A stretch of 64,000 bases of DNA from Podarcis vaucheri (Eukaryota), in NCBI GenBank assembly GCA_965113315.1, contig OZ220368.1; one strand, written 5' to 3'. Position 1 is the stretch's first letter; every line of letters begins with the position of its first letter. The notes below the pieces were generated by a model, which was not told the DNA's origin, did not search any database, and saw nothing but the letters and a program-made list of their open reading frames with translations. The position numbers were made by a program, and so were the translations under genes. This document shows, piece after piece, positions 1-64,000 of this stretch.

Positions 1-119
1 GCGTTTTACACTGCAAATATAGACTTGGGACCGGTGAATTCATGTCCTGATAACACAGGAGAAAACCCCGCCCCCCACAATAGATAATGAGCTGTTTCAA
101 TGCCAAAAGCAGTACTTAC

Positions 120-209
120 AATTGTGGGTTGAGTAGTTGGTATATAGGTGGTGGTCTGCGGGACCTGGACCAGTTTTATAGGCTGGCTGCTTGTCACACC
201 TGTTGCTAT
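120..209 (-). CDS. ZMYND8: ZMYND8 penultimate cassette-type exon (SNRCDKQPAYKTGPGPADHHLYTNYSTHN)
   Basis: tgtctctgcag|AT AGC AAC AGG TGT GAC AAG CAG CCA GCC TAT...AAT T|gtaagt; 90 nt; resembles the recalled mammalian SKRCDKQPAY exon. Confidence 0.85.
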
Positions 210-1088
210 CTGCAGAGACAGCACAGGCAACCTCAGCAAAAGGTTCAGCTTTTACATAAATGCCACCTATTTATTATTATCATAGAAATTTGTCAGATGT
301 TTGGCTTGCGTTAAAATTTGCATCTCAATGAATTCACAGGTTACTTTTTTTGTTAATGAAACCAAAATTCAAAATATGAATGTGAGCAATGTATACAGCT
401 TGATGTTTCAAAAACATGTAACAATTATGTGAAAGCAATTTGAGATTTTCAAGCAAAATGTTCCATGGTAGAAATTGTAGGCACCCAACATTTTCTTTGC
501 AAATAATGCCAGATCATAGCAAAACACAGCACTGCTACAAGCAGAAGAGACTGCTCTTTTAAAAATACCTAAACATGCGTGTACCTAATTAGTCAGTCAA
601 GGTTTTTTGGTAAGGATCATCACCAATTTCCAATGTGTTTCAAGCATCCCCCTCAATGAAAAAACACATGAAATCTAGAGAACAACTTATAAAGTTTTAT
701 GAACTAGGTTCACAGAAAGTGTGAGCTCATGAGTATACCTTGAGTCCTGTTCTCCAATATAGTTCAAATGAGACATGATGCAATTAAAGTACTGGTGAAG
801 TAAATACTATATTGTTATTTTACTAAACACACAGGGTTTGGGGACGAAGGAATAAATATGCAATTCCAGCTCTTCATAAAGATATTGTCAGTGCGACAAT
901 GGTTATTCATATCTCTGATTAGAAATCATATCCTAATCCATCTGAAGAATGTTAATTGACATATACAAGGATATACAAGGCGTATGTAGCCAATGACAGC
1001 TTATGTATTCCAATGCCTGCCATTTATGTGGAGAAGTTAGGGTACAGAATTAGTTGAGGATATGGTAATTTGAGCAACAGTTTCAAAC

Positions 1089-1125
1089 CTGAGTTTTGGG
1101 CGCTTGGTAGAAGTGCCGGGGCATG
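1089..1125 (-). CDS. ZMYND8: Candidate small frame-shifting exon (HAPALLPSAQNS), possible orthologue of the mammalian ...LLGSNQGS exon
   Basis: cag|CAT...TCA G|gtttga; 37 nt (3n+1) restores the SNRCDKQPAY frame of the next exon; LL-S-Q-S pattern. Acceptor is weak and competing AGs lie upstream. Confidence 0.35.
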
Positions 1126-1389
1126 CTGTATGAGTGTATCTACAGGGCAAATACAATCTGCGATTCAAAGGGGCTAGAATAGAGAAAGGTTGATGGGCAT
1201 TCATGCACCCAGAGCAATAGCTTTGACTCAATGAGACTCAATAAGAGTGGCAGAATATTGCATGAAATTTCATTAGGGCATGGCATGGTGAAGGACAAAA
1301 CTGGTGCTGTTGTTTCTCCTAGAATTTCACTGAGAGACGGGCACCATTAACTACTCCTACCTGCAGAGTCACTTCCAGCACTGGCTGGA

Positions 1390-2270
1390 CCCATGGATTT
1401 ATGTTATGGAGTCCCACAGGGCTCCATCTTATCCCTCATGCTGTTCAGAGGCTGTGCAGGCACTGGGACAGTGTTTGGATACAGTGATGGGTTGGACTAG
1501 GGCTGATAAATGGAAATTGAATCTAGTTAAGATGGAGGTCCTTTGGGTGGGTGGTCTCTGGTCCAGGAATTAAGGGGTTGGCTTGTTCTGGATGGGGTGG
1601 CATCCCCGCCCCCCTTGATGGAGCAGCTTCGAAGTCTGGGGTACTCCTACAGGCCAAAGTGTCACTGAATATACAGATGGCTTTGGTGGGGCCTATATCC
1701 AGCTCTGGCTGGTTCATCAGCGGTGGCTGTTCTAGGACTGAGATAGTTTGGCCTCAGTAATCCATGCTCTGATAACCATACACATTAATGCAATGTGCTT
1801 TACATGAGGTTGTCCTTAATAACAGTCTGGAGGCTGCAACTAGTACTCAAGAGTAGCCAGAAGAGTGCATATCACTTCAAGTTCTGAGAGTGTTCATGGG
1901 TTGCCAGTGAACTTCAGGGTCCAATTCAAAGTGCTGGTACTAGTATACAAAGCCCTAAAGTACTTGAAGGAGTGTCTTCTGCCATATGTCTAAGCACACA
2001 GTTTACAATGGGGGGGGGGCTTCTTGCAGTACCAACACTGTGGATACCAAGGAGGGTGAAAAAGTATGAGAGGGGTTTCCTCTGCGGTAGTACAGCCAGA
2101 ATGTAAAACACATTTTTATTTGCCCAGGCCTTTGGAAGGAGATAGGATTATTTGGGCACTGTCATTTTAATTACTGATTTTGGAATTGGTCTTATGAAAT
2201 TTCACGTTGTCAGCTACCCTGGGCCCTCTTAAAGGAAGGAAGACTGGACACAAATAAATGAAATGAAATA
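1390..2270 (+). mobile_element. Degenerate L2-clade LINE (RT remnants and 3' tail)
   Basis: Translates YGVPQGSILSLMLF and CLDTVMGW..DKWKLNLVKMEVLWV; L2-type 3' end with (AAATG)-like tail. Confidence 0.8.
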
Positions 2271-2533
2271 TGAGAGAGCCTAGATACATTTTGGTCCCTT
2301 CCCTTAAGAAATAACTTTGTAAGATTAAAGACAAATCTCTGAAATGTGTTTCAATTCATATGAATCCTCAAGAACCTTAACAGGAAACCAGAATTCAGTG
2401 TTTTAAACAGTCTCACAAATTTGACATGAAGGGGGTTGTGGTTAAGTAAAGAAGTATGTTGTAAGCCACCTTGAGAGTGGTTTTAACTTTGGAAAGGCAG
2501 CATACAAGTAAAAGGACTGACTGAAATACTTAC

Positions 2534-2691
2534 TGTAACACTCTCCTTGCTCTTTTCAACAGCTGCCTCTTTTTCTTTTGGAGTACTGGCAGTTTCTGTA
2601 GGTGCCGGCTGTGCACTGGAGGTAGGCTGGGATGATTTATTTAATGTTTCTGTGCTAATTTCAGTATCCGTTTCTTGCTGTGTTGCAGTTG
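2534..2691 (-). CDS. ZMYND8: ZMYND8 exon 20 (TATQQETDTEISTETLNKSS...EKSKESVT)
   Basis: tag|CA ACT...ACA|gtaagt; 158 nt, ends in phase 0. Confidence 0.9.
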
Positions 2692-2759
2692 CTAAAGTGA
2701 AAACAAAAGGATTTCTAAATTATGTAACTGGATGATGTTCACTCACAAATAAGTTAAAA

Positions 2760-3162
<403 letters not shown>

Positions 3163-3667
3163 TCAACAGACAGACAGCATATAGTCAACAGTGGGTCCAA
3201 ATGGTAATTTAGAAATTTAAGTTTTAGCTCCAGATGCATTAGTGACTTTTAGATGAAAAAAACCCAGCTTCATTCTGTAACTGCAAGTGCAGCATTAGGC
3301 AACATATCTACCAAACTAGTGATTATTGGTTCTCATGAATGAACTATAAATGAACAATTACTATCCAAATTGCAGTTTAACTTGCTTTCTGGATTTCAAA
3401 AAGAGTAAGCATATTTCCATTCTCAAAACAGTACATATTTAAATTGTGGTTCAGGAAATACTATATTGAGCTGGTTCAGATGTCTGAACTGGCCCACTCT
3501 AACTGACTGTACATGTGAGGAACAGTCTAAGATGGCATGTTCCATCACATTTTCTACTCTTTCTAGGGAGGACAATTTGTACTATCACAGAGTTGCAGCT
3601 GAGATACTGCCATGGCCTTTTAAAAAATAAGTGGCAACATCATTATTTTGAACTGCATTTTTTATAC

Positions 3668-3746
3668 CCAGATTGTGTTTCATTTCTGAAAGTTCCTGCT
3701 GATGTAACCACTGAAGCTTTTCTATTTCAATTCTCAAACGACGAAT
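3668..3746 (-). CDS. ZMYND8: ZMYND8 exon 18, coiled coil ([26 protein letters not shown])
   Basis: cag|ATT...CTG G|gtata; 79 nt. Confidence 0.95.
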
Positions 3747-4128
3747 CTGGAATATCAAAGAAATAATTAGGTCACTTGATTTAAAAAAAGGCTTTTCAAC
3801 CCTATGAGTTTTGGATTTAATTTGCATAAGTTTGCATATGAACAAAATGATTCTGAAGGGAAAAAAGCACCCTCTCTTGGTTTTTAGAAGATACATTTCT
3901 GTTTCCCAATAATCACCATATCAGAAAAGGCATTCCAACCTGTGTGTAAAAAGGAATGCTTCCTATGGAATTGTATCTATTTACTATTAAAAATAACTAA
4001 CATTTTTTATAACCCATGGCTCAACTAATAACGGGTATATTTAAACTGACTAAGTGACTTTAGAGTTCCATGATTCATACTTTAGGTTTCCCTTCTTCTA
4101 AATAAAATTTCAAATAAAATAAAGTAAA

Positions 4129-4180
4129 ACACACACACACACACACACACGCACGCACACACACACACACACACACACAC
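4129..4180. repeat. (AC)n microsatellite
   Basis: Direct reading; two GC interruptions. Confidence 0.98.
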
Positions 4181-5259
4181 CCAATACATAAATAGAAGTG
4201 CTTAGTTTGCTGGTTTTAACCAATTATTGCATGATTCCAAAAGAGCACTAGGAATTTATGCCAACAGTGATGAGAAACAAGGCAAATTTAGTCCTTCTGG
4301 TATTTCAAACAGTAAACAGAGAGAAAACTAGGAAACTGATAAAAAAAAAACTTTCACACTCATAATAAGAGATTTTAGCAAAATTCATCAGCAAAATGGA
4401 TAGCAAATGGAGCAATTTTTCTCTAATAATACTGCTAGGGAATCTGTACACAAAAAAATGAGAGTCCTTAAGAGGAACCTACATATATTAAATATGTATC
4501 CTGCAGAATTTACAAGAATGGTTCTACATGAAGAACTCAATATTTTTTAATGTTTCATACAGGTATATGGACCAGGATTAATAGTTAGCACCGTAGTGAA
4601 TGACAAAAGTAAAGTGCCCCAACTGATTTAATTTTCATTTTGCTGCTATTAAAAGTTTTGCTTGTTTTATGTTGTAAGCTGCTCTGAAAAAGTTGTGTTA
4701 TAACACAGGCTATAAAGGTAGTTCGTAAATAAATAAACATTCAGAAAAATTGACTTTAAAGAAAAATAACTGTCTTTTTTAAAAAAAAGAGGGAGAGAGA
4801 AGGCTGTTTTTTAATGCAATGTCACGATCAGCATGCTTCTGTAAATCATTAGTTGCCTACAGAACTCTGAGTAACATGGGCATCGCACAGTCACTCTCTC
4901 CCCTCCCTTGCTACGTGGCATGAAAAAGAGAAGGGTTAGTTAATGTGCCTGAATCACAGGAAAGAAAAAAGATAAGATACTGAAAATAATTTTCCCTCAT
5001 CCTTTCCTTCCTGTTTTTCATGCTCCATGAAAACAATATATTTACTAAACAAATTGAGGTGGTGACACTGGTTGTACTCTTATGTAATGCTAAACAATGG
5101 TTTAGCCCTATGTGTGCAAGCCAGAATAAGCTCCCTGTTAATTGAGTATTTCAAATTGTAAACTGGACCTAAGATATTTTGCTTGCGTAAACAAGTTAGA
5201 TTTCGAAGGCTTGAAGGAAAATCTTGGAATAGCTAGTCTGCCGTGCATTTAAGGAAGTA

Positions 5260-5477
5260 CAGTTGGACCTCGAGTTAAGAACTTAATTCGTTCTGGAGGT
5301 CCATTCTTAACCTGAAACAGTTCTTAACCTGAGGTACCACTTTAGCTAATGGGGCCTCCCGCTGCTGCCGTCATGCGATTTCTGTTTTCATGCTGAAGCA
5401 AAATTCTTAACCTGAGGTACTATTTCTGGGTTAGCAGACTCTGTAACCTGAAGCGTCTGTATCCTGAGGTACCACTG
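5260..5477. mobile_element. Tc1/mariner (Tigger-like) MITE
   Basis: TA|cagttggacctc...gaggtaccactg|TA; internal repeats of ttcttaacctga. Confidence 0.85.
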
Positions 5478-5756
5478 TAGAGCTATTATATTGTCATTGT
5501 CTGGCACAGTAGTAGCAGCTTTTAGCAAGAGCAACCTAGTTAAAATTTCAGGCTATAAACTTTAATGAGCTCCTCTCTCACACAGTATGCAACCAGTAGT
5601 TTTCACAATAGTTGGTATTAGATCAGACAAGAGGCTAGAACTCAAATACATATCTGCAGAATATTTAAAAGGCAGATTTCTACTTATTTTAAAAGTGTTT
5701 CACATTTTATTTTTTAAAGAAAAAAATGTGACTTGCTGATGGCAAAAGACACTGAC

Positions 5757-5837
5757 CTCAGCAATTGTGCTTCCAGTAGTATTTTTTGAAAGGTCATTGT
5801 ATATTTCTGTCATTGTTCCTTTTATGGCATCCATCAT
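5757..5837 (-). CDS. ZMYND8: ZMYND8 exon 17 (MMDAIKGTMTEIYNDLSKNTTGSTIAE)
   Basis: cag|ATG ATG...GAG|gtcag; 81 nt; too short for the ORF track. Confidence 0.95.
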
Positions 5838-6087
5838 CTGTTTAAAAAGAAAGTTTATTAAGGAATTAAAAGTGATCTTGCTTTTTAAATTTCTTTATCC
5901 TGGGAACATTCCATAATTTCTTATGTAGGATATTATAAAAACTACTGACACATTTTTCTTTGAATGGATTTTGTAAATCATATCAATAATATAAAAGAAA
6001 CCCAGCAACCACTGTATCTTAGGTCATAGTGATACCTCTTGACCTCTGAGATTCATCCACTCCACACACAATGGATAGAAGTGAACA

Positions 6088-6300
6088 ACTGAGCTTTAGG
6101 AAGAACTTTCTGCAATAAATGCTGCTCAATAGTGGAACGAACTACCTTGAAGGGTTGCGGACTCTCCCTCACTGGAGGTTTTTACACAGAGGTTAGATGG
6201 CCATCTGTCAGGGATTCTTTAGCAATGATTCCTGCATTGCAAGTGGTTGGGCTAGATGGCCCTTTGGGTTGCTTCACACTATATTTCTATGATTCTATGA
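6088..6300 (+). mobile_element. CR1 LINE 3' fragment
   Basis: ggaagaacttt...ctggaggttttta..cagaggttagatggccatctg; ends in ttctatgattctatga. Confidence 0.85.
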
Positions 6301-9065
6301 ACTTGGGTGGGATTCTGTGTGTGAATAAAAATATCACCTCTCCATTTAGTTCTTTTGATATCAGTTTCTAATCTTATTATGAGTAAAATCTCAGAAATCA
6401 AATAGCAAGTGATTATACAGAGCCATTATAAATGATTGCATGCAACATGATTGCATACCTGCCGGGGGGGCGTGTATCTGTGTGTGCCTCAGACAACAAT
6501 GTGGGGTGCCACGTGCTATGGTTAAATCACTTTACAGTATGTTTAGTTTGGTAGCCAGACAACTGGACTCTCAGACATGTGGCGAGTTCATAGTTCACTA
6601 TTTACTTTTTCAACCTGAATGCCATAGGTTCTCTCTAGATGGTGTTAAATTACAATATTGCCATGTATCTGTAATGCCATAAGAGCATTCAAATCACCAA
6701 CCACCATGTCAAAACACAGAATTCCATGTTGGCATTATTATAGCAGTTAGATCTCAAAATGACAAGCAGAATCCAACTCTATTCGCTTGCATACATCAGA
6801 CACCAACGAAGCATTCTGGAGCCGTTTACTTTTAATTTTAGTCCTAATTTATGCATTGAGAGTCTGAAATGCAGTACTCTGGGAATCTGTTCACAGTCTA
6901 CCATGCAAGCTGCTGATGCAGGATCAGATGTCAACATTCATGAGGTAGTAAAATGGATCAAGATACCTACAGGACTGAGATGGGAGAAAGAAACTGCATG
7001 AACTTTCTAAACATCATTTGTGACTTTATACATGGCATCAACTCACTGAGCGGTTTAGATAAACAGAGCAGATACCTGTGTTTCTCTCCACTTCATGCAA
7101 ATGGCTACATTGGAAAATGATGGGAGGAATTCCTCATTTTTGCTTTTCACGTCTATTTTTTTTTTATAGTAAGGTTCAATTTCTTAATTAAATAAAGTTA
7201 CATCAATAGAAACTGGAATGGCTTCTTAAAATAAAGACACTGGAGGCGGCAAATGCACTTCGTAAACATTTAAAGCACCACCCCTGGATGGCTCATTTTT
7301 CATCATTCTAAAACCTCTCATTATGTTTAAATGAACACATTTTAGAAGAACCACTTCACGCAAGAAGCAGGAGTTGTTTTTACTTCATGATTTTGGTACC
7401 TGAACAAAAATGGAATTACTTACTTGTCATTAATTGTTCTTCCAGTTGTGCTGCCCCTGTGTAGTCTCACTAGTGGTGTTAAGGTACGCCAGCTGTAACA
7501 CACGGGGAAACTTTCACAGCAGTATTTTAAACTGGCCAGCTATGCACTTAAGCTTGATGTTCAATGAAGCACCTGTTTACAGCCTTGCCTGCTCAGTTCT
7601 CATTCTGGCCACTTCTCCTTTGTCTTCCTTGAAGGAGTTCAGGTAGTACACAAGGCTAGTTTACCCAGGCAAGAAAGTATGGCTGAAAGATGCTGACTTG
7701 CCCAAGGCCAACCAATGAACTTTATGACTTACAAGTGATTTGAAATCTACTATTTCTCTCTTGCATATACAGAATGTGTAGCAAGTTTTTCAGGGAGAAG
7801 GTATGCAAGACTAGGCTTTACAGCCCTGCCTAAAAATAAAAATGTCAACCCTTCATATACAGTCCTTTATCTACCACATGTGTACCAGCTTAAAGCCTTT
7901 GGAACTGTTGTGTCACAGCTTGCACACATTAATTACAGGACAGTCCATCCTCTATCCCCACTCCACCACCAAAGCCCCCATATCTGTTTGGAAGCCATGT
8001 TTGGCAACTGTAGCTGAAAGCGCTTATCCAAAGATGCTGGCTTTCCCAAGCAAGAACCAATTGGTCACTGTGGCATACCACTTGCCCAGATAGGCCAAGC
8101 AAAAGCATCAGCTTCCCTGGCTACCAGAAACTCATATAGCTCAGCTACTCTCATACAGCTGTATCCAATGGGCTCCTGTACCAAATAGCTTCTATAGAGA
8201 TAGCTTTACATATCTGTAAGACTACTCTGTCCCAAGAAGTGCAGGGTTTAAGACTATTACTGTGACATCATTGCTCTGTACACTGAAGTGGAAAATACTC
8301 AGCTCAGAATACCATTTTTTTCCTAACAGAATATCAAAAATTCTCTCTTGTAGCCTTTACGCAAGAACACCTACATGGTGCCATCTCAGAGTCTTCCTTC
8401 AAATTCCACAAAGGCCCCCTTTTCTATTAAGCCTCAGGCTTAATATTTAGATCCTCATCTCCAATTGGAGCAAAGTTTAAGGACATGAAACTTGTATTAA
8501 TTTTTCTCTACTTTTCTCCTACTGCTTAAATATAGATTTTAGGCTCCTTGAGGCAAGCACTTGCATTTGTTTTCTCATTATTATTTTAATGCACCATACA
8601 GATGGTTGTCTATGCTTAAAGAAACACGCACGAAGTAGAAAAAAAAGCTTTGTCAAACACTACAGATAAATCTGATAAGTACTAATAAAATTATGATGTG
8701 CATACATATATCCACACATGTTGGGTTAATAAAATTTATCCATAAATGTATGTTAACCATGCATACATTCGGGCTGTTTTTGTCTCTTCCCTCCATCCCT
8801 GACCCCAAAACCCAAGCTTCTGTTTTTGGAGAACTACGGCAGGAAAAGTTGCAGTGCTTCCAGCTACACACCAGCAGCCAGTTTAAAATATTGCTGTTAA
8901 GGTTCTTCCACGTGTTCAAAGGTTAAACTTATCCACATCACAGGATGAGGAAAAATGTTCAGGCAAGTGGATAACCTGCTTTGTTGCACATCAGCAACTG
9001 CATTAACTTCAAAGTAAAACTTGTAAGAATGTAGTGCTTTTTAAAAACAAAAACAAAAAACTTAC

Positions 9066-9256
9066 TTTACTAGTATACTTAGCAATATCTGCAGCCACAT
9101 CTGCTGAAGCTGTTGCTATTGGCAAGTCTGTATTAACTGAAGATGAAAGTGTACTTGCTGATCCAGAACTGGTTACTATGGAAACAGGTTGAGTGCTTGT
9201 AACCAAGGTAATGGTTGACGTTGAAGTACTCTGAGTAATTTCTTTTTGCTGTACAG
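9066..9256 (-). CDS. ZMYND8: ZMYND8 exon 16 (VQQKEITQSTSTS...ADIAKYTSK)
   Basis: tag|CT GTA CAG...AAA|gtaag; 191 nt. Confidence 0.95.
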
Positions 9257-10481
9257 CTAAGGACACAAAACAAACCCACAAGTGAATCACTGCAGATTTC
9301 AATGCTTTTGAAATGTCAAAAAACAGGCAAACCAATGCTAAATAAATGCTGTCCAATAGCTTTTCACAGCTCAATCTTGAACATTTGTGTTGGTGGATTG
9401 GTGTGTGATGCTCCCATAATACTTCTTGCAGTGGTGACATACCTTATTCTGTGACAATATGCTGGCATAACTGTGTAAACCAGGGCAGAAAACCCTAAGA
9501 CAAGGCAGTTAAGGATTCTTAGGGCAACTTTTAGTGAGTGTCTATGCTGGTTTCACCAGCCACTGGAAAATACTCCTTAAAATGTACCATAGTGGGATAA
9601 TACCTTGATTATGGCCAAGTAAAATGTCACAAAGTAGTGAACAAGCTGTTGAGTTATTAGGAACTGTTCCAGTATGATATTAAGCAAAATGGGACATGGA
9701 GGGAGAGAAGGGGGGGAGCTGCAAATTCGGTTGATGGCCCAAAATCTACAGATTACAACTGTCTAAAGATATTAGGAAGATTTAATTAGATTAGTATCTG
9801 TTGGGCGCAAATTAAATTTCAAAATTAATTAGATTAAGAACTGCTAGGACAATAATAATAATGGCTGTTTCCCCATTTTTGGAAAATAAGAAATCTAGAA
9901 GTTACTTGGATCTATCCTCTTAAAAGGTTGGCACTCTTCGTTTTCATAACCATGTTTCACAGAAAATAAAAAACCTTCTTTCTTCACATAACAAGGGATC
10001 AACATGTTCTTTAAGGACAGCTTTATAACCAATCAAAATTATATGGTGGAATCTAACATTGCACAATGGACTTTATTTTCCTCACCTCTTCATTGCAGCC
10101 ATGCCCTAGTCCCCTGTCACACAAACAATTTGCACGGGAGGGTTTTCTAACTCTCCAGAGCAGATTTTAAGGGTGTGGGGGGTTATAAAGGGAGGGACTC
10201 AAGCACAGACAGCATTAGATACAACCTATATTGTGCCTCTCCATATTGATACAAGATAAGCTATGCCTTATCCCTGAAGTAGTTCACTTTCTTCCACCAA
10301 TAAATATTGGTGATTGCAATCATTTCCCTTCATATGGTTATTTCCACTTAAGAGAGCTCATTTTTCAGTTATAGATACATTTCATTTTATAATACTTACG
10401 AAATAATTAAAACTACAGTGGAAAGATATTGCAGTTCACATTCCAACTAAAATGCTGCAGATAAACAAATTATTTTAAGTA

Positions 10482-10692
10482 CTGTTGTACCTTGGCTCCC
10501 AAACGCCTTGGGTCCCAAACGCAACAAACCCAGAAGTGAGTGTTCTGGTTTGCAAACGTTCTTTGGAAACCGAATGTCTGGTGCGGCTTCCACAGCTTCT
10601 GATTGGCTGCAGGAGCTTCCTGCAGCCAATCGGAAGCTACGGCCTGGTTTCCAAATGTTTTGGAAGTCGAATGGACTTCCAAGGTACCACTG
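10482..10692. mobile_element. Tc1/mariner MITE with internal palindrome
   Basis: TA|ctgttgtaccttgg...ccaaggtaccactg|TA; central gattggctgcagga/tcctgcagccaatc hairpin. Confidence 0.85.
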
Positions 10693-10840
10693 TACACTTA
10701 AGGACCACACTGGGAGAGCGATTTTGCATTTTCATATCTTTACAGGACCCATATTTATGGAAGAATAGTTTGAAGTACTTGAGCACAATGACCACAGCAA
10801 GAATACAGCAGTGAGAACAAAATGGGAAAGGTGATAATAC

Positions 10841-11206
10841 CTTTCACGGCTTGTCTTGTCTGATATCTTGTTCCTTGGGAGGACTGAGGTTGCTGCTGCT
10901 GACTCTGTTGCTGCTGCTGTTGCCTTTGCACCTTCTGCATATGCCATTTCTGAGAAGAAGTCTGAAATTTGTTTGAAGAATTCCATACTACCCGTTGGAC
11001 TGCTGGGGCAGTTTCCTTTGGTAGAAGCGGCCTCTGCTTCTTCACTGGGCTCCCGGTGGCTGCAGCTGGAGTGCTGGCAGCAGAAGTAGTGCTTATTGTA
11101 GCTGTGACACCAGCTGGAGGAGTCTGGGATGCGGATCGAGTAAGCACCTGAGTTTCAGTTGGAGGCTGACTACTTACTGTTGAAGAAGGTGGTGTTTTAG
11201 CTGCAG
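10841..11206 (-). CDS. ZMYND8: ZMYND8 exon 15, S/T/A-rich and poly-Q region (AAKTPPSS...QTRQAVK)
   Basis: tag|CT GCA GCT AAA...AAA G|gtatt; 366 nt; in-frame alternative acceptor 6 nt downstream. Confidence 0.92.
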
Positions 11207-11746
11207 CTAAGTGGGTAGAAAAGAAACATGATCTTTTTTACTGACAATTCAGGTAATACAAAACCCAGTTACTGTGAGCAACATAGTACAACAGATATCT
11301 GTGCACATAATTATTTTTCAGTGGGTGAAAGTTGCATTGTTCATTGCCAGCTGACTTTCAAAAGCAATTTACACATCACAGACCTACAAATGCCATCTTT
11401 TTGCCTGCAGAGAAAACGTGATGAAGTAAAAGAAAGTAAACTGAGTTCTGCGGGGTATATGTTTGTCACTCTAGGAGCCTCGAAACTTTCATTTTGACCC
11501 TTACATCATCTACTCTAGAACTATTTTTAGTCCCTCACATCATACAGATGATGCCTCTGAGCTGCTCTTTATCCTTGTTTTACAATGACATATATTAGGT
11601 TTTGAAACGTCTTCATTCAGATTATGAAACCATCCTTAATTATTGCACTCAGCAGAAGTTTCAGGAATTTGCTACTATAGGCAGCACACACACCAAGATT
11701 TCAAGACTCTCATGATCACATGTTCTCTGGTGATTTGATACTACTA

Positions 11747-11974
11747 CAGCAGTACCTCGTTTTGCGACCAGGATCCGTTCCGGAGCCCCGGTCGCGGGCT
11801 GAAAAGGACACTGGACAAAGCGCCGCATCTGTGCATGCGTGCGGAGTAGTTTGTGCTTCTGCACATGCACGAGCAGTGAACCCAGAAGTAACCCATTCCA
11901 ATACTTCCGGGTTTGCTGTGGACGTTTAACAGAACGGGTGCGCGACGAGGCGGACACTAGACGAGTTACCACTG
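11747..11974. mobile_element. Tc1/mariner MITE
   Basis: TA|cagcagtacctcg...cgagttaccactg|TA; CpG-rich. Confidence 0.85.
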
Positions 11975-12213
11975 TATAAACTAATTGTAATATATGCAGT
12001 CCAAACCAAAAATTACATAAAACTCAGAAACTATAGAACAAAACACAAAATTCGCTTACAAATAACACCAGCAAAGGTGACACAAATTCAACTCTCCCTT
12101 TCTCACATTAAATACCGAAAGGTTTGAAATAATCTCAAAAAAAAAAACTTCTTGAAGTGTTTCTAACCTTTCTATCTACCATCTTCCTTGTCTGAGCATT
12201 GGAGAATACAGAT

Positions 12214-12335
12214 CAGGGATTGGGAACCAAAGGTCCCTCCAGATGTTGTTGAACTCAAACTCCCATCATCCAAGACCACTGGCCAGACTGGTAGGGGCTT
12301 ATGGGAGTCCAACATCTGAAGGGTGATAAGATACT
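12214..12335. mobile_element. Decayed copy of the ~136-bp palindromic hAT-type element
   Basis: ccctccagatgttgttgaactc..ctcccatcatcc / atgggagt..aacatctgaaggg. Confidence 0.7.
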
Positions 12336-12429
12336 AATACTCTGCACATACTGACAAAAGCTAGTGCAATTCTAGAGTACAGCTGCATGTTTTCAAGCCA
12401 CTGTAGCAAAGATACATTTTTGGAAGATA

Positions 12430-12614
12430 CAGTTGAACCTCCATTTACATAATCCTCTGGTTACATAAATTTCGGGATGCGTGTGGCAAACCCAGAAGTA
12501 TTTTACCGGGTTTCGCTGCGCACGCATGCACAGAAGTGGTCCTCAGGTTGCAGAAACCTTGGGATCCGACCAGACCTCTGGAACAGATCCTGTCCACAAG
12601 CGGAGGTACCACTG
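12430..12614. mobile_element. Tc1/mariner MITE, inverted relative to the 11747 copy
   Basis: TA|cagttgaacctcc...ggaggtaccactg|TA; reverse complement shares ggatc.gttcc and tctgtgcatgcgtgcg with 11747. Confidence 0.85.
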
Positions 12615-13020
12615 TATTACTAATGCCTTGCTTTTTTCAGCAGGTGATTCCTTCATCTCTCCTTCCTCACCCTCACCCCCCGCAGTTGTAGAAGCACACT
12701 ACAGGGGCACAGGCCACCTGCCTCTGTACAGCACAGTGGGATGACTTCAGGTATATTCAAAGTACACACAGTGCATACAGTGGCACATGGGGGGGGCTGC
12801 TTCCCCACTACGCACACCCATTTCCCATTTGCGGCTGTGTGAACTGTCCCTAGCAGCCCTGCTTCCTGGGCTGCAGTTTAGCACTCAGTTGTGCATCCCT
12901 AGCCCTATTCACTACAGCAGCACTCATCACATGTCTGTGCATGCAACTGAAACAGTCTACTTTGATTATTTTAAAAATCCAGAACTGATAATTTTTATTC
13001 TAACCTTATTCTTCAAAATA

Positions 13021-13221
13021 TTTGTTGAGAAGGAACTTCCTCATAGTAAGAGCTGTCTGACAGTGGAATGGACTCCCTTGGAAGGTGGTGGACTCTTCTT
13101 CACTGGAGGTTTATAAGCAGAGGTTGGATAGCCCTCTGTCATGGATGCTTTAGCTGAGATGCCTGCATTGCAGGGGATTGGACTAGATGATCCTTGGGAT
13201 CCCTTTCAACTCTACACTTCT
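13021..13221 (+). mobile_element. CR1 LINE 3' fragment
   Basis: Same 3' end as the 6088 and 57068 copies (ctggaggttt..aagcagaggttggat, gcaggggattggactagatga). Confidence 0.85.
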
Positions 13222-13802
13222 TTTTAAGACTTTTAGAGAAAAGCACAACAGTATCTTACATTGAAATCAGACTGATCACAGTCTGCTAAACCAAAACATG
13301 CTGTTCTCCTGTGGAGCATGGCTACGCTCATTTTAAAATGCAGAACAATTTGCTTTGCAGGCCTCTATTTCTGGCACCTTGTGGAATGCATGAGCTATAT
13401 TCATGGGTTAGAAGCTGATTTGTTAATGGTCCTACAGTGGGGCTTTGTTTTATTTTGATCCCTTTCTGTTTTTACTGTAAGCACAAGTATTTCCTCAATG
13501 CTCAAACAGTGAGAAAATACAAAGACAGCATTTGAACCTTGTGCAATAAAGGTTCCAAAATCGATATCTATATGTGCATGTTCGACAACATTGAGCAAAT
13601 ATTATTTGAGAAGTAATCCTCAAAATAGCTGCACTGTTAGATTTTTAAGGAAAATAAAATTATTTCCACCCCATTCTAGAAGCACACATTCACACACACA
13701 CCACATAAGGTATCAGGATTTCCGGGACTGAACACCACAGACAGCAAAGTGCTTAATCTTAGATTGCCAATACACATAACAGGAAAAAGTATATTTTTCT
13801 AC

Positions 13803-14300
13803 CTTCTTGCTTAGGAGGAGATTCCTTGGGTTCTTTTTTATTTTTGCGTCCCTCACGCCCACACTGATCTTCACCTAGGTCAATAACAAGTTCACTTTCT
13901 GAGTCAGAGTCCAGACCAAGATGTACTGTTGGCGAGTCAGTCTCATCTTTACCTTTCAACTTCTCTTTTGTAGGCTGTGACAAACTTTTCCCCTTTTCAG
14001 AAACTTCTTTATCAGAGTCTACATTTGCCTTTTCTTTGACAGGGGTATCTGTTTTCTCCACTTCTGAGACTGTACTTTTAATTTCTTCTTTTTCTTCAGT
14101 TGGCGTTGGTGGTTTTGGTTTTTTTTTCATGGCCAAGGATTCTTTGTCACTTCTTGCACCTTCTTTTTCTTCTTCTTCCTGATCGTTCTTGGATTTCTGT
14201 TCATCATCACTGATATATTCACTATCACTAGAATCTGACTTTTCAGAGTCCTCTGAGTCGCTATGTTCTACTGCAACATCTTCAGATATTTCATTGATCC
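13803..14300 (-). CDS. ZMYND8: ZMYND8 exon 14, acidic/charged region (INEISEDVAVEHSDSED...SPPKQE)
   Basis: ttag|GG ATC...GAA G|gtaga; 498 nt; ORF 13759..14310. Confidence 0.95.
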
Positions 14301-14675
14301 CTAAGTACAAAAGAAGACTTTTTTTTATTCATATATTTCTACCACACACCTCTTTACAATTATTGAGGCTTATAAAACTTAAGAATTAAGCTATAGATAT
14401 AAAATAATGAGCACACATACATTGTAACAGACTAATTATATACCATACCTATAATAATTCTGTGAAGTAGGTTGTTCAAGTATTAGTTTTGCAAGCAAGG
14501 CTCATTTGCCTCCCCAAATAAAGAAGCTTTGAACCCTGGTCTGCTAAGATGCAAGCCAAACTCTCTGCACAAAGGACAACACACCATATTTAAGATTTCC
14601 CCCCATTTATGTTAAAATGAACAATGTTTCAACTCTAATGCTTTCAACACAAATTTGATATTACCATGTGCATAC

Positions 14676-14828
14676 CTAACTGTGCTTTACAGCTCTCTAT
14701 TGTCTTGTCAAGATTAAGCTGGAACCTGCTGCGAATTTGCCGCTTTGGGGAAATCAGTGGCGCAGGTGTGGATTGCTGCTGGACTGATTCACTCAACTCT
14801 TTCAGATCCATCTCAGCTTTACTACGAT
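14676..14828 (-). CDS. ZMYND8: ZMYND8 exon 13 (DRSKAEMDLKELSES...IESCKAQL)
   Basis: tag|AT CGT...TTA G|gtatg; 153 nt. Confidence 0.95.
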
Positions 14829-15646
14829 CTAGAATATTAAATAAAAGTGTTTTCATTACGTAACACAGCTTAAACAGAAATTGTTTTTGTCAAGGAAAAA
14901 ACCTAATTCAATCAGTCCACTTTCAGTATTAATACTTGGTAATATTTACCACATATATGACAACATTTCAAAATAAATGCTGAACAACTATTTGGAAGCA
15001 TGTCTGCAATCCCAGAAACAATTTCACAGAAGTTGATCAGATTTCAATTTCAGATTTAATTTTCACTGAAGTTGATGTGAAGGTTTGCAGTCACAGAGTA
15101 CAATTGAGTATAACTCCTTCTATAATCAAAGCCGTATTGAGTGAGAATTAAAGAAGAGTCCAACTCTGATCCTTAATTATGCTGATGCAAAAACCTTATA
15201 CTGTCGCATACTTAGCATAATGCTTTGTCAAGCCCTAGTCAGTGTTCTCACAAAACGTATCCATCAAAGTTATACAAATTGCCTGAAGTCAGGCTGATTG
15301 GGAAAATCACTGGTATCACCTATATGTTTATGCTATCCAAGGACCAGAGGATTTTGTCAGAAATATTGAGTTTTATACAAGAATAAGGAACTATGGTTTT
15401 TGGTAGCAGGTAAGCAAATATCATTTAGTTCTCAGAATCCTGTATCTGCTTAACTATGTACTTTCCCAGATATTTTAAAAGCATTTAAAATATCCTTAAA
15501 CTGAATGAAATTGCTTCAGTTGGGAAACAGGAAGTTTACCTGTCCACATTTATGATTCTGCACTCATAGAATCACCTTGAACTTCTCATACGTATAAGCA
15601 AATAGCATTGATAAAATGAAAGCTGGTACTGACAATTTTAACTCAC

Positions 15647-15781
15647 CAAGATTCAGATTCAGAATGCTTCCTGGAGTGGATGTTCTTTCTTGTTTAGCAG
15701 GCGTTGAGACTTGAGGAGAGAAAGGTTTGGGGCTGCCAGATAAGCTCCCTGCTTGGCCTGTCCTTGTTGGTGCTGGAGAAG
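15647..15781 (-). CDS. ZMYND8: ZMYND8 exon 12 (ASPAPTRTGQAGSLSGSPKPFSPQ...GSILNLNL)
   Basis: cag|CT TCT...CTT G|gtgag; 135 nt. Confidence 0.94.
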
Positions 15782-18700
15782 CTGACAAAGTAGACAATTG
15801 ACATAACTGCCATTTCAAAATATGACTGAAACCCCTTATTCAGGTATGACCAAGGTCTTGGGTCCACTCTGTGGGATTTGTAGCATTTTTGCTTTGAACA
15901 GGAAGCCCACCCCCCACCCCGGTTGTGGTTTTCACTTACTGGATTTTGCATTGCAGATTAGATTTTTTGCACACAAAAAATCGGTATTTTACATTAAAAA
16001 TACATTTTATGAGAAAATATACTGAAAAATGTTTATTTTATACAAAATGTGTACCAATTAAATGCAGACTTTGCATGTTCTTTCAGAAAAGTCAGAAGGA
16101 CGGGACAGGAGTGCCAGTGAAAATGATATGAAACAGGAAAGCAGTAGGCTGCTTGTTTCATCCCTAATCCTTCCACAGCATAAGTGTTAGAAAATATGAG
16201 GGCCCTTATTAAGTAGCTGCACTGAAATAAAAAGAGTGCAAAAATTGTGAATTTATTTAAACAATTTCAACTGAGAATAAAATTCTCTTTTATTATGTCA
16301 AGTAAGATTAATTATACCAATGATGTGTTGATTAGCATAGATAACTAATTAGTTAGGAATGCTTTCAGATACTATCAACTTGCCAGTTCTCACTTTGGAA
16401 AGTTTTAGGCCTACTTCCCCATTTATCTCTACCCACCTTAGATTCTGGTAAATTTCACCTGTATGTGGATTTCCTATACCATATTATTCTCAAGACACTG
16501 TTCCAACTTGCTAAATCAAAACAAACTATTTTGAAACATGACTGAGCTTCTCTACAGGTTTTACAGCTTGCTTGCTTATTAAGATAGTTTAAATTGAATG
16601 TCTTGCAAAAAAAGTATTTATCAAATTCTAACATGCTGTTTTGCCAGCAAGTTAAGCCAAAGAACCCTAGTTTAATATTTGCAAAGCAGAGAAATCTTTC
16701 ATTATACTATTTAGCCTTCAAATTTAAGATGCTTCATGTCATCACTTCTTCTAATAGCAAACTCAGGTGGAGAATAGCAACAAGACAGTAGCCAAAACAG
16801 GGTCACAGAGAAACAAGGAGATATCAGCATGCTTGGAAGAATGCCATGGTCTGAAGAAGTAATTTTTTTATTTAAAAAAAAAGCAAGCTAAAGTGGCAAC
16901 AAAATGAATAGTCCAATGCGGACTGAGCATGCTTAGTACTTATAGAATAAAGAATGACATCTGAAAAAGAAAAATGGAACAATGGGCTGGGAGAGAAGGG
17001 AGAAATGCCTTGTTTGGAGAGAATGGCTGGCTGGAACCTGAGCAGGAGCTTCTTTTATGTGGAAGGACAAAATGTTGCAGTGTGTTGTAGGTCCAAGTTT
17101 GTATTCTTTCAGGTCACAGTCCTGAATACACATCAATAGAAATATCTGTACCAGTTTTCTTGCCTTTATATGAAATAGTGAGGATGAGTTAGTGGGAACT
17201 GAATGTCCATGGAACTTGAAAATTGGAGGCAAACCCAAATTTCCTTCATAAACCTCACAAACACAGAGCAAGAGACTGTTTTAAAGCATTAAGACTACAA
17301 TCCAAACCTGCTGCTGCAGAGCTCTGGAAATTCCAACGTATCTGCAACCCACCCACTTACAATGGTGGCAGAAGTGGGGAGGGCAACAGATCAGGTCCAA
17401 CCCCTGTGCCCTCCCATTTGGTGGCAACAATAGCACAAGTGTCCCTCTATCAGGAGACTGGTTGAGCCAGCAGAAGCAAGTAGAGGGTTGCCTCCTCATC
17501 CTAGAGTTACAGAGGTTTGGACTGCTGCCTAAAATATGCCTTTCCAGAACCTGGATATCATTACCAGAACAAATAATGGCACATTCAGGCTCAATATTCC
17601 ATTTGTCCAGTGCATCATAGTATACCTAATATATGCATCAAATTAAAAGCCAGACGTGCCCTTATGTTTGAAAATGAATGCCACCTATACACTGCATAAT
17701 ACCAGGTCCAAGATAATTTGCTCCCCAGGTAACGATCTCAAGTTCACAGTGTTTTTGTAATAGAGTAATGAGTGGAAAGATGAGTGATGGCAGGAATCAG
17801 AGTGAGTTACAAGTGAAGGAGTTCTGAGAAAGGACAGTTAAAAAGTTAAGAGAATATGGTGAGCAGGTAAGATCAGAGAGGAAAGGCATAGGTGAAAGGC
17901 TGGCAGTTAGGGTAGATGTTGAAAAAGGGACTTAGAAGTAATACATGTTATTCATAACTAAGTAACTATTTTTTCTTGTTTATTTTATAAAGTTTACTGG
18001 TTCTTAAATTTATCTATGTGTTCTGGTCTAGGTCAATTCTAGAAATAATACATTTCCCCCTTAGGCTTACTTTGATGTGCACAATTAAGCAAATAAAGGA
18101 AGATTCCTATTGCTCTCTGTAACTTGGTAGGTGGTGGCAGCAGATTAGAGATTACTGGGTACTTGGTCTACATTCCAAAAGGAAGATGATCATAAACTTC
18201 AAAAATTATCTGATTCTCCTCCAATTCAAATTTTAAATGCAGAGCAAGATTCTTCATATTATATGTTCAAATGAGAAGAAGTTGTGTAATATTTTAAAAA
18301 TGGAAAGCAATCACTCTTGCAAAGAATTAAGCAAATCTGCAAGAGCCTAGCACAATAGTAAATGTTAATAAAACTTCCTGATATTATTAACATAACAAAT
18401 AGAAAATTCAGCCATGCCTAATGAATAGAGAAGACATTCATGAATGAACAAATTAGGATACCAATATTGGATCTAATACAGCTTTTTTGTAAAGTACTGT
18501 GCTGACACTACACATAAATAGCTCTGAGGGGGAAATGAAGAGTCTGTAAACAACTTGCATTATACACAATCTATTTTTGCAATTTTTTTAGCTTAAAGTG
18601 CTAGATATTGTTGCTTCCTTGCCTCTTAATGGTAAGCATGTGAAGCTAAATTCTAGAAGAGATTTTTAAAAGCTTGCTAAAATAAAAGAACACTATGGCA

Positions 18701-19348
18701 AAATGGCCTTTGTATTCTAGTCCCTAACTTGTCACTCTGCACTACCTTTCAAAATTCAGTATTCTGTGAATTGTAGGTGTCTTCCTTGCAAACCACTGCT
18801 GATACTGGGGCAGACACCCCCTCCCAAAGTTACCCAGTCCCACTGACGTGTTCCTTGCAATGACACTTCCATTAACTTTAAACAATAGCTCCTATCCAAG
18901 GAGACACCAAGACATCATATTCCCCATTGCACCTAGAGAAGGTGGTATGAAAACCTGACCCTCTGGACCAAACAACGCATCCTTCTTTTCATCCCATCAA
19001 CACACTGAAGTATCAGAAACACATTTCTACCTGTTCCTACTGATCCAGATGCTCAGATCATGCCCCACCTCCCTGGTTCTTAGTTCTCCAGTGCAATGCC
19101 AGTCTGACCTGACATCCTTTGTTGAACAATTGCTCTGGATTCTTTCCTAAATGATACTCTTCCCAGGTGCCTTTGACCCACCTTGAAGTTAACACAAATC
19201 CTCTGCTATTAGCATGAGCAACAACCTTCCTGGCTCTGACCCAATCTTTTAATTGTTCCCAAGATAGCTGTGCAGATGCTTAGAAGCAGAGCTGCACCTG
19301 AGTCCAACAATACCTCCTACAAGTATTTTGATAATGAACACCAGATTA

Positions 19349-19984
<636 letters not shown>

Positions 19985-21350
19985 TCAAAGTCTTACTTTC
20001 AAGTATGTTTAGAATCTGAATAACAATCCTATGAATGAATTACATAAAATTATGCCTGTTTGAGATTGAAACCTTCATTTAGGACAAACTTAAGGATACT
20101 TCCAGTCTATGCAATACATACTGCAGTTTAGACAAAACCATTCCAAGTGTATGTTTTGCTTTCAAAACAATTTGATTAAGTAAATTCAACATTGACAGAA
20201 TAAAAAAAGGGGACACTGAGCCATTCAAAACACTTTCTCACTGAACTTTCAGTCACAATTAACCAGGAAATTATTATCCAGCAGGCTGTAATTTTCCTGT
20301 AGTGTTGGCATGTCTTTTGCAACGCTGCACTAATATACTGTACTATTAAACACCTCACCACAAGCACTTACATGACGTCGTAGGACTAGATTGTTAAGAC
20401 CTGTTCATATGACAGACCATGAATACCACACTATCACACAATCGGTTCTTTGACTGGCAAACTTGGTGGCCCCATGGTAACCGAAAGGGCAGTGAGAGAA
20501 GGCATCTACAGGAAGTGTAGGAATTCCTGCATGCTTTGTGGGGTGGGGGTAGGGGGATTCCCCAGGTACACAGTAAAATACTAATAGTATTACTTTCTTT
20601 TTTGAAAGAATGTTGCCATACCTCCTTCTGAGAGAGTACCACATACACAAAGCATTTCTGCAGGTATAGAGCATGATAAATAGTTGGTGGGTGAAAATTT
20701 GTCATTGGGGAAGCCAGGGTCCCCACCCAAGTTCAATGAAAGCAATGGGGAAAAGTAACTCTCCTCAATGTAACATGTGTCCCTACCTGTCTTTTCAAAT
20801 TTAGGGGTTCTAATATAGCCATCCTCGAAACTTTGCTTTGTAGTGCTGCAGCACTCAGTTTAGCAGCTGCTTCCACCATTCACACACCATCAATTTTATG
20901 CTCCTGTTTCAAGGGGAAATGAAGGCTGAGCCCCCACATCACACAAATTCTCATGGAGCATCAACATATTTGTCTTTCAAGTTTATATGTTACAAAGTTG
21001 CTTTTTGTGACCCCCCCTCTATTAACAACATTACAGTGATGCTAAAATGTTAGAGTAACTACATAATGTGTATAAGGCATAAAAACATAGTTTGATCTAA
21101 TGATGATCCGTTACCCCGCCACAAAATTTAGCATAGGCTTTATAATGTCCCAGAGAGTAAATGCTAGTGGAGTAAAACATTGCCTCAATGTTGTGTATAC
21201 AAAAACAACATCTTGATTAACTTTACATATTCAAAATATGTTTAGTAAGCTTACATTGCCATGGTGGCAACCAGTTGGTATGAGACATAAAAATATGATA
21301 ATTAATGGGGAAATGGAATGTACTATACATGCTACTAATGTGAAGCACTA

Positions 21351-21581
<231 letters not shown>

Positions 21582-22907
21582 CTAGAGGAAAGTGCACAGA
21601 GACCACACAGTGAGAAACTATTTAAAGACATATAGTACTTTCTAATTACTGGCATGCAAGACAATACCTTAAAATACGATATGGACTGCATATTTCAGAT
21701 ATTGCAATGTACCTTCCTTATGCAGAAAGGGTAGTGTTTGTCCAGATAATTGCATAGCTTTAAGTTTTCCCATTCTTTGTATGCTATGAAGAGAAATGCT
21801 TGTCTTGCCTTCCCTTGAAATATCAGTCCTGTTTGTGGTGGTAGTGAGGGGAATTCAGAAGGTTTGCCCTAGAAATTATTTTATTTGTATAGCTAGCAAA
21901 ACTCACCCAAAATTGAAAGTTTTGCATCACTTCTGGAAGTTGCTTAGAATGGGGTTTGCTGAATTTCCATGAAAACAAGACGAACAAAGCTCATGGTTTG
22001 TATGGAGTGCATTAAACCACAAGCCTGAATTCAGACAAGATGCCGAGCAAAGCAATGGCTTAGCTCCGGACAACAGCAAAATGACTGGAGAGGAGCAAAG
22101 CAGGTATGATCTCTGTTTCAGGAGCCTGTTTGTTTGTGCTAAGTCAAGGTTTGGCTTGAGTTACATGAGAATGAGGGTACAATGAACCATTATTTATTTC
22201 AGACTATGTGACGTAGAACTGAGGCCTTTAATTCAGTCTCTATTACAACAGTCATTTAAGGTAGGCTTTTCCATTATCGATGTGTTGCATATTAGAAGGC
22301 AGGAGAATTAAAGAGACAGAGAACAGGGGTTTGTCAAGGTGTTAAAATGGGAAAGATAGCTGTACAGGTGATTAGGTTTCCAAAAGCATTTCAAGAAAAC
22401 ATCTTTAACAAATGAATTTCTTTCAATGCTTCTTAATAGGACTGCTTGGGGAAATTTCTTTCAGTTCACCTAAGCAGATATGTACTGAAAGAAATGCCCT
22501 ATCTCAAAATGTGTTAGGAACCCAAAAACGTTTTCTTTACGGCTGTTTTTGATCCTCGGTTGCTTGCTTACCGAAGTCCCTACAAGAGACAGTGGCTGAA
22601 AATTTGAACTGTACTTGTACTCTTGGCCACTACATTAAGTTTCTGTTACCTGTTGAAGTAGTTTGCACATTGACAATCAAACCATACATTTGACATTTAA
22701 TTCACATAAATTAAAACAGGAACAAGTGCAAAACTGAAGACTGATTTTAAGGACTGGATGCTTTAGTAAAATTCCTGTTTTTCACAAAAGGCTGGAGTGC
22801 TTGGGTCTGCCAAGAAGCAGGAGGACCATGAACAATTTAAACTTTTGGATTTACACATCAAATGTAGCTTAAAAATGCATACTTATAAACTGAAGTAGAT
22901 TTCTCTA

Positions 22908-23090
<183 letters not shown>

Positions 23091-23625
23091 TCAGCTACTG
23101 TAGGAGTTGGGAGTGTGTTATTCAATTAAAAGGAATCCAGAGTAAGAAGAGCAGTCATTCATAATTTTCTACTGCAGAGAATAATACATTTTGCTAGTCT
23201 GTGAATTCTGAAATTTAAGCATACTAAGGCTGCAATCTTATTCCAATTAAAGTGAGAGCAAGTCTCAGTGAAACTTACTACTGTGAAAATATGTATAGGA
23301 TTGGACTATTATCGTTGCTTCTTCAGTGGCTGTGCTGTTTAATATAACAAGAATATCTTCAACATAAATAAATCAATGTTTTAGTCTTCCATAGTGTAGT
23401 GGAATCTTGCCATCTGACAAGCCATGGTTGTCCAGCTACTTTAGCTATTTGTATACAAATCGCAACAGCTCTACCATGCAAAAAGAAAGGAGTTGATGAA
23501 ATTGGTGCTTCTTGCTCTAAATTCCACATTTCTGCAATGTGGAGGCAGGGAGACACAGAAGGAAAGTAATGTGCATTAGAAGCCAAATTCTGTGTTAATG
23601 TCTTTCTTACCATGCAAAGACATAC

Positions 23626-23628
<3 letters not shown>

Positions 23629-23658
<30 letters not shown>
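23629..23658. repeat. (AC)15 microsatellite
   Basis: Direct reading. Confidence 0.98.
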
Positions 23659-23660
<2 letters not shown>

Positions 23661-23925
23661 AAAATCCAACTTCTGTGCAGCCAGTTTAGCAACGAAAGGA
23701 ATTTTTCCTCTATTCTTGATGTTAAGTACAAACCTATACATGCCTAGTCAAAGGTAAATCACACAGAGTTCAATGGGGTTTACTCCCTGATAAGCAGATC
23801 TCTCAGTGCAGTATAGAATGAAGGTCTAGCTCATTTTATAGATGGCAGTCATAGTCAACGTTGATTTTATTTTTTTTAACAATGTTTTAATTAATACAGT
23901 ATGAAAACTAATAGGTAATACATAC

Positions 23926-23981
23926 CTCATGCTCACAGATTTTGATTATGACTTTTGCTGTTTGTGTTAATTTGTGATTTC
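23926..23981 (-). CDS. ZMYND8: ZMYND8 exon 8 (NHKLTQTAKVIIKICEHE)
   Basis: cag|GA AAT...GAG|gtatg; 56 nt. Confidence 0.94.
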
Positions 23982-24508
23982 CTGAGGAAAGAGATAAGCA
24001 GAGGTGTCTAATAAAATCTCCATTGTAATAACATGTTATTTGTACTACCAATCTATAATAAATATTTCTATTGGCTGGTATTCAAAATATTTATTAAAGG
24101 AAAATTACTGGTATATTGAAAACTAACTGGACAAAGAACGGTTTACAAAAATAAGGCTTTCATCCTTTCCTGAACCCAGGCATAACACGGCCACAACATT
24201 TTGGAAATAATCCTCTCTTTAAATAGTAATTATTGGATAGCAGTCCCTTTTAGTGTTAGCATTCTGCATTTCAGAACCACATTTTTTAACTTAGCCTCAT
24301 ACAAAGCAAGCCAACTTAACATAGATTTTAAGTCAGGCCAGTATGAAAAAATCAACTAGAAATACCTTCTTTCTTGGTGTTTAAAGCCCTCGACTTATTT
24401 AGATTTCAAGTTCTTATTTATGGATGCTTCGCCTGCCATTTGTTGCGGCATTACCATAATGTGGCCTCATGATCAAATGACACAGTTTATCATCTTACAC
24501 ATACTTAC

Positions 24509-24596
24509 CTCCATTGTAAATAATGCAATTGTGCAAAATCCATTTGGCATCAGCCAAAAAAGCTTCTGTGCATCCATACATCTTCTTTTTAACATT
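24509..24596 (-). CDS. ZMYND8: ZMYND8 exon 7, bromodomain ([29 protein letters not shown])
   Basis: cag|AAT...GGA G|gtaag; 88 nt. Confidence 0.95.
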
Positions 24597-25904
24597 CTGC
24601 AAAAGAAAACATAAAAAATGTATTGGAATTTGAAAATCCAGAAACTGAGTTCACATTTTATTCCATACATATTAATGAAAAGCTGTGCCTAGATTTTACC
24701 AAAAGTGAGATTACTGTCGAAAGTGTTTTAGTTTGTTCATAGTCAAGAACTTAGTTGACTTAATCAACTTTGCACTAATTTGACACAAATGTAATTTATT
24801 TACATATCATAATAGCATAATATGACTAAGAGTTTTGGAAGTCACAAGATACTCAAAACAATTGCTGCTAAGGTAATTTCTGTTTCATATACGAAATCAG
24901 GTAAAAGACAACTCGACAAAATATTGGTGGAGTAGAATCACAATTTTTAAAATGTTGGCAATAAAATTGGTGTTCATAGTTAAGAAAGCAATCCTTAAAA
25001 ATTGTCAACATTTTGTAAATTAGACATTCTAGTGGTTTGCAGCCATTTTAAAAATAGAGAAAATTCATCTACAACGGGCCCTTTTATGCCTGTTTCCAGA
25101 ATCTGCCATATTCTCCTAAATTCCATCAAATTAACCTTAATAGTTTGTAACTGTTGAGGCACATGACAGATATGGGAGAAACAGAAGTTGTGTCCATGTG
25201 TCACAGTAAGGCATGGTTAACATGGATAAACAAACAAACAAACAAATAATGACAACAGTTCACCATGGACAAGCTGTTCACTCCTGCTTCACTCCTCCTT
25301 ACTAGAGAATGGGAGCAAGAACCACAGTGCATGGATTGGCATTACCTACAAATTGGAAGTGGAACAATTGCAACCCCCAAACAAAACCACAATCTGAAGC
25401 AAAGTTTTTTTTCTTGGCTTATCAATCATAGCTGTTGGGAGTGAAACAAACTACAGCCCCTGGTTCAGATATAAATATGAAGACAAAAATTGTGGTTGTT
25501 GCACTCAAATACTAGCAATGCAGGGTGAAGGAAGAGCTATCTGTGCGTTCATAATCATGGTTTGCTGTCATGCAAGAATACATCTAGAAAGAGCATGGCT
25601 CTTATATACTGTGGGAAATAATATATCTGGATATATTTATTTATTTAAAAGGATTTATATACCATTTATTCACTAAACCTCTAAATGGTATACATATAAT
25701 ACAGGATAAAAGTTGTAACACAAAGAAGGAAACCCCAGTAAGATGGGGGCAAAATAAACTCTTTTAAAAGTTATTGTGATGCCAATTTTCACCCATATAA
25801 AAACAGGGGGAAACAGGTTTGTTGTGTTCTAAAAGAAAATAGTTATTGACGACAAAGAGATAAAATAATAGAGAAAAGTTACCACGGCAGCAAGACCAAG
25901 ACCC

Positions 25905-26037
25905 ACCTTATTTTTGTAATTTTAAGTTGTTTTAAGCTGTTTTTAATATTGTGTTTTAATATTAATGTTTTAATTTGCTATAACCTGTCCTGGGACCTTG
26001 TGGTTAAGGGTGGGTAAAATAATAATAATAATAATAC
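25905..26037 (+). mobile_element. L2-type LINE 3' tail
   Basis: T-rich run, cctgggacctt..aagggtggg stem-loop, (AAT)n tail. Confidence 0.55.
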
Positions 26038-26211
26038 TAGCACAAAGGATAATAAAGGCCAATATTTCCAGTATAGCTATTGGGCAAGCTTGCTCATCAT
26101 CTAAAGGGAAAACTGCATGGATTTTAAAATGAGACAATACATATAGTTATGAGCATAGTAACAACAATCTAGTAGAATTAAATAGGATTTTTCTCCTTGC
26201 TATCAACTAAC

Positions 26212-26304
26212 CTTTTCTAATGTACAAAGGTCCATTGGATGAAATATGTATTCTGCATAATCTGGATGCTGATCAAGTGAAACTGGCTTTTGAAATGGCT
26301 CTGT
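26212..26304 (-). CDS. ZMYND8: ZMYND8 exon 6, bromodomain ([31 protein letters not shown])
   Basis: cag|ACA...AAG|gttag; 93 nt; PDY..I..PMDL bromodomain motif. Confidence 0.95.
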
Positions 26305-26510
26305 CTGTTTAAATAAAAGCAAAAAGAGAGTCAGGACTGCAACATTTATTGTATTAAAATTGGTTTCAACTAATCAATTAAAACTTTTGTCAAAGTAAAA
26401 AGTTGTCCAAACAGGCTGATGACACATTATCTAATATTATTTAGCAGCAGCAAAAGCAACAGTAGTACAAGTCCTCATAAAAACGGCAAGTGGCAAGGAT
26501 GTTTTAGAAC

Positions 26511-26970
26511 CACTGGGTTGCATCCAATTCAATCATGCTCTGAACAGACCACTGAAATCAATAGACTAGCTCAGGGGTCTGCAACCCGCGGCTCCGGAGC
26601 CGCATGTGGCTCTTTTACACCTTTGCCGCGGCTCCGGGGCGGATACTAGCAAGGGGAGGAGGCGCATTGTGCGCCCCGACACACCCCACTGTGGCGGGCG
26701 CTGTACTGGCTGTGACGTCGCATGGGGGCGGTGCATGCGTTAGTCACGCACCGTCCTGACGTCACCTTCCCACCTGCTGTCAGATCGCGGCTCCGGAGAT
26801 ATATTTGTTTCAAATGTCGCAATGGTTTTGCAGCTCCCAGTTTTTTTTCCTTCGGAAACGGGTCCAAGTGGCTCTTTTTGTCTTAAAGGTTGCAGACCCC
26901 TGGACTAGCTTAAGCCCATTGATTTCAATGGGTGTACTGTGACCATAACTCAGTTGGATACAACCAAGTG
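26511..26970. mobile_element. Older palindromic element hosting a nested hAT MITE
   Basis: cactgggttgcatccaa / ttggatacaaccaagtg inverted termini; inner ctgaaatcaat / attgatttca arms. Confidence 0.65.
26572..26902. mobile_element. Young hAT-superfamily MITE (331 bp)
   Basis: Perfect 15-bp TIRs caggggtctgcaacc/ggttgcagacccctg; perfect 8-bp TSD gactagct; gcggctcc subterminal repeats; CpG retained. Confidence 0.93.
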
Positions 26971-27350
26971 CCTCCAGTGAGAGAAATGGGGGAATGCCAC
27001 CTTTAAAATTTGACATGCTATGACAAAGAGATAAATAATCTAAAGCAAAGAAAGCTTGCCTTTCACTTCAGAACTATTGCTTTTACTCTTTTAAATTTAT
27101 AGATATCAAATCATCTAAACTCTTTTATATAATTGGCTAAACATTTGTTCAAAAGTGGTTGTGCAAATTAGACATAAACCAACATCTTGTGGACAAACAT
27201 CTGCCATGAAATTATAGATGGCAGTCTGCTGGTCTTAATAGTAAATTCCTTCTCCCTTCCCCACACCCCTCCCATGGTGGCAGGAAACCAAATTTTTCCA
27301 CTATACATTAGATAGGGTAAGAAAATTCTAGGGAGCTTTACATGTAGTCA

Positions 27351-27527
<177 letters not shown>

Positions 27528-28697
27528 CTAAAAGTAAAGATTGAAAATACTGAAAAAAATTGCAAAATGCGTGCAGATGAGCACCCCATCACCCCTTCAT
27601 TATTGTGGAACATGAAGATTAATGCCACATGCAGACATGGATGTTGATAATTAATTTTCTCTTAAGTGGTGCAATGAATATTGCAACAGTCCCGTGTTCA
27701 TGAAAATGTCCTGTTGGTTCAGAAATGGTACCCTAAAAAGATTCACGTGGGGATGGGGGAGGATGAAGTCAGGCTGGCTTTGCTGGCAGTTTCTGACTGA
27801 TCCCCCAAGTGCTACTGAATTATGAATCCTGAAGTTAAATGTGGCTGGGCACTTGCCCAAATCTTCCTTATTTCCACCATTATGCCCAAGGAGCTTAGGA
27901 TTTTACACCACTTGTCTTGGACAGGAAGGAAGATCGTGAACCAGAGAATCATGGTTAACAGGAAAGAATCATGGTGCCATAGAGGATAATGGAATCTGTG
28001 TGAGTGGCAATAATCACTCCAAATAACCTATTTAGGTCATCTATTTCCCCCCTAACAAATAAAGCTGAAAATGCTTCCAAATGTAGAGGACTGCAAGTAC
28101 ACTCTTTCTAAATGAAGTGTACTATTTTTCATTATAATGAGGCATCTACCTGTTGGTGTGCAAGGCTAGCAGTCTTGCCATACCTAGAATGATTGCTGGT
28201 ATCTATCCTGTACAGTATTACTTTGCCAAGTTCCCCCCCCCCCTTTGCTCTTTATACTAATAATCTCAGAGGCAATGACTAAATCCCCATTCATACTTCA
28301 TGCTAATGGTCTGGAACCTGCTTCCCTGTGAAGTTTTTTTACACTGCCTCAGTAAGTATTTGAACGCAGAAAACAGGCAGGGAAGGCTAATCCTTTCCAG
28401 AAGGGAAAGAATAAGGCAGAAAGGAATCATACAACTGGCCTTGCACACACCAAAATGATGTGAGGAAGATATACATAAACTGCTTTCACCACAACAAGCT
28501 AAGTGTCGCTCAGGAGGCGCCTGCCATCCCCATACAGTGGTACAAGACACGATGAACACAGAGGATGTAGGTGCTAAGGATGGGGAGAAACATTAATGAA
28601 AGAAAAACAAACAGAATGGTAAATATTGGCAATAGCCTTATTTTGGATGCAACTTTGCATTGCTTCTCTGCCTTTCCAAAAAGTGACCAGGAAGTCA

Positions 28698-28888
<191 letters not shown>

Positions 28889-29020
28889 NNNNNNNNNNNN
28901 NNNNNNNNNNNNNNNNNNNNNNNNNNNNNNNNNNNNNNNNNNNNNNNNNNNNNNNNNNNNNNNNNNNNNNNNNNNNNNNNNNNNNNNNNNNNNNNNNNNN
29001 NNNNNNNNNNNNNNNNNNNN
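28889..29020. other. Assembly gap (132 N)
   Basis: Run of n. Confidence 1.
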
Positions 29021-29661
29021 TTGGTTTCAAAACAAATTTGTATTTTAAAATAAATATGATGATCAAACATGACCAACCAGCCCCCACCAGCATTTGATAC
29101 AGCCCACCTAATATTAATTCAGATGACTTCTCTCATTCAGTACATAATAAGCATTTGAAACCAGAGCTACATATATCTCCCTCAGGCAAGTGCAGTTGTC
29201 TCAACTGAGATGTACTTTAATGTACTCTGATGTACTCTAATGTACTTTAATTAGGACCAAACTAGATGCAGTTAGTAACTGTATACTTGTGTGTGTTTTT
29301 TAAGCAAATACCATGGGTGGGTTGAGGGGAGAATCAACCCATTGTCCAGAAATATATCAGACACCCCACACCACATCCAATACTTGCATTGGGAAAGAAA
29401 CTTGCATTAGCTGCAATGGTACGTAGATAAGCATAATTAACTATATTTATGGGGCAGATGACTCTTTCTATCAGACAACCTTCACCAGAAAAATCCGAAT
29501 TTAACTTATTTGTATTTATACAATCAATAGTTATATAAACATAAGCTTCCCGACATTTCATGTGCTTTAAATGTGTGAATGTTTGAACAGGAAAGTGCAG
29601 GACAGTAGTAAACCATGTGAACATTTGTGAAAAATTTAGAAAGGGGAAGGGAGAGGACATA

Positions 29662-29912
29662 CAGTGGTACCTTGGTTTACAACCATAATCCGTTCCGGAG
29701 GTCCGTTTGTAAACCAAAACAGGTTGTAACCCAAGGTGCGCTTTTGCCAATGGGGCCTCAAAAAAAATTTTTAAAAAAATTGTTCGTAATCCAAAAAAGA
29801 TGGGTTGCATTCCCCAAAAAGGTTGCAAACCGGGACACGCACTTCCGGGTTTGACGTGTTTGTAATCCAAAACATATGCAAACCAAGATGTATGCAAACC
29901 AAGGTACCACTG
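29662..29912. mobile_element. Tc1/mariner (Tigger-like) MITE
   Basis: Perfect 17-bp TIRs cagtggtaccttggttt/aaaccaaggtaccactg with TA on both sides. Confidence 0.92.
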
Positions 29913-30566
29913 TATACCTCTCTTTACAAGTATCTGTCTGGAAATAAATGTGCCAAGCGAGAGATGGGGAAAAGAATATCTTCCTGCTCTGCTTCTATTC
30001 AAATTTGTTGTTACAAGAACTTTGTACCTTTAAAAATATATGCTTGTTTTAGCTTATTTCCCTTTATGTGACTTTTCTTTTAGATTACAAGTCTGAGGGC
30101 AGACTTGTCATTTAGCTTCCAGAAGTTTAGGGAGTCCTTTCAGCTCAGATAAAATGCTTTAAATATTATGTTGACCCCTTACCCTTCCAATGCTAGTCCT
30201 TCTTGCTCAAAACCATTAACATATTTTTAAAAGACAACTGGGCCAACTCAATAGTTGCTCAGCTATCACTTCAGAAAACATTGATTCTAAATTAATTAAC
30301 AGTGGAAGTTGGCTTCAAAGCAAAGCATATTTTGGTCTTTAGCCATTTTGTATATGAGCACATTCAAGAAAAGCCCAAAAGAAACAGGACATGTTTGTTC
30401 ACAATAGAAATTATTTTTTTACTTTTTCTGCCTTTAATATCTTTGCAAAGAAAGTAACCCTGCAGAAATAAAAAACTTAAAATAGCTAAACCCATGTCAA
30501 CTCCAAAGAAACACATGATTCCAACACCTCTGCAGTTCCAGCAGCGTGTGTTCAAAATATGTTGTT

Positions 30567-30638
30567 ATAATAATAATAATAATTTATTATTTATACCCCG
30601 CCCATCTGGCTGGGTTTCCCCAGCCACTCTGGGCGGCT
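30567..30638 (-). mobile_element. Short young L2-type LINE 3' end
   Basis: Minus strand reads agccgcccagagtggctggggaaacccagccagatgggcggggtataaataataaa(tta)n. Confidence 0.7.
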
Positions 30639-31134
30639 AAGTGTTCGCTCACACCAAAATACAGCAAATATACATTTTAATCTAGTTACTACAATTAGGC
30701 ATGTCAATGTGAAAAGAGGTCACTAATATGACCCAACCTATCATCATTTCCTAGTGTACAATTCTAAATGTGGTCCAGTAGGTATCATAAAATATGCTGC
30801 AACATAAACTGCAGTAGTGTGTCAAAAGGATAATGAATACACAACACTAATGGACAAAATAAGCAAAGCTAGAGGGCAAATGCCAAACATTATTACTAAA
30901 ACTAAAGTGGCCCCACTGCTCCAATTAGGAGCAATTCTTTAGCGCAGACGAGATTTGTCCTGAGAGTGCTCCTCATTCACATTCCTTGAGCCTCCAAGGA
31001 ACACCTTCAGCAAACAAAAAGACCACACTTGAGACCTGACATTCCCAATATTTCCAAAGTTAGAAAACCAAATAAACAGACCCAAGGAGAAACTTAAAAC
31101 TCTTATATAGTTTCAGTCTTTGAACTCTCTATAC

Positions 31135-31270
31135 CAGCCTCTCTCAACCTTCAGTTCTCAGATGCTGTTGGACTACAATTCTCATCATCCCTGACCACTG
31201 ATTCTGCTAGCTAGGGATGATGAGAGTTGTAGTCCAACAACATCTCAGGACCAATGGTTGAGAAAGGCTA
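31135..31270. mobile_element. Palindromic hAT-type element (136 bp)
   Basis: cagcct.tctcaacc / ggttgagaaaggct termini; TSD ctctatac/ctctatgc. Confidence 0.85.
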
Positions 31271-32029
31271 CTCTATGCAATTTTAGCCTTCTTTATTTAT
31301 TTTTAAATGTCACACAACTGAACATTACTGCAACCTCAAACTCATTTACAGTATTCAATCAAAAACTGAAGTTCAGTTTGCCACTGGGAAATCAGTAGTT
31401 CTTGGAAGTAACTATTGCTTCATATAGAAATCAGTGACTCTGAAGTTCAAACAATTATTTGGCTGCTGCTGGAGATGAAGTTTATAGAGTTCTATGAAGG
31501 CATGAAATACGTTGCTTGCAATCTAGGACAGTAATCATCCTGGATTTCACATCCATGTAAATAAAGTATATTTACTGAGAACAACCACCTTGAATTCACC
31601 ACCTCTGACATGTTTTACAAGATAAACAACCCTAACTTAATCATATCATACTCTGTTCTCAAGGCCCTTTTGTGTGTTGGACAACTTGCTGCAAAAACTT
31701 TTCAGCTCAAAAAGGTTCCTTTCCTTATTTTCACAGCAACTTGAAAATAGCTGTAACACTAGAGATACTCTATCAGTATTAATTCAATTCTAGAAACAGT
31801 TACATAACTAAATGTGTCTTTTTTCTTTTTGCTGCAATAGGTTAGTAATAGTTATGACCACTAGGTGACACCTGAGACACTTAAGTTAAAAGTTGCTTGG
31901 ACCTGCTCCAACGTAGATGCTCCAGGCTTAGTATGTACTGCAGGATGCACCTCTAAATAACTGCTTGCCTAACTGTTATGGATATTTTTCATTTTGTAGA
32001 ACCTGAGGACATGGACAAGATTCTTTGAA

Positions 32030-32735
32030 GGCTAGGGCCTACCACATACAATTTATTAAGATTGCCAGATAAAAACTAGCCAAGTAGGTCAGAAGAGTGG
32101 TAAATGTCTCTCTTGCATGGTCCAACATGGTCTTAAGGAAGTGGTAGTAAAACTTTTCTTGGAAAAAACTCTCATTGATCATTTCTAGCCAGTCTCCAAC
32201 ATTCCATTCCTGGTTAAGCTGACTGAGCATGTGATGACTTATCAACTCCAGGTTTCCTGGATGAGGTAGATTTTCTACATCCATTCAGTGGGTATCCATT
32301 TGCATAGCCTGGCCAGGATGGGACTTGGGGACATTGTTTTAATAGTGGCTCCAGTCTTTCCTGGAGGGTCTGTTCCAGAATACAATGCTGAAAATTACTG
32401 CTTGCAATTAGGCTATGGTAACTCAGAGTGTTCCATCTTGTCCTCTATGCTTTTCAACATCTGCACAAAATCACTGGGCGAGGCTGTTTGGAGATTTAAA
32501 TGTTGTACCACCAGCATGCTAATAACAAGACCAGACAGCTTTTCCTCTCCTTTCCATTCTCTCTGGCATGTTATTGTCATTATTTGTTCTGCTCTTTCAT
32601 TATATTTTATTCCACTTCTTTAATGTATTTAGTTCTAAAATATATGATAGTTTTACTCATGTTTTTGTACCAGTTGTTGGCAACTGCCTTAGGCATGATC
32701 CATAGAAAAGTAAGATAGAAATATTTAATACATAA
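32030..32735 (+). mobile_element. Degenerate L2 LINE RT fragment and tail
   Basis: PVSNIPFL and SILSSMLFNICTKSLGEAVWRF remnants of the RT domain. Confidence 0.7.
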
Positions 32736-33064
32736 ATAGTCCTAACTACATTGCTGTTTGGGAGAGACTTCCCATTACAAATCCTACTTCAACACTATGG
32801 GTAACACGTTAAGATTACCATACCTAAATTGCTACTGCTGCTGTTCCCACTTACAGTATTAATTTTTACATTGATAAGTGTGCCAACAAATAGTATTAGT
32901 ATTATCACCAAATATATGCCAATACCAAAAATGTTACACTCTCCTGATTTACTCCCATAGAAATAGAGAAGGAACACATGTATCAGAAATACCAAAAGAG
33001 ACATTTGGTTATGTTATAAGAATTTTCTATAATTACATCAGATATTGATTTTAGTGTAGTGCCT

Positions 33065-33255
33065 AAATTTTTTTAATCTTAATTTTTAAACTTTTCTTGT
33101 GAATGACTAATATCTGTCCTTCTGAGTTGAGAACTGTGTTGTACTGCTTGTGGCTTGTACGAGTCCGCTGTTTTATTTGATTTGATTTGTTTTGATTTGT
33201 TTTGTTGTGTTGTGTTATATGATGGGCGTAAAGCCGAATAAACATTTTGATGATG
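33065..33255 (+). mobile_element. Probable LINE 3' end (RTE-like) with (TTTGA/TTTGT)n run
   Basis: T-rich pentamer repeats, ggcgtaaagcc hairpin, aataaa, (tga)n tail. Confidence 0.4.
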
Positions 33256-34769
33256 TTTGGTTATGTTCTCTCTCAGCAGCTTCATGATAGGAAGACTTAG
33301 TTTCAGTTCTTACTGTATAAGAAACTAGAATACTAAAAATGACAAATGTGGTACCGATGGTTTAGAATGACTTTGCTTTTGCTTCAAAACAACAATAGCA
33401 CTGCTGTTATTTAAGCAAGATTAGTGCTTTGTAGAATACTGCAAAAATTCAAACGTAGAACTTTCTTTTTTACTGTAAAATGTATGAAGAATTTTACAGT
33501 ATTTTCCAAGAATGCTTTGTTCACTTTTTGTTGTGGTTACTTAGCCTACCAGAAATAATCACTGCTTACTTATACTTCATCTGAAAGTGCTTTAGTGGTT
33601 GTAGTTACATTATGAATACTACAATCACAAGAAGATAGTTATTGCAATCATACAAATATAGCAACCACACTCATTGTCTTCAATTGCCACCTCAAAAATT
33701 TGGGCAGTGCCACATGAGGCCCTAATTATTTTCTATTAATAGAAGACAGACTAGGAGATGAGTATGCAGAAAATAGGAAATCTCCATCAGGAGATACCAT
33801 TTTTCAACAAATGCTACAGCATCAGAGAAACTAATACCACAGCTGAACATGGAGTTTCTCCAAGGCATGGAGAAACTGTTTAACACAGTAAGCATCCAAT
33901 GATTAGCTGGTTAGGATTAAGCTGTAATATATTCTCTATGTATTCTGAGAACTTTGGTTGAAATAAACAAATAAAATGCATAAATATTACATTTGCTTAA
34001 GTATACCTGGGCTTTGACTCATTTACTTGAAATCATTATTACTAGGAAAAAGTTGCTTTTAGCGTGCTTACATAGTGATCAATAATTTAGAGCATGATAA
34101 TGTAGAAAAATTTCCTAGTTTCCCTGGAACTATTTAGCAATCTAAATATCAGCAATCTAAAATTATCTCTTGGATATTCTCTTGCTATATTTATTTACTA
34201 AGTAGCATTAGTTGTTAGTGGTGTTAGTTGTTGTTTCATTTTAGCAATACAGATACAAAAGTAGGAACTGGAGTAGCAATGTAGAAGGTATTTTGCCATC
34301 ACAGACAAAACACTTTCTGAGTAGGATATTTCATCAAATGGACTATCAGCAGCACTTTAGCACTCCAGCATTGTATTTCTCTCAAAACATACAGCTCCAG
34401 AACTTCCCAGCCCTGCCAAGTTTACTTGCAAAAGAGCTACGTAGCCTGCTGGCAAGGCACCCATGAAGGCCGTTGCCATTGGGGCTGGCAGAAGCACACT
34501 TTGGGAGACACTGCAATTTAATGTATTATAAAGATTGCAACAAGCAGAGTGGGGCAAATGGTAGACAGAGCAATATAACACCCCCTCCTCATGATAGCCT
34601 GTTCCACTGAAATTGCTAATTTCTGCTCTGCCCTAAGTCCATCTCCAGAGTTCTTGAACAACAGCCACATGATGCTGTTTTCATCCCCTTCAGTTACTTG
34701 GGTTTCTCCAAGTTAAAAGCCAGCAGAACACCTAGCAAGCAGCAAGTAAGTGGTGCTTAGCATAGGAGT

Positions 34770-35312
34770 CCTAGAACCATAGAATCTCAGAGTTGGAAGG
34801 GACCCAAGGGTCATCTAGTCCAACCCCCTGCAATGCAGGAATCTCAGCTAAAGCACCCACGACAGATGGCCATCCAACCTCTGCTTAAAAACCTCCAGGA
34901 AGGAGAGTCCACCACCTCTAGTGGGAGTCTGTTCCACTGCCAAACATCTCTTACTATCAGAAAGGTTTTTCGAATGCTTAGTCGGAATCTCCTTTCTTGC
35001 AACTTGAAGCCATTGTTTGGAGTCCTACCCTCCAGAGCAGGAGAAAACAAGCTTGTTCCCTCTTCCATGTGACAGCCCTTAAGGTATTTGAAGTTGGCTA
35101 TCACATCTTCTCTCAGTCTCCTCTTTTCCACACTAAACATACCCAGCTCCTTCAAGCGCTCCTCAAAAGGCTTAGTTTCCAGATCCCTGATCATTTTGGT
35201 TGCCCCTTCTCTGCACATGTGGGGCCCAGAAGTGGACACAGTATTCCAGGTGTGGCTGACCAAGGCAGAATAGAGTGGTACTATTATTTCCCTTGATCTG
35301 CACCTATACTTT
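34770..35312 (-). mobile_element. CR1 LINE 3' portion (ORF2 C-terminus and 3' UTR)
   Basis: ORF 34844..35380 contains LYSALV...[20 protein letters not shown]...KYLKG; catagaat tail. Confidence 0.92.
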
Positions 35313-35813
35313 TGTTGAGTGTGGGAACTGAGAAGAGAGGAGCAGGACTGGCTACCAGAGCCAAAGCGATGGAGAAACACCGGTTGGCCATGTCTGGAAG
35401 TAAGATGCTGAACTAGATAAGCTTTTGGCTTGATTCAGTAGACCTCTTCATACATAAAGAAAGAATAAACTATTCCCTTTGTTTAGGTTGGTCAAACCCT
35501 GGAAGTACGGGGGGCAGGGTGTCTATTCAATATAAGGGGCAAGAAAATTTGACTGACATTAGAGTCTGTTTAACCAGAATTCTGTTTACTTACAAAAATA
35601 GCACTCATTTAGATTTCACTTCTTAGTTTCAGATAAATCTTGGCTGCTGTAGAAACTAGAAATAAAACAGTAATCTCCATCTTCAGTAGACCCTACAGCC
35701 AATGCAGAACTATTACCATAAGTACAGATACTGAACCAAGGAAAGAGTAGAGCACCTAGTAATCTCCAATGGTTTCATATAAAACACTGCATCAAATCCA
35801 CGACTTCTATTAC

Positions 35814-35962
35814 CTGCTCTTTATTATTACTGTTCAATAAGCCAGGTTTCTTTTTCTTTTTAATAGGGCTTGATGATGCGTCCTCCGGGGAGTGGCCATT
35901 GGAAGAGTGTGGAGGACTTGGAAACTTCCTTTTTTGTGCTGTACGTTCAGCAGAGCCAGGAT
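35814..35962 (-). CDS. ZMYND8: ZMYND8 exon 3 (DPGSAERTAQKRKFPSPP...KKKKKPGLLNSNNKEQ, NLS-like)
   Basis: atag|AT CCT...CAG|gtaat; 149 nt; within ORF 35775..36002. Confidence 0.95.
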
Positions 35963-36701
35963 CTATAACAAAAATTATACCAACATTAAGCACCCCTAGC
36001 ATACCACTAATGTACTAGCACTTTTTAGTATTTCAATGAACAGGACATGATAATACAGGTAATAATGCAGTAAAGTGACAGAATGCCAGGAAGGCTCTCT
36101 GTGGACTCTCAGAACTACTTTTTCTTGTACAGTATTGTGAACAATTCCACCAATTTCCCCTTGCCACAAATTTAAAAGTATTTTATTTAAGATATAGCCA
36201 GCAAGTATCAAATACTACATGCAAGTAATTTCTATAGGTATAATCTAGCTCTCCACTTACTCAGCTACATGACTATCACCACCAAGCCATGAGGAAGCAG
36301 CCTAGACAAGAAAGTATGAAACTAAGGCCAAGCAGGCAAATATTACACACCTTGGAAAGTTCCAGAATGATTATTACCTAACATCACTCTTGGTCATTGG
36401 TCTTGTGAAATGGTTATACAGAACCTAAACAATACTGCTGGGCACAACTGTGAAAAGTCAACAGCTTAAGAACAGTAAATGCTGAGAGGATGATGTGATT
36501 TAATTCTACTGATTAAGCATAACTAGAAAGGGTTCCAGAAGGGTTCCAAAGCATGCCTTTGGAAAATAAATTTATTTTAATATTGCATACTATATAAATA
36601 CCCAGAGAAAAACACACCAAGTAGAAATTCAGTTTGGAATGTAGCTACCCAAATTTTTAATCTTCACATGACATTTTCCCTACCATTGTATTACTTATTT
36701 G

Positions 36702-37440
36702 TGGGTCATTCCACGCCAAATCACCTGATGCCACGTGCTCTCACAACTCAGATTTTCTTCAAAAAAAATTTTTTTTATGTAGATACCTATGAGATAACCT
36801 CAAATTATTTTTTTAAGATTTCCAAAATTGGGTGCAGGATAATTTTTTGAAGATTTCTATTTTCACGTGATTTAGGCCAATGAAATTTCTACGTCATTTT
36901 AGAAAAAACCTCCTGTTTTGCTTATTTTTCAACCGATTGGGCTTATTTTGGTATCACACATTCATGAGAATAGTTAAAATTGTACCCTCTTATGTTACAA
37001 TGTCATCTGATATATTTTTAAAATTAAGTTATATTGATTATTGAATAAAAATAAAACACTTCTGCAATGATACGGTGAAAGCTATTTTGTTTCCCATACA
37101 TCTAATATTCAATGATGCTGTTTTGACCACTGTATGCAACATGACCTTTCTGAATCAGCAAGAAAAAAAATGTATTTATGTATTTGCTGTACTTTTTTAA
37201 AAATTAGCATGAAAATTAACATACTTTGGGTTTAAGAAATTTGACAGCATACAAAATGTACTGTCAAGTGACAGGGTTACAAAATGTACTTTCTGTGGTA
37301 GAATTTTTTTTTATGTCACTTCACATTTGTATTCAAATATGTCCTAGAAAGTTGTGTGTTATCAAATGTAATCAAAGTTCCTATAACCACACACTAAGAG
37401 CAATCACAGCACAAATATATTGGATCAAAAGCAAAACATG
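36702..37440. mobile_element. AT-rich probable DNA-transposon terminal fragment
   Basis: Starts gggtcattccacgccaaatc with a compositional shift; no matching second terminus seen. Confidence 0.35.
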
Positions 37441-38799
37441 ATGAGCATGAAAGTTGCCTTCTACCAAATCATATCATAGGCCCAGCTCGCTTGTTATTTT
37501 GAATACCAGGATTTACTAATCAATTTCAACCAATGGACACATTTTGAATTTAGAGAAACTGCTATGGGCACTATCACAAAATGGTGGCCATGGGGGCATG
37601 ACATAACACAAAATTAAAGTACAGCTGTTGTTGTATTCCCCATTGTCCCCTGGACAAGCTCATGCTTGCCTTGGGAAGTCACCTATGTCCTGTTGGTCCT
37701 GATTGTGGAGTTCACACACTATTGATTCTTTTCCCACACACTGATGCTATTGCAGTCTAAAACAGAGAGCACTCCCCAGTACCAAGAAAAAATATACAAG
37801 GTGGCAACACCACACTCTAGTGCACGCATGAGAATAGAGTCATTGCTCCTTGCACCCAGATTATCTAGCTCAGAACCAGCCAGGCAAATCTCCTTGATAG
37901 TACTATGTTGACTAACTATATAACTGCAAGGAAGCAGCAAAATATCTGAATCCACTATGGAAATGAGGTTATAACAACCAGATTCAAAAAACTAGTATAA
38001 TGTGACTGTGCACTGCGGCAATGTTCACAGTCAGCCTTTGTGATGATGGCAGGACTAGCTACGTTATTTTTAGAGAAATATCTCACTTCCACATCCTTCC
38101 TAATGTGCAAAAAGGAACATTCTCAGTTCTCCACTCAAGCCACTTGTAAATATATTGACATTTTTGCCTTTCCAGTTTAGGAGCCTGAAAAAGTCAAGAA
38201 CACAAGAAAAAAATAGTCTTGTTGAAGATCCCTTGGCAGAACTGCTAAAATAAAGTTCAGCTTGCCAACACAGCTTGGAGCTAATTACATTATATTAGTA
38301 ACAGTCACTTTCCCATTAAAATCCTACCAAATTATGTATCCTAATTCAATTGCTTAGTAAGGGAGAACATTTTCCACACCCTCATAATTATGCCCTCTTA
38401 AATATTTCTTATTTACATTATACTCTACTCAACCAACAGGCTTTAGGCAGCTTACAGTGTCAATAAAAATATTAAAAAGCCATTAAACCAACCCATATTG
38501 TGTTCACAGTCAAAAATCATAGAACACAAACACCAAATTCATCAATACAAAATCTGTCTAAAGGAGACAAGGACTATGAATACTTCCAATGGTCATGTTT
38601 GCATGTAATGCATTGCTAAACCATAGTTCATGATCTATGGATGAGCCTTAAAAAACTCCAGCAAAATGCTGAGCATGCAAGCTCCTGTCTCCTCTTCCTC
38701 TGGCATGGCTAGGAATGTGACTTCAGCTAAGTTTAGTTTCACTTTCACAGAACCCCAGTTTACTGTTATATTTGCACCAAGGATCATGGTCTAAAACAA

Positions 38800-39310
38800 A
38801 ACATAAGCATATAAGAGCCTGATGGATCAGGTCAATGGCACATCCAGTTCAGCATCCTGTTCTCCCAGTGGTCAACCAGATGTTTGTGGGAAACCTGCAA
38901 GCTGGATTCCAGCACAAGAGCACTCTCCCCTCCAGCAACTTGTTTTCAAGAGCATTGGTTCCTTCAACTGTGGAGGTAGAGCATAGGCATAATGGCTAGA
39001 AGCCATTGATAGTCCTCTCCTCCATGAATTTGTCCAAAACTCTTTTAAAGCCATCTAGGTTGGTGGCCATCACTGCCTCCTGTGGGAGTGAGTTCCATAG
39101 TCTAACTGTGTGAAGAAATATTTAATTTTATCTGTTCTGAATCTTCCAACATTGAGTTTCATTGTGTGTCCATGAGTTCTAGTATTTATTGGGGGGGGGG
39201 GAGTTCTCTATCCACTTTCTCCATGGAATACATAATTTTATAAATTTCTCTCTCTTACCTTTTCTCTAAACTAAACAGTCTCAAATGCTGCAACCTTTCC
39301 TCATAAGGAT
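38800..39310 (-). mobile_element. CR1 LINE 3' fragment (second, older subfamily)
   Basis: aacataag tail, ctgatggatcagg, ccatgaatttgtccaa..cttttaaagcca, cctttcctcataagg. Confidence 0.8.
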
Positions 39311-40749
39311 TCTGTAACACTGGAAAGAGGATAGGGAAAGGGGGAGCATGCAAGCCCAATGCTTTGCACATGCAGACTCGTTCATGTAGCCTTAACTGTT
39401 ACACCATGACTTACTCTTACGTGTGACAATAATGCTTCTGAATCAGTTTGTCCCGAGCACACCCAACCAAAGCGAACAAATGGCTGGTAGTTAAATTCTG
39501 TAATGACAAAGCCACACATTTAAAGTGGGACCACACCCCCACCGTGTGCTTAAGTACCCTCATATTATGGAGGGTGGACAAGGAACCAGCCACTTCTCCT
39601 ACACAAGGAAGTTGCTGCTGCATTTGCCTCTTCCATCTGCTCCAGGTACCAGGAAACAGTGGGGTAGTGGATGGTGGGAATCTGATCAGCCTGTTCCTTG
39701 CCTGAACAGTCTCTTCCTCCACTTCAGTCAGTCCCCGTAGCATGCCTCCACATGGCCTACTCCACCCTTCTCTGATCCCTCTCGGCCTCTCCTCTGTAAA
39801 GGCGGCAGTAGCAGCAGCTCAGCGGCCACTCAGTACAAGGGAGAAGCTCCCCCATTGTGCCTGTCCTACCACACGGTTCTCCTGGGCCTCCAGGTTCTAT
39901 CAGGCCACCAGTTGGGTCTGTCTCCATCCCAGGATGAGAGGCGCCCAGGGAGACACATTTCTCCACGAATTCTCCGGTTCCCTCACTCCCATTGGGCTCC
40001 TCTCTGCCTGCAGCAACAGCTGCAACAACGGCTTTGGAGGTGCAAGGACCAGCCAGACGCTCCCGCTGGTATTGTATTTGTCCTAGCAGCTTGCCGATCC
40101 TGTGGCGGTTGCCATCTTGCCTTGCCAGAAGTCCAGATGCAATTGATTTTCATCCAACACTGTCAGCCCACTTGCAGATTTGTCTTCTGCTCATGGAATG
40201 GGACTTCCCTTTCCTCTTATTTGTGCTTTAGCCACAAACCCCCTCCCCACCCATGGTGACAGAGAACAACAACAACAACAACACTTGGACATTTTGCCAA
40301 ATTTTAAAAATCCACCTGGACAGAAATGTTAAGTCTAAAAAAGCTGGTGTGTCTGGGGGAAAATGGACATATGGCAGCCCACCTTTCAGAAAAGGGTCTG
40401 TGCTTTTTTACCCAAAATAATTACCCAAATGACAAAAATAAAATGCAACTTTATGTAGTGTCACAACTTATTTATAAACAGCCATCATTCATGATCTTGG
40501 ATTCCAGCAAAATATTCTGCATAAAGGAAAATGTAAAAAATATATTTAAAAAAAAAGAAAAATGAATAACTCAGGAGAAAAAAATATGAGAGAATTCAAT
40601 GTATACTTTGCATTTGTTGTGGCCTATAATTAGAGATTTGCTGCTTTGGAACTATTCAAATTCAGAGGAGATGGGAACTCATTTAATTTTCACATTATCA
40701 AAGGCATAACTGAGCTGTGTTGACATGACATGATGTACTAACCAAGAAT

Positions 40750-40945
40750 GAGCAGCAAAGTCTCCAGTTCAAATCTTACCTCATCAATAAATTCATAAGG
40801 TAGTAGACAAGCCACTGGGTATCTTAGTCACAGCACCCACAAAAATAATAATTCTGGCTTGCCTTTCGGTGTTGTTGTGAAAAACATATCCTCTCAGTAT
40901 GTAAAGCACTTTGAACAACAAGGAAAAGTGCTAAATAGATGCTTA
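40750..40945 (+). mobile_element. Old MIR/CORE-like SINE
   Basis: gttcaaatc B-box-like start; gttgttgtga..gtaaagcactttg L2-like tail. Confidence 0.45.
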
Positions 40946-42145
40946 TTGATGCAAGTATAATGTCCAAATTTGCCAAAAGAAGAGGCTTTAGGTGCCCCTT
41001 TCTCCAATTATTTGCAAATACAGTGTAACAACAGTAAGTGCTTCACAGTGCAACTAGCAAAACTAAAATTGCATCTCTTTGCACAAAGGGTGAACAAGTC
41101 ACAGAAAGAGCAAGACTAAAAAGGGATTAATACTGCTGTCTATTTCCTCGATTCCAAGTCATGGAGCCATACTCTCCAATGCCAGAAAGGAGAAACTGAG
41201 AGTGTGAGTCTGGCTGGCTATGACTAGGTATAACTAAGAGGGATCCCAAATGGAAGTCTTCTCCCCAATATCCCACAGAGGCACAGAAGAACTGTTATAT
41301 TAGGTGTATTAGTATACACCACCACCATAGTATATAGTGCTTAAGGGGATAATGTGTGCCCTAAGGAACTCATACACAATCTAAATTTAGATCGTGGGGG
41401 GCAGGGGTGGGGACAACAAGGGATGAATGGGGGCAAATGCAGGTAGAAACCTATAGGTATTCTTGGAGGTAGTTATACCTAAGAGGCAGCAAGGGAGACT
41501 GGGTAGAGCTTTTACAAGAAAGAGAGACTTTAAGGCAACTCAGGATGGTAGAGCTGGAGAAGTGATGGTCATTGACAGAAATATTGGGTTATGAAAACAA
41601 AGCTTTGTGACGGGAGCTTTAAAAAAGCAAGTAGTTTGTACTGGATGTAGAAGGGAAAGGGAATTCGCCAGCATAAGAATTTGAGAAAAGTTGTCACATG
41701 GCCTGAACACTGAGAAAGATGAATGATTTTGCCAGATTTGTGTTAGATAAGATGAAAAACAACTCAATGTGAGTCATAGCAGAATATGACCAGAGCATAA
41801 CACAGAGCTTTAGCTGAGCAGAAGGTTTGGGAGAAAGAGCATGGTGGCAATATAATGAATATGGGAAACAATGATAAAACTACAGTACTTAAAGAGTGGA
41901 TGGTGACCTTGTTAATGATGTCCATTCACTGAGATACAGGACAAAATAAGATTAATGACCTAATAAATATTAAGTGTCTGGGCAGGAACCAAAAGAATGG
42001 CACTTGTAAAATAGTTATGCCACAGTACTCACAGGAGCAGGAGCATAGGTCAAATCAATGTCAAGGGTTCCAAGTCACCAGATGAAGCAACGTTAGCCAG
42101 TATTCACTTTATGCTCTGAGGAACAGAAACACTGTATTAACTCAC

Positions 42146-42216
42146 CTTTGGATCGAGTGGAGATATCCATCCCTTCCACCACCTCCTGCTCTGCCTTTAT
42201 TTCTTCTTCAGCCAAG
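42146..42216 (-). CDS. ZMYND8: ZMYND8 exon 2 (LAEEEIKAEQEVVEGMDISTRSK)
   Basis: ttag|C TTG GCT...AAA G|gtgag; 71 nt; contains the internal Met of MDISTRSK. Confidence 0.95.
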
Positions 42217-44399
42217 CTAAGAAAGCAAAGAGATACTTAAGATTATTATTTTCACACTGTAGTTTACATATTGCGGCCTTAAAGAGGAAGGGAAGCTGAC
42301 TAGCAGCCTGATTCTCACTTCCATGTGCTACTGCAGTGGATGGGTAGGGTGGCAACAGCGGAGTTAATACTCTCATCCAAATTTCAACACTACGAGTACA
42401 CACCAACCTCATAAGGATCTCTGGTATGCTATCACCTACACATACCAATGGGGACAGGAAAGAGGAGGGGTCAAAACAGTTCTGAGCCTGACTAAGATCC
42501 TGAATCCACCTTTGCAAGAAATAATTTATGTTACCCATCAAAAATTGACAGTTCTGAGTAGTAGTAATGTCAACTCCTATAAGAAATGTTCAATACAAAG
42601 ATGTATTAGGTACATTTCGGAAGTACTGATACAATAAATTACATTGGTGTTTGATTTTGGATGGATAGACCTGTAAGTTGGATAAAATGCCTAAGAACCT
42701 GACCTGTTCCAATATCCTTTTTTCATTATCAGAAGTAGAAGATTGCAAGTGCACATTTCATTATTCATATAATGTATTTGTTTTAGTGTTTAAATTGTAA
42801 ACCGTCTTGGGCACTTTGGAAGAAATATGGTATATAAATCCAATAAATAAATACAATGTTCAGTCTAAGAAAGATGGTAGAAAGCAGAGGAGGTAAGAGT
42901 TGTATGGGTTTCTATTGCGATTCTGTAAATGACAAATATACAGACTTCTAAGAGATAATATTCAAGGCACTATGGTGACTACACTTAGAGCATAGTCTGA
43001 AAAATTGTTTTCTAAAATACCATTGCAGCACCGTATTTAATATATTTTAAAAATCTGATACAAAATGAGAATAAATGAGTTGCCCACAAAAAACAAATTG
43101 CCATGGTGAACCCTAACCCTGAGACACAGAATGAAGTTTAGTGAATCTTAATGCACACATTTTTCATGAAAACTATTTGTGATTTTTTTTTAAAAAAAGT
43201 AATTTATAACATGATTACAACCATTAGAGCTTACTGGCAATTAGTTATTAAGATCATGTGGTAACAAGAACGCTTTCTTAAGGTGTGGTCTAACTCTCAC
43301 TTCTTTCAGGCAGCCTGGGACCACTCCTTCTTTTAGAGAGGGACTAATACATCTCTTTGGTCAGCTAGCAGTCTCTTCCTGTCATGTTATCTATCAACCA
43401 CAAGGGTCAAGGGCCAAGAACACAAACGGTCAACCATTCCCATCCACATCCTTGAACCTTATCAATTGAAACAAATTTTCCAACAACTGACCCGATAGCA
43501 CAAGGTACCCCTTACTGCTGATCCGCTACAATAGTAGAGTCTAGGTCCCCATGAATACAAGCAATTTTATTCTCAAAAGCCTTGCAAAAAGTCAATGCAG
43601 ACTACTATGTGTTCTACCACTTCCTTTCAGCCAGTATGTAAAAGCTCCATACTGTACTACTCTATAAAGCTCCACTGAATATGACACCAAGGGTGCAATG
43701 GAGGCAGAGAAGCAACTCTTCCTTGATGCTTTCCACCACAAAGCAGGCTCAACAGGGAATTTCCTAAGTGCGAGCAGTTTCTGAGCTCTGGGCACAATAC
43801 TGCACCTAAGATTTCAGATTAAAACTGCAGAGTGGAAGGAAAGGAGGACCTTTTTCTGTCTCCCCACTCCTAGCTACTCTCTGAAGACTGGAGAAGAGAT
43901 CCTTCTTAAGAATATTAGGAAAAGATTAGACCATGTGAAAAATGAATATTTTAGCTGTAGTTCATTCATTTTCAGCTGTGTGGTGTTCTTATAAACAAGT
44001 GTGTCTAAACATTTTGTTTTTGCGTCCATAACCTAGGTTTAGGGTGCCACTTAGCTCCTAGCTTTCATATCTCAGTTTCTAACACCTTACGAGCATGCAC
44101 TTGAGTTCAATTATATTGTTTGGAGACTTTCATCATTTGCATTCTAGCTGTTTTCCAACTGGTATCACTGCCTTCTGCTTTGTGGTATACCACAGTGCCA
44201 CCCCAGGCTTGGCTAAGTGGAAGAGAATACTCAGGAGCAATCATGTCATCTGCCTGGATCATTTCTATATCCGTGAGAGTGACCAGATCTTTGATATGGT
44301 TGCAAGACCTTGTCATCTGAGAGCCAACAGGAAACTAATAGGATATATTAGGGCAGACCATTAGAGGGGGAAAGTTACTGTTAATCTGAACCTCAAAAG

Positions 44400-44850
44400 G
44401 TGAGCAGATCATGCCAAGGAAATGGTATCAAAACTGATCACCTTCAGATCACTCTCTTCCTACCCCACCAAGAAAATCAGGTCCGGTGTGTGATCAGCTA
44501 AGTGTGTTGGGCTGAAGACAAGTTGGGACAACCCTGTGAAGTCTTGAGCTGCCCCAGAAACAGCAGCCTCAGCATGGATGTTAAAATGCCTCAGGACTGA
44601 CAGCCTGGAGAATCTTAACACCACATCCCAGATGCTCAGGCGGGGAGACTGTCGGGAGCAAGGAGCAAACGCAATCCCTAACCTGTCCTGTTCATCCAGT
44701 GCCAGGCACAACATCAGGAACACAGAAACCAGAAACAGAAGTATCAATTTATACGGACAACTTCCTCAAGCCTTAGGATCTGCTCTGGTGATGAACTAAA
44801 AACCCTGGCAGACACAACCTGGAAAAACCACCCCTTCCCTGCTTTCCAGG
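44400..44850 (-). mobile_element. L2 LINE AP-endonuclease fragment
   Basis: ORF 44460..44747: VLRHFNIH...GLSQLVFSPTHLADHTPDLIF, a decayed GDFNIH...PTH..GHTLDL motif set. Confidence 0.8.
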
Positions 44851-45544
44851 CTTTGGTTATACAAGTCCAGTTTGTCTCCATAGCTGAGGGGAAACATGGG
44901 AGTTTATTCTTACTGCAATATGCTTCAGTCAAAAAGCAGGAAATTGTTTTATGGCTCTCCAAATGTCTGAGACTCATAGGAGCTGCCAATACCTGTGAAA
45001 CCTGCCCAGTTGCCACCAACCAGAATAATACAGAATATAAATGATTAGATGGCAGAGGTTCAAATAGGACACAGCAGGAATACTTAAGGTCATGAAATAA
45101 CAAGAATTCAAGGCCCTGCATTCTGTTTCTAAAAACAGTTGGCCATATGTCTCTGGGAAGCTCACAAAAGGCAATCATCCATGGCTTCATAATTCATGCC
45201 TTATTAGCCCAGTGTGTTAAATGACATTAAGCCAGAGTTCCCAGTTTCAGGCAAAATGGGTAACTTTGGCTTAATGGATTTCCACATTGAACCTAGTGCA
45301 CAGTGGGAAAAAGAAGAGTGAGAGAAGTCTTTGAACCCATGGCTTTGTAAACCATGTAAACCATGCCTAAAGACAAATGCCTAAAGGTGGCCACTGAAGG
45401 CATGATGGCAATAGTCATTCTCTCTTTGATCACCTCTTGCACTTAGTAATCAATACATACCACATATGAACTGGAAGTTCCCATTATTAACTATCATGTT
45501 TAACGGCTATCAAATCTGTCCTGTAGAAATTGTCTAATCTTTTA

Positions 45545-46130
45545 ATGATGGTGCCCTAGGGAGAACATTTCATAAGGAAGCAGCTACTAAAAAGGTTAAT
45601 TCTTGTGTCGCCACAGGGCCTCCTGTGGAGGTGGCACATGGAGAAGGGTCTCAGATGACAATTGCAGGGTCTGGGTTGGTTTATATGGAGACAGCTGGTC
45701 CTTGAGGTCCTGAGCTACACAACATTCTATAGGTCAAAACCAGCACTTTGAAATTGGCCCAGAATCTAATTGGAAGCCAGTGCAGACAGACCAAGATTAG
45801 TGTTATGTACTCAGACCATACATATTGTCCTGGTGAGCATCCAGGAAGCTGAATTCTATACTACCTGCAGTTCCCAAATGATCTTCAAAGGCAGCCCCAA
45901 GAGCAATAAATTGAAGTAATTAACATAGAGATTACCAGAGCGTAGAAAACAGAAACTAGGCTCTTCGTGTCCACATTGGAGCATAGGTGGGCCACTCCAT
46001 GCCACCAAAGTCAATTAAGCCTCAAGCAACAGTGATGGAACCAGAAGTAACCCCAAGCTATGTGACTGCTCCTTTAGAGAGAGTGTAACCCCATCCAGAG
46101 CTGGCAATTTCACATCCATCTGGTGTAAGG
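45545..46130 (-). mobile_element. L2 LINE ORF2 3' region
   Basis: ggtcaaaaccagcactttgaa..ggaagccagtgcag, cttcaaaggcagcccca; reverse-complement relative of the 1390-2270 element. Confidence 0.7.
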
Positions 46131-46259
46131 AACTACGCAAATGCTGTATTTTATTTATTTATTTATTTATTGAATTTATATGTCTCAGGGCAGTTCATCC
46201 TCTTTAGCCTTCCTTACAACTAAGACTGTGTCTATTATTCCATTTGCTATTGTCTACAC

Positions 46260-46395
46260 CAGGCATAGGCAAACTCGGCCCTCCAGATGTCTTGGGACTA
46301 CAACTCCCATCATCCCTGTCCACTGGTCTTGTTAGCTAAGGATGATGGGAGTTGTAGTCTCAAAACATCTGGACGGCCGTGTTTGCCTATACCTG
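46260..46395. mobile_element. Palindromic hAT-type element (136 bp), well preserved
   Basis: caggcataggcaaac / gtttgcctatacctg TIRs; perfect 8-bp TSD gtctacac. Confidence 0.92.
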
Positions 46396-46652
46396 GTCTA
46401 CACCAGCTCCAGCTCTAGAAGAGCCAACATGACAAGGAGAACACAGTAACAGCATACAGAGCTTGCTTTGGGAATCTTTGCCGGTTGCTTGGTATCCAGA
46501 ATAACTTGGTAGTCATTGTTAAACTTGAGAACCTGGTTCTTTATCCACAACTAGATCATTTATGCATAGCTTAAATTATACAAATTCCGTAACAATTCTT
46601 GGGGAAGCCCACTATGCTCATCTTCTCCTTGTTTTTAAGCAACTAATGATCT

Positions 46653-47007
46653 GTAAGGTAAAGGTAAAGGGACGCCTGACCATTAGGTCCAGTCGTGGCT
46701 GACTCTAGGGTTGTAGCGCTCATCTCGCTTTATTGGCCGAGGGAGCAGACGTACAGCTTCCAGTTCATGTGGCCAGCATGACTAAGCCGCTTCTGGTGAA
46801 CCAGAGCAGCGCACAGAAACACCGTTTACCTTCCCACCGGAGTGGTACCTATTTATCTACTTGCACTTTGACGTGCTTTCGAACTGCTAGGTTGGCAGGA
46901 GCAGGGACCAAGCAACGGGAGCTCACCCTGTCGCGGGGATTCGAACAGCCGACCTTCTGATCGGCAAGTCCTAGACTCTGTGGTTTAACCCACAGCGCCA
47001 CCCGCGT
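46653..47007 (-). mobile_element. Sauria SINE (Squam1), near full length, lacertid type
   Basis: Minus strand starts acgcgggtggcgctgtgggttaaacc (A box), gttcgaatcc (B box), ends in (ACCTTT)n. Confidence 0.92.
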
Positions 47008-47955
47008 ACAATGCCCTAATTCATTCTTTAGGAGTCAACTGCCAAAAATCTTTTTCAAAGTATTTAGAATATTCTGAACTAATTTCTATCTACATATTTG
47101 CAGATAAGATAATATTCTCTTTGCAGGCATGACAGAAATAGATACAATAAATTACTCCTGCCTCTTCTCTGCTGCTCTTCCAAATCCCCCACAGTTCTGA
47201 AATTTCTAAATTTTCTAAAATTGTGCAAGACAACAGTTAACACATTTTAGTGGTAAAACAGAATACTTTTTTATAAATAGATTAAGGATAGGACCATAGA
47301 TTTGACTTCACATCTCTGTTATATACACTACTCTATCAGGATCCCAAGATCAGTGAAACATTATACAGATATATGTTTACCAATTGTCACAATGGTTTTG
47401 CATTATGGGGCTAGAATATCCCTGCATTTTCTGGCAGCTATAAAAACACACTGGTTCCACTTATTAATTGGGGTTATAGCAGTGAAATTTTGTACATAGA
47501 GAATAACCTTCCATTTTAATTGTAATCACACTACATGTAATTTAAGGAACGTTCCAAACCCAAGGTTCACTGGGATGTCTAAGTGAAGATCCAGAGGATC
47601 TCCAGCTCAACCAGGCCGTGTCGGCATATGCCCCACATTCTGGTTTAGCCAGAGATACACTGGCATAACTCCCTCAAACTGACTATGCTGGCTGAACTGA
47701 GACTGGTATATCTTCCACGAGCACAAGCCCTTTAAAATGGGTGTTTTGGGGGTGGGGTGGGCAGAATCTTAACACCGTTGCGCTTGGTCACAAGAGCTGG
47801 TGACCGCGCCAAACCTATAACATCAAAAGGGGGGGCTTACTGGTGTAAGTCAAATTCTATTTCTGTTTTCCCACTGCCAGTCTTAGGCCAGCTCAGCTGG
47901 CAGTAGCCCTGCTCTTGAACAGAGTTAGGAATGGGGTAATTTACACTGTTTTAAC

Positions 47956-48075
47956 TTTGTTGTTGTTGTTTAGTCGTTTAGTCATGTCTGACTCTTCGTG
48001 ACCCCATGGACCAGAGCATGCCAGGCAGTCCTGTCTTCCACTGCCTCCCGTAGTTTGGTCAAACTCATGGTGGTA
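47956..48075 (-). mobile_element. BovB (RTE) LINE 3' end
   Basis: tagtcgtttagtcatgtctgactcttcgtgaccccatggac..gccagg..aaactcatg; (CAA)n tail; gttttaac duplicated on both flanks. Confidence 0.85.
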
Positions 48076-48182
48076 GTTTTAACATAAGACAGTGTAAATT
48101 ATGCTGGCTTCTTGAAGTCAGGATTTCTGTGATACTCTTCTGAATTATAGCAGCTTTCCAAATCCTAAATACCGGGGGGGGG

Positions 48183-48387
48183 GGGGGGATAACTTCATAG
48201 TGGAGAACACACTGTGCATGGAAAAGGTCCCAAATTTAATCACTTGCCTCTCCAGGTAGAGCTGACAAAGACTTTGACACCCTGGAGAATCACTGCCAGT
48301 CAGTGCAGACAATACTGAGCTAAATGGACCAATGAACTGGACAGACCAATGATCTGCCTCTGTACACTGCAGCTTCTTATGTTTCTA
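48183..48387 (+). mobile_element. Squam3-type tRNA-derived SINE
   Basis: aaggtccca..ctccaggtag..accctggaga..ctgccagtcagtg.agacaatactgagcta.atggacca..gcagcttcttatgtt. Confidence 0.8.
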
Positions 48388-51300
48388 TTTAAAAAAATAA
48401 AGGTTCTAGCCTTTAATTCTCCATAAGAATTGTTTGCAGGCTGTTTAAATACAATATCTCATTCATCTCACCAGCAGTTTAAATAAAAGATTTAAAGAGA
48501 CAATCTCAAAAGAAAACATTTCCCAAACAGCTGTGATTCAGTACTTTTGCAATGCTTTTCCTTTCCCTAATACTCCTTTCTATTCTTTTGCTTTCTTAAA
48601 AATGGAAGTGCACTTTGACATCAAATGAAATGTAACCAGAAAGAAAATATTAAAGATAATGTTAAAGAAAACCAGTAAAAAACTGAGGGGTAAATATACA
48701 ACATCTTTCCTACCACATTCACCAACAATTCATTCAGCTCATTTTAGTAATCTGATATTTCTTGCCTTTTACTGTACATTTAAGAATATATTAGTCTAGA
48801 GCTGTGTACCACAAATAGTACTGAAGTTTCTACCACCACAAATATATATATTCTGTGAGAGAATTCTTTTCTTAGAAAAAGACACTGAAGAGAGCACTTC
48901 TGTGAGAAAATCTTTGCCAACAACATAACTGACTAAAATTTATATTAACTACAGCATTTATCAGGTTCAGTAACACACACTCAATTAAGTCTCAAATGTT
49001 AAAACAAAACTAAGTTGTTCCTCATATACTTTTTAACTTGCATGACAGAGATGATTTGCAAATGGAAGCTCTCCCCCTCCTTTATTTTTACAGGGAAGCT
49101 GGGAGATGGGAAGTAAAAAGGAGGGTTATAAATGAGCACAAACATACCCTATGGGTTTGCAGCATATCTATCTTTATCACAACTAAAAAAAGAATCATAT
49201 TTCCAATTTGCCTCCATAAGGTATTATAGGTTTTTTTTATTTATACAAATAAGATATATCCTTCAGAGAGTATCATTTCATTACACCCTGAATAATAAAA
49301 AATGAATGTAGAAACATCTGCATATTCCCTTATCCTAGGTTAACTATAGACAGCAATCAAAAGTTGTAGATGAACTGCTGCACCTTGACATTTAAACCAG
49401 GAAATCTGATATGGAAATCTACCTAGAAGATATTGCCCACATATATAATAGTATCAGTTATGGAAATTACTGTATTTAAGTTAATCTCAAGCACCATACA
49501 TTTCTGGAAGCTATTTCATTTAAATGAAAAACAATGTTTTAACATCATAAACATTTAAATTCATTTTTAGCTTCAAAGTAATTATTGCTGCTCTCAGATT
49601 GTGAGCAGCAATCATAAAATAAAATGTCCAGAAATTGCATTTAATAAGAAATTGGACAAAGTATTTTGCATGCCATTACTGAATAAATAGCATCTGTGTA
49701 TAAGCACTCACCTATAACAGTCTCTTACTCATCGGTAGCTATGCTATTTATGCAGGGATTCTTAAAATGGCGTCTGGCAGCACTGCATTGCCTCATTCCT
49801 ATACTGAAAGCTAAAATGGTAGCAATTTATTCAATAACTATGTCCCTTGTTTAAACAGCAGCACTGTATTCAAAGAAATCATCTCGGTAGCAGAAAAAAT
49901 GGTAAAAGATGACACAGTGATATCTGATAACCTAATGTGTAACTAAAATTCAGAAGACAGGGAGCTCTATGAAGTCACAGGTTACTAAGGAAATCCTTCC
50001 ATTTTAGATGCTGGCTTCAGTTTGCATGTGCAAGCACTGACAATGTTTCTCCAGTTACCCTGCAAAAAGCCTAATGTGTATTAAATTTAAATAATACTGA
50101 CAATACGTACAAGACAAATTAAGCAGTTTAAATCCAGATGCATACATACATTTTAAATGTGCTTTTTCCTTAAAAGCATGAGAAAGTGGTAATAATGTTC
50201 ACATATTACAGGATCTTGCAAGCAACTGTTTAATTAAGACTTATATGGCATAAATAGGTTTCTTATAATACTAACAGCTCAATCCCATGGAGAGGTTGAA
50301 TGCCTAAGCCAACTCTGGCTGAACACCTCCAAAATATGGAAACATAAATGAGTATATTCCTTTGTGCACAACCAACACTAGATTAGTGCTGTGAATATTA
50401 CCTCAGGATAAAGGTTTCTTTTTATCATATTTTGAATCACTCAGTGTCATGGGCTCTGATAATAAATTGTTATCACTGAAGGGGAAAAACATGTCTGATT
50501 GTAGCAAAATATGTCAAACTCAGCTTACATGTAACAGATTCTGTGGGGGGAAATACATTGGGCCCTGGTTTCTAACAACAGGCTTTGAAAGTCCAATCTT
50601 AAGGCCTAGTGCACCTATTTTGTGGTGCTATGTAGAGAATTTGGTACAAGCACAGCTCCCAGAATGCCAAGATGCCATCTGGGGCTCTTTAAGTTGATAC
50701 TCTTGGCTCAACAGAATCTAGGGCATAGCTGGCACTGAGACTTATCACTCTAGAGCGGATGACTACAAAGTAGCACCTGTCTTAGGGAGGATTGAATTTC
50801 TTTTATTTCTTGCCAGGTATAAAGCAAACATGGCTGCTTTTCTGAACGAGGGAGTGGGGAGAGTGGCCATTATACAGAGAAGCTCATGTACACGGATGTT
50901 ATATCTACAAATGTGTTGGAAAACCTAGGGGCTGTTTTGCATATGGTTCTTCCAATGTCAGCAAAGCAGCTGCTGAAGGAAGGGGGGGGGGGAAGAAGCA
51001 TTCTTTTTTGGACCCTTTACATAAGGAACCCTTTCCTTTCCCTGCAATGTCAAGTGCTATCAATAAGCTTACTCACTTCCATTTAGCTCAAAACTAAAAT
51101 AGTACTGCTACTCAGAATGAAAGGCATGTGGTCTTTTTAAAGCTAATGTTTTTGTTTTATTTTCTAAACCAGAACACTTTGTTTTTCGGTTCGGTTCTCT
51201 GTAGAGTCAATTACAAAAGTAACCGAATGATGTCTAAATAATAGTGGTGAATTATATTCATACTGGCCAAGCTAAAAAATTACGTAGCTGCTAAGAATAA

Positions 51301-51682
51301 ATAAATTGGAATTATACTACTTCCTTATTGCCAAAACTATTGTTTTCTATCAGAAGACCAAATCTCAGCTATGTTGCTTCATACAAACTACAGTCAACAA
51401 CAAAACTTTCAAGATTCAGTACTGTCTGGGCAAAAAGATTTAAGTATTCATCTACCCACCCTCTGTTGTTTAAAGACAAAAACATCACCTGGCTCAAAAA
51501 GGGTGGGATGGGTTGGCACACTGTGCTTCTAAGGATATGGCATCCATAAAAGTGACTGTTATACTTTGCAAAAACATTTCTTTTTAATTGGAATTCCTCA
51601 CTTTGGCTGAATTTGCTTTACTTTGATGGAACAAAGATGGGAGAAATTTCCAGAAGGCCTCTCTTAGCCTTGCTACAGTATT

Positions 51683-51750
51683 TGCCAATCTTTAACCTAT
51701 CCTCTGTTTCTATTGGCTCAGGCTCTCGAAAGAGCAGCATGATTGGTCTG
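51683..51750. promoter_or_regulatory. Cluster of three CCAAT boxes
   Basis: ccaat 51685, attgg 51712, attgg 51742; 27-30 bp spacing typical of NF-Y arrays. Confidence 0.35.
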
Positions 51751-54077
51751 ATCTGGAAACAACACTGCTGTCTCTCCTAGCCTCAGACATCTTGCTGCAA
51801 TGCAGACATTTATATTTTGTGAACTATGAAAGAATTAGCATTTGAACATTTAAAAGGGTGAACTTCAGGGGACTTGTGATGCTGTGTTTCATTATGTGCA
51901 CAAGGGTAGTCCATGCAAATATGCCTCCCCCTGTCAACAATACCTCTGTAGGTGCAGATTTGAGACACATCCTTCTTCAACAAAACCTAGGGGAGCCATT
52001 TTAATTCAAGCTCATTTTCTCCAGCTTCTTCATAAGATCATATTGTGTAATGTTAAGATTCCACACCCAGCTGCTAACGTGTAATAAAGTGCTGCAAGAA
52101 AAATACATCTGAGCACAGTTTTGACAACCATTGGAACTAAACATTTAAGGTATATTGGTAATAAGTTCTAAAATAGCATAAAAGCCCGATAATAAATGTC
52201 AGCTTCTTTAGAAATGGGGGGAGGGGAAGAGAACAATCTGAATTAGGTATTCTTAATGGTACATACTTTGGAGCTTTTCAACAAGCGATAGAGCTTAAGG
52301 ACAAAATCATAGTAAAAGGGATACTAGATAGCAGTTTATAATCATCATGAGGCCCCTGCACAAATGGTGACAAGGCATTCTTTCAGAAGATACATTTGTA
52401 TAATATTGTGAATTGCACTGTTACAAAACTATGCACAAACTGAACACACAGCAGAGTGTAATGCTGTGAGAAAATGTTAAATGAAAAGCTGCTTGTTGAG
52501 ACATGCATACAAAATATCTCAGTTCCAGATTATTTTAAAAGCACAAGATACTCAAAAGTGGTTCTAAAACCAAATTTCATGCTGGATGATATATCATAGG
52601 ATAACAAAAGCATAGAGTTACTGAAGGATAGCCTTATAACAATGTAGTAAATTACTTTGCTGAGAACTAGCACATTCATCACACTTCAAAAGCCTGAGGA
52701 AAGTCTGAATTGAGCTTTAACCTGCAAATGCATTAATTAAGGGGGTCTAGGAACAAAGAGTAAGCAGAATTTTGTTTTCAGAGGAAAACAGGAAGTATAC
52801 ATTTCATGTGTGGCAGAACATTGTGAAAAGCACTCTGTTTGAATGAACAGAATTTTGAGAATACAATAATATTTATTTTTACTGAACTAGCTATCCACAA
52901 AAATTCACTGGCTGGATTAATTTTGCCCTGTTAAAAGCAAAAGATTGAGAACTGTTTAAAATTATCAAAGAATAGCATACAAGTTTACTTACCAAGTGTT
53001 CAAGCAACCATCTCATTTCCCCCAGTAAATAGGATACAAGAAGCTGGCAGATTTGGGATTTGACCAAAAGGAAATTTTTGAAATAATTACGTAGCATCAT
53101 GCCAAAAACCAGAAAAGCCCGAAAAGGAGGAAAAAAATGAACATGTAATGCTCTCATGAACCACACATGATTTTATATCACTCCACCTCTGAGAACTGTG
53201 CCTGATTTTTTACAGAAGAGAAAAGCACAGTTAAAAAGTCAAATCGTTTTATCTGTACTAAATAAAAGGTAGATAATAGTTAAAAACTGAATTGTCTTTA
53301 AATAGGTAAGACACTGGAAGAGATGCATAACTATGCCTGGTGGATTCAGACCTAGACCTTAACTATTTCTAAAACCTACAATAAGAAAGTCATGTTTAAA
53401 GAGACAGCTTGTAAGCTATATATTCTCATCCAGAAAAATGCACACACTGCTTCTAAGGATCCTGTTAAAAAAGAGAGAGTTAAATATCCATTTTAAGTTA
53501 AGGCAAAACTGCACAAAAAACATGATGCAATAGCAATCCACCAGTTAGGCCCAGTATCTTCAATCTACTATTAGCACTATTTACTGCAGTCTAGGCTGCT
53601 AAAAATCCCATATTTTATCAGGGATAACGTAGCATAGCTCTTCTTTTCACTGTTTGAAAAGGTAAACTTGCCTGTTCTGCTGTCTGCCATTATCCCTGCT
53701 TGTCTCCCTGTAGGGCAGTTAAATGCATCTGCTCCCTAGCTTCCATTTTCTCTTCAGCAGGCATGTGACACAACAGACAATAGTGCAGGCAAACTGCTCA
53801 GACACAGAAAGCTGCTTTGGAAGAACAGTATCTTGACAAACTCTAAAAACCACCATCCCCTTGTGAAGAAGTATGTATGCAAACGTTTTGCCAGTCTGTA
53901 AAATAAAGCTATGGCTAATGGCTACTAAACCATGTGACCCAAGAAAGCAAATTTAAACATTTTCAACTTAATAAAGTGCTGTGGGGTGAGTTTTGCGCGA
54001 CAAATCACAGAGAATCACACTGTTAAACCACAACTCATAGGTTTTAGAGGAAAAAAATGTAAAAAAGTCAAGCTTAC

Positions 54078-54091
54078 CTCTGTGGATGCAT
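54078..54091 (-). CDS. ZMYND8: ZMYND8 exon 1 coding part (MHPQ-S)
   Basis: ttaacaATG CAT CCA CAG AG|gtaagc; 14 nt, phase 2 joins exon 2 (AG|C = Ser); matches the recalled vertebrate N-terminus MHPQSLAEEEIK. No upstream ATG in 54092-54190. Confidence 0.9.
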
Positions 54092-54204
54092 TGTTAACAC
54101 AGTGTTATGTCAATACTTATAAAAATGGAGGACAGGCTCTCAGTACTCAGACAGAAAGGGCTTGGCACTTCAGCTTGATGATCTGTCTTCCTAATAAAAG
54201 CTAA

Positions 54205-54272
54205 TCCTGGATTGGCTACTTTGGAAAATCTGAATGTAAAGCTTCAGGGGATTGGCTGAAACACTTCCTGAG
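54205..54272 (-). promoter_or_regulatory. Putative promoter of the MHPQS first exon: two CCAAT boxes and an ETS site
   Basis: AGCCAATCC twice on minus (attgg at 54211 and 54251, 40 bp apart) and CAGGAAGTG (54262-54270), 120-180 bp upstream of the ATG. Confidence 0.55.
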
Positions 54273-56066
54273 CTATTATCTTTGTGCAGCTCTGGCAAGC
54301 AGGAGCCATCCTGTGCACAGAGAAGACAGGCTAAACTAGGCCTGTTTCAGCAAAAGAAACTTAAAAAAAGAGCCACACACATACAAACTCCTTGCAGAAA
54401 GCAGATTTTCAAGAAGAATAAAGTGAACACTAAGTGCTAGTCTAAATAAGGAATTTCTCAAACCACATCTGTTGCTTCTGCTTGAGGTTTTCTAAACATG
54501 GAGGTTTCCCCAGGTCACAAAAGCTGCTTTTGCTACAGAGAAACAGCGATTCTGAATAACACTGTGAAAAGCACACTACATAAAGGAAGGAAAATGTTTT
54601 GAAGCATAACACACAGACACAGATACAGTCAGATACACAAACATATAATAAAGGATCAAGGTTAGTGCTGTAGTTCAGCTATTATATAACATCTACACAG
54701 CTCAAAAAGCAAATATGATTCTCTCTCCTACACACACACAGAACACACACACACGATTGCCGTGAGCTGTAAGAACCCACATTCTGGATTTTTACCCAAC
54801 ATATGTTGCAGTGCCTAACAAAAGTTGGATTATTAACCAGGATTCTGATTTCCTAATCACTTACAATGTCCCTTTCCTAATTAAATATAAAGGATGCAGA
54901 AAATAGCTACGTTTTTCAGTAGTATGCTGCATGCTGTTTTCACAAACTGCCCTTCCCTCATCCCTAAGGCCTTCTAAAGTTGTCAGTTAAACAAAAATCT
55001 CGCTTGCCTATTAGTCTGCTGCAGCTGCAGCTTCCTGTCCATTAACCCTATCACATTCGGCTCTTTTTAAGATGCAGGCCTTGTGAAGAGTTGAGTTTCA
55101 GTGTGTGGAAAAATACCAGAGCTGCTTTCAGAGCAGGGAGGAACAATGGGAGTGCAGTCTGAATTTAGAAACATTTCATGTACAGCCCTAATTTAAACTA
55201 GGTCTCTAAAAATGGGAAGCAATTTTAAAAGGTTGTTTTAAAAGATAATTTATTTACAGTGCGATCCCGAACGTAACTACTAATAAGTAACCACTGTTGT
55301 TTATCAATGGTACATGTAAGTATACACAGGACACTGTAGCCAAAACTGGATAGCCTGATTTGGGGCCAGTTCTTAAGCACTTCTGTGTGTGTGAAAAAGA
55401 CACACACCTAGGCTTCATTCTTTTCCAAAACAGCCAGTATTTCAGTTTTGCTACGATAGGCCTTAAAAGATGTTGTTATGCTGAGGGAAAGGAAATAGTT
55501 CTAGATGAAACATTTCAAAGAACAGGTTTTCACACAGGTTCTCCAGTAAATGCTTACATTTATGCTGACCTTTTTCTGTATTCACAGCTAAAACAGTTAA
55601 GAAAACAAAAAGCCCCAGCTGCACCTACAAATTACCATGCAAAGAAACGTGTATACAAAAAGAGAAAGGCATATTAGTAACCTTGTACATGAACAGACCA
55701 AAATAAGGAAGTGTGAGTTTGCTGAAAGCAATTAGTAAAGAAAATAAAGAGTTCTGAGTATAAACCTGAAATAATATATAGAAAAGCCATGGGAGCAGGG
55801 AACCGATAAGCAAAGGTGCGTAGGTACACAAGCAAGCAACAGCATTCTGTGGCCGCAAAATAGAAAGGCTAGCAATCAAATTAAATCTATTTCTTAACTG
55901 CCCCAATCTCAACACTCAGTAATGTAATCAAAGTTAAGACCGAGGGATGAACGGACACGGACAGACACACACACACGCGCACACACACACACCCCTTTTG
56001 ATTGTGGATTTTACTAAGTCACATGTGCATAATCCAAGGCAAAGAAATAATCCTAGGCTCTCTTAC

Positions 56067-56104
56067 CTCATGCTGTGGCCATGCTTTTCTAAGATAACCA
56101 TCAT
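56067..56104 (-). CDS. ZMYND8: Candidate alternative first coding exon (MMVILEKHGHSM-S)
   Basis: aaagATG ATG GTT...ATG AG|gtaaga; strong donor, strong Kozak at the second ATG, phase 2 fits exon 2. Confidence 0.45.
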
Positions 56105-56776
56105 CTTTACACTTCACAGGAAAACTCAGTGCTTATGCCACTAAGAAGATGTATGTCCTTCACCAAGGCTGTTTTTCAGGCTATACCAGCAAAGTATGTT
56201 TAATACTGATTTGATATACAAAATTCTAGTTTCTGCGAGGCAGAAGCTTTTTGCCTTTCAAAACCTAATCACTGTTTTTCAGGATGGTGAGCAGCAAAAC
56301 TTAGAACGTACCTTCACAGTTTTTGTCCATTTTCAAAATGCAGCAGGAACTGAACAATATAATAAAGGGGAAATATATATGCCACTTAACCATCTTCAGT
56401 GGAAACTAAGATAGGCAATTTCTGAGCAATTTTGCTAACCCAAGCAAAATCCCAAAGTGTTTAAGGGCAGTAAAATGTCCCCCAGTGAAGCCATGTGTAT
56501 TGTGTCAGAAGGGCACATTATCTGCTTCCCTGTGTCATTCATATATGGCATTTTTAAACCACAATTGCCTGAAACAAAAAGGCCCCCAAATGCCAAAAAT
56601 CTACAGATTTCATTGAATCTTTTTGTTTGTGAAATCTTTTGTGAATATTAAAAAAATAAAAATAAAATGTTTGTGGCTAAAACTTGGGGACATTGTTTAC
56701 TACTCTGTAGGTGACAATATATTAGAAATAGGTCTACATATGTGCAAATTCAACAATGAGAAGTAAAGTAAGCCTA

Positions 56777-56967
56777 CAGCTTATGTGGGGGTTATGTTCC
56801 AGGGATTGTGTCTAAAGTCAAAATTCCATATAGTTAAAACACACTAGGTTCAATGGTGGGTGGGATTGCTAAAGTCATTTTTCCTGGAACCCCACCTCCT
56901 TTTTAACCCCCTTTTTTGCCAAGTTAAATGTGCACAAGTTAAATGTGCGTAAATTGTGGGCTTGCTG
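56777..56967. mobile_element. Decayed Tigger-like MITE
   Basis: TA|cag...ctg|TA; aagttaaatgtgc tandem near the right end. Confidence 0.45.
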
Positions 56968-57067
56968 TACACCAGTGGGGGTGGAATTTTTAACCCCATT
57001 TTTGCAGCAAGAGGGAGCTGGAAATAGCAAATCTACTAGGTTTTCTACTATCTGAGAGGAGAATACT

Positions 57068-57559
57068 CCTGGAATGCTGTATCCTGTTCTGGGCTCCACA
57101 ATTTAAGTAGGGTGTCGGTAAGCTGAAACGTGTGGGCAGGAGGGCAACCGATCTAATAAAGGGTCTGGAAACCAGGTCTTATGAGGAACAGTTGACGGAG
57201 CTGGGTATTTTTAGCCTGGAAAAGAGGAGACAGGAGATATGAAAGCCATGTAGCTTAGGGGCTGTCACATGGAAGATGGAGCAAGCTTGTTTTCTCCTGC
57301 TCTTGTGGTTAGGACTCAAACCAATGGCTTCAAGCTACGAGGAAGATTTCAACTAAACATCAGGAAGAACTTTCTGACAGTAAGATCTGTTTGACAGTGG
57401 AAGGGACTCCCTTGGAAGATGGTAGACTCTTTGGATGTTTTTAAGCAGAGATTGTATGGCCATCTGTCTTGGATGCTTTGGTTGATATCCCTACATTGCA
57501 TGGGGTTGGACTAGATGACCCTTGGATCCCTTCCAACACTGCAATTTTATGATTCTGTG
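57068..57559 (+). mobile_element. CR1 LINE 3' portion
   Basis: Same subfamily as 34770-35312 in opposite orientation; ends ttttatgattctgtg. Confidence 0.9.
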
Positions 57560-57601
57560 CATGTTTATATCCAGGAGTCTCAGATACAGTTTTTATCATT
57601 T

Positions 57602-57720
57602 TAGGATACCCAATGTGGTGCTCTTCAGAGGTTCCTGGACCCCAACTTTCATTAATCCTAGCTAGTAGGAATCATGATTAGTCTAGCAACATCTAGAGGG
57701 CACCTTGTTGGCAACTCCTG
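57602..57720. mobile_element. Highly decayed copy of the palindromic hAT-type element
   Basis: gtgctcttcagaggtt / aacatctagagggcac arms. Confidence 0.55.
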
Positions 57721-58299
57721 ATAAAAGTACAGAAACCTATGTTTCTATTCTAAATGCAAAGGAATGGGCGGTGACAACCCACACAGGATCAAATTCATTC
57801 CCTACAGGAGAAAGAAGGAATCACCAGATAGTACTGCTAATCTATGGGATATTATTCAGTATTTGAAACTACTGAATAATAAAAGACCACACACTTAATC
57901 TGAATTCTTTATTATTCTTCTGGTAATTCTTTGTATCCAGTGGTTTTATAGATCAAACGATAATCCAATAGGAGTTTATATCAGATAGTTAGAAATGTGG
58001 TCGTGTTTTAGAACACTACCTTAAGAAAAACAAGACAAGAATCAAGAATGTAAGAGGAGCCTGCTGGATCAGGCCAAAACCCCTCTAGCTCTACCTCACC
58101 TCCTCTTCCCAACATGGTCAACTGGTAGGTGTGTTGGGACAGTGAAAATCACTAAAAAGGAGAAAAAAGCACAACCAGCCCTTTCCCACAATCAACATAT
58201 AACACATACAGCTGTTGTGTTTTCAAATGGCTGCTATACTGGAGAGTACAGGACTGAAGTTTGAAGGTATGGTTATGGTCTGAAGGCATAGGAGGGCAC

Positions 58300-58431
58300 C
58301 ACCTTGCTAAAGCTAAGCAGGACTGGGTCTGATCAATGCCTGCCTGTGAGGCCTCCAGGGAACTATGTGTATGCTTCCTTGTGTTCCATGTTAGAAGAAA
58401 GGAGGGATATAAATGTAAATAATAAATAAAT
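58300..58431 (+). mobile_element. 5S rRNA-derived SINE-like element with L2-like tail
   Basis: 58310-58362 aligns gaplessly to the 5S internal control region (38/53 by eye, starting AAGCTAAGCAGG), followed by ccttg..aaaggagggatataaatg(taaa)n. Confidence 0.65.
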
Positions 58432-58823
58432 ACACTCGCTCTTAGATAGGGGGAGACTGAAAGCACAGCAACGTTCTATCCATGTAATGGGAGAGACTGA
58501 ACATAGACCTGAGACAACCAACACTGTAATGGACAATTATAAAGGGTGCTTCCTGGTGGTAGATGGGGGGCGGGGGGGGGGTAAAACATGCAAACCAAAG
58601 GGATCAAATCATTGCAGGTAGAGAAAGGAAAGAATATTCCTTTAGTTCTGCAGTACAAGACAATGCTGCTCATGTAGTATAACACATTTCTTGGAAATAC
58701 TTAGCTACAGCTTTAGTGTGCAGTTGTGTCAATAATATATGACATTTCAAGAATGGGGGGGGGCACGAATCAATAGGCTAATGTCTTTGAAGTCTGATGC
58801 TAACATGGAATGCTAAGCCATAT

Positions 58824-58968
58824 ACTAGGCATGTGGGGAACCTGTGGCCTTCCAGTTGCTACTGGAATTCAAGTCCCATCAGCTTCAGCCAGCAAAGCCA
58901 GTGGTCAGGGATGATTGTGTGAGTTGTAGTCCAACAATGCCTGAAGGTAACAGGTTTTCCATCTCTGC
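58824..58968. mobile_element. Decayed palindromic hAT-type element
   Basis: ggaacctgtggccttccag..tcccatca / gatgat..gagttgtagtccaacaa..gaaggtaacaggtt. Confidence 0.65.
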
Positions 58969-61900
58969 CATTAACAATAGTTTTGTAAGCGACTTGGTGC
59001 ATGAGCTGTGTGTTCTGAGTGCTTTGCTCCCCCCCCCCTTTTGTATGAATCATAGAATTGTAGAGTTGGAAGGAATACTTAAGGTTGCAGGAATCTCCAC
59101 ACACAATGCCCCATCAAATTTAAAACCATACCAGACCCTGTTTAGTTTTGCAAATGTGCTAGCAGTTTTATTGATGCACCACTAGGAAGTCAACAAACTA
59201 TGACGGGGGTTTGTTTAGCATCATGTATAAACCTGTACCTAGGGTAGCTTTTGCCCTAAAAACACACACACAATCACTAACAGCAAATCATGGTTTAAGG
59301 CTAGCTGGAGATCAGGGTTTGTTCTGGTGAAACAAAGTACATTTGGGTTCAGACGTCACACTAAGCCCTTGGTGGTTTGTTTACCCACTTGCACAAAGGA
59401 AGGGGTGAAACAGAATGTGCCCAAGCTACATGCACAGTGTGGCTTACTAAAACATGGTTTTGGCTTAGCATTTATATGTAATCACCACTTGTAAAACTGC
59501 AAGGGTGCTTTTCTAACAATGAGAAATGAGCAACTAATATTTACTTGAATTATTACATCCTGAGGGGGAAAGATTATTATAGGAATGTGGCTATTTTTTG
59601 CACCATGAATTCATTTTATGAACTTTAAACAGATATTTAATTTGTACTTGACTGGACACATGTTCCAAGCACAATTGCCCCCAGCGGACTGCACACCCAT
59701 ATTAACACCAAAATGGCTGCTAGCAGCAGTGTCAGTGCTGTAGACAAAGCTTCCTTTGCCTTGCCCTGTCTAATACAGAGGAGCATTTTGCAAACTGCAC
59801 ATGTAGCTCTTATTCACTCTTGGTGCTTTAAAGTTTTAATGATTCGGAAGCCAAGAAAGAGAGAGAGAGAGAGTCCACTATGGAGGCTGCCCATGTGGCT
59901 TTATTTCACTGGCAGCTCTGCTTCAGTGTTATTCATATCAAGAACAACATTCCCAAACAAATACAACTGGTATACAGTTTGATTCTCTGTGGGAAAGACG
60001 TCCTGGCTCTGGGAGTGCAATGGCACTGATGGTGGCTGGGCACATAGCCAAAGTGACACATTCAGTCCCTGGAGGGAGGATTTGGTCACATATCAGCTAG
60101 TAATTTAATAGCAGCAATAGCTAGATGAGGCCTCAAGTTCTGCTCTTCTAAAACAACAAAATGCTTTACTGAGCTAAAGCAAAGGGCTTTTAAGTGCCAG
60201 TAAAAACAAAGACTAATTGGGGAGCCCTCTCAGGTAGTTCATGTTGTTTTGAACTCAGAGGCAAACAGCAGATTTATCTCACTGTGGTAAACATATCCTT
60301 TAAGTATTTTAAATTAGGAAAGTATAAGAAATATTGGAGCTTGATCTTCCCCCATTTGGAATGATCTTGCATGCCAAGTCCCCAAAAGAATGAGAGGCAA
60401 AAGTACATTTTATTGGAACAATATATGTTGTTGAAAGCAAGGAAGCTTTCATGCTTCAAGCTAAGGCAACTGAAAAAACCCCTGCTGCAATCAGTGAATG
60501 AAGTGTCTTATCCTGTAATAAAAGGCCATTAAAATGCATAGCCTACTGCAGGATTAGCCAATTGCTTTTCCTGGGGTGTGGCTATTTGAGAGTGTAGGCT
60601 GTAGAAAAACAACAATGAAATGGGAAGGACAGGCAGGAAGGCGGAAATAGAGGGCTAAAGTCAGAGATGTTAATCAGTAGCAGTCTGAAGAACCCAAGTG
60701 GTAAAAGATGAAGTGGGGGTTGAAAACCATGAAAACAAAGCCTAGAAAGAAACAGAAGGATGTGGGAGAAGAGTTGTTGTTTTTTCAATCAACCACAAGC
60801 CAGTAGAAAACTCTAGAAACATGGCACTTTCCCTCAATTCTTCTCTTTACAGATTGCCTCAGAGAGAGTGCATCATTACCCAAAAGGCAGAAGGGAGGGA
60901 GAGTTGCTCCCAGAAAATGCCACACATGGTACTTATGGCCCACAACACTACAAATAAGAGCTCTCCCTAAAGAGCAGCCAGTGCCTGACACAGACAAAAG
61001 AAGATGCTTTTCTGTTCACAAAACATGAAAACAGTAATTGCTGAGACATGTTCAGGCAGAAAGGAAAAAGCTGTGTAGAAGAAAACAGGCAACATGAGCT
61101 ATATGAAAAGGAAAAATAGATGCATGCAGAAGTAGGCTGCTCAACTATGCATACTACAAAGGAGTCAGAGAGCTGTTGCAGATGGTTCACTGTACCAGAT
61201 AGGAGACTGGAGCAGAATACATGTTTCTGAAATGGGGGGAGAGAAGAATATGTCCACAAGGTTGATAGACAGAAGACTGTATTTCAAAAGTAACTGGAAA
61301 AAGATGTATGCCTTCACTGGTGGTATTATTGGTCTATGCACATTTCAATGGTCTACATTAGTAAAGTAGTTCAGAATAATTTTTTTAGCATCATGCAAGT
61401 AGTAAAAAAAAAAATTTCCCCCAAAGAGAAGGTGCCCAGGTACTATATGAAACAAGTATTTTGCATAACAGAAATTAGAAATAAAACATGAGATACAAAA
61501 CAGTCTTACCTAGTATTGAAAGCTTACCTTCTGGTTAAAGTTTTCTAAACATATGAATTAACAAGCAAGCAAAGGGTATATGGAGGATGTTGGCAAACCA
61601 TCCAGGCTAGTGAACTGGGGGGGGGGTAATAATGGGTAAATGGAATAACAATGCCAAATGGCCTTCAGCTATGCAAATCACCTTGAGGGGTAATAATAGC
61701 CTTTCTAGCCTATAGCTGCAAGGGTACTGTTAGGTGATATGACAGCGATCAGGATGCATCCTGTTATCTCTCCTTCAGTGTTTCTCAAGCAATTTAGACC
61801 AGTGTTTTTCAAAGAGTGGGCCTTGGGCCAAGACTTTCAGATGGGCTTCTGTGCCAAGGCAGTGCCTCCTTATTTGTCTGCCATGCCTTCCAGTCATGCT

Positions 61901-62377
61901 ATAGCCTTCTAGTAGGAGCAATGCCAGCAACAGCATCTTCTTGCATGCCGAGTAAAGGTTGCCTGGAAAAGAGGGGAAGGGAAGTAAGGTCTCCCTCCTC
62001 TGAGAGGAAAGGGCAAGAGGTGGTGTTGAAGCAAATTAAAAAATGAAATAATATATTATTAATAATAATAAACAGAGAAAAGAAATGAATGGGAAAAGAG
62101 AGGGAAGGCCCAGTGAGAAAGGCCCAGTGAGAAAGGATAAAAGAAACAAGCAGGGGTTGGGTGGGGGGCAGCAGGGGCTAGGTGGGGGGTAGGGGAGTAG
62201 GAATAAGGCACAAGTTGACTGAGAAAGAAGAATGTGGGGGGGGGATTACAGAATATTGGGGGGGGGGCATTGAGAGCTATGTGGTGCCAGAAAGAGAAAA
62301 AATATTTTTAAAAGGCTTCTGCACTTGGAACCTCTGGATTAGAATATTTTGCCTAAAATGTAGGTGCTGACTCACAA

Positions 62378-63985
62378 TACCTCCAGAGCAAATTTTGTAC
62401 TTAGGTTGAGGAAAGCTAAGCTATGGAACTCCTTGCCACAAGCAAAACATTTTGACAATGAATTTAACAATTCCCAGTTATGAATTATATATTAGTAGAA
62501 TATGTCAGTAATTGGCAGCTAATTATGCCAAACTCTGCCTCCATGTACCACCATTTTGTGATTGGCTCTGCCCCGTCACCATTTTGTGACTCCCAGTAAT
62601 TTTCAGCAGTCTCACCCTTGTGGTAAGAAGTTGGAGAATCTCTGACTTCCCTTTCTAAAAAACTTGGGGCTTCCCAACTAAGCATCTATTCTACACCTGT
62701 ATGTATGGAAATTATTGCTACTGTTCTTTTTGGAAATCTATCTATTAGTGTAGTAATCTCACACAGCTAATAAAAGTAGTGAAGTAGTATGGACAGTATG
62801 GTTGCACAGTCATCAGCAGGGATCCATCTTGTAGTAACGAGGTGGGGCTTTTCTACTGTGGTGGCCTCTTAATGGAATCATCTCTCCTCTGAATTATGGC
62901 AGGCACTCACAATGATTATATTTATGCACCTGCTGAAATCTCATTTATTCTTCCAAGCCTTTGCTGGCAGTTAATACCAATCTCTTCTTAATCTGTTTGC
63001 TTTCGATTACTGTTTTTCCTGTTTTCCCATTTTTAAAAGATTATTGTATAGATGCTAATATTCCAGTTTTTACCTTGTGCTGTACATCACTTTGTGGTTT
63101 TTAAATGAAAGGCAATAGAAAAATATTTTAAAATGAATAACACCGTTCCACACCCTGCCCACCATTTTTCTCACCCTCCTCTAACAGTCAGTCAACATTT
63201 TGAGGGGTTTCTATGTCATTCCCAGATGCAGAAATTAAACAAGTTAACGTATGGATGTATTTGGGAAGCTGTCCCTTAGGACACTTAAAAATAACAAACT
63301 AACTTTGAGTCTGCCAATACTAATTCAAGCTTTCCCTTACTTTTGTAGCCAAATCTGCTCAAACCATGGACAACATACCGCTACTACTATATAGGCAAGT
63401 GAGCTCTTGCAACTCCCCATTCCACAGCCCTAATTCTTCTTACTCCCCAACAGTCCGTCAGCAGGGGGGGGGAGACTGTGGATGTGGGCACACTACATTA
63501 AATTCTTCAATTCCATCTACATAAAATTATTTAATTTCCATTTATATCTATGGACAGATGTCTCTTTCCTGACCCTAGGAACATGGAAAAACAGCTTCCT
63601 CACGTGAACTGGAAAGTGACCTAGCCAGATAGTGTAAAAGCTTTTATAGGAGGAACAAGTGAATGCAAAAGGACCAATGATAATTAATGAAGTAAATTTG
63701 GGCTGGGAATTAGGTAAACATTTAGTTTAAAAAGGGTATGGAAGAAATTACAGGACATGAGTAAAAATATCTGGATATATACCTCTACAGCAAACCTCTG
63801 TACTTAGCTTGAGGAAAGCTGAACTATGGAACTCCTTGACACAAGCAAAATTTTGTGATGAAGAACTTATCAATTTCCAAAGATGGAACAGATATCATTA
63901 GAAAGTAATGTCAGCAATTGCTACCTGATTATGTCAAATTTTATCTCCATTTTGTGCTCTACCTCTGTACCACCATTTTGAGACT
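62378..63985 (+). repeat. Diverged ~190-bp direct repeat pair (62378-62560 and 63780-63985)
   Basis: tgtacttagSttgaggaaagct..ctatggaactccttgMcacaagcaaaa shared almost exactly; similarity continues to gtaccaccattttg. Confidence 0.85.
62800..63140 (+). mobile_element. Old L2 LINE 3' end
   Basis: gggcttttct..gtggtggcc..tggaat, ttccaagcctttg, T-rich UTR, stem-loop and A-rich tail. Confidence 0.6.
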
Positions 63986-64000
63986 AATGGGCCTTAATAA

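Follow-up and report, generated by a model that had tools for sequence, protein, structure and literature searches.

A single-copy intronic inverted repeat at the acceptor of a stop-containing ZMYND8 exon in Podarcis vaucheri: a candidate splicing-control duplex

Introduction

Base pairing over long intronic distances has been linked to splice-site choice in a small number of well-described genes; statements on published systems here and below refer to the accessible parts of the cited sources. In Drosophila Atrophin (Gug), a conserved intronic stem suppresses an acceptor located inside its own 3' box, and introns with such stems are enriched for weak and for alternative acceptors (Raker et al. 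2009, PMC2724269). In BRD2 and BRD3 the arrangement is different: their poison exons (3b and 5b, respectively) are repressed by PCCR duplexes, and the authors regard them as the first examples of unproductive splicing controlled by PCCR structure (Petrova et al. 2024, PMC10789245). Published cases of such control are few. PCCRs in general obstruct inactive and cryptic splice sites and, in human, tend to avoid branch points and are often edited (Kalmykova et al. 2021, PMC8052449). A PCCR flanks 25% of cryptic poison exons, so that an association between the two is common (PMC11632617).

ZMYND8 is a bromodomain chromatin reader that requires its MYND finger to bind co-repressors (PMC3427357), and an early-ending isoform without the MYND domain, Zmynd8-short, has been described in mouse (Onodera et al. 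2012, PMC3427357). Further reported variants are a 12-nt Srrm4-dependent microexon in mouse (PMC4387716, PMC11283458), exon 22 in EMT (PMC6140460), an alternative-donor NMD event that forms the single Zmynd8 row of a mouse cycloheximide table (PMC11188260) and a novel first exon (bioRxiv 2025.12.16.693263); no match was made between any of these, as described in the accessible text, and the stop exon considered here. The accessible part of PMC9445031 held nothing bearing on the duplex or the exon, and the supplements of PMC11632617, PMC8052449 and PMC13187750 gave no ZMYND8 entry; a human counterpart could still be listed in the PCCR browser track or among the complete tables of cryptic exons. 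Likewise, no report of this duplex or of this stop exon was found in a literature search that mostly lay outside subscription journals.

Here, we analyse an inverted repeat in a window of 64,000 nucleotides of the Podarcis vaucheri genome (GCA_965113315.1, contig OZ220368.1), the window being the whole stretch of DNA studied. A first-pass annotation had marked the repeat as a candidate RNA duplex.

Results

The gene is ZMYND8, transcribed from the minus strand, as the first-pass annotation had it: in a protein search, the exon upstream of the repeat (9256-9066) matches lacertid ZMYND8 isoforms at 100%. The number 16 given earlier to the host intron holds if the first exon is so counted, and is otherwise 17. 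Three exons define the region.

9066..9256, minus strand: ZMYND8 coding exon before the host intron (protein search; GT-AG junctions from isoforms P0022 and P0174)
7424..7492, minus strand: alternative exon of 69 nt with two in-frame stops (isoform proteins; spliced alignment of P0022)
5757..5837, minus strand: next constitutive coding exon, MMDAIK... (protein comparison; spliced alignment)

The donor of the first of these joins either the stop exon or the next coding exon, and the latter is followed by four more junctions and by the coiled-coil and MYND exons, the MYND finger being encoded at 3158-2919 (minus). The two isoforms also differ further upstream, where alternative donors 15 nt apart follow the PHD exon, at 28776 (P0174) and 28761 (P0022) on the minus strand.

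The alternative exon has a CAG acceptor and a GTAAGT donor at 7423, and encodes LAYLNTTSETTQGQHNWKNN followed by two stops, the first at 7432-7430. Spliced alignment of P0022 places a GT-AG junction from 9066 to 7492, and the translation of the exon is identical to the tail of a Podarcis raffonei isoform. Among the best 120 of 1949 protein matches, MMDAIK follows the upstream exon in 104, while 7 continue after KYTSK with a LAY tail that reaches a stop within 6-23 residues. These seven proteins represent six squamate species, namely Podarcis muralis (two versions of one accession), P. raffonei, Lacerta agilis, Zootoca vivipara, Rhineura floridana and Paroedura picta. All are automatic predictions (RefSeq-type gene models), which lack the two C-terminal Pfam domains of the full-length forms and end before the MYND-finger exon. 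No LAY tail was present among a further 156 proteins (112 cluster members and 44 new matches). Hence, the isoform was seen in squamates only, and in none of the other 269 of 276 proteins (birds, turtles, crocodilians, mammals, frogs, snakes and iguanians), although the comparison covered the best 120 of 1949 and of 1769 matches and short tails score poorly, so that absence outside squamates is not thereby shown. Truncated tails in Panthera and Varanus, considered as possible relatives of the exon, are unrelated in sequence.

Comparison of the tails bears on how the exon has been kept. The Rhineura tail can be derived from the window exon by 4 substitutions and one 1-nt shift, a fit equalled by 0 of 200 shuffles. 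In Zootoca the window frame is followed to residue 12 and then the +1 frame, with 1 substitution, and the gecko tail, of 6 residues, is too short for a sure assignment (2 of 200 shuffles as good). Every version of the tail stops early. The exon thus looks constrained as nucleotide sequence or RNA and not as peptide, as judged from these alignments, its bases being shared by lacertids and an amphisbaenian (Rhineura) although the frameshifts differ. In Podarcis and Lacerta the stop lies inside the exon, and the K-stop ending of the Zootoca and Rhineura tails would fit either read-through of the donor or a 68-nt exon spliced out of frame. Since both routes are compatible with these tails, the donor was presumably kept or used in the two lineages.

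Splice-site strength was scored with a weight matrix built from the other sites of ZMYND8 (18 donors, 17 acceptors). In the intron interior, the stop-exon donor ranks 3rd of 193 GT sites and the acceptor 36th of 231 AG sites, i.e. a strong donor lies behind a weak acceptor. In sequence, the exon is what a poison exon would be expected to look like, being bounded by AG and GT and carrying a stop more than 50 nt before the last junction, with four junctions following the next exon; by the 50-nt rule for NMD, the cassette form would therefore be an NMD target. The downstream junction of the exon is predicted from donor strength, and the isoform tails fit splicing or read-through alike. With regard to a terminal exon, there is no AATAAA 3' of the exon until 5859, ATTAAA occurs at 6836, and weaker poly(A) variants are found at 7384, 7168, 7030, 6830 and 6606. 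NCBI tends to class predicted NMD transcripts as non-coding, and the protein accessions of the LAY isoforms consequently lean towards models that end in the exon. We place a poison cassette slightly ahead of a terminal exon, and both may occur. An A-rich run at ~7165-7155 (minus), ~260 nt after the stop exon, could give rise to internal oligo-dT priming and false annotated 3' ends.

The inverted repeat lies upstream of this exon in the pre-mRNA, and consists of two arms about 1.2 kb apart.

8829..8916, minus strand: arm B, the 5' arm in the pre-mRNA, with core 8877-8897 (repeat finder, duplex energy, fold)
7497..7601, minus strand: arm A, the 3' arm, with core 7516-7536 (repeat finder, duplex energy, fold)

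The repeat is real. The repeat finder reports 7497-7536 against 8877-8916 as 80% complementary, gapped extension reaches 7601 and 8829, and the match of 20 of 21 positions between the cores is confirmed. On the minus strand the single core mismatch sets A8891 opposite C7522, as claimed on first pass, both being unpaired (P 1.0) within a helix whose pair probabilities are near 1. The arm A/arm B duplex on the transcribed (minus) strand reaches -82.7 kcal/mol, a value matched by 0 of 300 dinucleotide shuffles (z -8.7), and when arm A is paired with 1500 random genomic 93-mers, the energies average -36.2 and go no lower than -62.1 kcal/mol. The complementarity of the arms is far above chance. For the flanks beyond the 21-mer, similarity by sequence alone is near the 95th percentile of background and the duplex energy has a z of -3.5.

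In a fold of 7400-9030 (1.6 kb), 70 pairs join the arms, with core probabilities near 1, and the stem oppositions on the minus strand comprise 55 Watson-Crick, 6 G·U, 5 A·C and 2 others. Mean unpaired probability over 7495-7536 is 0.17, as compared to 0.40 with arm B shuffled (3 shuffles). The fold between the arms is a prediction, of a long-range kind that leaves out proteins and kinetics. By energy and fold, two regions of one pre-mRNA are predicted to pair stably, as in PCCRs. An RNA thermometer acting by melting was considered and rejected: between 15 and 42 C the modelled pairing gain remains in the range of -51 to -38 kcal/mol. Rfam covariance models gave no match to 5700-9400 at E up to 1.

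Relative to the acceptor at 7492, arm A extends from -109 to -5 and so ends 5 nt before the acceptor of an annotated exon. Arm B occupies the stretch 150-237 nt beyond the upstream donor. A rough estimate puts the chance of an exon falling at the end of arm A by coincidence near 5%. The core 7516-7536 corresponds to -44 to -24, which we take from consensus to be the usual branch-point zone. The helix over -44 to -24 is near-certain (P ~1) and that over -19 to -5 weaker (P ~0.4). The 3' arm hence abuts an alternative acceptor, as in Atrophin, and the stop exon at 7492-7424 lies 3' of arm A and outside the loop, i.e. it is not looped out in the manner of BRD2 and BRD3.

We propose that the duplex probably hides the branch-point zone of the stop exon, whether this is a poison cassette or a terminal exon, and that the exon would then be mostly skipped so that full-length ZMYND8 is made. 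Arm B would be transcribed first and wait for arm A, which would emerge 1.2 kb later, about 70 bp forming co-transcriptionally. The helix would cover the branch-point zone and the pyrimidine tract, hindering U2/U2AF binding at the weak acceptor, and skipping of the stop exon would yield the MYND-containing protein. Upon failure of the helix, through fast elongation, a helicase, a binding protein or editing, the stop exon would be used, leading either to NMD, as at least four junctions would follow the stop, or to a MYND-less protein ending there. Masking is favoured by the combination of a duplex above chance, single-copy arms (see below), an exon at the end of arm A, constraint on that exon, a weak acceptor and published precedent. 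Repression, NMD and regulation by the duplex are steps that we infer from these features. By analogy, one point weighs against masking: human PCCRs tend to avoid branch points, and the ZMYND8 duplex would cover the likely zone. Also on this side are the equal stability of the duplex on the two strands (see below), the sighting of the LAY isoform in squamates only, the shortness of the gecko tail and the origin of the isoforms in automatic prediction.

The same arrangement could in principle act in the opposite direction: as a bridge, the duplex would place the upstream donor within ~155 nt of the stop-exon acceptor and so favour use of the exon. A role in donor-acceptor approximation has been proposed for the Nmnat stem (PMC2724269). 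At the ZMYND8 locus 150 nt separate the donor from the start of arm B and 5 nt the end of arm A from the acceptor, and the stem closest to the AG has a P of only ~0.4, all in agreement with bridging. However, the strongest helix (P ~1) sits over -44 to -24, presumably the usual branch-point zone by consensus, and the acceptor is already weak; we hold bridging to be unlikely.

A more serious contender is that the arms have no function and derive from a local inverted duplication, now decayed, or from an old, unrecognised element, and that the exon is splicing noise or independently controlled. Strand preference is relevant here. The first-pass annotation had read the differences next to the core as a G·U bias favouring pairing on the transcribed strand, so that minus should be the more stable. 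Such a bias is absent when duplex energies are compared (plus -82.8, minus -82.7 kcal/mol), as the core favours plus (-47.6 vs -40.0 kcal/mol) and the extension favours minus (-43.1 vs -37.7 kcal/mol), and the 11-nt G·U block next to the core forms no ungapped helix in the fold. Lack of preference for the transcribed strand is also what a neutral inverted duplication would be expected to show, and the near-equal numbers of G·U (6) and A·C (5) oppositions point the same way.

A search of the 1.6-Gb genome with either arm returned that arm alone, which bears out the view of the arms as single-copy, non-transposon sequence, with the proviso, in favour of an old element, that the DNA search skips common words. 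The 21-mer core has 2 exact genome matches, the arms themselves, where 0.027 are expected under an order-4 Markov model. At up to 2 mismatches there are 16 matches, the two arms and 14 others, with 25 expected, and this shortfall of near-matches argues against a former repeat; a reversed-pattern control (0 matches) is unfair, as merely 0.8 are expected for the reversed pattern. Among 13 near-match loci that were examined, a single flank reaches the 99th background percentile or more in 2, as might be left by an old element, and beyond that no arm-like sequence on both sides was present among the 13. No target-site duplication is visible by eye at the outer ends of the arms, again contrary to element remains. 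Transposon inverted repeats, either MITE ends or an inverted SINE/LINE pair, were rejected on the grounds that the arms are single copy and their near-matches below expectation. A genome search with 7300-9030 did detect one repeat fragment between the arms, with 3 other genomic places at 77-83% identity.

7672..7744, no strand assigned: short low-copy repeat fragment of 73 nt, in the loop and outside the arms (genome search with 7300-9030)

To the side of the arms, the window holds related repeat fragments in both orientations (34773-35205, 57142-57556, 13033-13219 and 6086-6300), a reading frame at 35434-34847 within this set presumably being the end of a CR1-type LINE, and a MITE-like family of short palindromic elements (31159-31245, 46284-46378, 58832-58937, 2764-2893 and 12210-12306).

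A regional scan covered 460 kb in 46 pieces of 10 kb, for inverted pairs of at least 36 bits placed 100-3000 nt apart. It returned 36 pairs, of which 33 have five or more other matches and thus involve repeated sequence, and 3, the ZMYND8 pair among them, have near-unique arms. Inverted pairs of this kind are uncommon, not unique. The other two, from the neighbouring 400 kb, are L041:459-498 with 737-776 and L059:3641-3679 with 3805-3843; their duplex energies are near -70 kcal/mol with flanks, which adds to the case for a functionless duplication. Against that case stand the end of arm A only 5 nt from an independently annotated acceptor and exon bases conserved to Rhineura at a level of at least 93% (from the isoform tail). 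On balance we give a functionless origin an appreciable, though clearly minor, probability. A pattern scan of metagenomes for vertebrate orthologues returned 5 loci with matches of 20-29 nt, which we read as chance.

A further suggestion of the first-pass annotation was that ADAR editing of A8891 gives rise to a new donor or acceptor, on the model of ADAR2 auto-editing. An A·C mismatch is a favoured ADAR site, and this one is set within a long helix. ADAR also prefers G as 3' neighbour, and the base 3' of A8891 is U; moreover, A8891 is not special, as the stems contain 5 A·C oppositions. Reading 8891 as G gives a donor score of 1.5 and an acceptor score of -4.8 with the weight matrix, i.e. rank 70 of 193 GT and rank 127 of 231 AG sites in the intron interior, and the acceptor score is below all 17 leave-one-out scores of real acceptors. 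No isoform matching an edited splice site at 8891 is found among the 276 proteins. A splice site created by editing is therefore very improbable, and that part of the earlier proposal is unsupported.

Editing may nevertheless touch the helix in another way. PCCRs are enriched for editing sites (PMC8052449), which makes ADAR editing of the helix plausible, by analogy, as a modifier of splicing. In a stronger form, editing of the A·C mismatches would tune duplex stability, I·C pairs tightening the helix and I·U loosening it, and would thereby set the extent to which the branch point is hidden, with no new splice site involved. We consider this an outside chance. If so, the ADAR activity of a tissue would set the ratio of full-length to degraded or MYND-less ZMYND8 in squamates.

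Finally, a 15-nt in-frame microexon candidate encoding HRQPS (8614-8600, minus) lies between the arms and would be looped out by the duplex. A pyrimidine tract and TGC precede its AG, a GT donor follows it, and the Srrm4-dependent microexon of mouse Zmynd8, 12 nt in length, offers a parallel (PMC4387716, PMC11283458). However, no position within this intron was identified for the mouse microexon, and the HRQPS candidate is carried by 0 of the 276 proteins and has weak sites (donor 2.0, acceptor 2.2). Lacking protein support and good splice sites, the candidate was dropped, and looping-out of such an exon is the least probable of the readings considered here.

Discussion

Structure-based control of splicing, as put forward on first pass, is supported by these analyses, for a different reason than the one given then: what carries it is the placement of arm A on the acceptor of the stop exon, which had been overlooked. 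The accompanying description as an undescribed system was too strong, as long-range intronic stems have already been described both for acceptor masking and for poison-exon repression (PMC2724269, PMC10789245, PMC8052449). This is a known kind of control, for which no report in ZMYND8 was found in the literature searched.

In geometry the locus may be likened to the Atrophin stem, and in outcome to BRD2 and BRD3. As in Atrophin and Nmnat, the 3' arm of the predicted long-range stem lies at an alternative acceptor and a single intron holds both arms, and the choice at Nmnat, between a terminal exon and reading on, is like one possible outcome for ZMYND8. The differences are considerable, to the extent that the source describes the fly stems (PMC2724269). 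The Atrophin and Nmnat boxes are conserved in 12 flies and compensatory mutation has been done there, whereas the ZMYND8 duplex is a prediction from sequence. The Atrophin acceptor adds 22 in-frame residues and the ZMYND8 exon carries stops. Unlike the fly stems, the ZMYND8 duplex has ~70 bp and 1.2 kb between its arms.

With BRD2 and BRD3, ZMYND8 shares the identity of a bromodomain chromatin reader and the pairing of a stop exon with an intronic long-range duplex, the consequence of exon use being, for ZMYND8 presumably, less full-length protein. There, as far as the accessible text describes, the arms flank the exon and loop it out, with energies of -29 and -34 kcal/mol (PMC10789245), while in ZMYND8 the exon lies outside the loop, the acceptor zone is in the stem and the energy is -83 kcal/mol. 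NMD has been shown for BRD2 and BRD3, and for the ZMYND8 exon we infer it. The duplex also resembles human PCCRs in being intronic, near splice sites and apparently obstructing a weakly used site; however, PCCRs are defined by conservation of both arms in vertebrate alignments, and a duplex known from one genome is not assignable to them (PMC8052449). Mouse Zmynd8-short, like the LAY isoforms, ends early and has no MYND domain, but the cause given for it is a murine-specific antisense transcript, which comes from an internal enhancer (PMC3427357).

If acceptor masking holds, ZMYND8 would add another bromodomain reader to these cases, in a reptile lineage and with a masking rather than a looping-out geometry, without opening a new class of mechanism. 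Given the need for the MYND finger in co-repressor binding, a switch upstream of the MYND exons would set both the dose and the type of the protein.

The host intron also contains four TGCATG motifs, which we take to be of RBFOX type, at 8763, 7099, 6907 and 6444 (minus). Three of them lie 3' of the stop exon, and they are possible regulators of its inclusion.
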